From: Pelomyxa schiedti
Taxonomy: Eukaryota; Protista; Evosea
Length of the DNA: 56,463 nucleotides
NCBI GenBank assembly: GCA_020536535.1
Contig: JAHLWZ010000213.1
Coordinates: 1-56,463, forward strand
Direction of reading: 5' to 3'
How positions within the stretch are numbered: the first letter of the stretch is position 1; the number at the start of each line of letters is the position of its first letter. Of this stretch, positions 1-56,463 are shown piece by piece. The notes below the pieces were generated by a model. The model had not been told where the DNA came from. It made no database searches and was given only the letters and a program-made list of their open reading frames with translations. The position numbers and the translations under genes were made by a program.

Positions 1-209
1 GAACTGACAACTACGTAACCTCTCAGGTTGTAGCCATTTTTCTACCAAGTGCCGGATTCTTCAGCTTCCTTGTGTTCATACTTACTGCTGACCTTAAAAC
101 TGACCTCTACCACACATCCCGGAAATTCCAGCTGGCTTGCAACAAGTGCATAGACAGGTGCTGCCATAAAGAACACATCACATCTTTAGAAATCTCTGGC
201 ACTCAATGA
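1..209 (+). CDS. 3' end of cAMP-receptor-like GPCR (second copy of the gene at 25274-26592), partial
   Basis: Matches 26384-26592 and reads ...TDNYVTSQVVAIFLPSAGFFSFLVF...LEISGTQ*, TGA at 207-209. Confidence 0.8.
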   Translation, partial: TDNYVTSQVVAIFLPSAGFFSFLVFILTADLKTDLYHTSRKFQLACNKCIDRCCHKEHITSLEISGTQ

Positions 210-433
210 GTACTGTTCACCTGGAATTCTCACTGTCTGTACCTGTTGCAATAGATGGTCACATCTTGTTTCTTTGACACCACACTGTATTATCCCAAGT
301 GGAACTTATAAAAATTTGCACATTATAGAGCTTTATTGCTATACATTGTTATTACACTAGTTCCCGGCGTAACACTTAGGCCCGTTTTCCTGGCTAATGA
401 CTAGATCTAATCAAAAAAGGAGAAAGGAGAGGG

Positions 434-828
434 ATGACGCATTTCCGGCGATTTCGGTGCGATGACTTGTTGAGGATGGCAAACGTGAACTTGGACTCTT
501 GGACTGAAACTGTACTCTCGTAATTGTATTGATTTATTGCCCTGTAACAAATCTTGTAGTACAACTTTGCGTTCTACTTTATGTACATGGCAAAGTGGCC
601 AGGTAATTTCCCTCTGTGCATCGTTCTCTTTTTCTTATTTCCGTTAAGAGTACGTGACACTTGCAGAATCTCCCACTGGACGACAAATGGGCTACAGTAT
701 GTTTTCACTTCACCGACTTAACTTTCTACATTATCCCACACATCCATAGTATGGGGAAAGGCAGAAGGTGAAGGCGAGAAGTGGCATGGTCATGTCACTG
801 CTGTAACGGTAGCACCAGAATACAGAAG
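434..828 (+). CDS. NAA20: NatB catalytic subunit NAA20, 5' part of second copy, truncated by the gap
   Basis: MTHFRRFRCDDLLRMANVNLDSWTET...MGKAEGEGEKWHGHVTAVTVAPEYR, same exon structure as 26813-27595. Confidence 0.85.
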
Positions 829-928
829 NNNNNNNNNNNNNNNNNNNNNNNNNNNNNNNNNNNNNNNNNNNNNNNNNNNNNNNNNNNNNNNNNNNNNNNN
901 NNNNNNNNNNNNNNNNNNNNNNNNNNNN
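829..928. other. Assembly gap (100 N)
   Basis: Run of exactly 100 N. Confidence 1.
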
Positions 929-1442
929 TCTTTGTGATTACCATTCTCTTCATTGTGATACTGGTAGAGACCCTCTAAATCGAAACCACCAAAAGGTCGT
1001 CCCACAATACCGATAACCGGGCAAAAATTAGGGTCAAAAGTTTTGCTTTCGACATTAATATTCGGTGTCATACTTAAACTACTCCAACCGCCAATTTACA
1101 CTCTGGCTCTGAAATGGGCCTTAGTCAATGGATCTGGTTCCCTTGGGAAAAGTTGGGGCCTGATGGCACCTTTTTTTTTTCTCTGCAGAACCCAACTCCT
1201 ATTTTTTGTTCCAGAGTTTCCTGCAACTTGGGACACCAAGGCCAGAATGAACAACTTGGGGGGCAGGAGTTTAGAGCCCGGTTTTAGAAGTTTATCGGTT
1301 CTAAACAAACTGAACCTAATTTTGTCTTGTACATGAGAAACTGCGGGTGTCTTTTCACGGAGCAACAGCGACGAAGAAAAAAACCAAGGAAAAAATACAA
1401 AACAAACCAAACACAAGCCCGACAGGCGACAAGCAACCGGAG

Positions 1443-3362
1443 ATGGACGCAACAATGAAAGATCTGATGACGAGGCTCGAGACTGTAACACACAGACTCG
1501 AGCAAGTCGAGTCCCAGCTTGCCAAAGGTACCCATTGTGTACCGTTTCGTGGTCAACACTTTACAAGCGTTTTCCTTTTTTTTTTTTTGTTTTTTTCCCC
1601 TTTTTTTTTCTTTCCACTGTATGGCACTCATTTTATGCATGAAGGTGGCGCTCCACCAGCTCCCACTTGTGGTGCCGCTTCTTCGGAGGAAGCCCCAGCA
1701 TCACAGGTTGAATTAGAGGCTCTGATCGCGAGGCACCTTGACCCAATCCTTCCTTTGGCTGAGAAGATCAGTGCCGTTCTTTTGACACAGGTGATAATTT
1801 ACCAAAAAGTTTCTTATGTCCACTCACTGTTGCTTTGCAGATGAAAGACTTCATCGAGGCATGGAAATTAGAGTCAAAGCTCATTGGTACCGCGTCAAGG
1901 GCTATCAAGCCACCAATGCCAGAATTCCAAGCTGAAATCAAGCCATTAGCCGATCTTCTTAACAAGATTTCTGATTACAAGACCAAGCACAACAGGGCAC
2001 CAGAGTTCAATTGCATTGCTGGTATCAGTGAGGCTGTTCAGTGCTTCAACTGGATTCTTGCGGTGTGCCTTCTTCCTTTCAGGGTCCCATTAACAATTTT
2101 TTTCAGGAACCCACACCTGTTCCCTTCCTTAAGGAAATGATTCCTGGCTCTGAGTTCTATACTAACCGTGTTCTAGTTGCCTACAAGAACAAGTAAGAGT
2201 GAGCCTCTCATCTCGCACTAACGAAATTTAGGGATGAGACCTACACAAATTGGGCCAAGGGTTTCAATGCCTTTTTGAAGGAACTCCCAGACTATGTCAA
2301 AAAATTCCACACCACCGGTCTTACCTGGAATCCCAGGGGTGTACCTCTTGCCTCCGCAAAATCTGCTTCCACATCCACCACTTCTTCCGGTGGCGCTCCT
2401 CCCCCTCCTCCACCACCCCCACCCCCACCACCATCTGCACCTGCGGATGATAAAAAGGCTCTAGCTGCAGCCGCTCTTCTGGCTGACATTAATAAGGGTA
2501 CTGATATCACCAGTGGCCTAAAACATGTCGACGCCGATAAGAAGACAAAGAACTGGACTGCCGAAGAAAAAGCAGCAGGGTATGTGCGTGTTATTAGAAT
2601 TGCCATTCTGACTCCTTTCACTACAGTGCTTTGAAGCCGAAAGAGAAGCCAGTTAAATCCGCTGCTGCGCCAAAGGGCAGACCAAAAGGACCAGCCAGGT
2701 GCGAATTACAAGGAAACAAGTGGACAATCGTATGCACTGAATTTTTGTGGTGTTTCTTCTAAGGGCTTCCCAAGGAAAACCAATCCGGAAATCACAACGT
2801 AGTAATCAACGAGGGACAGAAAAATCAGAGTGTCTACATTTTTGGCTGCGATAATAGCACTATCACAGTCGAGAACAAGGTCAACATTGTAACAATAGGT
2901 AAGGCGGTCCCTTTGCCGTACGTAATCTCGTAACACGGAAGTAGATTCCTGCAACAAGTGTGCAGTCATCATTGACAATGTTGTTGCCGTTGTTGAACTT
3001 GTCAACAGCAGCGGAACGCAAGTTCAAGTCAAGGGAAAGGTTCGCGTGGCCTCTTCTATTTAATTCCTGAAGTAACCGCCGCTCTCCAGACTCCCTCCAT
3101 TACCGTAGACAAGTGCTCCGAAGTGATGATGTGGCTGTCCGAGGCCGGACTCGCGGACCCACAAACCGAAGTGTACACATCCAAGTCCTCGTCCGTTAAC
3201 ATCTCTATCCCTGGTGCAACACCAGACGCTGATAGGGTAACTTTCCTGCTCTAATTCAACACGGCACCTGACTTGTTCTAGATTGAGATGGCACTTCCTG
3301 AGCAGTTCAAGACCATCGTCGTACAAAACAAGCTTGTCACAGAGTTCACATCCCACGTCTAG
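1443..3362 (+). CDS. CAP1: Adenylyl cyclase-associated protein (CAP/Srv2), multi-exon
   Basis: N-terminal RLE repeats (LMTRLETVTHRLEQVE), helical domain (ISEAVQCFNW, ELPDYVKKFHTTGLTWN), polyproline, WH2-like INKGTDITSGLKHV, CARP C-terminus ending PEQFKT...VTEFTSHV*. Confidence 0.93.
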
Positions 3363-3481
3363 AGAGACCCTATCTGATAGAAAATATGAAAAAAAACAAA
3401 ATGAAAAGAAATTGTTCCAAATATCTCCGTTTCGTTTTTTTCCGAAATTGCATCGCCAATAAATCTAGAACTACAATCGCG

Positions 3482-6400
3482 ATGCCGACGACCACGAGAG
3501 GCTCGGTGCGAGGACGTGGGCGAGGGCGAGGGGGAGGGCGAGGCGTCGGCACGGTCCGCAGCTTGCGCCCCGTAGTGAGGCCGGGCCTGGGGCGAGGGCG
3601 AGGGGGAGCGCGGGGGAGTTCGTCGGGAGGCATCCGGGGAGGAGGCGCCAGGGGCCGCGGGGGCGGCATAAGAAGAGGCGATTCGGGCCGAGGCGCCGCG
3701 GTGGCCGGCCGGGGGAGAGCGAGGGGCCCCTCCGGCGGCCCGATCCCGAGGGGGGCAGCTGCCGCCGTGAGGCGCGGCGCCAAGCCGACGCTCGGCGACC
3801 CAAGCCGCGACTCGTGGAAGAACCTGGTGGCGCGGGCGGACACCGACGGAGACAAGCCCGAGGGCGAGGGGGAGGGCGCCGGGGCAGAGCAGCAGGGGGG
3901 CGGCTACTTTGACGACGCGGGGATTGGCGGGGGCGGGGGCGGGGGCGGGGGCCGCGAGGCGCACCAGCAGCTGCCGAGCTGGCTGGTGCCGCAGACCAAG
4001 GGGGCCGGGGGCGAGGGATACACGAGGCGGAGGAGGAAGCCCCACAGGACGGCCTGCGAGATTTCCAAGATGAGCCCAACGCGAGCGAGGATACTGACAC
4101 TGGGGAGGTAACCACCGAAAAGCCTACCTGTTCTGTCTATTCTATTATATCTTTGGGGGATTGCCTGGGTGTTGAAATGGGTTTGATGTTGGGTTGGCAA
4201 ACAGGGTGAAATGAGGATAATAATAAAGACGATGATAACGATAATGAATTGCAGCAAAGCAAACAGTGATTTACTGTTATTCTCAGGTGGAAAAGGAAGG
4301 GTCTATTGATGCCTGAGGAGGCTGAATGGACAAGACCGACACGCACTTTGAATTTCACCGTGCCAGAAGTGCCTCCTCTAGCAGTTTGCTTTTCGACTTT
4401 GATCAAGTATACCTTGGATGAGGTGCTGATTGAAGAAGCTAAGAAAACTGAGGAGCAAGAAAAGATACCAACTACTACAGAAAAACCAAGTGCGGAGCAT
4501 CTGGCGGAACCTCCATCAGCCACCTTACAGTCACCCACCACTACTGATCCTACTGAACCTGTCCCACTCAAACCAACCGTAGCCACCATCATTCCATTGT
4601 CAGATTTTTTTTCTGGCACAGACAAAACTGCAGCAAATAATACAACATCAGGAGCCAACTCACAACGAATTCACTTCCATACTCTCCCACTGAGTGACCC
4701 CACTTCCAGAGCATTAATGCACGTCTTCAAATTTCCCACTATGACACCGATTCAAGAGGCAACCATACCACCAGCATTGGAAGGAATGGATGTCTTGGGT
4801 GTTGCCCCAACAGGAAGTGGGAAGACTCTTGCGTTCTTGATACCTTGTGTTGAAATTCTTGAGCGGGAGAAATTCAAGCCCGAAATGGGTGTAGGAGCTC
4901 TCATTCTCAGCCCCACTCGTGAAATTGCAACACAAAATATGGCGTTTGCAAAACAGCTGTTGACATACCACACACATACCTCAAGTTTACTGGTTGGTGG
5001 TGGAGTACGCATACGTGAAATGCATGAGCTTCAAGAGGGAGCCAATCTGGTTATTGCTACCCCAGGCCGTTTTGTGGATCACCTTTCTGGCACGCATGGA
5101 ATGAAAATTTCCGCCCTTAAGATTCTGGTATTTGATGAGGTGGATAGGTTGTTGGACAAGTGGTTCGAGCAGGAGTTGAAGAGAATCATGGAAAAGCTAC
5201 CACCCCGACAGACACTCATGTTCACTGCCACAATTAATTATAAGGTGAATGAAGTTGCTGCACAAAATTTGAACAACCCTGTACTGCTTGATTTATCTGG
5301 AAAAGATGTCATTACTGTGCCAACACTCAAGCAGTATTACATGCTTTGTCCAACTAAATTACGTGTTGACTTGCTGAACTCTTTCGTTAAACTACAGAAC
5401 AAAAAGATCATCGTATTCTTCAATACTTGCGCCGAAGTCCTTTTCTTTACCCATATATTCCGAAAGTTGAAGTCAAAGGGAAAAGTTGTTACATCAATAC
5501 ATGGTGAACTCTTTCCCAGTCAAAGGATAAAAGCATTACAACAGTTTACTTCAGCGGAGACTGGTATCATATTCTGCACTGACGTTGCCGCTCGTGGAGT
5601 TGACTTCCCAGAAGTGGATTGGCTTATACAATTCGACATACCCAGTTCTCCCGAATATTACGTGCACAGAGTGGGGAGGACAGCGCGAGCAGGAAAGGAA
5701 GGCAAGGCAATTCTCTTTGTTCAGCCATGCGAAGAACCATTTGTTGGGCAGTTGCTAGGCCTGGGTATTCCAATAAAGCAAAAAGCGCTATCACGCACCA
5801 TGACCCCAACCCATAAAAGTTTTGCCATCCACATCAAGGAGGATCCCACATGCTACTACCTTGCCAGTGAAGCAGTGCATCTCTACTTACACGCCTTCGG
5901 CAACTACAGAGACCCATATGCACACGCCGGACCGATAAACGATCTAGACCTGGCCTACTCTTTTGGGTTCTCTGTAATCCCTGAAAGAGTGGACAAGCCG
6001 AGTACATTGGATGTGAGACTGCGGAACCAAGAGAGAATCGAGGGCATGTGGGAATTCAAGGGTGAGAACAAAGGGGAGGAAGGCCAACAGCAACAAACCG
6101 CAGGGAGAGCCTGTGATGGCAGTGATGAAATGTTACCCGCCAGACACCAAACAGCTAGAACATCAAGCACTAGAGGGCGCGGAGCTCGTTCCGGCCCAGT
6201 AGTTCCGTATAGCAACAGCCGAGCAAGTTTCGCTGGAAGAAGCTCCACAATGTCCAACAAACCCTCATTCGGCACACAAATTCCACCCCAAGGGAGAGGC
6301 ACCATGAGGTCAGACAGATTCCAACAAGGCCAATTCAGGCCCAGAGGCCGCTCCAACCTCTTCACAACCACAGCAGCTACAAAAAGGAAACCAACAGCAG

Positions 6401-6543
6401 AGCCCGGCTCAGCATCAATGGAACCAGCATTTCCGGCATCATCATCTTCAACGACCAATTCACACAACACAGAACAACCCAGACCACCCACACCCAAGAG
6501 GCCCAGAGTGTGGAGGAAGGAAGAAGACTCCTTCTTTTTGTGA
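3482..6543 (+). CDS. DEAD-box RNA helicase, DDX18/HAS1-like, with RGG-rich N-terminus (exons 3482-4107, 4287-6543)
   Basis: Q motif MTPIQ, APTGSGKT, SPTREIA, TPGR, DEVD, FTAT, DVAARGVD, HRVGRTAR. GT-AG intron 4108-4286 joins the RGG exon in frame. Confidence 0.9.
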
Positions 6544-7026
6544 AGAAGAGGCCCAAAGGACAGTGAAAACCAATTCTCAAGTGATATGTATGACCAAAAA
6601 AAAAACAAGTTTGATGCATGATCCCTTTTGTTATGAAGTTTCTTTAAGTGTTGGTTGCTTGCTCCTTTGCTTTTTGTTCTCTGACCCGAGAACAAAAAAG
6701 ATACCCTCAGAGGGTGTCGCACCCACTCGCTATGTTTGGTATCATTTTCGGCTTGATTCCACTTTGGTGCATCAGTGTCTCCTCTTTTTTAGGGGAGTAT
6801 CATACGAGTTACACCAAAGTATCAATTCACAGCGCCATCTGATGGTGAGGGTATCTTTTTTTTTCTTGGTCATTCTTTTGTCAGCAAAGAAATTCTTGTA
6901 CCCAGACTTATGGGTACGGCTTCGGGGTTCTTGGTTTCGTTCTGTTTTCCCCTTTGTTCCTTCTCTCTCCCTTTCGTAAAAACGGAACCCTCCCTCTAGC
7001 GTCCAAAAAAGTGTTCTTTGTGTTAA

Positions 7027-8254
7027 TTACTTGAATGGTTGTGAGGCCTTGCCCTTTTCAAGTATGGCAAGTTCAGTGCCATAAACCCTCTCAACTGGAT
7101 TTGACTGTGGTGTTGGTGAAATCCAAAATCGGTAAAGTACAGTAGTTACCTTTGGTTGTGTCTTCATGGTGTATAACTGTGGTAAGCAAACCGCGCGTAA
7201 CAGAGAATCAAATGAATCACATGTGCATCTACCCATCTCCATAAGAATCTCCACCACCTGTGAAGAGTTTGGTCAGGGTAATTCGGGATATGTAACCATA
7301 CATTGCACGCAGTGCTCTCCTCACTCGCGAGTCCCAAGTGAGTACCTCTTTACACAAAGTCCCAATATCGATCCTCACTCAATCTCCCTGTGAAGAGTTG
7401 GGTTAGTTGCAATTCATTCTGGGGTCTCTGGTTGCAGGATTCATCAAGTAAGTAAAAGTAGTCCAAAGTTAAGTCCAAAACACCTGTGGAGAGATGAAGG
7501 AATAGCACAGCCCATACCTTGCCTTGGATTGATGTGATTGATATCGGGGAGTGGTTGTTTGTTGAATTCACGTGAGGTCCAATTCATCTTGAAGTAAAGG
7601 CGACTTCCAATCTCTCCACACCTGCACATTTTTCTACTCATCAGTCCAAGCCCAATAATGAGTCCAGAAGCGACAGATCCCTTCCAGGGCCACCACTCCA
7701 CACGCAAAGCCAAGCCAGCAGGTGACTAACGACCTTCCCTGGCGCCAGCACAAGGCCTACGCCTCAGTTATGCCGCGTCAATATCCCACCAGGTGGAACT
7801 GCGTGCGTCATGGTACACAAGTCCAGGACTGTAGTACCCCAAAAGTAATATCCATTCCAACCAGGGTAGTTTCCAAATCCAAAGTACATTCCACAAGTGG
7901 AGTTGAAGCACGCAGTCAACAGCACACCTGGAGAAGTTATTACACAAATTAAGGGACTACAGTATGATTTACGTTATTAAAATTGTTGGCAATGGAAATG
8001 TGTAGTGCAGGGTGCAGAATAAAAGTATCTACCACAAACTGTCGCAATTTAGTGAGCAATGGCACAGTGCACAAACAAAAGAAGTAGTGCATGGACAAGG
8101 TATGTTTAGGGCAAAGCGGCCCTGCTCCGAGTTAAATATATATAGAAAAGAAAGGAGAAAAACCTACCAACACTTGAGGAAAACAGTATCGTGTCACGGT
8201 AGCGTGTTCGTGTGTCTTGTTTGTTGCCAATAAACAAAGATCGTAGACGACATC
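7027..8254 (-). other. Possible multi-exon gene or gene remnant, product unknown
   Basis: Several minus-strand open segments bounded by CAG/GT (e.g. GVLLTACFNSTCGMYFGFGNYPGWNGYYFWG), but no consistent spliced ORF could be assembled. Confidence 0.3.
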
Positions 8255-8524
8255 GTCTTTATTTTGTGTTTGTTGTCCCAAGATCCGGCGAAAATTGATT
8301 CAGGTTTCCCAAAGGGAAAATTTCAGATGCCAAAAAACATAAACCAAGTTGGTTGATCCATCCCTGGTGGTGGGTTGGACAGTTGACTCCAGATCCTCTT
8401 GGGTAGTTTCCCTCCTAGAGTGGTGTTTCTTGTCACTCCTCACTAGACTAGTCACTGATCTAGACCTCAGAACAAGTTAGCAGGTGATGAAGCGCCGAAA
8501 AAAAAAACTCTTTCTTTTTTGGTC

Positions 8525-9850
8525 CTACCAGGAGGAAGGGTTCTCAATGGATACTGACTTGAGACTGGGGTCCAGGAATGACATCGAGAGGATGGGTGCT
8601 TGTGAGCGGACCTGGGTCACCTTTATCTCTTTGTGATCGGCATGGAACAGCAAGCCCCCACCGCCTGTGATGCGGCTGCCTGGCCCCATTTGTATGACTC
8701 TCCATGGAGTTCCTGATGTGAGGTCATTGCAATCCCACAGCTCATATGTGCCGCGGGGTGTGGAGAACCCAAATAGGGATTCATCCACTTGGCACAGACA
8801 TTCAGGGAAGCAGTAATTTCCAATGACTCTCGTGGTTCCAGAGGGGTCAACCTCAAGTATTTCAAGGGTCTCAGACTGCCGTGCTGCTATGACCAGTGTG
8901 TTCTCTCCGCTTTTCTTCCTTATCACTATTCCTGAATGGAAAGTGTACGGAATGAACCATTTCGCCTTTACAGTGAGTTGTTTAGTTGCATATGTCTGGG
9001 ATACGTCAATGATCTTGAACATTGTCTGCACTGTGTTTGTGCCCACAAGCACTGCAGAATCAGGTCCCAGGTATTCGCTGAAGATAATGCCAATATATAG
9101 ATTCCAGCGGTTCTTTTCCATAGTAACGGAGATAGCGCTTTGGTCTACATTAGATAGCAGGTCCGCAACCATCATTTCGGTCCCGTCACACCACACCCAC
9201 CACCTCCCATTGGCCCGGTGCCAGTGCATTGGATTGGTACACCGCTTTTTCAGCAGGATCGTCCCGGTCTCAGGGCCACCACATCCCAACAGGTACACTA
9301 GCCGGCTTGCCCCAGAGAACTTGGGTGGCTCAATCACACACCGCTTGGAATCAATCCTCTGCAGTTTGGACCACCGCCAGCACTGCTCCTCCACGCCAAC
9401 AACACCACCCAGCAGCCCTGACGTGTGCACCACCACCTCCATGCGATAAGGCATCCACTGATCCATTGGGTACCCAAAGTCAACCACAATGCCCACTCCC
9501 CTGTTGCCACTGCCACACTCTTCCCTGTCACAACCACAAACACTCCCATTCCTCCACATTTCCCACATGTACCTCATCAACGCAGGGTGGCAACTTGCAA
9601 TTGCGGCCGCCGGCGACATTTGGCCACACCTGGGGTGGGATGACGTCATCAGGGCCAGCAACTGCTCCCTGGCGTGCAAGTGCACCACCGTGCTGTGTGA
9701 ATGCACAGCGCCGGGGTTGGTCAACGGGCCCGGGAGCGACCTTGAAGACTTGGACCTTGGTGGCATAACTTTGACCCTTCGCCTCTTCGTTACTGGTGGT
9801 TGTTCCTGTTGTTGGTCAGGAATACTTGTTTGTTGCTGGTCGGCGCTCAT
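8525..9850 (-). CDS. Intronless hypothetical protein of a lineage-expanded family (AREQLLALMTSSHPRCG motif followed by a beta-strand-rich domain)
   Basis: Long open frame with likely ATG at 9850 (MSADQQQ). The motif resembles a Pelomyxa-type family N-terminus (recalled, not searched). Confidence 0.75.
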   Translation of the reverse strand: MSADQQQTSIPDQQQEQPPVTKRRRVKVMPPRSKSSRSLPGPLTNPGAVHSHSTVVHLHAREQLLALMTSSHPRCGQMSPAAAIASCHPALMRYMWEMWRNGSVCGCDREECGSGNRGVGIVVDFGYPMDQWMPYRMEVVVHTSGLLGGVVGVEEQCWRWSKLQRIDSKRCVIEPPKFSGASRLVYLLGCGGPETGTILLKKRCTNPMHWHRANGRWWVWCDGTEMMVADLLSNVDQSAISVTMEKNRWNLYIGIIFSEYLGPDSAVLVGTNTVQTMFKIIDVSQTYATKQLTVKAKWFIPYTFHSGIVIRKKSGENTLVIAARQSETLEILEVDPSGTTRVIGNYCFPECLCQVDESLFGFSTPRGTYELWDCNDLTSGTPWRVIQMGPGSRITGGGGLLFHADHKEIKVTQVRSQAPILSMSFLDPSLKSVSIENPSSW

Positions 9851-10357
9851 TTTCCGGCGTCGTTTTGTGTTCAACTTTTTCCTCGGAACCGAAAGTAAAT
9901 TTTTTCCTTCATTGATGACTTCCAGGAATGTACTTTTACTCTTGGTAGGGAAGAACAATAGAGAGGTGCTGAACTATTCTTGTTGTTATGGAAGGGCTTT
10001 GCTCTTGAGGAGGGAGTATTGTCCATTAAAACCAAGTACTTGGCGAAGAGGAAAAAATTTGAGAATTCAAATGTATTTTTTTTTGGTTTTTACTAGGCCA
10101 AAAAACAGAGACAAAAACAATGGGTAACCAGGAGTGCGGAACGGAGTGTGTCATGGCAGGTAGTAGGGTGTACTTTTCCCCAGCTCGACCTGGTCCCAGG
10201 TTGCCAAACCAGTGGCACACCATAGAACGAGAGGAGGGGAGATAGAACCCTATGCTTACCACATTCTACAAGACTCCTAGCCGTTCCGCATATCGGCTCA
10301 ATGGAAGCCCATTGTTGGTCTCTGGTTGTTGTCTGTACATTGCTGTATGACTGGTCT

Positions 10358-11631
<1,274 letters not shown>

Positions 11632-11836
11632 TTATTTTTTGTTTGTTTTTCTTCGCAGTCTTTAAAAAGACTGTCTGCAGGTTCCCGTGAAACGAAACTC
11701 TATTTTTAACCGACCTACTTGGGTCCACTCTGAGCAGTGATACAAAGCATTACTGCTTATCGCCCCATAAAATCTTCTCACTTCAATTTGTGCTTGTTCT
11801 TTCTATGTTTTTTCTTTTGGAATGTTGTTGACTCCC

Positions 11837-13594
11837 TCACCACAGAACAGGAACAATATGGGTGAAGCCCCTCAGTGCCGACATGTCAGGCCATGCTTCC
11901 CACTCTGCAGAATCCCCGCCCCGCGTGTCCAACGCATTGACACCCAAACGCCTCTCATTATCCCCGTCCACACCACCAGCACACACCAGCCACGACCCGT
12001 GCGAGAACAACGCCACGTCGACCGCAGGGCAGGGCAGCGGCTCGCAGTACTCCCACTCCCCTTCTCCATCTCCATCACACTCAAACACATCCCCATCTTC
12101 ATCACCACAGTGGCCGGTGCATTCCTCTTCCTCGCCGTCACTCTCTTCAGTCTTGTGAACGGCAGGACGTGGTGTCCGTTTTGTAGATAGCTTCGTGGTT
12201 GGTTTGCGGGTATCCGATGTAGTTGCGGAAGAAGATGATGAAGAAGCTTTCGATGATGATGATGCTGACTTTGGTGAGAATGTGAATTTCTCCACAGTGT
12301 CTGTTGCGCAAGAACCCGGTTTGCTCCAAGCAGCCACAGACCTTGGTGCGGCTCCTCCCACAACCCATAATGATCCGCCGCATGCCCCGAGGGCCGCGTA
12401 CTGCCTTGGCCTCCCAAGCTCCGGCATTGGGTTCCATGAATCCGCCGCCTCGTCATACCTCTGAATAGTTCCGCATCCGGTCATCACAAATGCACCCCCA
12501 GAGGCCCCGGGCCACGCAGTCTCGGCGGTACTCACGGCAGAAGTCCGACCGGGCCACGAGTTTTCAATCCCCAGATGAGCCACTCTGACCCAGGGATCCG
12601 GTGACCTCAGGTCCAGTCTCTCGGCTGTGGATAGGACTGTCTGAGCATGGGAGATCCCTCCTACTGATAGAACACAGCCTGAAGGAAGGGTACATAACCC
12701 TGCAAAAGATCTAGCAACGTTCATGCTCGGTCCAATTGTCCATCTTGGTTCATTGTAAGTTTGGGAAAAAACCATGGGCACATTCAGCGAACCACAAGTT
12801 ATAATTCCACCAAAATGGTAACGTTAAGAACTCCAACAACACAGGAACTATCCCACTCTCTTACTAGACAAGATACTCCCCAACACGAACACCAAACCAC
12901 ACAGGCCGTAACAAACACCAAAACGATAACCATAAATACACACTGCATACTTTCCAGTTTCCAAATCCAGCAACTCCACAGTAGTCAGCGGCTCGCCGCC
13001 TAGCTTCTTCGACCCGCCGGCGACGACCACCGACCTGCCCCTGTCCGCCAGGCACACCGAGTGGCCGATCCTGGGCTCCCTCATGGCGCACCCCGTGCCG
13101 AACCTCTCCAGCCCCGCGGGCATCGCCCCGGGCCTCGCGCCCAGCGGCGGGTCCGCGCCCCCGGCCCACCGCACCCGCCGGCGCGTCGTGGCCCGCGGCA
13201 CCGAGGGCACCTGGGCGTCGCTCCACGCCCGGTCCGCCGGGCCCATTATCGCCACGTTGGGCAGGTTGGTGCTCCGCGCCGACAGGCCGCCCACGGCCAT
13301 GAACCCGACCGGGGACATCCAGTCCACAATGGCCTGCACTACATCGACGGGAAGCGGCGGTACCGTCTTCCTCCTGGTGGTGGCCGCCCTCCTGCTTGCC
13401 GCGCTTTCGCTGCTAGTCGTAGAGGTGGTGGCAGCGACAGCCGCGCCGTCATTGGAACTTGTGGGTGTGCTGGCACAAACGGGGCCGTTATTTGGGTCCG
13501 CCGTCACTACGAGACCAACTTGGTTCCTGCTGAGAGACGCACAGCAAAGAGCCAACGCAGCCTGTTTTTGTTGCCACGACCACCCACACGACAT
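11837..13594 (-). CDS. Kelch-repeat protein with F-box-like N-terminal motif (exons 12951-13594, 11837-12743)
   Basis: GG...W kelch repeats (VVVAGGSKK, VLSVGG, LWVVGG, VCAGG), PPLPVDVVQAIVDW motif, in-frame GT-AG intron. Confidence 0.85.
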
Positions 13595-13879
13595 CCTGGC
13601 TGAGATTTTTGATTGTCCCGTTCGTTCTTCGAAAAACATCTAAGATGGAAACGAAAGGACAAGCAGACTGTTTCCTTGATGATGCCGCGCTTAGCTTCCA
13701 ATCACGCGAATAGAAGATGTCATCTATGTTCACCCTATCTTCCCAGTGAAAGGGTGCTCTTCCTTGCTGACCAGAAATGGTATGCACCCACTACAAAATT
13801 GGAACAACTTGTATTTTTTGAGCCCAAACAAATAGGCTTTTTAAAAATATAGTTTGTGTCAACTGAAGGCTTCCAGACA

Positions 13880-15582
13880 TCACTGGCTGTGAACCTTGTG
13901 AGTGTCAGCTGAAGGTTTGATGTATTCATTCCACTTCTGGAAATAAGCAAGGGTTGTTGTGGCAAAATTTCCGGCTGAGAGTGTGGCAAATAGTGCTCCA
14001 ACTAATGCTGCCTATTTTACTTGTGATTCACACAGCAGAAAGTTCTAAGAACGAACCTGCCAATCAAACAAATAGCTTTGAAGAATTATCCCCCAACATA
14101 CATATGCTATGTAAGCTTGAAATACCTTATCATGTTAGATTTACTAAGTGACAGACTACACAAACCTGAATGCAGAGCAAGAAAGGAAACAATACAACGA
14201 GGTTTGGGCTCCATACGTCAGTTAACTCACCACCTTCCCCTGTTACATCCATTGGAGAGGCTTTACCCATTGCAACCATTTTGTACAATCTTTTCTGTTG
14301 GTAGCGACTTTGGAGTGCTTGTACAACGGCTAGTTGTAATCAGCTCAAATGTTTATGAAGGTCTGTGTACCAACATTGTGCAAAACCGTAGGCAAGAAAG
14401 GTCCTCTGGAAAATCTGAAATGAGGGTTTTCCAATTGGCCAAAATAGCATCACTAGGCATATCGCAATTGAAAGGTAATGATGCATAATCCACCAGCTCT
14501 TGATATGGGACCCATTTAGGTGCAGAATGTTTTCACGCATTACGAGGGATAAATAGTAGTATAGACACCATATCTATGTTATGCCTGAGTTGAACTTGAT
14601 GGGATTCCCCCCTCCCAAATCAGCACGACATACTTGAAGTAGCATGTTGAAGATGTTGCTTGTTCTGAAAACCCATGCAAGACATACCAGTACCACAAAC
14701 ACAGGGTTCATCCTCCTCTTGAACTTCTCATAATCTTTCTTCAGCAAGAATTTCTCACCTTGCCGATACTGCTTGACATTGATGTTCCCCAAAAACCACC
14801 TCACAAAGAAACTATACATAATTGCATGTTACAACTTGTTGCACATCTTACATAATTTATATTTATTTCTAATTATAATTATAATAATAAATTATTATAA
14901 TAAAGCACGGAACCAAAACCAAAACAAAACAAGGAACTCATACTCCCATCCCCAAAACAACAAAACCCACAAAGTAGCTCTCAAAAATTCGAAAAACCCG
15001 AAAAGAAAAAAAAAAAAAAAAACTAAAAAAAAAAAAAAAAACTAAAAAAAGAGAGAGAGCTTCGGTTCCGAACCTGCCGGGCTGAGGTGTCAACGCGCAG
15101 TGTACTTTGGTGACGACGGCGGACACGGGCTTCAGCGCGGCCTGGATCTTGGCCGAGTCGGCCTTTGTGATCTCCTTCTTGTGCTTGGCGCTCCTGGCCC
15201 ACTCGCGCGCCCTCGCGATCTCGCTGCGGATGGCGTTGAGCGACGCCACCAGGTCGTCCAGCTGCTTGTAGTGCTTGTTGACGGTCCCGCACCACTCGTC
15301 CGACTCGGCCTCGAGCTCCGCCGCCCGCTTCTTGGTCTCCTCTATGCTCCGCTCCATGTCTCCCATAACTGCGCTCCCTCCTTGCTGAAGGTGCTGTGGT
15401 TGTTGCTGCTGTTGCTGTTGTTTGGCGGCGGCGGCGGCGGCGTCGGGCGATGAAGACGTCGACGTGGGGGTGGAGTCTGTGGTTGGCGATTGGACGACGG
15501 GGGGTGATAGAGAGTCGGCTGTCCCCTTGGCTACCTCGGGCAAGCCACTTTGCATTTCCATGCTCGCTGCGTCGCTAGTCAT
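13880..15582 (-). CDS. TMEM120: TMEM120 (TACAN/TMPIT) family membrane protein, multi-exon
   Basis: Coiled-coil N-terminus, FLGNINV...KKDYEKFK, RENILHLNGSHIKSWWIMHHYLS, GNFATT near the C-terminus. Confidence 0.92.
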
Positions 15583-15664
15583 CAATCAAATATCGTCTTT
15601 TTTAATCTCTTAGCGAGTGGCAGAGGGTCAGGCCTGTCTGACAGAGGAGGGGCAACAAAAAAGG

Positions 15665-15737
15665 CGGGGGCGGTGGGCATTGATCCCACGACCAACTGCT
15701 TCGGAAGCAGCCATTCTTCCAACTGAACTACGCCCCC
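15665..15737 (-). tRNA. trnR-CCG: tRNA-Arg(CCG)
   Basis: Cloverleaf GGGGGCG/CGCCCCC, anticodon loop TTCCGAA, A20 in D-loop, G73. T-loop is ATCAATG. Confidence 0.88.
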
Positions 15738-15854
15738 TTTTCAGAATGGCACCCGAGAGTGTTGGTACTTTTCCGTGAGGCTCAAGAGGGAACTGCACGT
15801 AAAACCAAGCCCATCTGCTGCCCCTTCAATTTTTATCCTTCATTGTTTTGCGAA

Positions 15855-18800
15855 ATGTCATCACACCATTCACACGAGCCAACTACCACACCAATAGACA
15901 CGAGGTCGAGGACAAGGGACAGGGAGTCCCACAATTCACATACAGCAGCAACTGCGTCCTCTTCGGCCAAGTCGGACACACACGTCACCGCCGCCCACTC
16001 GGCCTCGTCAGCCAGCCACCACGGCCACGCACCGTCCCATAATTCACATCAGGCCGCCAACCAACAGCACCGACAACCGCCGCAACAGCAACAACAATCC
16101 ACACCTCAAAGTGAGGTTAGATACAAAAGGTTACTTGATTTGAAAGGTACTGGTTGTTCTCCATAATGTTTTTGGCTTTCTTATCATCGTTGTTATTATT
16201 TTTTATTTGTTTGTCTGTTTCTCGTGCAAAACCTTCCTGTAGGTAAGCATAAAGAACTGCAACAGGAACTGTCAAGCCTATCAAAGGTTCCCAGCTACTT
16301 ATTCATACTCTCTATGAGCTTATTTTATGGAAGAAACTTCCAAAGCGGCGAAAGACGGTGTCTGACAACTCCAATAAGACTCTTCGTCGTATTTATCAGA
16401 ATTCTCTGGAAGTTGCAACCTAATTATCACACAGATGTTATAACTAGAGCAATTGAAGCTCATGGTGGCCAATGCCATTTTGAAACTCTCGTTTATCTTG
16501 CCAAAGAGGTTATTGTTCTCGTTTAACTCCTTCCCCAACAACATCCCAGAACACCCAACAAGCGCAAAAAAATACCCTCAGCAAAAAACCATCTGATGAC
16601 CCAACAAGCACAGCACCTATTGACACTAGGACTGTGCTTAAAAGCATACTGACAGGACAGAAATCCTTGTTTACTCCTGTACTACAACTTAAAAAAAAAA
16701 AACGGAACTCACGGTTACGAAACAGGCTCCTGATGATTCAGAAATGTGGATGATGGTAGAATCTGATGACTCTGGTCCTACTTATGATTCGAGATCAACT
16801 AAGGTTTGTAAGCCATCCTCACACTTTGTTTTCTTATCTCGTACAGAACAAACAAGAGTCCCTCTATTGTTGCATACTCCAAATCCTTCCACAGTTCTCA
16901 TGTAATTTTTTTTTTTAGCTGTGATAGTCCGAGCAATGCAATCATGTGCTGTCTTTGGATCAGCTCATTTTGATGACATACTCGATTTTGTTACAGAGGT
17001 TCTTAGAACCTGAGTCTTCAATCCTCTCAAATAAATATCCTTTTCCACAGAATTGGAACCACCCACAGGACATGACCGATATTCTGCCACAGAATATACG
17101 CGTGACTCTTTACACTCATCCATCCTTTGCAGTGTGTTTCCACCCTACACTTTGTAAAATTGTTAACAACTTAGTAGCAAGACCCCTCAAACCCAGACTT
17201 TTGGATATTGACTAAACAGGTATCACAAAACAATTTCTCGAATCGTCACGAAACCACAGATTGTCATTGAGCCTGTGCTAGATGATAATTCTCCTGGAGA
17301 TTCTGTTGCTGAGGTTCCGCGGGCAGCCAGGAAGTACTGATATGTGAGCCTCGAACCAATACTTATATTGTCAACAGAGCTAAGCCTACACAAAAAGTTG
17401 CTCCTTCAGTGGGATCTGTGTGTTCCAATTGCGGAAATCCCACGGGCAAAGGGCCAATAACTCGAGGAAAGGCAAACGAAAAAGGTTTTGTTTAAACTCA
17501 TGCAATGTTCCCTGTAAAAAATAACTTCAGAGACACTGTGTTCACAGTGCCTCAGTCCATCTAAAAAGCACTGTTGTTTGATTTGCCACAAACCTTACAA
17601 ATTGGTATGGCTCCCCCTATTGAACTGCCAAAAGTGAACTCCGTGCAGGGGCGACAAGAACGTGAGGAATGGATTCAAGTAATCCAACCAATTTAACTGG
17701 AGAATTAGAATAACGGTTTTCTCCCTACGTCTAGTGTGACGACTGTTGCGGCTGGATAATGGTGAAGTGTGACAGTGCTATTGAAGACTTGTCTCGCTAT
17801 GATGATAACAACCCAAATCACCTTCACTACTCCTGCCCACTGTGCAGAAACAAAACTAATAGCACTGGAGCCCCGAAACAGGATTCTTTACAGCGTAGCA
17901 CTACTGATAACGCAGCTTCTGCAGCTGCCCTAGAGCAACAGTACAAACAAATGGATGAGAGAATGATGGGTGCCGATGACGACTCAGATCGTGAGAATTA
18001 TCAAATTTGTACTCCGCCACAGATCCAACCAAACCATTACACCAAGGATACACCACTCTCAGCAGTTAATCCTCAACAGTCTTCTGGTTCATACAAAGCA
18101 ATCCATAGTGACATCACTGCGACATTAGAACAAGTTTTTGCAGAAATGTCACGTGAGTGCGGCTTTCACCCACCAGGGGGACTGTATGATGACTTCAAGG
18201 CAATCACATCCACAATGTCACTTCGTCTCTCATCGGTTTTGGCTAAACAAGAGGTACTACCATGACCCCCTTCAAACTCACAAAACTGACTGGCCACATA
18301 CAACAGGTGGAAAATGAAGGACGTATTGCACTTCTCAACCAAGCCCTCGCTACTACAAGGACGAGGCTCGTAGCTGAATCCACTTCCCAACTTAAGGAAA
18401 TGTTCATGCAAGCAGTCAAGACAGGAAGCAGCCCTCTGACCAGCTACATGAACGCTCCCCCACTCACACACCACCGGACACCCCAACAACTGCCAGTGCC
18501 CCAAACAACAACACAACCACCACCACAACCTCAAACTCAAACTCAAACACAAGCACAAACGCAACCGCAGCCGCAACCACAGCCACAATCTCCTACTGCT
18601 GGCACCAATTCCACTGGATCAAAACCACCAGAAGTGCAACTTCAACTTCAACAACCACAACAGTCGCAGCCACAGTCACAGATACAACAGCAACCTCAAA
18701 TACAACCACAGACTCGACAACCGCAGCCGGACTTAGCAACAACCCAGCAAATACAAACGCAATCACAACCACAACAAATTACAAATCCAAAGGACTTAGT

Positions 18801-19068
18801 TACAAGTTCCGTTACAGACACAACAAACGCGGCACAGGCACACACAACAGATGCACAATCAGAAATGAAAGTACAACCAGAACAGCCTAAACCAACAGCA
18901 AACGAACCAACACCAAACAGCAGCACTGTGACTCAACCACAAGAAAGCACCACTGTTGCTGTTGAAAGTGCGGATACAGAGATAGTACCTATGTCCGACA
19001 TTACAACTTCTTCATCAACAGAAACACACAAGCCGGAACCAACAGTTCCTGTCACTCTGGGTTCCTAA
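15855..19068 (+). CDS. Zinc-finger chromatin protein (C4 finger plus PHD-like finger) with Q/P/T-rich C-terminus, multi-exon
   Basis: CSNC-x20-CSQC, then CLIC...WIQ|CDDCCGWIMVKCD...YSCPLC; terminal low-complexity exon to TAA at 19068. Confidence 0.75.
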
Positions 19069-19324
19069 ATGGTTGATCCCAAAAAATATGATGTAATGAG
19101 TTTCTGTACACCAAAATAAAAATATGTTTTTCAGTTCCATTCAAGAAGAACTTCTGGTTTTTTTTCCCCATGTAGAGTTAGTTTCTTGAATTAGAGAATT
19201 TTCAACATACTTTGTTATTGGAGGGTTCATTGGCGGCGGGCTGTATGTTTGTGATGCAGAATTGCCTCTATCAACAAGTGGTACTGCGGTTGTATTGGAT
19301 TGAAGGCTGGCATCATTTGCGGCC

Positions 19325-21421
19325 TCAATGTAATGCTTGTGCTGAATTTTGTTTTGGAGGCAAGTCTTCACTTTGGAACTTTTGGCATTCCAAATGTGCT
19401 CAACAACGAGTGATGAAATACTAACAACTAGGAAAATAGCCAGGAAAATAAACGGTCCTCCGAAATTTTTGACACTGTGAAAAGTTTTAGCTTGTCAATA
19501 AATTTGTTTGTTTAGGAGGATTACCTGAGGCTATTGAATGAGGTTTCATCTACACCACATGAACTTAATTCAACATACCACTTGTTGTACAAATCATCCA
19601 GGGTCCCGTCATCCTGCAACTCTAGTATAGCTTGGGAAAATGTGTCCCTCAGAGGAGAGCCTTTGGGAAAAGGTAGACCATAGAAAGTAGTTGCAAAGCT
19701 ATCTCCGACCTAGTGAGGGTTTGATTTCTGGGCCGAAGTTCTCAGAAATACCTCCATGACATTACATGGCGGTAGGCCAACAACATAGTCAAGAACTGCA
19801 GAAAAAATAAGAAAAGAAAGGACCTGTACGAAGACGCACTGGGTGTAGGGAAAACGAGGGCACAGACTTCCTGGAATAGGTTACGAGGTATGAAAAACAT
19901 TCGTCATACTTGGGCTTCCAGTGCTTGCATTGACTGAATCACATCAGGAAATTCAACCATATTTTGAAGGGCATCCTACCAATTCGTTACGATACCTGTC
20001 TTCCTGGTAACCTTATACCCTATTTTCTTGAAGGTGAAAGTAATAGCAACCAGCAGAGCCATTCATCACTGCAAACGGTAGCCTTTACTAACTTAGAGTA
20101 CTCTTTCTTCATTTTACTTACTCGTTTGTTTTCAGGTCGTCTATTGTCTCTATATCTGTTTTAAGTTTTGTGACTGTCATCATTGACGCTAAGTTCGCTG
20201 TGTATGACTGCAGTATATGCATTCCAGATGAGAAATCTTAGAAGGTGCTGGCCACTTACCGAAACAATGATCAAACTGTATAGGGAAGGAGGAAAAAAGT
20301 TTTGTGAGATGTTGACGTGATTCATGCCTTCCTTACGAAAAAAAAATGAAGCCAAACATCAAAACTCTTGTTGAGAAGCTTTTACCTTTCAGAGCTTTTA
20401 GCCCAACTGCTACTTCAAGTGAGTTTGTCTGGTGACAATGTGTGAGTGCGAGACAGGAGAAACAGTGCCGTACCAAACTGCGTTCAGCATCCCAGAGATG
20501 TCTTTCATTTGGGTTTTTCGAATGATGATACCCTGTCAAGTGTTTCAAAATCGCGCAAGGTCACTAGTATCAACCATAGGGTGACATCCAGTCAATAAAG
20601 AAGGCTGAAATGGCAACCACACATGTTGCAGTGATGATCAGAAACCACAAGGATACGTCGAAGGGAAGGAGAAACGAAAATAGGTCCAGGGACTCGTCTT
20701 TTAGCACTAAAATCTTGAGGTGTCAGTTTCGTTGCAATCCAACACACTGTGGAATTCTTTATACCCTAAGTGAAGAAGGGAAAAGCGGGAAAGTGAAGTC
20801 AATAACAGTATTCTGCTCAGCAGTAGCATGCATTGGTACGAATCCAATATCAGCACGCCCGTACATCAACTCACCAACCATGCCAGTCCATACACCATTG
20901 ACTGAAAGGAATTTGAGTGGGAAATTAATGCCAAGGCTCCACACTATTCTGTCCATACTGGCTATCAATAGTTTCGTAAATCTCTACTCTGCAAGTACAA
21001 GTTTAAGCCATATTCAAAAAGGAACCAAACACTCAAATAAAAACCTACGAGAGGTTGTAGTCACTGAGCTTGATCAGAATTGCATCCATTACATCACAAC
21101 TATATCCATAGTACATATCTTCCCCCGATTTCGAAGAATCAACATAGAGCAACGGTGCCTTTTCGCCATTAGAATACCAGCCGGAACAACACCCAAACAA
21201 ACAAACAACAAAAACAAAGACACCACCCCACATCCAGGATCCAGAAACCGAAATTACAACCAAAAGGCCCACAACCAATCCCATGCCTCAATCACTGCCA
21301 CAGCCCTGAGGACGCAGTCCTGCGTGCACTGACCAAAACCATAGCGAACCAAGCCAGACCAAGCCACCATCAAGCCGACCAACCACCTCTTGGGTCTAAC
21401 TCCTGTTCCTGGCTCCAACAT
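19325..21421 (-). CDS. Ionotropic glutamate receptor (iGluR/GLR)-like ion channel, multi-exon, no amino-terminal domain
   Basis: S1 YGYSCDV...WTGMVGELMYGRADIG...IDFTFP; M1 FLLPFDVSLWFLI; M3 IIVS|SYTANLASMMTV (20187-20207); S2 PPC...YGLPFPKGSPLRD...LQDDGTLDDLYNKW; M4 NFGGPFIFL...VVEH. Confidence 0.92.
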
Positions 21422-21602
21422 CCCCGAAGAGTCAGTTCAGATAACTGGATTGATCGGGAGGGCGTTTGATTTGATACAGAAAACTTGGGGAAAAAAAAAG
21501 TCAAAGGGGGTCTTGTGCTGTAGTGATAAATATTCTTCTTTGTATTTCTTTAAACAAATACGTGTGTATGTGTGTTGTAGTGGGAGATGGGGAGAAATAC
21601 AA

Positions 21603-22884
21603 CTAGGATTCACCGGCTTTGCTGCGCATAAGCTTGCGTTTGCCAATTTGGGCCTCAAATCCCTTCTTAATGGCGGCAACGCTTCGCTTGGAGCCACATG
21701 ATTCACATACAACAAATGACAGCCTGTTTTCCTTCTTGAGTGTTGTGTCAGGCTGATTGCAGGTCCAACATGAAACATACTCCCCTGTTTCCGAGTTATT
21801 TCGATATTGGTAGAGTAAGGGAATGTACCAATGTATTTCCTGATAAGGGTTTCAATGGACTTGATTTGATACCTTCCTCGGATTACCAGCTGCTGTTTTC
21901 CATCCAGAGAACCAGTTGTACCCAGCTCAGCAAAAACATATTGTAGAACATGCTCTGGGGGTCGGTGCATTCTAAAAAGAGTTTAGTTCCACTTCAACAG
22001 CTGGCAAGTAAACATTTGACAAATCTCAGCAAAATTCATCCAGACGGTCTTCTTTGTGCCTTCCTTGCACACTTGTGGTGGCTTCATGATAAACTTCCTC
22101 TGTCGATTGGCAAATTCAGGATTGTTGCGTTGCATGAGAGTGAATATTCGCTGTGCCAACTGTTTTCAAGTGGGAGCCTTCAAAAAATAAGAAAGTGGGA
22201 AACCTCACCTCTTCATAGGTATAATCTCTATCTTCTGGGGATCCTGTTAAAACGTAAATAATTCAATCCCTTCCAATATTGAAAAGAAGTTCTTGGATGA
22301 ACCTGGTTGGGCTGGAGCAGGAGTAGGTTCTTTGCTTATACCAACTCCCAAAGAGTCAGTTATTTCTGGTGAAGGAGATTTCACAGCAGGAGAACTAGAA
22401 GGGTCAGAGACTGGAGGGGTCTCCGCCTTTGTTGGCTCTGCAGGAGTTGCTGCAGGCTTTGTTGCACGTTTCCTCTTTCCAGCAAAGAAATCGTCCTACG
22501 AAATACATATTTACCACAGTGGAAACAAGAGTTTCATGATAAATACCCCTAGTTGGTTGTACCGTTAGAAGTGAAAAGGTGCATTTAAAATATATAAAAG
22601 TTTCGGTGAGAGAGTAGTGAAGTTTGACTACCTTCAGCAGCAGGCGCAGGAGCCGCTTCTACAACAGGAGCAACAGTGGCCCTCTTCTTCTTTCTCCTCG
22701 AGGGATCGAAAACTGCTTCCTACGAAGAAAGCAAAACTGAGTCATCCAACAACTCGAACATTCGTTCGTCGTAGGAACGAACAAAAATCGAGACCGCGAT
22801 TTCGGGCGTTACCGCGGGCGCAGTAGTAGCCTTGGTAGGTTCGGCAGGTTTTGGTGGTAACACTACTTCCGCTGTAGTCGCCAT
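21603..22884 (-). CDS. EIF2S2: Translation initiation factor eIF2 beta subunit, multi-exon
   Basis: K-box [34 protein letters not shown]...LIRKYI, C2-C2 finger CWTC...CESCG. Confidence 0.95.
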
Positions 22885-23167
22885 CTTCGTCAGATCTTGC
22901 TCGATCGCTCGCTTGTCCGGGTGGTAACGCTCTTGGTTCAGCTTTGAGAATGATTAATTAAAATGCCGGGCTCGCAACTGCATAGAATAGAAGCACAAAA
23001 AAAGTTCTATTCCTAGATCCAAAACCAGATTTTCTCCTCCTGCTTGGTGCAGGGCCACCATAGGGCAGATCATCCTCAGCTAGTGCTCAAGTGACATTTC
23101 TGTCATATTCGTCGATATGTTAGTTTCAGGAAAGTTGATGGGAATGCCACAAAAAAAGAAAAACAAA

Positions 23168-23688
23168 ATGGCGAGTGCAGCAGTTGAGGCAGTTACACAT
23201 TGGATAGAACTTATCGACCAAGGCAGATACGCAGTACGCAGTGCCGGTTCCTTACAATCTCGTGTCTACTAACGACATCCCGTCCTCCAAACAACCCCCC
23301 TTGCCGCCAGGATTCTTACCAAGAGGCCTCAGACGAGCTGTTCAAACCAGCACTGACAGAGGCCCAATGGGAACAAGCAGCGAGGGCCGCACGCGGCCCC
23401 CTGGGCGACCTCGTATCTCGCCACGTGTCGTCAGCCACTCACAGAACCACGTTACCTGGTGCTCCTGGTACCGTTCCCAGCTCCTAATGACAATGTGTGA
23501 TCTTTGCGTGCCGTAAGTGCTTCTGGTCTTTGGCTGAGATTATTATTGTTTGATGGCGTTGTGTAGATGGGGACTACTACGTCGTGGTGTACCAAACACA
23601 ATTCGGGAGGAAGGCGGCGGCGACGGAGACTGGAATTGCTCACCTGGAGTCTGGAACCTGGAAAGTCTCAGGCTACTGGCTTGCCTAA
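23168..23688 (+). CDS. DUF4019-domain protein (exons 23168-23233, 23311-23467, 23567-23688)
   Basis: Spliced product: ...WIELIDQGRYADSYQEAS...ARGPLGDLVSR...LPGAPDGDYYVVVYQTQF...ATET...GTWKVSGYWLA*. Confidence 0.85.
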
Positions 23689-23986
23689 CTTGGTGTCAAT
23701 AGATTTGTTGGAAAAATACAAAACAGACAGAAAACGAAACGCCTGCTCAAGCGTCACCATCGAATTTTGAGTCGGCAAATACGGTGGTGTTAATATCGTT
23801 TTATTGGGTGATTGTGGATGTGAGTAATATGGGCGTGGCTGGCGGGCGAACAAGCAAAACTGCGAATGTAGCTGGGAAAAAAAAACATAAGGCGAGAGAA
23901 AGTAACTAGGAGCGAGGCACCCATAATAAGCATTCGAAGTCATCCATTTGCTCATTTTTGCTACGTGATACGCAAGTGTTGAAGAA

Positions 23987-25119
23987 ATGTTATCCTCAGA
24001 GACCGGTTGTCAGGATTCGGCCCAGTTCAATGACAAAATTCCCGGAAGCAAGCATACAACCTTCTTGGTATCTAATTTTTTCTGGCGACTCTTTGATTTG
24101 TTTACATTGTGCACTACTAGTCTTTTCCTAGCACCCTTACTTAAATTTCTTCTACATTAGAAAACAATGGAATGGGCAAGTTCGGCTCTCCAGAGTTTTT
24201 CCCCTCTCAAGTCCTTTGATCTCCATCTTAGTGGATGTGCCTTCTATAGTGAAAATCCGAAGCGCCAGGTCTTAACTGAACACCGTATAGTTTTTGCATG
24301 TATTTTACTTGGAATCTAGATGTTCTTGCACCATTACTGCAGGTTCTTTAATGATGATGTAGCTCAAGCTGCCATATTTGATAGGTAACCTTGAGTTCGC
24401 GCACTTAACTGTCTAACTCTCGTCAGTGATGATGCCAATGCACGCCTTATTGGAGTTGAATACATTATATCCCAGAACATCTTTGATACCCTACCGAAGG
24501 AAGAGCGCAAATACTGGCACTCACACTCTTATGACGTCAAATCTGGTTTCTCTCTTTCATCATTAGATATAGGAAAATACTCACTATGTAAAAGGAAGTC
24601 TTACAGCTCCAAGGGTCCCTACAACTTTAGAGAATCCGCTTATGCAACAGCTTACCAAGACATATGGAAAGACCTGGTATTCACAAAATTTAGTCAATTT
24701 CCGCGTAACCTTTTAATCAGGATCTTCTGGCAAGTAGATAAGGGAGATTTCCTTCCCCTTGGTCCGCCTCAGTTGATGATGGTGGCTACCAAAGATGGTG
24801 TCTGGGACAAGTCCTTGTTTGAACAACGTGACAAGTGTAAGCTATATTCACACCTCCTTGAGCATTTGGTTTAGTTACAACACAGGCTATGGATGGGACA
24901 CAAACACTATCGTGGCCAACAGATATACCTTGACTTATCCTTCCCCTGACCCGGTACATTCCCGCTTTTATTCCCCTAACATTTATCTAACAATCCATCC
25001 AAAACCAAACACAAATAACAACAAAAAACCAGGATGCTGACCCCTCCACGCCCTTTCGTTGCAACGTAGAGCCAGTACACGGCACTTCTGGGAGTGAGAC
25101 TTCAGAGGGTCGTACTTGA
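23987..25119 (+). CDS. DUF1264 / oil-body-associated protein (OBAP) family, multi-exon
   Basis: HHYC...AIFDSDDANARLIGVEYIIS...LPKEERKYWHSHSYDVKSG...TYGKTW...WQVDKGDFLPLGPPQLMM. Confidence 0.9.
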
Positions 25120-25273
25120 ATGCTGTTTGTTGCTCTGAATGCCGTTTCGACTTGGGCAAAAACTCCCCACTGACGGACTGTATCTTCGGATTTACACTAA
25201 ACAGATTTGATTTTGATTTTCGTTTTTTTTTCTTTTCTTTCTTTTCGCGTTTGGAAGAGAAAAAGGGGAAAAA

Positions 25274-26592
25274 ATGCGACTGCTCAACAGTGGTGTCGTT
25301 TTTGTGGCTTTTTCGTTCCTGCTGAGAAACTCTGAGTCTCTGGAAACCAACAACGCCAATGGCATTAGCAGTGGTGATAGCTCTGTGGTTAGCATTAGTG
25401 GTGACGAAAGCAACTGCAGCGGCTGCAGCAGTGGGAGTGGTGAATACGTTCATATTTTGTCTATTTTTATTTGTGGAATAGCATCTGTGCTGGGGTGCAC
25501 TTTTGTTGTGGCCTCTGTTTCCATACTGGGAAAGGTGAAGAAATTCTACTGGAGGCTAGTTTTCACATCTTGCATGTCCCAGGGATTAAGTGCGTTAACA
25601 TTGAGATATGAATAAATATGTATTATGATATTGTATCCCCTTTTTGTGTATGATTGATAGCTTAGTTGACTATGGACAGGTTGTTTGGCCCTTGTTATTG
25701 GTGCAACGTTCTGGGAACCATCTCTGATTGGTTCTGATGGGGGTCCCGCATGTCAATTTCAAGGTGAATACTAGACTTGTTCTATTAGGCGTTGGCCGTT
25801 TTACTCAAGTAAAAAGGATTTCTCATTGATGTATTTTACCTTGCATCATACTTTTGGGTGTTTGTAATAGCCTTTGTCCTTAACAGGTAATACGCATCCA
25901 ATTACCTACTTTAGAGCTCATAACAATCTAGGCTAACACAAGGAAAGAGCCTTCCTAGCCTCCAGTTTGAGATTGTATTGCACCTGAGCGTATGGTCATT
26001 CCTCATTATTATGGCTACACTCCCATTCTACGTTCCTTCTTTTGCCTATGTGGTATTGGCCTCTGGGTGGTGTTGGTTGAAACCTGAGCCGGCATGGGCC
26101 CGGTTTCTCCTCAGTTACATCCCAGAATGGTGCTTGGAATTTGCTGTAATTGGTCTCTACGCCAATGTTGCAAGAATGCTATACAAACAGGGACTGATTC
26201 GTACGGTGCTTATTTCTTGGTGCCCATCACTGCACTCACGAGGAAGACCAACTTCCGCATCCCATCTCCTTACGGCCGCATCCCGCGTAACAAATGCACT
26301 CCGGCAGCTTATTTTATATCCACTTGCTATGCTTGTAGTGTGGGTTCCATGCACAGCGGCCCGAATTGCTGAAGCAATCAGCGGAACTGACAACTACGTA
26401 ACCTCTCAGGTTGTAGCCATTTTTCTACCAAGTGCCGGATTCTTCAGCTTCCTTGTGTTCATACTTACTGCTGACCTTAAAACTGACCTCTACCACACAT
26501 CCCGTAAATTCCAGCTGGCTTGCAACAAGTGCATAGACAGTTGCTGCCATAAAGAACACATCACATCTTTAGAAATCTCTGGCACTCAATGA
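25274..26592 (+). CDS. 7TM receptor of the cAMP-receptor (cAR/Crl/GCR1)-like family, multi-exon
   Basis: Signal-like N-terminus, SVLGCTFVV (TM1), ACQFQG, SGWCWLK, LILYPLAMLVVWVP, PSAGFFSFLVF. Confidence 0.85.
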
Positions 26593-26812
26593 GTACTGTT
26601 CACCTGGAATTCTCACTGTCTGTACCTATTGCAATAGATGGTCACATCTTTTTTCTTTGACACCACACTGTATTATCCCAAGTGGAACTTATAAAAATTT
26701 GCACATTATAGAGCTATATTGCTATACATTGTTGTTATTACACTAGTTCCCGGCGTAACACAGAGGCCAGTTTTCCTGACTAGATCTAATCAAAAAAGGA
26801 GAAAGGAGAGGG

Positions 26813-27595
26813 ATGACGCATTTCCGGCGATTTCGGTGCGATGACTTGTTGAGGATGGCCAACGTGAACTTGGACTCTTGGACTGAAACTGTACTCTCGT
26901 AATTGTATTGATTTATTGCCCTGTAACAAATCTTGTAGTACAACTTTGCGTTCTACTTTATGTACATGGCAAAGTGGCCTGGTAATTTCCTCTGTGCATC
27001 GTTCTCTTTTTCTTATTTCCGTAAAGAGTACGTGACACTTGCGGAATCTCCCACTGGACGACAAATGGGCTACAGTATGTTTTCCCTTCACCGACTTAAC
27101 TTTCTACATTATCCCACACATCCATAGTATGGGGAAAGGCAGAAGGTGAAGGCGAGAAGTGGCATGGTCATGTCACTGCTGTAACGGTAGCACCAGAATA
27201 CAGAAGAATAGCCTTGGCCAACTCGCTCATGCACGTTTTGGAACAGGTTACAGAGGTAATGTGCGTATGTGGCCGATTCCCGCCTGCTGATCTTTCCTTA
27301 TCTTTGAAAATACACTCTCAGACATAACGGTTATTTCGTGGACTTGTTTGTCAGAGCCAGTAACAACTCGGCCATTGCAATGTACACAAAATTAGGCTAC
27401 ACAGTCTATAGAAGGGTTTTAGAATATTATTCTGGGGAAGAAGATGCACTAGGTACACGTTTCCCCCCTCTTGTATCAAATTGTTCGTAACACCAATATA
27501 TGTCAGATATGAGGAAGGCTCTACCAAGAGATGTGACAAAAAAATCCGTTATTCCACTGCCTCATCCTGTTAGGGCATTAGACGAAACAGACTAG
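26813..27595 (+). CDS. NAA20: N-terminal acetyltransferase NatB catalytic subunit, multi-exon
   Basis: MTHFRRFRCDDL...WHGHVTAVTVAPEYRRIALA...FVDLFVRASN...YYSGEEDALDMRKALPRD...SVIPLPHPV. Confidence 0.95.
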
Positions 27596-27720
27596 GACAA
27601 CGAGGGAAAAAAAAATGAGAATTTTTTTCAACAGTTGTTTATTTCCATTTTACAGGCAAAAGAAACGAACGATTAGTAAACCCCAAAATAGGGGGAACAA
27701 AAAAAAGTGCACAGCCGGTG

Positions 27721-28491
27721 ATGCTAGGTTGGTTGAGGCGAACGTGGCGTGATTTGCGTCAAGCATGTGAGAGGGTGCAGACGAGGATCACCGAGGCCGT
27801 GAGGAGGCAGAGGGTCGAGCAACAGATACGCGACGACGAGAGGCTCGCGCGGGAGCTGCAGGCCCGAGAGCAGGCCAGGGCGTCGGCCCCGCAGCTCACG
27901 CTGACGACCACGGCGGCTAGGGGCGGGCGAGGCGGGGCGACGCAGGGCGACGGCGGCGACGACGACGACGAGGAGGAGATAAGGAGGATGATAGTGGGCG
28001 CGCTGTTCGGCCCCGGCGGGGTCGTGCCGGCCGGCGAGGCGGGGCAGTGGCGAGTCAGGGTCAGGGTGCGCGGGGACTCGGCCGACATCGCCGCGGCGCT
28101 GAGGAGGCTTCGGAGCGAGCTGAGCAGGGCGGCGTACGGCCAGGCCGCAGCCACGAGGAGCGGCGCTGACTCTGCGCTGGTGAGCAGCCTGCCAACTCAC
28201 AAGGTGACAAAGGCTTGTTCTGCTGCTGCTGCTGCTTCTTCTTCTTCTCCAAGTTGCGCTAGTTCTCAGCCAAGTGAGGAGGGGGGCACAGCAGTGGCAT
28301 GCAGTGACAATAATACAACAGCTAGTGGCGGGGGGAACTCTAGGTGCGTGATATGCTTGAGTGACTATGAGGAGGGGGATGAGGTCAGGACATTGCCTTG
28401 CTTGCATATGATGCACACCTCTTGTGTGGATGCTTGGCTGAGAATAAGCGACGTCTGTCCTGTCTGTAGGGCTCAAGTTGCAACAGTATAA
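27721..28491 (+). CDS. RING-H2 E3 ubiquitin ligase with MIU-like ubiquitin-binding motif
   Basis: CVICLSDYEEGDEVRTLPCLHMMHTSCVDAWLRISDVCPVCR; DDERLARELQ. Confidence 0.9.
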   Translation: MLGWLRRTWRDLRQACERVQTRITEAVRRQRVEQQIRDDERLARELQAREQARASAPQLTLTTTAARGGRGGATQGDGGDDDDEEEIRRMIVGALFGPGGVVPAGEAGQWRVRVRVRGDSADIAAALRRLRSELSRAAYGQAAATRSGADSALVSSLPTHKVTKACSAAAAASSSSPSCASSQPSEEGGTAVACSDNNTTASGGGNSRCVICLSDYEEGDEVRTLPCLHMMHTSCVDAWLRISDVCPVCRAQVATV

Positions 28492-28565
28492 GGAGAAAAG
28501 AAGAAAGGAGAAGAGAATTGTTTATTGTGTAGAGTACACACATTACTTCCATTCTTGGATTGGTT

Positions 28566-29847
28566 TTAGTGTCTGTCAAAGTAGTCAAGGGGACTACGAT
28601 GTGTGTTCCTGGCTTTGGTGGTAGTTTTTGTGCTTTTAGGAGGTGCAGTTGTGCTGGTGGTATTGATAGGTTCAGTTACAAGTCTTGGTCTCTTGGGATT
28701 TGAAGTTTGATTGGTGTGTGAAGTGACTGGTTTCGGTGTTCTTTTTTCTGCTGTGGTGCTACTTGTTGGTGGAGGGAGAGGGGTAGCGGTTAGCTTTGGA
28801 GAAGATGAGGGTGGCGGGGAAGGGATGCCCGGCAACATACAACCAAGGCGAACATCAGTGTGAGGAAGTGTGGATGTATCGCTCTGAGGCCCTTTATGGG
28901 AAGGTGGATTTGCGTTTTGTAAATTCACAAGGTGTTCCTCATACTAGGAAATATGTTAGAAAGCGGAGCTTATTATAACACTCACTTGCATTCGCACTGA
29001 TATTAATTCGCGTTGGTGAGTCCTTTCACTGGTTTGCAACTTTTTCACAAGATCACGGATTTCAGCATCTTTTTGTTCCAGTAGCAGTGAATATTCTTTT
29101 TGTTGTGCGTCACAGGTATGTTTAATCTCCTCTAGAGCAAGTGCAGCTATGGGCATGTCATATTTTATAACAGTCAGAGCTGATACAGTTTGTCTTCATC
29201 GCTTCTAGGTCCTGAGTTGCAACTTTGGAAAGAGCCACGGCAGAATCACGTTCCCCTTTTGCCTGGTTAAGTTCTCTTGACGTCGAACTCTCCATATCAG
29301 CTATCCGACTTTGAAGGCGCCTTATTGTATCCTCATGTTCCCTGTTGCTCTTTTGCACAGTTTCCAACTTGAAAGTGAAATCCTTGGGTTTTCAATTATC
29401 CACTCACTTGATCAGGCTAAATCCGATTGACTACCTTCTCAATATTAGATACTTTAGCTTCCGCCTCTGACAGAGATTTCCTGAGTTTGGCACATTGAAC
29501 TGGGATGATACATTACAAAAGTAACACTGAGAGGTTCATTCACCAGACGAGTCTAGCACGCCATGTACTACAGAAGAAATCTGCTCCATTTGTGCGTCCT
29601 TGTTCTGAATTTGCTTACGTTGTGACTCAACAGTATGCTGCAAAGATTTGTTTGCCTTGGTGTACTCCAAAATCTGGCGTCGGTGTGAACGAGGGGGAAA
29701 AAAGGTGTGGAGCGAATGGATGCCGACTTGGTCTTGATATTGCTCGAGAACAGAGTCTCGTTGGTGCAGTTCCTTCTCCAGTAGATCCAGATCCGACATT
29801 AACGTGACGATGCACGGCGGCACAGCCTGCTGTTGCTCACTGATCAT
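28566..29847 (-). CDS. Coiled-coil protein, unknown function, multi-exon
   Basis: Successive heptad-rich exons (LEKELHQRDSVLEQYQ, IRRLQSRIADME, KDAEIRDLVKKLQ) and a P/T/S-rich last exon. Confidence 0.7.
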
Positions 29848-30034
29848 CACCCCAAGATCCAAGTTTCTTTTGATTTTGAAACACATCTGTCACCTTTTGG
29901 TTCTACATGTCAGCAGGGTAACCTTATCAGCTGAAGCACCGTTTCCAATTTCGAGGTTTCCGATTCTCAGAAAAGTGTGACACACGTTCGAACGCTCGCT
30001 TTCGGCCTGAGCTTCCCCCTTTTGTCACCGGAGG

Positions 30035-30129
30035 GGTGGCTGCAACGCTCCTCCGCGTCTAAAACCAACTTTTCCTGAGGAAAGACTGAGAAAAAGTTGG
30101 TTTTGATCACGGAGGAGGGTTGTGTTACT
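30035..30129 (+). ncRNA. Long imperfect intergenic hairpin (pre-miRNA-like or small foldback element)
   Basis: Arms GGTGGC-GCAAC-CTCCTCCG-AAAACCAACTTTT and AAAAGTTGGTTTT-CGGAGGAG-GTTGT-GTTACT. Expression not shown. Confidence 0.4.
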
Positions 30130-30286
30130 GTGGGTTGGGGTAGAGGTTTGGGATATTAAGTGGGTATTGGGAGCCCTCCGGAACTGACGAGAGGGACAGA
30201 GTGTTTCGGGATGCTAAAAGATAGCTTCAGAACAAAAGCTTTTTTTTTTCTTTTTTGAAAAGAGTATTGTGCTGCACCAACGTGGC

Positions 30287-33020
30287 TTATCTCTTCTCTT
30301 TGTGTAAAGTTTTGAGAGCAAAGAAGGTAGCTGCACGAAATCCAAAAACCATAATCAAAAGCCACGTAAAGTTCAGACCAATGACCACGTTTTCCAGCCC
30401 AAAAGACAGCAGAACTTCCTCTCCTATTTCCCTGGTTTATTTTGCTGAATTAGGCAACGTTTGGAGACACTGACCCGTTGTAAGGCAGCCGGCAACAGAC
30501 TCCCCACAGGTAAATGTCAGTCCTGTAAACTCATTTACCATGACAATTTCAAATGCATATCTGGAATAGAACATTGGTTATTCGGTTCAGTTATCGGCAG
30601 TAATATAACGAACCGGATGTAGGAAATGTAATAGACCCATATCCAATAAGGAGGTATACTACTGCTACGAATGAAGAACCCAGCACATATCATGAAAAAT
30701 ATCAAGAAAACGGGGGCAAGTGTCATGCCTACTTTCTGTTCAGGTACGGTGAACAAACAGTTGATAGAAGTGAATTCCTTACTTCATTTGGAGAAATTAC
30801 GCCAATGAAACTGAACATGGCACTGGAAACTAATGTCGCCACCGCCATTGCACCAAAGCATAATGCGAATTGATTTGGAGCTGGACTGAGGCCAATCTTG
30901 TTTCGTGAATTAATTGCGTTAATGATTTTCTTCTGGGTATTACCATGTAGTACATAATGCAAGTACTTAAAAGACAAAGAAATATTTCAAACGGAAACGA
31001 GCACACAACTTTACTGAAAAAGTATGCAGAGGTGGAGTACATGTCCATTGATTCTTCTCGCCTTAGTATGCCTCTTTCATTCACCCCTTTTAGTTGTAAG
31101 CACACAAGTAATGGCTATGAACGTACACATCTCCATTTCCCACTGCTGTGAAAACGCAAAGTGTATAGTAAGGAAAAAAAGAACACCGGCTCTGTTGTTG
31201 ATGGAGTTTTGACTATTCCCCAGACCCAGGTAAAGAGTTCCCTGAAAAACCTGTTAGGTGAGAACTAGTTCCTTTATTTGACTTACCACTAAGATGGACA
31301 TAAACAGAGCACTAAAGAGTTGTGCCCCAATAATGTTGGGATTTCGGACTAAGTCTGTGAATGTGCGCTTGCATAACAGATATGTTTGCTTTGGCCAGGA
31401 AGCTCCAACCCTTGGTACTACAACTCTGACAAAGTTAAGTATACTGGCAAGAGAAATGGGGTGAAAAACTTTGGGGATGCAGTCTTTAGGTCAGATATTT
31501 GTTGCTTAATTTGAGTATCTTGATTTTTCTCCATTGCTGTTAGGTCAATCTTTTCATGTTCCCCGCCTTAGAATACTGTAAATCGAAATGGAGAGGTATA
31601 GTAACAAACCAATCAATTGGACATATCGATCCCGAACAAAAGATTTCATCCCAGACTCTTGTGAGATGACAACAACATCAACTTCGAAAGATTAGGCTTG
31701 TTAAGAGAGGTCCAAACAAACGAAGAAAGTCAGCTGGATTAGTGAACTTGGGTACTGCAAACCCCTTCTCGATAAAATTTTGTGCAGCGGTGGATGCCTC
31801 TCCAAAATACACCATTTCCCCTTGACTCATTAGGTACACTTTGTCGAATAATTGATACACAAGACTCCTCGGCTATAACAATAAGTTTCACTGGGTATGT
31901 TCAACAAACCTGGTGAATAGTGCAGACAACAGTCTTCCCTTTCTTAGCCAAGTCAGATAAAAGCATCATTACACTCAAAGAGTTGAAACTATCAAGTCCC
32001 GTTGTTGGTTCATCCAACAATATCAAACCTATTGTCTGTAATAAGTAGGAGAGTGTGGATGGGCAGTCAGTTCACCGGGATTAGTAATCAACTCACAACC
32101 AATTGCAACGCGCTTACGCTCACCACCCGAAATTCCACGTGCAAATTGAGTTCTAGGTCGTGTGTTAGAATGTAGAAAAATTCACAATAAATACCCTATT
32201 CTACTGTTTCTACATTTAGAGAGGCCGAGTTCTGCAATTAGTTGTTCTACCTGCCAAAACCTCAACTTAATGATACGAAGAAAGTCGGTGTATTACACAA
32301 ATCTGCTTTGCTTCAGTGCTTAAAGTTTGTGGCAGCTTCAAATTTGCATAAAACATAAACGTTTCAAAAACTGTCTGAGTTCCAATGAAGGCATCATCCT
32401 GGAGGTCGTTGTATGTGAGCAAATACTGATCTTTTTCTTTTTTAGAAAAAAAGAAAGAAATGCCTGTGTGACATAGCCGATTGCGTGTTTCATCTTCCTT
32501 GGTGCTACTCCATTTAAAAGGATTGTGCCCGATACTTTTCCTGTCTTATTCCAGCCTGCAAGGATGTCCAGCAGTGTGGATTTACCGGCTCCTTTATCTA
32601 ACGTTAATATACTCTGAACAGGGACAAAAAGTAACAACCAGTGGACCCAAGTAGTGCAGTCAGAGTTGAGGGTAGTGCATAGCCGGATACACCATGTAAA
32701 ATCTCCCGTGACTATACATTACACATTAGGTACGGCATAATTGCCATTCAGCTGCTGTAGAATTTGTGTGCTTACCTTTGTAGGACACCTCTTGGTTACA
32801 ACTGAGTAAGATACATCCTCCCACGTCAAAACTACATCCAAAGCAGAGCTACCTGCGAATCACTTGGATCAAAATGTTGTCAACCAATTGAATATGCCTT
32901 CGTATCCTCCTATTACTGACAAGAAATAACAAGAATGTGTTTACCATCACCACCAACAGCAACCATTGACCCACAACCAGCTGGTGGCCTGTAGACGTCT
33001 ACCACTGTGTCCATGGACAT
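30287..33020 (-). CDS. ABCG-family (White-like) half transporter, many exons
   Basis: Walker A GSTGAGKST, GYVTQDD, signature [12 protein letters not shown], Walker [26 protein letters not shown]2 membrane domain. Confidence 0.95.
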
Positions 33021-33169
33021 GCACGTCACCCTGTTTCACTGGCACAATGCTACATCTTCTACCACCAATTAAATTGAATAGCACAAGGCCACTCACTTTG
33101 GGAAAATGAAAATTTTTCGTTGGTGATTACACTAGGGTTTTTGCTGATGAAATGGGTGCAGAACAGGCC

Positions 33170-35317
33170 TCAGTGTCTCTTTTGTATTGTCCATCCAACG
33201 GCTGACGATGTGGTTGTTGTTGTTGACACCATTGTTGCTTTGGGTGGGTTTTGTGCTTTTGGTCCTTTGCTGGGTGCACAGGGAGTGGAAAACATGGAAG
33301 GTGTACATAGCTGTGGTGGTTGCGTGCGGGTCCTGTTGTTATTGGATGATCCTATTGCGGGGAGAACAACCTTGGCTGAGGTGGGTGGGGACACAGGGTT
33401 GACCGGCTGTGGCGGCGGTGGTTGTGACCTGGGGTTGGAGTTTGGGTTTGGGGTGACTGGTGGGCTGGGTTTTGTTGTTTCAAAAACTGATAGCTGGGTA
33501 ATGCCGGTGGTTACTGAACTGACTGGCTTGGAGGCTGCTGGATCAGTGGACCAAGATTGCTTGAGGTACGCAGCAAGTTCATCTGCAAGGGGGTCACTCT
33601 GATCATTCAAGATTTTTTCAGCTTCGGCAATGGCTGCTTTGATACCAGTTCCAACAGCTGCATACAGTCAAAGAGGGAGAAAATTTCAGACAGACGGACC
33701 ACGAGCATCTGAGAATGCACAGTGGAAAGGCTTCCGTCCAGACAAAAGTCCAGTGTGGTATTCACATCTACACAAAGTGTTTGATGGAAATAATTACGTT
33801 TTCTGCTGGAAAGACACACTTTGGTGCAATGCCACACTCACAATCAAAGAATACGTCTATTTTGTGGGCAATCTCCTCTTGCTTGATATGACACTTACGG
33901 TGGTTCAGGATACTATAGACACCATCACACATTTCAAAAACTTGAGCAGAGAGGCAATCGATTACACCTTTTTTTTAAAAAAAAATATTAGAACGTTTCA
34001 AACTGTGGTGCATCGAACCGGCTTTCTCTGCAAGCCAAGAAATGCATTTCCTAAGTACATGTAAATCTAAATATTAGTAATGGAGTATAAATCACTTTTC
34101 AGTAGCGCAGCCCTACATAAATTTTGAATAAATCGTAATTGTTGGGCATAGTTGGTACCTTTGAAAACAAAATTGGCCTATGTGGTCCTGATGTTGGGAT
34201 GTATCTGCTTAAAAACTCAAGAAGTGCGTTCCATATGTCCCGGTAATTTCCGTTTGCCCTCCTTCGAGTGTTAAGGAAACACATAAATACACATCATACT
34301 TGCAATCCAGAGGTATGCCATGGTGGTTCAACACCAATTCTTGAACAGTGGGCATATTTCTAGGTTCCAAACTGACATAAGTAGAAAAGGTCAACGCATC
34401 ACGTACTGTGGAGGTATTGGACCAGGGTTGATAATTGCATGAAACCCATCCATCTCAAAAGCTGAAAGGCAAAAAGCTCTAACCCCAATCTCGTTTGGGT
34501 AATGTTGCCCTCCTTTCCCAATACAAGCACACTCGAAATCTATTCCAAAGAACACATGATTTTTGATATCTGAGGGAGATGAATGTCAGGACTTTCAGAA
34601 GGGATGACGCACCTTGAATGGTTTGTATCTGGAGGGTAAGTTCATTGGGAGTGACATGTGGCACATAAGGTGGTGCAACTTTTTGATTTGGGGGCTTTGT
34701 AGTAGGTTCATCATCTTCATCACTTTCTTCTGTAGGCTGGTTCTTCAACTTTCCTTTTCTTTTTTGTGCTTCAAATTCCGCAATAGCCTGGCGTCGTTTC
34801 TTTTTTTTGGTGGAAACGAACATGTAGTCAAACTCTGTTGATGTGGGTGCTCTGGCCTAATATTAGAAGATTAGTTACACCAAATAAAGATCAAAACAAG
34901 GCCTGTACCTCTTGGATAAACTGAGAGAGAAAACATTTGCCTTGAAGAGTTCGAATAGCAATTGGTATTTGGTCGACGGTCTGTGAGAGAGGAAAATTAG
35001 TGATGAAGGACCCTCATTTCTTGGGGCGCACATTGAACACAAGCTGCATGATTCCAATGAATCCACCGAAGCTGGCATAAGCGAAGGCGAAATTTTTTGC
35101 TTAACAGGTGACATACCGCGGCCCAGCCAAGCGACCTTCCGCCTTTTTCAAAAGCTATCATTGCCCTAGCCGGCGCCAGTCCCAGCGACGCAACAAAGTC
35201 CCGCAAATCAGCATTTGTGATGCCCCCAGGGATCGGCCTTACAATGATCACGCGCGACTGCTTCCCCCTCGACGCGGCAGTAGGAACAAACTCCGCCACC
35301 TCCGCCGCGCACTTCAT
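33170..35317 (-). CDS. MAEL: RRM plus Maelstrom (DEDDh-fold) domain protein with Pro-rich tail, multi-exon
   Basis: Spliced motifs FFGIDFECAC...YPNEIG, FHAIINPGPIP, NHHGIPL, NYRDIWNALLEFL, FSKGCATEKKCISWL, GIAPKCEYH...HCAFSDAR; N-terminal RRM GRSLGWAA|LVFN|TVDQIPIAIRTLQG. Confidence 0.82.
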
Positions 35318-35520
35318 CTCTCAACCACAACACACAACACCGACACGTTATAGTTCTTTGTCCCAATATCGGCTTGCGGGTATCGCCGACGATTTTTTTT
35401 TATTTGGAATAATGATAAAAAAAAATCAAAAAGACGAACTCCTGAACAGGCCAGCAGGGAAATTGTGTTGCCAACGCTTGACACCTGAGATCTAAGGAGG
35501 AATACATAATAAACCAAGAA

Positions 35521-37384
35521 ATGCAAAGACGCACACTGGGACCTGGTGTGTTGTCGCTGTTAACGGTGGTGCTTTATGTTTGTGTATTGTTAAACTAGTA
35601 TAGAAAACGAAGATGAGCCTGATACTGCCCAGATGGGTTACGGTGGATCTGTCATGCAGCCGCCACAAAATAGACGAATGGTTCCACAATACCCTGAAGC
35701 TGCCTACCAAGATGGTTGTCCTTTTTTTCCCTCTTTTTTCCTTTCAGTTGCACCCTCTAATGTTGGCTTTACACTTTTGAAATCCAAGGCTATTATGAAG
35801 AGGAACAGGTGTCCCAAGCATCAATGCCCTCTACAGTTATGGGTACGGCGGTCATGCAAGCTCCCCCTAATGATAATCCCAACGAAGACCCTGTATGTAG
35901 ACTTTATGGTGTCGTTATTCACTTTTTTCCTCTCAGGAAGCGAAACTGTGGGCAATCCCAAAAGATGCGCCCTACTTCATGCATGATGACCGGCGTCAAC
36001 GTAACTTCTCTCAACCACTTGTGCCTCCACAAATGGTAACCCCTTTTGGCCTACAACCGATTCCTACTCGCGGTGGAAGGCGGTATAGATACTTCCCGAA
36101 TCTTCCCCTTTTTTCTGAAGTTCTGCATAGGCAATTTTCACAACAGAGGCCGGAGGTTGAACAACCGTGGCGTCACGATTTATTTGACCAAGTCCTTTCT
36201 GAGGCTGCTACTGTATGAAGTCCTTCCCCCGCCCCAGTTCACCCATTCTATCAGCCTCAAGCAAGCTTTTCCCGCTCTCGGAATAATGCCGCCCGTGGCT
36301 CTCGGAGGCAGGGATACGCTAATTACGACCCAAGACAAAGTCAACAGCAAATACCAAACTCAAACCCACCACCTTCACAACAAAAACGTCAAGTTCAGGT
36401 TACTGTAATAAAGCACGGCTCATCCGGGGCACCTCCAGTTATTAGTACCATTTCTACAGAAGTACCCCAAAAGCCTTCTCAAGGTCAACCACAAGAAGTG
36501 CCAGAGCAGTCACAAGTTGTTTCGACTTCCAAGAGCCATCGTTACTTAGGACGGCCATCCGCACGCCCACAGGAACAAGCTGAGGGGAGCCCACAACCTC
36601 AGCCACCCCAAACCCCAGAACCTGTGTCCACAGAGGCACCACCAACTGTTTCCGTGTCAACGCAGGAAGAGCACGCCGCAAGAGAACCCCCTAATGTAGA
36701 AGTGCAATCCCAGGCACCACAAACTGCCAATACACCATTCCCTCAAACAAGACAGTCTGTTGTCAGTTCACAACGGCACACTTTGTCTGTACGATACGAG
36801 TACAAGAAACCTATGAATTCTCCTGCTTCCCCACAAGTTCAATCCTCGCCACAACCCGCGCTTTCTCTTAGAGATGAGAAAGTGCTTGCAGCAGTATTTA
36901 TTCCCAAGAGCAACCAAGTACCCGCGGAGAATATAATGGAAAAGATACCTCCCATTCTAATTTCCGACGTTGAATTTCATCCACGCCAGAAAGATACCGC
37001 TAGCAAGTATGTAAACTATTTCGTACCCACAATACTCATTTCTATCCCACGACGGCACCAAACTAACCTTACAACAGCACCTCACAAACGGCTGCCCAAA
37101 ATCCGGCAGACTCCCAAACGAAGACCAATCAAGTTTTTGATGTAACGGCCCCTGCCTTTGAGTGCACACCAAGAAAGACCGAAACAACAGAAACCCAACC
37201 CTCCGCACCAACCACGGACTCGACTCCAACCACAACAGAAGCCGTAACAACTGCACAAGAGGCAACCAACCCCAGCCCAGTTCCACCAAACAACGATACA
37301 GCAGAAACACCAAAACAAACAGAAACACAAGTAGAAGCAGATTCCAACTCAAAAGCACAGGAGGAAAGTGCCAAAACAGATTAA
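35521..37384 (+). CDS. CASC3: Btz-domain (CASC3/MLN51/Barentsz-like) exon-junction-complex protein, multi-exon
   Basis: AIPKDAPYFMHDDR...WRHDLFD matches the bipartite Btz/SELOR motif; the rest is low complexity. Confidence 0.72.
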
Positions 37385-37440
37385 TTACTTGGTAGAAACG
37401 AAACAGAAAGAACCTCTTTAAACTCTACATTTGTCTTTCT

Positions 37441-40400
37441 TTACTCTTTTTTTTCAACAAGTGCTTTTACATAGTTGATGGCTGCTGTGAGAGCCTCAAC
37501 ATCTACTCATGGTAAGTTGTGGTCAGAACTGTTGAAAAGGGGCAAGCTCACGATTAGTTATAGTTTCCTTGTCTGAAGGAAACTGTTCTGACACCATTAA
37601 GGAAACTTCCATGATAGACAGAGACTGGAGAAAGAGAGGAAGACTTTTTTTGTAGTCTTTAAATCCTACCAGTGCACAAGCTCGCAGGGCCTATTTGAGA
37701 AAGTGAATTATTGGAAACCCAATTCTGTGTGATAGTAGGAATTAAATAAATGGAGGTGGGTGTACCAGTGTGACAGAATATTCAAATACGAGCTTTTCCA
37801 AACCAAGTGAAAGAGTACTGTGCTCAGGTGGTATTTGTTGTGCAACATTATCGGCTGCTTTGACGATTTGTTGAAAAAGTGATTCCATCTCCTCAGCATC
37901 TTTGTTAGAAAGTGAACAATAGGTATTGTTCCCCAGGAAGAAAAAACCGTGCTTAATTTCTGGTGTGATTTCTCGGCTCTGTTTTGATAGAGTGAGAATG
38001 GCAGTCCGCAAGACAATGACCCCAAGGGAATAAAACGCCAAGGCTTCCATGGGCAAGTTGTACTGAACCTTACTATTCCCAGCCATGTACAAGGCAATCG
38101 CTTGCTGAACGGGCTTCTGAATCACCTTTGTGAGAATCTTTGTTTTGCAAGGTTTCTTTAGAGGAGGTCCTAATATGGCTCAGAATATTAAGGGTACATG
38201 ACTTTTTACCTGACTCTTGAACAGGAGTAATGGTTACTGACGCTTGAGGAGTGCAGTCCCCAAGGAAAACACAATCGTTGGTGGTAAAGACACCAGACCG
38301 TCTCAACTGATCTTGCACTAGCTGCATTGGGTGAGATAAAAGTTGAGTACAATTTTTGTACCAGAGGAAGCTTTAATGGTGGTTTATCACTTGCCGCAGT
38401 CTTTGGAGCTAGGGGTTGAAGTGATGGCTCTTGGGGGGCAAGCTCCTGTTGGCTGTGCGTTTGAGGATTTGGTGTGATAGGGAGTGCCTGTGGTTGAACC
38501 TGCGTGGGGGCTTTTAATAGAGCTGACAGTGTTGATGTGGGTACTGGTGTTACTGCTGGTGCAGGTTGAACTCCAATTGGTTGGAATTTCGGTGCTGGTG
38601 TTGGGGTGGGTGTTTGGAGTTGTTGCGGCGACAGTGGAAGGGGCATTTGCGGAGGGTGGGTGATAATTTGCGTTGGAAATTGAGGTTGATACAGTGGTAT
38701 TGAGGTAAGAGGTTGAGGTGGAGGTGGGGGAGGTTGATAGTACATAGGGGGATATGGTTGGGGGTGCATAGGTAGATAGGTTCTGGGCTGGTTCCAATTA
38801 GAGATGAGTAAAGGTGGAACTGCTGAAGGAGGTTGTGTAGCTTGTGTATTTTGTTGAGGTGGTGCACTTGGGTGGGGTGGATTTGTTTTTAGGATAGGAG
38901 GAACCAGGGGTTGAGTGTGGGGGGAGAGTTGAGGATTGCCAAATTGTTGTAATAAGACACGTTGTTGATAAGGTGGAGGTGGGGGTTGTGGTTGTGGTTG
39001 TTGAACTTGTGCATGTTGATAGGGTGGTGGAGGCGACTGAATATGGCCACCTTGTGTAGGTTGTGTAGGTTGTGCAGGTTGTGTATTATGCAGGTGACTT
39101 GCTCTAAACCACTCATGGGAAAAAAAACTTTCCCAGGAAATTCTTCTATCTGGGTCTTTCTGAAAAGAATTGGTGGGGAGCACATAGGCTACTGAGTACC
39201 TGCAACAGCTTGGTGATTAAATCACGGCACAGTGGGTGTACATTCAATGTAGAAGTCTTTTTGATAACATCAGTGTCCTGGATAACTCTAGCTAGTTCGA
39301 TAGGGTTACTGGCAGGGAATGGTTGCCTTCCAGAGAGCATCTTTTTGTGGTAAGTTGCTTCGTAGTCCAATTATTAACATAAATTTAGGTTAAAACCTCA
39401 TACAGAATAACCCCTATATGAAAGTTAAGTAGGGAAGAAGGGGAAACGAAATGCATACCAACTGACCACAGGTCCACCTTGGATGTATAATGTTGAAGAT
39501 TTAACACCTCAGGTGCCTGGGGCAGAAACAATAAAAAAAATGAAAGAAATGATTCAAAAAACCATGTAGAGAGGAGACCCACAAATTGTTTGTGACATGG
39601 AATTCTCTGTAGCAAGAACACGAGCAAATCCTTGGAGATATTGGTACATCAAGAAAGGAGAGGGAATAGACCAAAGTCAGCAATTTTCAAGGTTAATCCG
39701 TTTGTATCTTTGTGTATGAGGAGATTTGCAGGCTACTTAGGATGAACAGGCATTGGCGCAAGTGGGATTTAACCTTGAGGTCTCGATGGATGATATTTGC
39801 TGCATGCAGTGCTTTCAAGCCAGCAGCTTAAATGAAGTAAGAATTTTAGGGTGAGAAGTCAAACCAGCCCAAGTGGGAGAGCACCAAATTGTCTCAGAAA
39901 ATAAAGACATTCAGCTTCAGGCAAAGGTGCAGACCGTGCCCTCAAATATGCAGCAAAATCCTTACTGTTGCAAAACTCGATGACTACAAACAATATTTCT
40001 TGACGTCGATCCTGTTAGAATTCAGTGTACATGAATTTGGAGTGCAGTCCATTTGTTTGTTTGTTGCCCTTCTGAACATACATATCTAGAGTCATACAAT
40101 GAAACAACATTTGGGTCTCGAACTTGTTTCATCACTTCTATCTCTTGCAATAAATGTCTTTTAACGTGATCACCAGTGGGGCCAGTGGGTAGTTTTCGTA
40201 GGTCCATTTCTAAAAAGCAGTTTTTGTATTACCTTTACCTTAACCTTAACCAGCACAAGAAAAACATAAAGTACAGGCGAAGGAAAAAAAAGGGGTTTTC
40301 GACAAGAGGGACTACCTTTGACAGCCACCACTGTGCCATTACTATCAGTAGCCTTGTATACTACAGCATAAGTACCAGCCCTTAAAACTCCATGAATGAA

Positions 40401-40611
40401 AAGCCTCCAAACAACGAGAACAAGGGCCCATAGTAGAAAAAACAACCAAAAATTACGAAGCAGGGGCAACAACACTAATAAATGCCCACTACAGCCGGCA
40501 TTGTGGGATAGGAAAATACCCCAGCCTGTCAGTCTCCCTGTAGGTGAACGCACCCACAAGTCGTCTGCCGTCGGGGAATATTTCACCGAAATGCTGGCCG
40601 GTGCTCGCCAT
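37441..40611 (-). CDS. ATG1: ATG1/ULK-family Ser/Thr kinase, multi-exon
   Basis: GTYAVVYK, VAVK, HRDLK|PANLL, KIADFG, ICGSPLYM|APE, P/Q-rich linker, C-terminal MIT-like region (LEKLVFEY). Confidence 0.85.
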
Positions 40612-40896
40612 CGTCAGCCAGTTTTTTTTTTGTTTTTTACTTTTCCACAGTGGTTTCTTCTCTTAGTCTACCGATAACGGGGGGCAACCACCCAAAAGGA
40701 GGGAGCGAAGCTACCACCTTTTGGGTGGGGAAGAAGCAACTGTCTTGTGCGGGGGCTCGGGTGGTAACGCATTTCTTCAGACAAAGTTACACTGTGCGAG
40801 GTACACCCCACAAAAGCAGGAGGCTCGACACAAGAGGAAAAAGTAGAAACAACACACATTCATGCCACAAGGTCATTCATTTCTGACACAGTGAAA

Positions 40897-40969
40897 GGCT
40901 CCATGGCTTAGTTGGCAAAGCGTCGCTCTTGTAAAGCGAAGATCGCGGGTTCGATTCCCACTGGAGCCT
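40897..40969 (+). tRNA. trnT-TGT: tRNA-Thr(TGT)
   Basis: GGCTCCA/TGGAGCC acceptor, loop CTTGTAA, GGTTCGATTCC, oligo-T terminator. Confidence 0.95.
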
Positions 40970-41089
40970 TTTTTGTTTTTCAAAACACAAATTTCTCTTA
41001 ACTGTTTGTTGGCCTTCTTCTCTCTGCAGGTAGCTTGGGAGAGGAAATCACTAGGACCGTGACCCTGGCCACATAGGCTGCGGTGCACG

Positions 41090-41161
41090 GGTTCAGTTGT
41101 ATAGCGGTAATACGCTCGTCTCACACACGAGAGATCCTGGGATCGACACCCAGCTGAACCA
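41090..41161 (+). tRNA. trnV-CAC: tRNA-Val(CAC)
   Basis: GGTTCAG/CTGAACC acceptor, CTCGT-CTCACAC-ACGAG anticodon arm, A73. T-loop is ATCGACA. Confidence 0.88.
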
Positions 41162-41384
41162 ACTTTTACTTTAGTGGCCAAACACTCGCACAGACAGGAC
41201 TTTTCTTTTTTTTTCTGTTGGCCGTGTGTGAGTTTTATCAGGCCTCACACACAAATCTTGTCAGGGCCCTTGTGAATTCTGCTGCAGGACCTGCATATTG
41301 TGCATTACTCTTTAATTTCACTTGGCTTAATGAGAGGTTGACTGTGTTGGGGGGAAAAAAAGAAGGAAGAAAAAAAGAAAAAAA

Positions 41385-41457
41385 CGGGCGCGCTGGGGAT
41401 TGAACCCAGGACCAACTGCTCCGCAAGCAGCCATTCTTCCAACTGAACTACACGCCC
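41385..41457 (-). tRNA. trnR-GCG: tRNA-Arg(GCG)
   Basis: GGGCGTG/CGCGCCC acceptor, GCTGC-TTGCGGA-GCAGT anticodon arm, A20, G73, GGTTCAATCC, oligo-T terminator. Confidence 0.92.
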
Positions 41458-41602
41458 ACAAAAAAAAGAAGGCGAATGGGGAATCATTATGTACTTCCTA
41501 CTCTTCTTTTGGCACACAGCACCACGCAAGGGAAAAAAAAGAAATTTGCTAGGAAGAGATACTCTAATACAAATGACAGAAAAGAAGACAACAAAAAGAG
41601 CA

Positions 41603-41675
41603 GCCGGCCTAGCTCAGTCGGTAGAGCGCAAGACTCTTAATCTTGTGGTCGTGGGTTCGAGCCCCACGGCCGGCG
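41603..41675 (+). tRNA. trnK-CTT: tRNA-Lys(CTT)
   Basis: Canonical cloverleaf, loop CTCTTAA, TTTT terminator. Confidence 0.97.
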
Positions 41676-41787
41676 CTTTTTATCTTTTTATCTCATTTTT
41701 TTCCCACCTTTTCCCAGTATCTTTGGCTGGCTTCTCTAAATGGGAGGAAGGGAAGAATCTCTCGTTGTTTGCCGGCATATGAAAGAA

Positions 41788-41860
41788 GCTCCAATAGCTC
41801 AGCTGGTAGAGCGTTAGACTGAAGATCTAAAGGTCGCTGGTTCAAACCCGGCTTGGGGCA
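41788..41860 (+). tRNA. trnF-GAA: tRNA-Phe(GAA)
   Basis: TTAGA-CTGAAGA-TCTAA anticodon arm, GGTTCAAACC, long oligo-T downstream. Confidence 0.97.
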
Positions 41861-42128
41861 CTACTCTCTTTTTTTTTTTTTTTTTTTGTTTATCATATTT
41901 GTGGACTGTGCTTTGTGCTCTGCCAGTCTTTCTAAAGAAGAAGAGGAAGAAGTCAAACACTTTGATTAAGCTGTGTATGTATGGTGGTGAGTGTGGGCAT
42001 AAAGAAAAAAGAGAGAATACCATGGAGGGAGGAGGGTGTTTTTTTTTGCCGTCTCTTTCTTGCTTGCTGGCACAGAGGCCGATTCAGAACGATTTGGCAG
42101 AAGAATCACCTTCCATTTTTGATTGGTG

Positions 42129-43676
42129 ATGAAAGGTGGGGCGCGCAAGAGGAAGGGCAGCCCAACGCAATGCGTCAAAGGCGACGATGTCGATGTGGAA
42201 GAGACACCCAAACACCGAGAAACGAAACGGGCAAGGATCCCCACGATGGTATTTTCTCTTATGTTTTTTTTTTCTTTTGGTAGTTTGTCCACCCAGCACC
42301 TGTTTAGCGAGCGCGTAGCTCACCTACGTTTTTTTTTTTTTTTTTTTTGTCCCCTCTCAAAATTAGAGCAACCTCACGCCATTGCAAATGAAAATGCGAA
42401 AGAGACTGGATGGGTCTCGTTTCAGGTGGATAAACGAACAACTCTACACAACAACGGGTGCTGAGGCTTGGGAATTGTTTCAAAAGGAACCAAAGCTGTT
42501 TGACACTGTGTGTGCTTGTTTTCTTGAGTTGGAAGTACTTTCCCTGACTAACCTTGAGTTTTTGCAGTATCACACTGGGTATGAGACACAGGTGGCTCAG
42601 TGGCCCCAGAATCCACTTGATTTGATCATTGACGAGGTTTCCGATTAAATTCCATTCCTTTGCCAGCCTGCAAGCAGCTTGGTTTATTTCCTCTGACTAC
42701 CTTGACAGTTGAAGAAGGAGCCACCAGAAGTTGTCATAGCGGATTTTGGCTGTGGGACTGCCAAGCTCTCTGCCTCTTTGCCACGACACAAGGTACATTC
42801 ATTTGATCTTGTTGCAGCCAATGACAGAGTCACTGCTTGCAACATAGCCCATGTATGTTTTTTACCATTGGATGACGTTTATAATACTAGCCATATAATT
42901 TTTTCACAGCAATAAGGTTCCTCTCCCACCAAACAGTGTTGACATTGCGGTTTTTTGTTTGTCTTTGATGGGGACTGACTTCAAGAATTTCTTGAAAGAG
43001 GCTCACAGAGTTTTGAAAACTGGGTACAGTGCCAGCAAAAAGAGTTTTGCGTCATTGAAGTAAACCCACCCAAAAGAGGAAAGCTGAAGATTGCAGAAGC
43101 CTCGTCAAGAATGACTGATGGAAGCAGAAATTTTGTGCACATGTTAAAAGAACTCGGGTTCACACCCAAGAACCAGGTAATTGCTTTCCTTCCCAGACAT
43201 TGACCCTAACAATTTAAATTGTCTTTCAGGATCATGATAATCCAATGTTCAGCTTGTTTGAGTTCATCAAAAACGAAAAAGGACCCAGCAAACGGAGGTT
43301 CGTTAAGCCAATAGTTCCCAACAAGCACAAGAATGTCCAGATGAAACCCAAACCTTCCGGCAGTAAGCCAAAACCCCAAACACCCAGTACCCCTTCAACA
43401 ACCAAAACAGTCAATAAACCAACAACCAAAACCATGCCACAGAAGCGGCCAGAACCCACAACCTCCAACCCCAAACCCAAATTCAGACCCAAACCCAAAT
43501 CCGGTACACAGCATTCATCCACTCCTCAGAAGCAGAAGAACTACAGTCCCAACAGCAAACCCAAATCCAAGCCCGCAAACAAAAGCAAAGCCAGAACCAA
43601 ACCCAATCCAATGGCCAAAGCAAAAAACAAACCCAAAAAACCAGTACTCAAACCCTGCCTCTACAAACGCAGATAG
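42129..43676 (+). CDS. RRP8: rRNA adenine-N1 methyltransferase RRP8/nucleomethylin, multi-exon
   Basis: [21 protein letters not shown]...[22 protein letters not shown], terminal LKPCLYKRR. Confidence 0.95.
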
Positions 43677-43968
43677 GATAGGAATGCTCAATCATCGTAA
43701 ATCCCAAATAACAAATCACATTCTATTTGATCGCTCCCCTTCAAAGGGTGAATCACCCCGAAAATTTGAGCACTTAATCACGAAAGGCGAAATAACAAAA
43801 AACAAAAGCAAGTTGGGTGTGGCGTTACTTAATACCCAACAGAACAAGGGAAAAAAACCAAAATAGACGTTGTGAGTGGTTGTCGTAGTCATAGGCGTGT
43901 CTTTGTTGTGAAGATCTCCGGCCGCAGATCCCACAGTTTTTTTTTTTCATCGTGGTGGGGAGATTGAG

Positions 43969-46900
43969 ATGGCGTTGTTGGAGAGGTGGATTGACTATTT
44001 GTCTGCTTTTGTGGATATAAATCCTGCTACTTTGTCCGGTGCCGTAGATGCAAGTTTCCTTTTCTTAATCTCTTTTTTTCCCTTTTTTTTTCTTTATACA
44101 CTTTGCTTATGCGAGGGTTTTTCTTTTTTTCCCCTTTTTTTTTAACAGGTTCTGGTTGTGGAGCGGGAGGACCACACAATGGTGAGCACGCCTTTTCATG
44201 TGAGGTTTGGTAAATTTCAGATAATGTATCCTCACGAGAAGCTTGTAAGTCCCTTTCCATTACTCTATGTGTGAATCTTATTGTTTTTCTCGCCAAACAG
44301 GTTACGATTTATGTTTCCGGACAAATTGCACCATTTTTCATGAAACTCGGAAACGCAGGAGAAGCTTTCTTTGTAGAGCATCGTACTGCTGAGTCACCTG
44401 GTGCAATACCAGAAAATTTAATATGCAGTCCTATCCAGTCTCCAAGACTTGAGGCAGCAGATACCATTTCGGATGGTGGAGATGTTGTTCCTGTCTCTCT
44501 TGATGACTTTGATGAGAAAGAGGAAGAAAAGATAGAGCCAGAAAGTCAGCAGCCAGTAATGTTGTACATATATTTAGTTGTAATGGACTTAATATACGTA
44601 GAAAGCCAACACCTTCTTACCCTTCTATCCCGACCGCCTTATCCCCGTCTCTCCCCCAACCAATACCCCCTCAGTCCCCCACAAAGTCACATAGAAATCT
44701 GGCTTCAAGCCCTGTGACAATACCATCATCGCCGTCTCGAAACGCTTTGACACCAACTGTAGTCGCCCCTTCGTCAAGCAGCACTTTATCATCCTCACCT
44801 TCCAGAGGTTTTTTTGGTTTATTCAGAGCAAAACCGGCTCCCACACCTCCCCCCTTTATTACTCCACCACTTGTTCCACCTTCAGTTACAATAACTCCAG
44901 CACAGACTTCCAATGCTTCACCTTCATCTTCTCCTTCAAGCAATCCAATGGTTACCCCCTCTCAAATATTAGGCACTTCTGGGTCAATCGAAATTTCCCC
45001 TGTTGACATTCCAGACAATCAACCACGTTCTCCCACCATTGAACAACAAGACCAAAGTGCTGAAACTAAAATGGTGAACAAACCAACGACAAGCAATATC
45101 GGGATGCAAGTAAGTCTCATGAAAGCTGCACAACCAGGGATAATCTCTGACAAATGTAACGAAGTATGTTACGTTACCTTTGGAACTTGCATTGATTCAC
45201 TCTATTTTTCTGGTCTTCAAGCTCTCTTCATTAGGAGTTGAATTCGCTATATGTGCGCATTTACTAAATGATAAGCTCTCAGAAAAGGTACCATGCGGGA
45301 AAACCCTGTGGCTTATTTTCTCTTAGGAAGCAAATGACATTTTCAACGCAAATATATTACCATATGAAAAGTTTGAATCCGACCCAACCCTCCTCTTTAA
45401 TCCCAATGGAATGTTTAGAATTGGCTCCAAGTAATGGTTTTTCCAACAATTTGCCAATCCTAACCGCTTTCCAAGATTGTATCCTACCCTGCTTGGGTCC
45501 GCCATGTTGATGTCTATTTTGTTGTATGGGAGACACCTCAATCCAGTGAATATCAGTAAACTTACTACCATCAAAGATTTTGCCTCCACACCAAATAAAC
45601 CTGTTTCCACCTCCTGGTGGCAATGGATTTGGCCAAAAGGGTCTCAAACCCCCACACCAAATCTACCTGCAAGTACCCTCACCGCGGGGTCGGTATTAAG
45701 CACTTCAACGTCAACTACACCCGTACCCCCACCCGCACCCGCACCTTCTCTGACAAGTTCCGCAGAATTAAGCCTATCACAATCACTGCCCATACCAAAT
45801 AAACAACAGCAACCCCAAAAATTATACACAAAGTCATTAAAACCATCGTCAAGCCAACTGGTATTCTAAGTTTGCATGCATAATTGTAGCTCACCCTTTT
45901 TTCCCAGTCACAAATGAATCTTAAGCCAGGCATGAATCCTGTGACCTTCTCAATTACAGCTGGGACCCAAACACGCACAGTGTCAGCATCTATTTTCCTA
46001 GTTTCTCACAACTCCAAATTTGTGATTTCAGATATTGATGGAACGATAACGAAGTACTAACTCACTATATATGAATACGACAAACAAATACTTAGATCAG
46101 ATATGATGGGACACGTATTTGCTGTAATGGGACAAGATGGGTGGTGTCAACCGGGTGTAGCAGAGTTATTCACAAGTATTGGCAAAAATGGCTACTGGAT
46201 CATATACCTCACATCTCGGCCAATAGGACAGGTTACAGGAAAGGAGTTAGGAAAAATGAATAACGTAACATAGGCTGGATACACACGTGATTGGCTTTCT
46301 TCGATTTCGCAGGGAACTACGGGGCAAGGTGTTGCTGCAATGATGCCTCTTGGCCCGATATTTACATCCCCATTACGCCTTCTGAGTGCCATAGACAAGG
46401 AACTAATAAAGAGAAAACCCCAGGAGTTCAAAATGGAGTGCTTGCAAGACATACTCCAACTATTTCCTGAGAACTCACACCCGTTCCATGCTGGATTTGG
46501 GAACAAATTCTCAGTATGTTATTCGTAATCTCAAGTTTTCTTAGCGGTCATTTAACTGCTCCAAGGATGTCTTGTCCTACAAATCAGTAGGAATACCAGA
46601 AGGAAAAATTTTCACAATAAACCCCAGAGGACAACTACGCACCTTGAATCACACCTTCAAAAAAACGTACATTCCAATGGTCCCACTTCTTCCTAACCTC
46701 TTTTATAGGTATTCAGACATCAACCAAATTGTTGATTTCATATTCCCGCCGCTAGAAATAGACTTCCGCTTTCACCCCTCACCCGATTGCATTTCCTCAG
46801 CCGCACTCAACACCGGAACCAAAAAACCGGAAGCCGAGGGCACCACAGGTAGTAATAATACCGAAACCACTACCGCCACAACAACTACACCCATGCAACC

Positions 46901-46994
46901 AAGCCAGCCTCCACCACCCCAAGAGGCAGAACAGTTCAATGACTTTAACTACTGGGGCACCCCAATACCAAAGCTAGACAACAATAAACCCTAA
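43969..46994 (+). CDS. LPIN: Lipin/Pah1 phosphatidate phosphatase, multi-exon
   Basis: N-LIP NPATLSGAVD|VLVV...PFHVRFGK...MKLGNAGEAFFV; C-LIP VISDIDGTITK|SD, YLTSRPIGQ, KPQEFK, FHAGFGN. Confidence 0.95.
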
Positions 46995-47098
46995 AACCCA
47001 CACCCAAAACTACCTGACTGTAAACAAACCTATACTTAGCACCCTTTTCCTTTATTATTAATTCGACACGTTCTGCAATCAATTCTCACAACAAACGA

Positions 47099-49174
47099 AT
47101 GGCTGATGAAAACGGTGAAACAACAGAACCAACTGAGCTGCCCCTGTCAAACGAAAACGAAAATTATGAGGAAGAACAGGAACAAGAGAACCAGGAAGAG
47201 GAGGACCCATTTGGTGGTTTTTCATTTGAAAACTTCCAATCATATAAGGCTCCAAGGGCCAAACCAACTCCAGGATTTGTTTTAAGAGACCAAATCAGAG
47301 CCAATGTGGAACAGGCTCATGTACTTTGGTCAATAGTGATCCCACTATTGCGGCAATTTGGTGGGGCCAGTGGGCCGATAATGTCCATGGCCGAGGTATA
47401 TTGGCCCCTGAGGAGAATGATCCTGAGGGAACATATATCAAGGTATGTGGGAATGGGGGGAACATTGAGGGAATGCTGTAGAGTGGCTGCTCCGAAGTGT
47501 GTTGAGATACTTGTGAGTGGAGATATTTGGCAGGGAGGGGCTTCCAAGAGCGAAAAGGCCGACACGCTGAAGGAACAGTATGGGAGGAACATTGACGGAG
47601 GGGAACTGGCTAAAATGGGAACTGTGAAGTGGGGATTTTTGAATGATGCAAAGCCGACGGCAGTTAAAACGGGAGCGAAAGAAGGAATTGAAGCTGTGAG
47701 GGCTGAAAAAAAGAGGAAAAAGGCAGTGACTGTTGTGCTTGGGTTCATACGCGAGGCATTGAAGGGGAGTAACTTGTACATGGTGGACTGGTTGCTCGAA
47801 GAAGGACAGTTCCCACTGGAGGAGCTGAAATCGAACGCGCTTGAGCTCCTTCGCTCCGCTTGCGGAGCAAGTAACACCAAATCTCTGGTGTGGCTGGTAC
47901 AGAATGGCTGTTATACGCTGCCCAGTAGCTCCTTTTGGCAGCTCTTTCAGTCTGTATGCACCAACGCTTGCCTGGATGTGTGCCAGTGGCTAGTTCAGAA
48001 CGCTCCGGAGGTGGAGGAAGTGCTGACCAGGTCACCTAGCGCACCCTATCAGTGCGTTGGTACTGCCTGTGTCTCTGGCAATTTGCCTGTTGCCAAGTGG
48101 CTTTGCGATGCATACCATCTATCTCTTGGTCCTGAAAACCGATCAACTAACACACCAATTCTCAGGAACGCTTTGTTCAAGGCTGCATCCGGGGGCCACT
48201 CCGAAACAGTTAAATGGTTATTGGAGACCTTTCCACCAAATCACCTTGATCTGTACTACGTCTTGAATTCGTACGGGAAAAATCTGCTGCCTGTACTTCA
48301 GTACATTGTAGAAACGTACAATATGGTGGTTCTATCACCCGACCAACCCTCGAGGGAAGCCTTCTACCGGCATATGTTTACAATGAACCTAACGGAAACA
48401 TTCCTATGGCTGATATCCAGGTTCCCAAATGTGAAGGACGAACTCCGATTCCAATCCGTAGAATTGGTCCGCGGTTCACTAAGCATGATGGGGAATGGGG
48501 AGTTTCTCCGGATCGTAGTGGAGAAGCTGAACCTGGGGAAGGCACAAATACCACTACACGAGACAATCAGGGAGAGCATCACGCACGATCTGGGCACTCT
48601 AAATTGGCTTATATCCACCCTCAACATAACGGCAGAAGATATGCACGGTCCTCTACCATACAGCCATGGTTCACTCTTAGGATCAGCTTTGAATTATGTT
48701 GCCTTGGTTCCCTCGTACAAAAAACCCCTAGAGACAATGATCCGCCTTCACAACAACTTTAAAATCACCCAAGCCGAGTTGATTGACTCACACCTCGGCA
48801 CCAGCTCGGTTCTAACTACGGCCGCCCTCTCCACCAACCTGGAGATATCCCAATGGTTGCTCCACACATTTCCAGAGTGCATTCCATCCCAGCTTTCAAA
48901 CTTCACCAAAAAGCACCTGTGCTGCACATGGGTTGCAAAAGGCTGGCTTCCAGCCGCCGTCCACGCCCTCGAGGAACTGTCTCTGGACCCGGCATTGATT
49001 GACCTGGGTGCCTTTACCAATGGCTGCTGTCATTGTAGTGACAACACTGTGGCTTTGTACCTCCTTTCAAAGCACGAATTCCCTATGACATACTACAAGG
49101 CTGTGTTGATGGCGTCTCAAAATAAAAAGGACCACCAACACCTGGTGGGTATTTTTCGAAAAAAATTGCTATGA
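47099..49174 (+). CDS. Intronless ankyrin-like repeat protein
   Basis: 691-aa ORF with degenerate repeats ACGASNTKSLVWL, ACVSGNLPVAKWL, AASGGHSETVKWL, AALSTNLEISQWL. Confidence 0.85.
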   Translation: MADENGETTEPTELPLSNENENYEEEQEQENQEEEDPFGGFSFENFQSYKAPRAKPTPGFVLRDQIRANVEQAHVLWSIVIPLLRQFGGASGPIMSMAEVYWPLRRMILREHISRYVGMGGTLRECCRVAAPKCVEILVSGDIWQGGASKSEKADTLKEQYGRNIDGGELAKMGTVKWGFLNDAKPTAVKTGAKEGIEAVRAEKKRKKAVTVVLGFIREALKGSNLYMVDWLLEEGQFPLEELKSNALELLRSACGASNTKSLVWLVQNGCYTLPSSSFWQLFQSVCTNACLDVCQWLVQNAPEVEEVLTRSPSAPYQCVGTACVSGNLPVAKWLCDAYHLSLGPENRSTNTPILRNALFKAASGGHSETVKWLLETFPPNHLDLYYVLNSYGKNLLPVLQYIVETYNMVVLSPDQPSREAFYRHMFTMNLTETFLWLISRFPNVKDELRFQSVELVRGSLSMMGNGEFLRIVVEKLNLGKAQIPLHETIRESITHDLGTLNWLISTLNITAEDMHGPLPYSHGSLLGSALNYVALVPSYKKPLETMIRLHNNFKITQAELIDSHLGTSSVLTTAALSTNLEISQWLLHTFPECIPSQLSNFTKKHLCCTWVAKGWLPAAVHALEELSLDPALIDLGAFTNGCCHCSDNTVALYLLSKHEFPMTYYKAVLMASQNKKDHQHLVGIFRKKLL

Positions 49175-49214
49175 GGGAATGAAGAGAACTTGTTTTGAGT
49201 ATTTACCACTGTAA

Positions 49215-51760
49215 TTAGGGCTTCTTGGATTTATCTTGGCTCTTTTTTTGTGCCTTTTTGATGATTTTGTTCTTGTCCTTCTTCTTCAGCTTCTTCTTCC
49301 TTTTTTCTCGGTTTTCTTCTTTGACTCTCTTCTTATCATCCTGGTAACGAATCAGTGGGTTGTCTTTGTATTTGTAGTACCTTTCTTCTTTTTTTCTCTT
49401 CAGGGTCTTTCGAACTGGGTTTTTTCACCTTGGGTACCATGATACCATCGTCACCGTCATCAGAATCATCGTCACTGTCTTCACTTCCGGTAGAGTCGGT
49501 TTCATTGTCACTTTCCTCCCTTTCACTGGATATGGAGGTTGGCTGGGCAACTGGAAGTGAAGAAGTAGTAGTTGTATTGGAATGCTGTACAGGTTCAACC
49601 TCTGTATGTTGTGGTGTTGGTTGTGGTGATGGAATTCTCACAGTTTGTGTTGGAGTTGAAGTTGAAGTTGCCAGTGGTTTTTCATGTGCTTCTGGGGTGC
49701 TTGGAGCAGATGAGTCTTGTGTCAATGTCTTGGGTTCACCTGTGTCTACCTTTTTGCCGTTGGTCAGATAAATAGTGTCGGGTTGCGAAATTGCATTTAC
49801 ATCAGACTTTTTCGCGGTTGTTTGCTCTAAGCCGGCCACCTTATCATACAGAACCTGGGTATGAATTGGAAGATGGAAGATTTGAAAGGAGAATGACCGG
49901 TGGTGCCCGCTCTCTTTCAAAAATATCACGTTCAGCATTTGTCACTTGAGAAAGGGTGCGTGGTATATACGAGTTCAAGAATACTGCCTCTTGTACTTGT
50001 GCAGAGTCGGGCCCACTGCGTGTACGCTGCGATCTTTGATGGGCCTACAAAAACTGAGAACCAGCCAACTCATAATTAAATTCTTATTGCATCTTATAGA
50101 AAGGTACTTCAACGAGATAGTTGTCAATATTATCTATGGTCAGCACAGTAACAAAGTCAAAGAGCTCCTTTGCTGTCAGTACACTGACTACAAACAGATA
50201 AGGTACAAAGGTTTTGGGGGGGAACCATCAAACTTACCACCCTTTTTAGAGAAATAATCATTAATATTAGTGCAATCCATGCGAAGGAAGTCCAAGGCGT
50301 GAGGGTGGTCATGCTCCACCGACTGGGAGACATCTATTATCCAAAGCTTCCCCTGAAAATATCTGCCAAATTCGATATGTGTGCATAAACTGGATAACAT
50401 ACAACATATTGTATTCACTCAAGTCCGCGTGAACGAGTTTGCACTGATGATACATTGTCCTCATCATTCTAATACATTGATCATATGCTTCTTGTAGCTT
50501 GCTTTCTGTCAACGTTGCATCCTTAAGACGAGGGGCTGGCCTAAAATTTTCAACAATTTACAGTGGGTCAAAGTTGGATACACACCAGCCATCTTTTCCA
50601 AGAAATTGCATAACTAAAACATGACTGCGCATAATTACTGGTTTTGGAGAAGGAATTCCAGCCATTTGAAGCCTGTTGAGATTTCGTACTTCTTTTTCAG
50701 CCCAGACCTTAGGGAGTATTGGAGTGAACAAGTTTTACAAAGAAAAAACATGTTCCTACCTGGACCATTTTTCGTGGGTTGTGCTTGCAGTACCCTCTTC
50801 GATACCTAAATTCCCCTTCTACATAGCGCTCTCGATCTTTGAAAACAAGAATACTTGTTTTGTACACCTAGACTCAGTGGGAAAAAAAAGTGACTTGGAA
50901 GGAATACCTTTACAGCCAATTCAACTTGCTCTGGTAGCTCTTGTAGTTGTTGGTCTGTCATGGCTGTGCTATATGTGTTGCTGCATGCTCGAAGTCCACC
51001 CCCAATGGCATAGTAAACATTTGCTTCTTTGCCAGTGCTTATGCAACCATGTATCTCTGTTAGTACTCCACGGTTCAGGAGTTTGAGAAGAACAAGCCGG
51101 GTCCTTGGATCCAATACTAGTTTACTTTGTGATTACAGTTTGCAGGAAAATTTGGCATACCCTGCTCATTAGTGGCTCTGTCGGCACGTTCTCTGATGCT
51201 ACAAACTTGCTTAAGAGAAAGCATTTTGATATGGTAGAGTACTTGAGGCCGACATGGTCCTTGGCTGCCTTAGCATTGAAAACATTGGTTGGCAGCGAGT
51301 GTATCACTTGATCCAAGTGCACCTTACCACCAGATATGATACTGGTGGACGTTTTTATCGAAAAATCGTCCAGTTGTGGGCCCACATCAGTGAACTCTTT
51401 AGGAAAACTTATTAAGGAATTCAAGAAATCCCCATTCATCTCACCAAAGAGGAAAAAGAAAAATAAATACCCACCCAACAACTCGTCGCCATCGCTGTCG
51501 TCGTAATCGTCGTCGTCGTCATCGGCGCGCCGTCTTCGCGGCATTCCGCCGGACTTGGCAGTTGCATCTTTCCGCCGTTTCGGATCGTGAACGTCGGTCG
51601 TTTTTTCCAGGCGATCATCAGCTACGCTGCTGACATCTACTTGAGCGTCTACGTCGACACGCGTAGTTGTAGGTCCACCACTGCTGGCCTTGTGTTTGGT
51701 CTTTGTCTTTGATCTGGAGGCTGTGGTAGATGTCGTCGTCGTCGTAGTAGTTGTGGACAT
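49215..51760 (-). CDS. RIOK1: RIO1 atypical kinase, multi-exon
   Basis: [42 protein letters not shown], basic C-terminus. Confidence 0.95.
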
Positions 51761-52150
51761 TTCGGCCTTGAGCGTTGTGAGGCAATAAAAAAAAAAAAAA
51801 AGAAATATTCGGCGATAGCAGATTGATTGCGTGTTGTCAGAAATAGCACAATGACAACTAACGAACGCCACCATGTTCAGATACAAAATGGGAGGGTTAG
51901 GGGGAGAAGGACCTGTTGGAGAAAGTGTTACCTTCACTGATTGAGGTTTCTTTTACCTGACATCAAAGTCGTTGACAAGCAAGAAGCTCTCGACAATGCA
52001 GTTAACTCTAACTAGGTGGCGAATCCCCGGAGATCTAGTTACCACTAGTGGTTTGATCCACCATCATCGAGGACCCATCACGAGTTTACCGGTGAATCGC
52101 CAGTCTTGATCTTTCGAAAGGAAAGAAAAAAGAGAGAGTAACAATAACGG

Positions 52151-53558
52151 ATGGGGGCGAGTGACAGCCGGTCGTCGGTGAGCACGAGGGGAACCAGGGG
52201 CGACGGGGAATCCACCACAGCGTCGTCTTCGTCGTCGTCGTCTACGTCCAGAAGCGCGAGGGTGGAGGAGCCTTACAGATTCGTGGCCAACCGAGAGAAG
52301 TACGAGTCGTTGGAGATGGTGCAAGACGGTTTGGCAAAGGCTGGTTTGGAGAGCTCAAACCTAATTATTGGTACCTATTCTTTTGTGTTATATCTTTTTT
52401 TTTTTTTTTTTATTCCCCTTTTTGGTAGTGACCTGGTAACTTTTTGTTTTTGGTTTCTTTCTTAGCACCATGTGTTAGTTTAAGTAATAGTTTTGAACAG
52501 GGATTGACTACACAATCAGCAATACTGATGCTGGCAAAAACTCGTTCTTTGGGAGGTCACTACACGCAATTGAAGAGGGTTTTCCTAATCCTTATCAACA
52601 AGTAATAGCTACTGTGGGACGTACACTAGAGGTGAATTCCCTACAACAACTTCCAGTTTCATAAAACAAAAATAGAGATTTGATGATGACAAACTCATAC
52701 CCGTATTTGGGTACTCCCTCCCCCACTATATTTGTCACTCCTTACAACAGTTGCAAGTTTTGGAGACCAGACAACCAAGGATAAGGCAATATTTGCTTTT
52801 TACCAAGACCATGTTTGCCACGGCTTTGAGGAGGTTTTGCAGAGGTACAATCAGTTGACACCCACAATCAAGCTCGGTGGTCCCACATCCTTTGCACCTG
52901 TTATAAGGTATTCTATGAACTTTGTGTTACTGATATTAAGTCACTTCGATTGTTAGGAATGCAATTGAAATAGTGAAGAGGGAACGTGCTTATCACATAC
53001 TCATCATTATTGCTGGTGACTCCCCTTTATTTACCGTGATTACTCTAAATTTCTGTTCCAAGATGGCCAAGTTACACATGATAGTGAATTTTGCCATGCG
53101 ACTGCCGAGACAATTGCTTCTATTGTGGAGGCCTCCAGTTACCCTTTATCAATTATTGTCGTTGGTGTAGGTTGTTCTTCAATTGTACGTAATTAGCACC
53201 TAATTCAACAAAAGGTGATGGCCCTTGGGATCAGATGGAAGAGGTTTTTACAGCCTTCTTTCTCGTTTTTAAACTAAGTTATCGAACAGTTTGACTCACA
53301 ACTGCCAGAAAGAAAGTTCGATAACTTCCGGGTATATCTTCGCATAGAAAAAAATGTAATAACTCGCACACAGTTCGTAGACTACTTCAATACCATAAAT
53401 CAAGTGACGACTGGTGGCCCAGAGCAAAAAGATATTGCTTTTGCAATAGCTGCTCTCCAGGTACAAGTCTTAGTACATGACACTGAAGTCCTTCAGCTGA
53501 CTCAGTACAGGAAATCCCGGATCAGTACATTGCCATTCGAAAGTTACATCTTCTGTAG
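52151..53558 (+). CDS. Copine/vWA protein, RGLG-like, N-myristoylation motif, no C2 or RING domain, multi-exon
   Basis: MGASDS, LESSNLII|GIDYTISN, NPYQQVI, FDDDKLIP, GPTSFAPVI, YPLSIIVVGVGDGPW, FDNF, EIPDQY. Confidence 0.9.
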
Positions 53559-53673
53559 ACTACATACTCCGTTTTGCCTTTTTCTTTTGTACAAATGGTT
53601 TTTGGCAAAATAACTGTTCTTTTTTCTTTAGTCTGTAATCTAGATTCCCTAATAGTGTGGTGTTAACTGACTT

Positions 53674-55506
53674 TCACAGCTTGTCGAGCCTTTCAACAAA
53701 CGGTGCCAAGTCCTTTCTTGCCGCGGCCATAATTTGGGGTGCAAAGAATTCCCACAGGAAATGCTCAAACTTGGGCCTCAGCTGGTTCTCGGCATAGTTA
53801 CGCAGCCATTCTGTGTATTTCGGCACGTTCTTATCTGAGTGGCTCTCCACTGTGACATTACGGACGGCTTCTTCCCAGAGCTCCGGGGTGGAGTATTTCT
53901 TGGCCTCCTCGAATATAGCGGTCCGGCCGGCGGAATCCATGGTTTCTGCTCTCTTCGTGGCCGGCTGTGCTGTCTCGATGTCGGCTCTTACTTTGTTGTA
54001 TGCTTCGATTTGCTCTGGTGTCAGGTATTTGTTTACGTACCATTTCCCCAACCCCGCGGTGAGTCCAGGAAGCATGTAGGTCTTTAGGTCACCCCACAGA
54101 TAGCACATGATCTCCTCGGTGGCTTCTTTCTTTAGATCAGCATCAAGCTCTTCAGATAGTCCCACAATGTCTCTACTCTTCTCTGGGAACCCCTGCTCTT
54201 GTAAGTGCTGCACTGCTTTCCTGAATCTTGCTTCCACATTCCACATATTTCCAATAGTGTCCACTATGCCTTCTACAGTTAGTGTTTGGACGGTGGCGTG
54301 GTCGACTCCCCTATTGTGCTTCTCTTTGAATTTGGAAGCAAGAACCTTGCTGATGCGGGGAGGAGCATCCTTTACATTCGGAGGAATGTCGAACAGCTTT
54401 ATGACATATCCCTCGACATCAGTGCCCCCAAGGCAGGAAGTAATCTTCCCCTCATTGATGAACCTCTCACACACCACGTGCGGGTCGTCATTGCCCTCAG
54501 AGGGAGCGTTGTGCACAAACACAGTCTGCACACATTCCAGGCCGATTCTCCCAGATTCCTGCGCCAGTTCGTCCGGAGTGAAATAGCGGCCTCCAGTGAC
54601 ATTCTTGGAGTAAGCTTCGTACGCGGCGCCGGACTGTCCCACAGAGTCCGGGCAGAATATGTCGTACAGGATGACATATCTCTTTGGCCGCCTTTCGTAC
54701 ACACTCACGTTGTGGATTGGCTTGCCGAGGTACTCGCCGTGGTATATGAGCCCTGGGCTCAGCAAGTGCTTTATTCCCTCGAGGGCGTGGACCGCGTTGA
54801 GAAACATTGGGTTGGAGGCCAGGTCCTTCCCATGATTGTCGAACACCAGGCTCGATTGGCCGCCGCTAACAGCGGAATCCGCGGCTGCGACGGAGGAAGT
54901 GGGAGTCGAACTGGAAGCGGCACTGGCACTGACGTCGGAAGGAGGTAATTCTGAAGAAGCAGAAGTTGTTGATGATGTTGGTGTTGATGCAGAGGGAGAG
55001 GAAGGGGAGGAGGGCGGAATTATGGGAGCGGGAGTGGGAGTGGGAGGATTTACCCTGACGGCGAAAGTGAGCTGGCTGCCGTCAATTTTTTCCTGGACGT
55101 ACCATTTGGTGTCCGCGGGCCATTTTGCAGCGCTCTTGGGCCCGAGGACTGAGAAAGACGGGTAGGCGATCTTGTTACCCCCCGTCGCCACGATATTATG
55201 GGAGCCACCCGGGGCCTTGGGACCGGGGTTTGCCCCGCCACCCCTGTTGCCTTTTGCGGCAGTTGCCTTCTTACCGGGCGTATCAACACCCTTTTCGGTC
55301 GCAGTCGTAGTAGCAGTCGTCGAAGCAGACGAGGTGGTTGGTGGTGACGTCACGTCGACAACTGCCACCCCCGTGGAGGTGCTACTGGGTTTTTCAGGGA
55401 CAACAACAGCACTGACAGGGGGCTGTGCAGTTGCTGAGGTGTCGTCATCGTGGGATGGTGCTGGCGTGGTGGTCGTTGCTGTCGCCGCTGGCTTATTCTC
55501 GTCCAT
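53674..55506 (-). CDS. ATP-dependent RNA ligase, Rnl2-like (phage/giant-virus type), intronless
   Basis: Nucleotidyltransferase motifs I QEKIDGSQ, III YHGEY, IIIa ILYDI, IV EGYVIK, V SKVLASKFKE, then helical domain EARFRKAVQHL. Confidence 0.85.
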   Translation of the reverse strand: MDENKPAATATTTTPAPSHDDDTSATAQPPVSAVVVPEKPSSTSTGVAVVDVTSPPTTSSASTTATTTATEKGVDTPGKKATAAKGNRGGGANPGPKAPGGSHNIVATGGNKIAYPSFSVLGPKSAAKWPADTKWYVQEKIDGSQLTFAVRVNPPTPTPAPIIPPSSPSSPSASTPTSSTTSASSELPPSDVSASAASSSTPTSSVAAADSAVSGGQSSLVFDNHGKDLASNPMFLNAVHALEGIKHLLSPGLIYHGEYLGKPIHNVSVYERRPKRYVILYDIFCPDSVGQSGAAYEAYSKNVTGGRYFTPDELAQESGRIGLECVQTVFVHNAPSEGNDDPHVVCERFINEGKITSCLGGTDVEGYVIKLFDIPPNVKDAPPRISKVLASKFKEKHNRGVDHATVQTLTVEGIVDTIGNMWNVEARFRKAVQHLQEQGFPEKSRDIVGLSEELDADLKKEATEEIMCYLWGDLKTYMLPGLTAGLGKWYVNKYLTPEQIEAYNKVRADIETAQPATKRAETMDSAGRTAIFEEAKKYSTPELWEEAVRNVTVESHSDKNVPKYTEWLRNYAENQLRPKFEHFLWEFFAPQIMAAARKDLAPFVERLDKL

Positions 55507-55720
55507 GAACGGAACAAAAGTGTTGGGTGATTTTTCTTTGAAGTAAGTCGGCGGTTTCTAGTTTCAGGAAGTCCTCCAATTACAAAAAAATAAAAGATAT
55601 TTATCTCATGCAGCAAGTGTTATTCCTCTGAGAGGGAGCACCACCTCAGAAGTGTCCATCACGAAGCAGGGAAAGAACTTTTTGATTTTGAGATAAATTA
55701 AGGGGTAATAGATCTGTAAA

Positions 55721-56463
55721 ATGTCGTACCGGGCACTGGTCGAGTTGTAAGTGACCTCCGGCGGGTTTTTAGTTGACTGGTTTTGCTTAGGGCACTTGTG
55801 GAGTGTGGGGATAAAATTGTGGGAAAGTCCACCAGGCAACTCAACTCTGGTTTGGGTTCATTTCGTTTCTTTGTTTGGTGTTATTTGTTTTATAGTTTGT
55901 ATCTTGGTCATCTCAAAATACCTTGCTGAAATGTTTCTTAGCACTGCTTGGGGCATTTTTGAAAAAACACCCAAGTTACAAAAAGACTCACAGTACTGAT
56001 TGGAAGACAACTGGGTTTAAAACCCTGACAGGATTTGTGGAACACCTGGAAAAAAGGGGGTGTATGTGATCCCCTTACTTATTTTGGTGGATACTTTTCC
56101 CTAAGTTTGACCACAGTTGTCAAACTTTCAGGAAATACAATTACCGCGGTGCCAGTTTTTAAAGCCCCCGCAGCTGCCGATTCTGACACAGACTCAACTA
56201 TTACGGATGATACTTCCAGTGGTATCTGGCAGTTGGCTGCCTTAATATTACCTATACCTTCATAGATGATTCCTCCGAAATCTCCGAATCTGAAGACACC
56301 TCAGAAAATGACACAGAGTCTGACGCAAGCGAACCTGAGCCTTCTCTGTCAACCCCTACTGTGACGCTCCCCCTAAAGACATCCCCCTTTGGAAGTTTTC
56401 TTTGTTTTTCCTTTGCCCTTCCCTTTCCCTTTTGATTTACTCTTCCCGCCTTCCTCACCATCA
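55721..56463 (+). CDS. Hypothetical multi-exon protein with acidic region, runs off the window
   Basis: ATG at 55721 followed by GT-AG-bounded exons including DDSSEISESEDTSENDTESDASE. Confidence 0.45.

What the first reader, a model, noticed from the sequence alone, without database searches (positions are those of the whole stretch)
33170..35317. RRM-Maelstrom fusion that keeps both the DEDDh nuclease site and the ECHC zinc site
Seen: hidden across many small exons are IDFE (34532-34543), YPNEIG, INPGPIP, HHGIP, KGCATE (Glu at the middle acidic position), CEYH (33755-33766) and HCAFSD (33707-33724, the HxAxxD ExoIII motif). Established: animal Maelstrom is a piRNA-pathway factor with an N-terminal HMG box that has lost the DEDD residues, while protist MAEL such as Entamoeba's retains them and is an exonuclease. 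Here an RRM and a basic NLS-like linker take the place of the HMG box. Inference: an active RNA-guided or RNA-binding 3'-5' nuclease of an uncharacterised small-RNA or transposon-silencing pathway in this amoeba.
Basis: partly seen in the sequence, partly recalled or inferred. Interest (0 to 1): 0.8.

Follow-up and report, generated by a model that had tools for sequence, protein, structure and literature searches.

The report
RRM-Maelstrom exonuclease gene in Pelomyxa
This is a real, spliced and transcribed amoeba gene that joins an RNA-binding RRM module to a Maelstrom-type nuclease domain with all its cutting residues intact. The nuclease type is already known from Entamoeba and trypanosomes, and the RRM fusion proves common among protists although no paper found here describes it.

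Summary
A 12-exon GT-AG gene lies on the minus strand (35317..33170) and encodes 535 aa. It is identical to NCBI KAH3765452.1, "hypothetical protein Pelo_2695" of Pelomyxa schiedti. RNA contigs from three single-cell transcriptomes join the exons in frame. They include a 17-nt micro-exon that carries catalytic Glu290.

The full-length protein scores above Pfam's cut-off for Maelstrom (48.4 bits). It has all five DEDDh residues (D187, E189, E290, H366, D371) and the EHHCHC/ECHC set (E203, H220, H244, C352, H355, C367). The AlphaFold model (pLDDT 94) matches solved Maelstrom domains best (Z 19-20), ahead of ordinary DEDDh exonucleases (Z 15 or less). Residues 19-100 fold as an RRM.

Protist MAEL domains with both DEDD and ECHC are published and shown to be active (EhMael, TbRIF4). 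RRM-MAEL is not unique to this amoeba. It recurs in Amoebozoa and Discoba, and in at least one Pelomyxa paralogue that has lost DEDDh. This scan had already noted two other RRM-Maelstrom fusions on other pieces of this genome.

The most likely function is a Mg/Mn-dependent 3'-5' exoribonuclease in a small-RNA pathway, by analogy with TbRIF4. Nothing supports "RNA-guided". Interest is moderate.

The parts
33170..35317 (-). Whole coding region of Pelo_2695 (KAH3765452.1). It has 12 exons and encodes 535 aa. An in-frame TGA lies two codons upstream of the ATG.
   Evidence: model. (RNA contigs). (identical to P0001).
35117..35317 (-). Exon 1 (aa 1-67). It holds RRM strand beta1, helix alpha1, strand beta2 and the start of the RNP1 strand (LGWAA).
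   Evidence: X1 contig covers 35117-35403..
35032..35043 (-). 12-nt micro-exon (aa 68-71, LVFN) that completes the RNP1 strand of the RRM.
   Evidence: 17-letter loose end of one X1 contig reads micro-exon plus the first 5 nt of the next exon. (AG/GT borders). It is present in the NCBI model P0001.
34909..34980 (-). Exon 3 (aa 72-95). It holds RRM helix alpha2 and strand beta4.
   Evidence: joint 34856/34909..
34613..34856 (-). Exon 4 (aa 96-177). It holds a conserved helix after the RRM (TEFDYMFV), basic KKKKRRQ and KRKGK stretches, an acidic patch and a Pro-rich linker.
   Evidence: joints. (the post-RRM extension is conserved in relatives). (helix predicted)..
34407..34569 (-). Exon 5 (aa 177-231), the MAEL N-terminal strands. 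It carries D187 and E189 (IDFE), the zinc ligand E203 (PNE), H220 and the NPGPIP motif.
   Evidence: this exon alone gives PF13017 at 16.7 bits..
34300..34359 (-). Exon 6 (aa 231-251). It carries H244 (HHGIP).
   Evidence: joints 34359/34407 and 34261/34300..
34159..34261 (-). Exon 7 (aa 251-285). It holds a MAEL helix and the strand ending in LFSK.
34096..34112 (-). 17-nt micro-exon (GCATE-K) that carries E290, the middle acidic residue of the DEDDh set.
   Evidence: table 5c (16 letters between joints 34050 and 34158 in X1, X2 and X3)..
34019..34050 (-). Exon 9 (aa 291-302), the conserved C-x-W-L-A helix.
   Evidence: joint 33967/34019 corrected my first model..
33820..33967 (-). Exon 10 (aa 302-351), the variable helical middle of the MAEL domain.
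33700..33767 (-). Exon 11 (aa 351-374). It carries zinc ligands C352 and H355 (CEYH), catalytic H366, zinc ligand C367 and catalytic D371 (HCAFSD).
33170..33657 (-). Exon 12 (aa 374-535). It holds the last MAEL helix and then a low-complexity tail of about 140 aa rich in Pro, Ser and Thr. A Q452L difference (33422-33423) appears in two RNA contigs.
   Evidence: table 3..

Best explanation
The gene encodes a two-module RNA enzyme. The N-terminal module is an RRM (aa ~19-100) followed by a conserved short helix and a charged linker. The C-terminal module is a Maelstrom-type (MAEL) RNase-H-fold domain (aa ~175-395). Shown here: the gene is spliced and transcribed. The domain belongs to the MAEL family by sequence and by fold. 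It keeps the zinc-ligand tetrad E203/C352/H355/C367, the two extra family histidines H220 and H244, and a complete DEDDh metal and general-base set D187/E189/E290/H366/D371. Inferred from the characterised relatives EhMael and TbRIF4: it is a Mg2+/Mn2+-dependent 3'-5' exoribonuclease whose fold is held together by a structural zinc. Further inferred: the RRM holds or selects the RNA, or a partner, in cis so that a free 3' end reaches the active site. The enzyme would then work in the amoeba's Argonaute/RdRP/Dicer-type small-RNA machinery, for example by trimming or removing one strand of siRNA duplexes as TbRIF4 does. My odds are about 0.95 for the architecture and intact sites, about 0.75 for exonuclease activity, and about 0.45 for a small-RNA pathway role. 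The stated confidence is for the whole chain.
For: Gene and splicing: with identity to KAH3765452.1. MAEL membership: PF13017 at 48.4 bits, E 1.2e-12, cut-off 22, with no RNase_T hit. A profile of 21 DEDDh-type protist domains, none from an HMG-box protein, hits Drosophila MAEL 4ybg at E 1.4e-13 against PolC exonuclease at 2.1e-5. AF2 model: pLDDT 94.1. Foldseek's top 8 matches are all Maelstrom, TM 0.71-0.74. VIA-align gives Z 19.9 for 4ybg against 15.0 or less for DnaQ, ERI1 and RNase T. Catalytic set: 22 of 72 representatives keep 5 of 5 and none keeps 4 of 5; the middle residue is Glu in 18 of the 22. RRM: Pfam RRM_1 covers positions 1-69 of 70 at 18.4 bits, and relatives score above the cut-off (P0008 37.6, P0006 23.7, P0027 22.4, P0059 21.0 bits). 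The model has beta-alpha-beta-beta-alpha-beta topology, pLDDT 87, and all top PDB matches are RRMs. Pathway context: at least 4 Piwi-domain loci lie in the same genome, and earlier scan notes record RdRP and Dicer-type helicase genes. One metagenomic relative fuses PAZ, two RNase III domains and a DEDDh MAEL in a single ORF. Literature: EhMael is an active exoribonuclease (PMC4408791). TbRIF4 is a MAEL-type DEDDh enzyme that converts duplex siRNA to single strands and associates with AGO1 (PMC3359990, PMC2628886).
Against: No activity, metal or RNA-binding data exist for this protein. Only one of the three canonical RNA-stacking aromatic positions of an RRM is kept (W65; RNP1 position 5 is Ala, RNP2 position 2 is Ile), so the RRM could be a protein-binding module. 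Pfam RRM_1 is just below its cut-off for this protein. The link to small RNAs rests on analogy, on one fusion protein from an unknown organism, and on the mere presence of Argonaute genes. A single-sequence search of the domain against PDB finds nothing, so all homology is at profile or fold level. The RNA evidence comes from one study and one sample, held as contigs.
Confidence: 0.55

Rival explanations
1. It is an active RRM-tethered 3'-5' exoribonuclease that serves general RNA metabolism, such as 3'-end trimming of rRNA, snRNA or tRNA, or mRNA decay. It would have no role in Argonaute-based silencing.
For: All structural evidence for an active nuclease fits this reading equally well. RRM-plus-DEDD exonuclease combinations exist in general RNA processing; that statement is from my own knowledge and was not tested here. 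The top RRM fold matches are CstF-64 and RBM7, which are 3'-end and exosome-targeting factors, but fold rank does not show function.
Against: The two functionally studied family branches both connect to small-RNA pathways: TbRIF4 in RNAi (PMC3359990) and animal Maelstrom with PIWI (PDB 9nhc and 9nhs). A relative fuses the domain to a Dicer-like PAZ-RNase III core.
Confidence: 0.3
2. It is a catalytically silent RNA- or protein-binding MAEL protein, as in animals, and the DEDDh residues are retained only by descent.
For: Animal MAEL domains bind ssRNA without DEDD (PMC4408791). Inactive paralogues arise repeatedly in this family. One is the sister copy on contig C751 (P0007) and another is a copy in Acrasis.
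Against: Where the nuclease function is given up, the five positions decay together: 49 of 72 representatives keep 2 or fewer and none keeps 4. This protein keeps all five in the family's invariant contexts IDFE and HCAxxD.
Confidence: 0.08
3. It is an ordinary DEDDh exonuclease of the ERI1, REX, RNase T or CAF1 kind that only resembles Maelstrom by chance motifs.
For: The fold is shared, with Z 12-15 to DnaQ, 3'hExo and RNase T. The DEDDh-type profile still detects a PolC exonuclease at E 2e-5.
Against: PF13017 scores above its cut-off and no RNase_T match appears at E<=1. Maelstrom structures outrank all other exonucleases by about 5 Z units and cover the whole domain. All six EHHCHC positions are present.
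Confidence: 0.02
4. It is not a functional gene but a pseudogene or an assembly or annotation artefact.
For: The genome is a fragmented single-cell assembly (5337 contigs). The RNA support comes from a single study.
Against: The frame stays open across 12 exons with canonical splice sites. Spliced RNA contigs appear in three runs. An independent NCBI gene model is identical. The domain model has high confidence.
Confidence: 0.01

Closest known systems
EhMael (EHI_192630), MAEL-domain protein of Entamoeba histolytica (Chen et al. 2015, PMC4408791; Zhang et al. 2008, PMC2628886)
   Same: It is an archamoebal MAEL domain that carries both the DEDD(h) catalytic residues and the ECHC zinc motif. 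It was shown to be a Mg/Mn-dependent exoribonuclease. Entamoeba, like Pelomyxa, has both active-type and inactive-type paralogues.
   Different: No RRM is reported for it. I could not retrieve its sequence to compare directly. The one Entamoeba relative I did retrieve (P0105, 253 aa, E. nuttalli) is MAEL-only and of the inactive type. The Pelomyxa protein adds an N-terminal RRM, a charged linker and a 140-aa low-complexity tail.
TbRIF4, RNA interference factor 4 of Trypanosoma brucei (PMC3359990)
   Same: It is the T. brucei homologue that Zhang et al. found in their MAEL-domain survey, and its DEDDh residues are needed in vivo. It is a 3'-5' exonuclease acting on duplex siRNA and is found in a complex with AGO1. 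It has a non-catalytic N-terminal region followed by the C-terminal nuclease, as here.
   Different: Its middle acidic residue is Asp (D392), not Glu. No RRM is described in its N-terminal part. TbRIF4 was not identified among the named representatives, and most went unnamed, so the relation rests on the literature.
Animal Maelstrom (Drosophila 4ybg, Bombyx 5af0; SIWI-piRNA-GTSF1-Maelstrom complexes 9nhc, 9nhd and 9nhs)
   Same: It is the best structural match (Z 18-20, rmsd 2.5-2.8 A over about 195-200 residues). It belongs to the same Pfam family and has the same ECHC zinc ligands.
   Different: Animals have an N-terminal HMG box instead of an RRM. They have lost the DEDD residues and are inactive as exonucleases (PMC4408791). 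Sequence identity is only 16-20%.
Arenavirus nucleoprotein exonuclease (Lassa NP, e.g. 3Q7V or 4GV9, as discussed in PMC4408791 and PMC7968707)
   Same: According to those papers it is the only solved domain type that combines an ECHC-type zinc site with an active DEDDh centre. That is the state predicted here.
   Different: It is a viral protein fused to a nucleocapsid domain. It did not appear among the 50 rows shown in my fold searches, so its closeness was not confirmed here.
Unnamed RRM-MAEL proteins of other protists
   Same: They share the same RRM, linker and MAEL order. Examples are Dermamoeba algensis P0027, Mastigella eilhardi P0059, Acrasis kona KAL0485435.1 (P0032), Arcella intermedia P0006 and metagenomic P0008. 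Several have the full DEDDh set. The RRM sub-type is the same, with an RNP1 motif of [KL]-G-[WFY]-A-[AG]-x-x-F and a conserved extension after beta4.
   Different: They are only 20-33% identical to the Pelomyxa protein. Linker and tail lengths vary. None has been characterised or described in the papers I could search.

Membership tests
Maelstrom / MAEL domain (Pfam PF13017) | Profile match above the curated gathering score | tested here: met
   P0001 scores 48.4 bits, E 1.2e-12, cut-off 22, residues 198-372. Exon 5 alone gives 16.7 bits.
Maelstrom / MAEL domain (Pfam PF13017) | Conserved EHHCHC residues, including the ECHC zinc tetrad | tested here: met
   E203, H220, H244, C352, H355 and C367 are all present. 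64 of 72 representatives keep all six. The profile alignment places the Glu and C-x2-H...C positions of this subfamily on those of 4ybg, which I read as Drosophila E131, C288, H291 and C300; only E131 and H291 are confirmed by a paper read here (PMC4408791).
Maelstrom / MAEL domain (Pfam PF13017) | MAEL variant of the RNase-H/DEDD fold, closer to solved MAEL domains than to other exonucleases | tested here: met
   Foldseek's top 8 are all Maelstrom, TM 0.71-0.74. VIA-align gives Z 19.9-18.1 against 15.0 or less for others. The model has pLDDT 94.1.
Maelstrom / MAEL domain (Pfam PF13017) | Bound structural Zn2+ | not testable with these tools
   The ligands are present. Metal occupancy needs ICP-MS, a crystal structure or a cryo-EM structure.
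DEDDh (DnaQ-like) 3'-5' exonucleases | Five catalytic residues in the three Exo motifs (D-x-E; D or E; H-x4-D) | tested here: met
   D187, E189, E290, H366 and D371 are present. They co-vary as a block in the family, and the middle residue is Glu in 18 of the 22 complete sets.
DEDDh (DnaQ-like) 3'-5' exonucleases | Match to the general exonuclease profile Pfam RNase_T (PF00929) | tested here: not met
   P0001 has no RNase_T match at E<=1. Only 4 of 92 relatives have a match at E<=0.01; the one itemised here (P0032) scores 21.2 bits, below the cut-off of 24. The relation is at superfamily and fold level.
DEDDh (DnaQ-like) 3'-5' exonucleases | Metal-dependent 3'-5' exonuclease activity | not testable with these tools
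   Activity has been shown only for the relatives EhMael (PMC4408791) and TbRIF4 (PMC3359990).
RRM (Pfam PF00076, RRM_1) | Profile match above the gathering score | tested here: inconclusive
   P0001 scores 18.4 bits against a cut-off of 20.7, but covers profile positions 1-69 of 70. Relatives that align with it score above the cut-off: P0008 37.6, P0006 23.7, P0027 22.4 and P0059 21.0 bits.
RRM (Pfam PF00076, RRM_1) | beta1-alpha1-beta2-beta3-alpha2-beta4 fold | tested here: met
   The AF2 model has pLDDT 87.1 and that topology. All 50 rows shown by Foldseek are RRM domains, rmsd 1.6-2.3 A for the best.
RRM (Pfam PF00076, RRM_1) | Canonical RNP1 and RNP2 aromatic residues that stack on RNA | tested here: inconclusive
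   RNP1 reads L-G-W-A-A-L-V-F (aa 63-70): W65 is kept, and position 5 is Ala. RNP2 reads I-I-V-R-P-I with no aromatic residue. Only one of the three stacking positions is retained, here and in most relatives.
Animal Maelstrom protein (piRNA factor: HMG box + inactive MAEL) | N-terminal HMG box | tested here: not met
   P0001 has no HMG match. HMG boxes occur in 20 of the 92 representatives. Their place in the tree was not checked.
TbRIF4-like RNAi exonuclease | DEDDh-competent MAEL-type domain in an organism that has Argonaute | tested here: met
   The DEDDh set is complete. At least 4 Piwi-domain loci above the cut-off lie in the same genome.
TbRIF4-like RNAi exonuclease | Physical or functional coupling to Argonaute and siRNA duplexes | not testable with these tools
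   This needs co-IP, small-RNA analysis or genetics. No Argonaute protein id was available for a complex prediction.

The most novel reading that the evidence does not exclude
RRM + DEDDh-active MAEL would be the ancestral eukaryotic form of Maelstrom. It would be a RIF4-like exonuclease that matures or loads small RNAs for Argonaute, and it would predate the split of Amoebozoa and Discoba. The animal HMG-MAEL piRNA factor would then be a derived version that swapped the RRM for an HMG box and lost catalysis. The repeated, independent pairs of an active and an inactivated RRM-MAEL paralogue (Pelomyxa C213/C751, Acrasis kona, Entamoeba) could work together as enzyme and pseudo-enzyme.
Probability: 0.25. 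Interest if true: 0.65.

Novelty: new variant of a known kind. Interest (0 to 1): 0.4.

Why it matters
Maelstrom is a long-studied but mechanistically puzzling piRNA factor. Its protist relatives are the only clue to what the domain originally did. This gene and its relatives show that in two eukaryotic supergroups the catalytically complete MAEL nuclease usually carries its own RRM. One lineage even fuses it to a Dicer-like core. That gives a concrete, testable picture of the ancestral enzyme as an RNA-tethered 3'-5' trimmer in small-RNA pathways. It also provides a set of natural active and inactive paralogue pairs for dissecting how a nuclease turns into an RNA-binding scaffold. For Pelomyxa itself, it gives a function to a "hypothetical protein". 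It is not a new kind of system.

Tried and rejected
1. My first hand-drawn 11-exon model was wrong at two acceptor or donor sites and missed the 12-nt micro-exon. The RNA contigs corrected it.

2. Exon-by-exon Pfam scans gave almost nothing: only exon 5 scored, at 16.7 bits for Maelstrom, and no RRM appeared. Split domains are invisible in that kind of scan.

3. The word-index searches were nearly blind to this family. There were 0 hits with the C526 paralogue, 5 with the family profile and 1 with the DEDDh-type profile. These blanks say nothing about absence.

4. Single-sequence PDB searches with the C526 paralogue and with P0001's domain found no Maelstrom entry. Only profiles do.

5. MAFFT mis-placed short exon fragments in three of four attempts. 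Only alignment A2 was used for the large search.

6. I ran a complex prediction of the RRM against the MAEL domain as two chains. The verdict was "no answer", with score 0.00. This is neither support for nor evidence against a fixed docking.

7. The look-up of encoding contigs had no record for P0001, so I did not survey the neighbouring genes.

8. The MAEL-domain tree is poorly resolved (35 of 71 inner branches open). It cannot show a single origin of the RRM fusion.

9. I did not find the EhMael or TbRIF4 sequences among the retrieved proteins, so no direct identity figures can be given.

10. I rejected "RNA-guided nuclease" because no guide-binding module and no evidence for one was found.
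Full report
**Method note**

I built the joined coding sequence only inside local scripts, to obtain coordinates and run local comparisons. Every full-length analysis used P0001, a public database protein that the large search returned and that proved identical to my model.

**1. The observation**

The minus strand between 35317 and 33170 carries an ATG-to-TGA reading frame broken by short introns. My first hand model had 11 exons.

I laid Logan contigs of three single-cell RNA runs on the region. The runs come from one study and one sample, labelled "protist metagenome". The contigs showed joints at 33657/33700, 33767/33820, 33967/34019, 34261/34300, 34359/34407, 34569/34613 and 34856/34909. 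A 16-letter insert lay between 34050 and 34158, which is the 17-nt micro-exon 34112-34096. A 17-letter loose end at 35117 reads a 12-nt micro-exon (35043-35032) plus the start of the next exon.

The DNA run X4 holds the stretch unspliced in a single contig and may be the source of the assembly. The RNA moved two of my exon borders and added one exon.

The final model has 12 exons and 11 GT-AG introns of 38-73 nt. It spans 1608 nt and encodes 535 aa. An in-frame stop lies two codons upstream of the ATG.

**2. Identity of the gene**

I ran a profile search over 1.84 billion cluster representatives. The profile combined an intronless paralogue with two exons of this gene and one exon of another paralogue. 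It returned 92 proteins at E<=1e-3. The best hit, P0001, is 535 aa and letter-for-letter my model. It is NCBI KAH3765452.1, "hypothetical protein Pelo_2695 [Pelomyxa schiedti]", on a contig of 56,463 bases, which is the length of this window. The organism is therefore an archamoeba, a relative of Entamoeba. The genome paper is PMC8887013.

**3. The nuclease domain**

- **Pfam.** Full-length P0001 scores 48.4 bits (E 1.2e-12, cut-off 22) on Pfam Maelstrom. It has no match to RNase_T or other exonuclease families.
- **Family make-up.** Of the 92 representatives, 91 match Maelstrom.
- **Zinc-site residues.** I aligned all representatives to a domain HMM. The EHHCHC positions of Zhang et al. (PMC2628886) are nearly invariant; 64 of 72 representatives keep all six. 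In P0001 they are E203, H220, H244, C352, H355 and C367.
- **Catalytic residues.** The DEDDh positions behave as an all-or-none block. Twenty-two representatives keep 5 of 5, one keeps 3, forty-nine keep 2 or fewer, and none keeps 4. P0001 keeps all five: D187, E189, E290, H366 and D371.
- **The middle residue.** It is in fact the norm in this class: Glu in 18 and Asp in 4 of the 22 complete sets. E290 is encoded by the 17-nt micro-exon, which is present in all three RNA runs.
- **Non-circular profile test.** I built a profile from 21 DEDDh-type protist domains only. It hits Drosophila MAEL (4ybg) at E 1.4e-13 and Bombyx MAEL at 6.6e-8. A PolC-type exonuclease scores 2.1e-5. The alignment places P-x-E and C-x2-H...C of the profile on the corresponding Drosophila positions.
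- **Fold.** AlphaFold2 on aa 171-395 with a 74-sequence alignment gives pLDDT 94.1 and pTM 0.90. Foldseek's eight best PDB matches are all Maelstrom (TM 0.71-0.74). DnaQ, 3'hExo, RNase T and TREX follow at TM 0.49-0.59. VIA-align gives Z 19.9 (rmsd 2.7 A, 199 residues) for 4ybg, 19.2-18.1 for the Bombyx entries, and 15.0 or less for other exonucleases.

That criterion is tested and not met.

**4. The RRM**

Exon-wise Pfam scans saw nothing, because the domain is split over three exons. On the full protein, RRM_1 aligns end to end (profile positions 1-69 of 70, residues 24-93) at 18.4 bits, just below the cut-off of 20.7. Homologous N-termini of relatives score above the cut-off: P0008 37.6, P0006 23.7, P0027 22.4 and P0059 21.0 bits.

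The AF2 model of aa 12-115 has pLDDT 87. It shows the beta-alpha-beta-beta-alpha-beta order plus a short C-terminal helix. All 50 rows that Foldseek shows are RRM domains; CstF-64, RBM7 and HuR lead, with rmsd 1.6-2.3 A. The fold is therefore an RRM.

RNA binding is less certain. RNP1 reads L-G-W-A-A-L-V-F and RNP2 reads I-I-V-R-P-I. Of the three classical stacking aromatic residues only W65 remains. This pattern is shared by the whole RRM-MAEL subfamily.

The linker holds a conserved helix (TEFDYMFV) and then KKKKRRQ and KRKGK. Reading it as an NLS is pattern-based only. The last ~140 aa form a low-complexity tail rich in Pro, Ser and Thr.

**5. How common the architecture is**

A family-specific RRM HMM finds an RRM directly upstream of the MAEL domain in 18 of the 92 representatives. 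Source names place them as follows:

- Amoebozoa: Pelomyxa (at least 2 genes), Mastigella, Arcella, Dermamoeba, Clastostelium and Rhizamoeba.
- Discoba: Acrasis kona (2 genes), Willaertia, Euglena longa and Ploeotia.
- Metagenomes of unknown origin.

Many of the remaining protist representatives are fragments, so a missing RRM in those is uninformative.

Within the Pelomyxa genome, six-frame searches find MAEL loci on contigs C213 (this gene), C751, C277 and C526, and a weak one on C529.

- The C751 product (P0007, KAH3758650.1) has the same RRM and linker. It has lost DEDDh (A-x-E at the first motif, E-C-A-x-x-N at the last) while keeping ECHC.
- C526 is also of the inactive type.
- C277 keeps IDFE.

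In the domain tree, P0001 and P0007 are sisters (SH-aLRT 84). The active and inactive Acrasis copies are also sisters (SH-aLRT 94). Otherwise the tree is poorly resolved. The first readers of this scan had already noted two other RRM-Maelstrom fusions on other pieces of this genome.

**6. What is already known**

Zhang et al. 2008 described protist MAEL domains that carry both DEDHD and EHHCHC, and lineage-specific duplicates that lose the former (PMC2628886). Chen et al. 2015 solved Bombyx MAEL, showed that ECHC binds a structural zinc, and showed that Entamoeba EhMael is a Mg/Mn-dependent exoribonuclease (PMC4408791).

Barnes et al. 2012 showed that TbRIF4 is a 3'-5' exonuclease. Its DEDDh motif had been noted by Zhang et al. 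It is required for RNAi, converts duplex siRNA to single strands, and is found with AGO1 (PMC3359990). So "keeps both sites" is the published protist condition.

[quoted passage not shown] I found no paper describing an RRM-MAEL fusion. The searchable library is not complete.

**7. Mechanism**

- **Shown:** a transcribed gene, the MAEL fold, complete catalytic and zinc-ligand sets, and an RRM fold in cis.
- **Inferred from characterised relatives:** two-metal 3'-5' exoribonuclease chemistry with H366 as general base, and a structural zinc held by E203, C352, H355 and C367.
- **Inferred from context:** a small-RNA role. The genome has at least four Piwi-domain loci, and earlier notes record RdRP and Dicer-type helicase genes. 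One metagenomic relative (P0057, 1315 aa) is a single ORF joining PAZ, two RNase III domains and a DEDDh MAEL domain. Solved structures also show animal Maelstrom sitting on a PIWI-piRNA-target complex (9nhc, 9nhd and 9nhs).

The main rival is a general RNA-processing exonuclease, which the structural data cannot separate from the small-RNA reading. A two-chain complex prediction of the RRM against the MAEL domain gave no answer. It counts neither way.

**8. Verdict**

This is a new, well-supported member of the known class of active protist MAEL nucleases. Its domain architecture, RRM-MAEL, appears undescribed in the papers searched but is widespread in sequence databases. I file it as a new variant of a known kind, with moderate interest (0.4).

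Noticed in passing
P0057 (JGI metagenome contig of 4752 nt; not in the window): A single 1315-aa ORF joins a PAZ domain, two RNase III domains and a DEDDh-complete MAEL domain (aa ~808-1021). It is a Dicer-like/MAEL nuclease fusion and links the active MAEL nuclease to siRNA processing.
   Followed up: partly
window 34096-34112 and 35032-35043 (minus strand): Two micro-exons of 17 and 12 nt each encode a functionally critical piece: catalytic Glu290 and the end of the RRM RNP1 strand. Skipping the 17-nt exon would shift the reading frame. All three RNA runs include it.
   Followed up: partly
G000 contig C751 (L005; protein P0007 = KAH3758650.1), and Acrasis kona P0032/P0080: Sister paralogue pairs occur in which one RRM-MAEL copy keeps DEDDh and the other has lost it while keeping ECHC. 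They arose independently in Pelomyxa and Acrasis, as reported earlier for Entamoeba. They may be enzyme and pseudo-enzyme pairs.
   Followed up: partly
window 33422-33423: RNA contigs of runs X1 and X2 read GA where the genome and run X3 read TT on the + strand. This gives Q452L (CAA to CTC) in the low-complexity tail. It may be an allele or cell-to-cell polymorphism.
   Followed up: partly
G000 contig C277 (L002 ~1000-1100): The C277 MAEL paralogue keeps IDFE and is probably the fusion noted as s1-611429. A run of N, flanked by a duplicated Pro-rich segment, interrupts it, so its 3' part cannot be read reliably.
   Followed up: no
P0001 aa 96-110 and alignment A7 columns 100-115: A conserved extension R-x-A-T-x-x-[DE]-x-x-[YW] follows strand beta4 of the RRM and is predicted as a helix. 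It recalls the C-terminal helix of the CstF-64 RRM, the top fold match, which covers the RNA-binding sheet. This could mean regulated RNA binding.
   Followed up: no
window 41385-41457, 19325-21421 and 53674-55506: Other first-reader notes exist on this window: a tRNA-Arg(GCG), an ATD-less iGluR homologue and an intronless Rnl2-type RNA ligase. I did not examine them.
   Followed up: no
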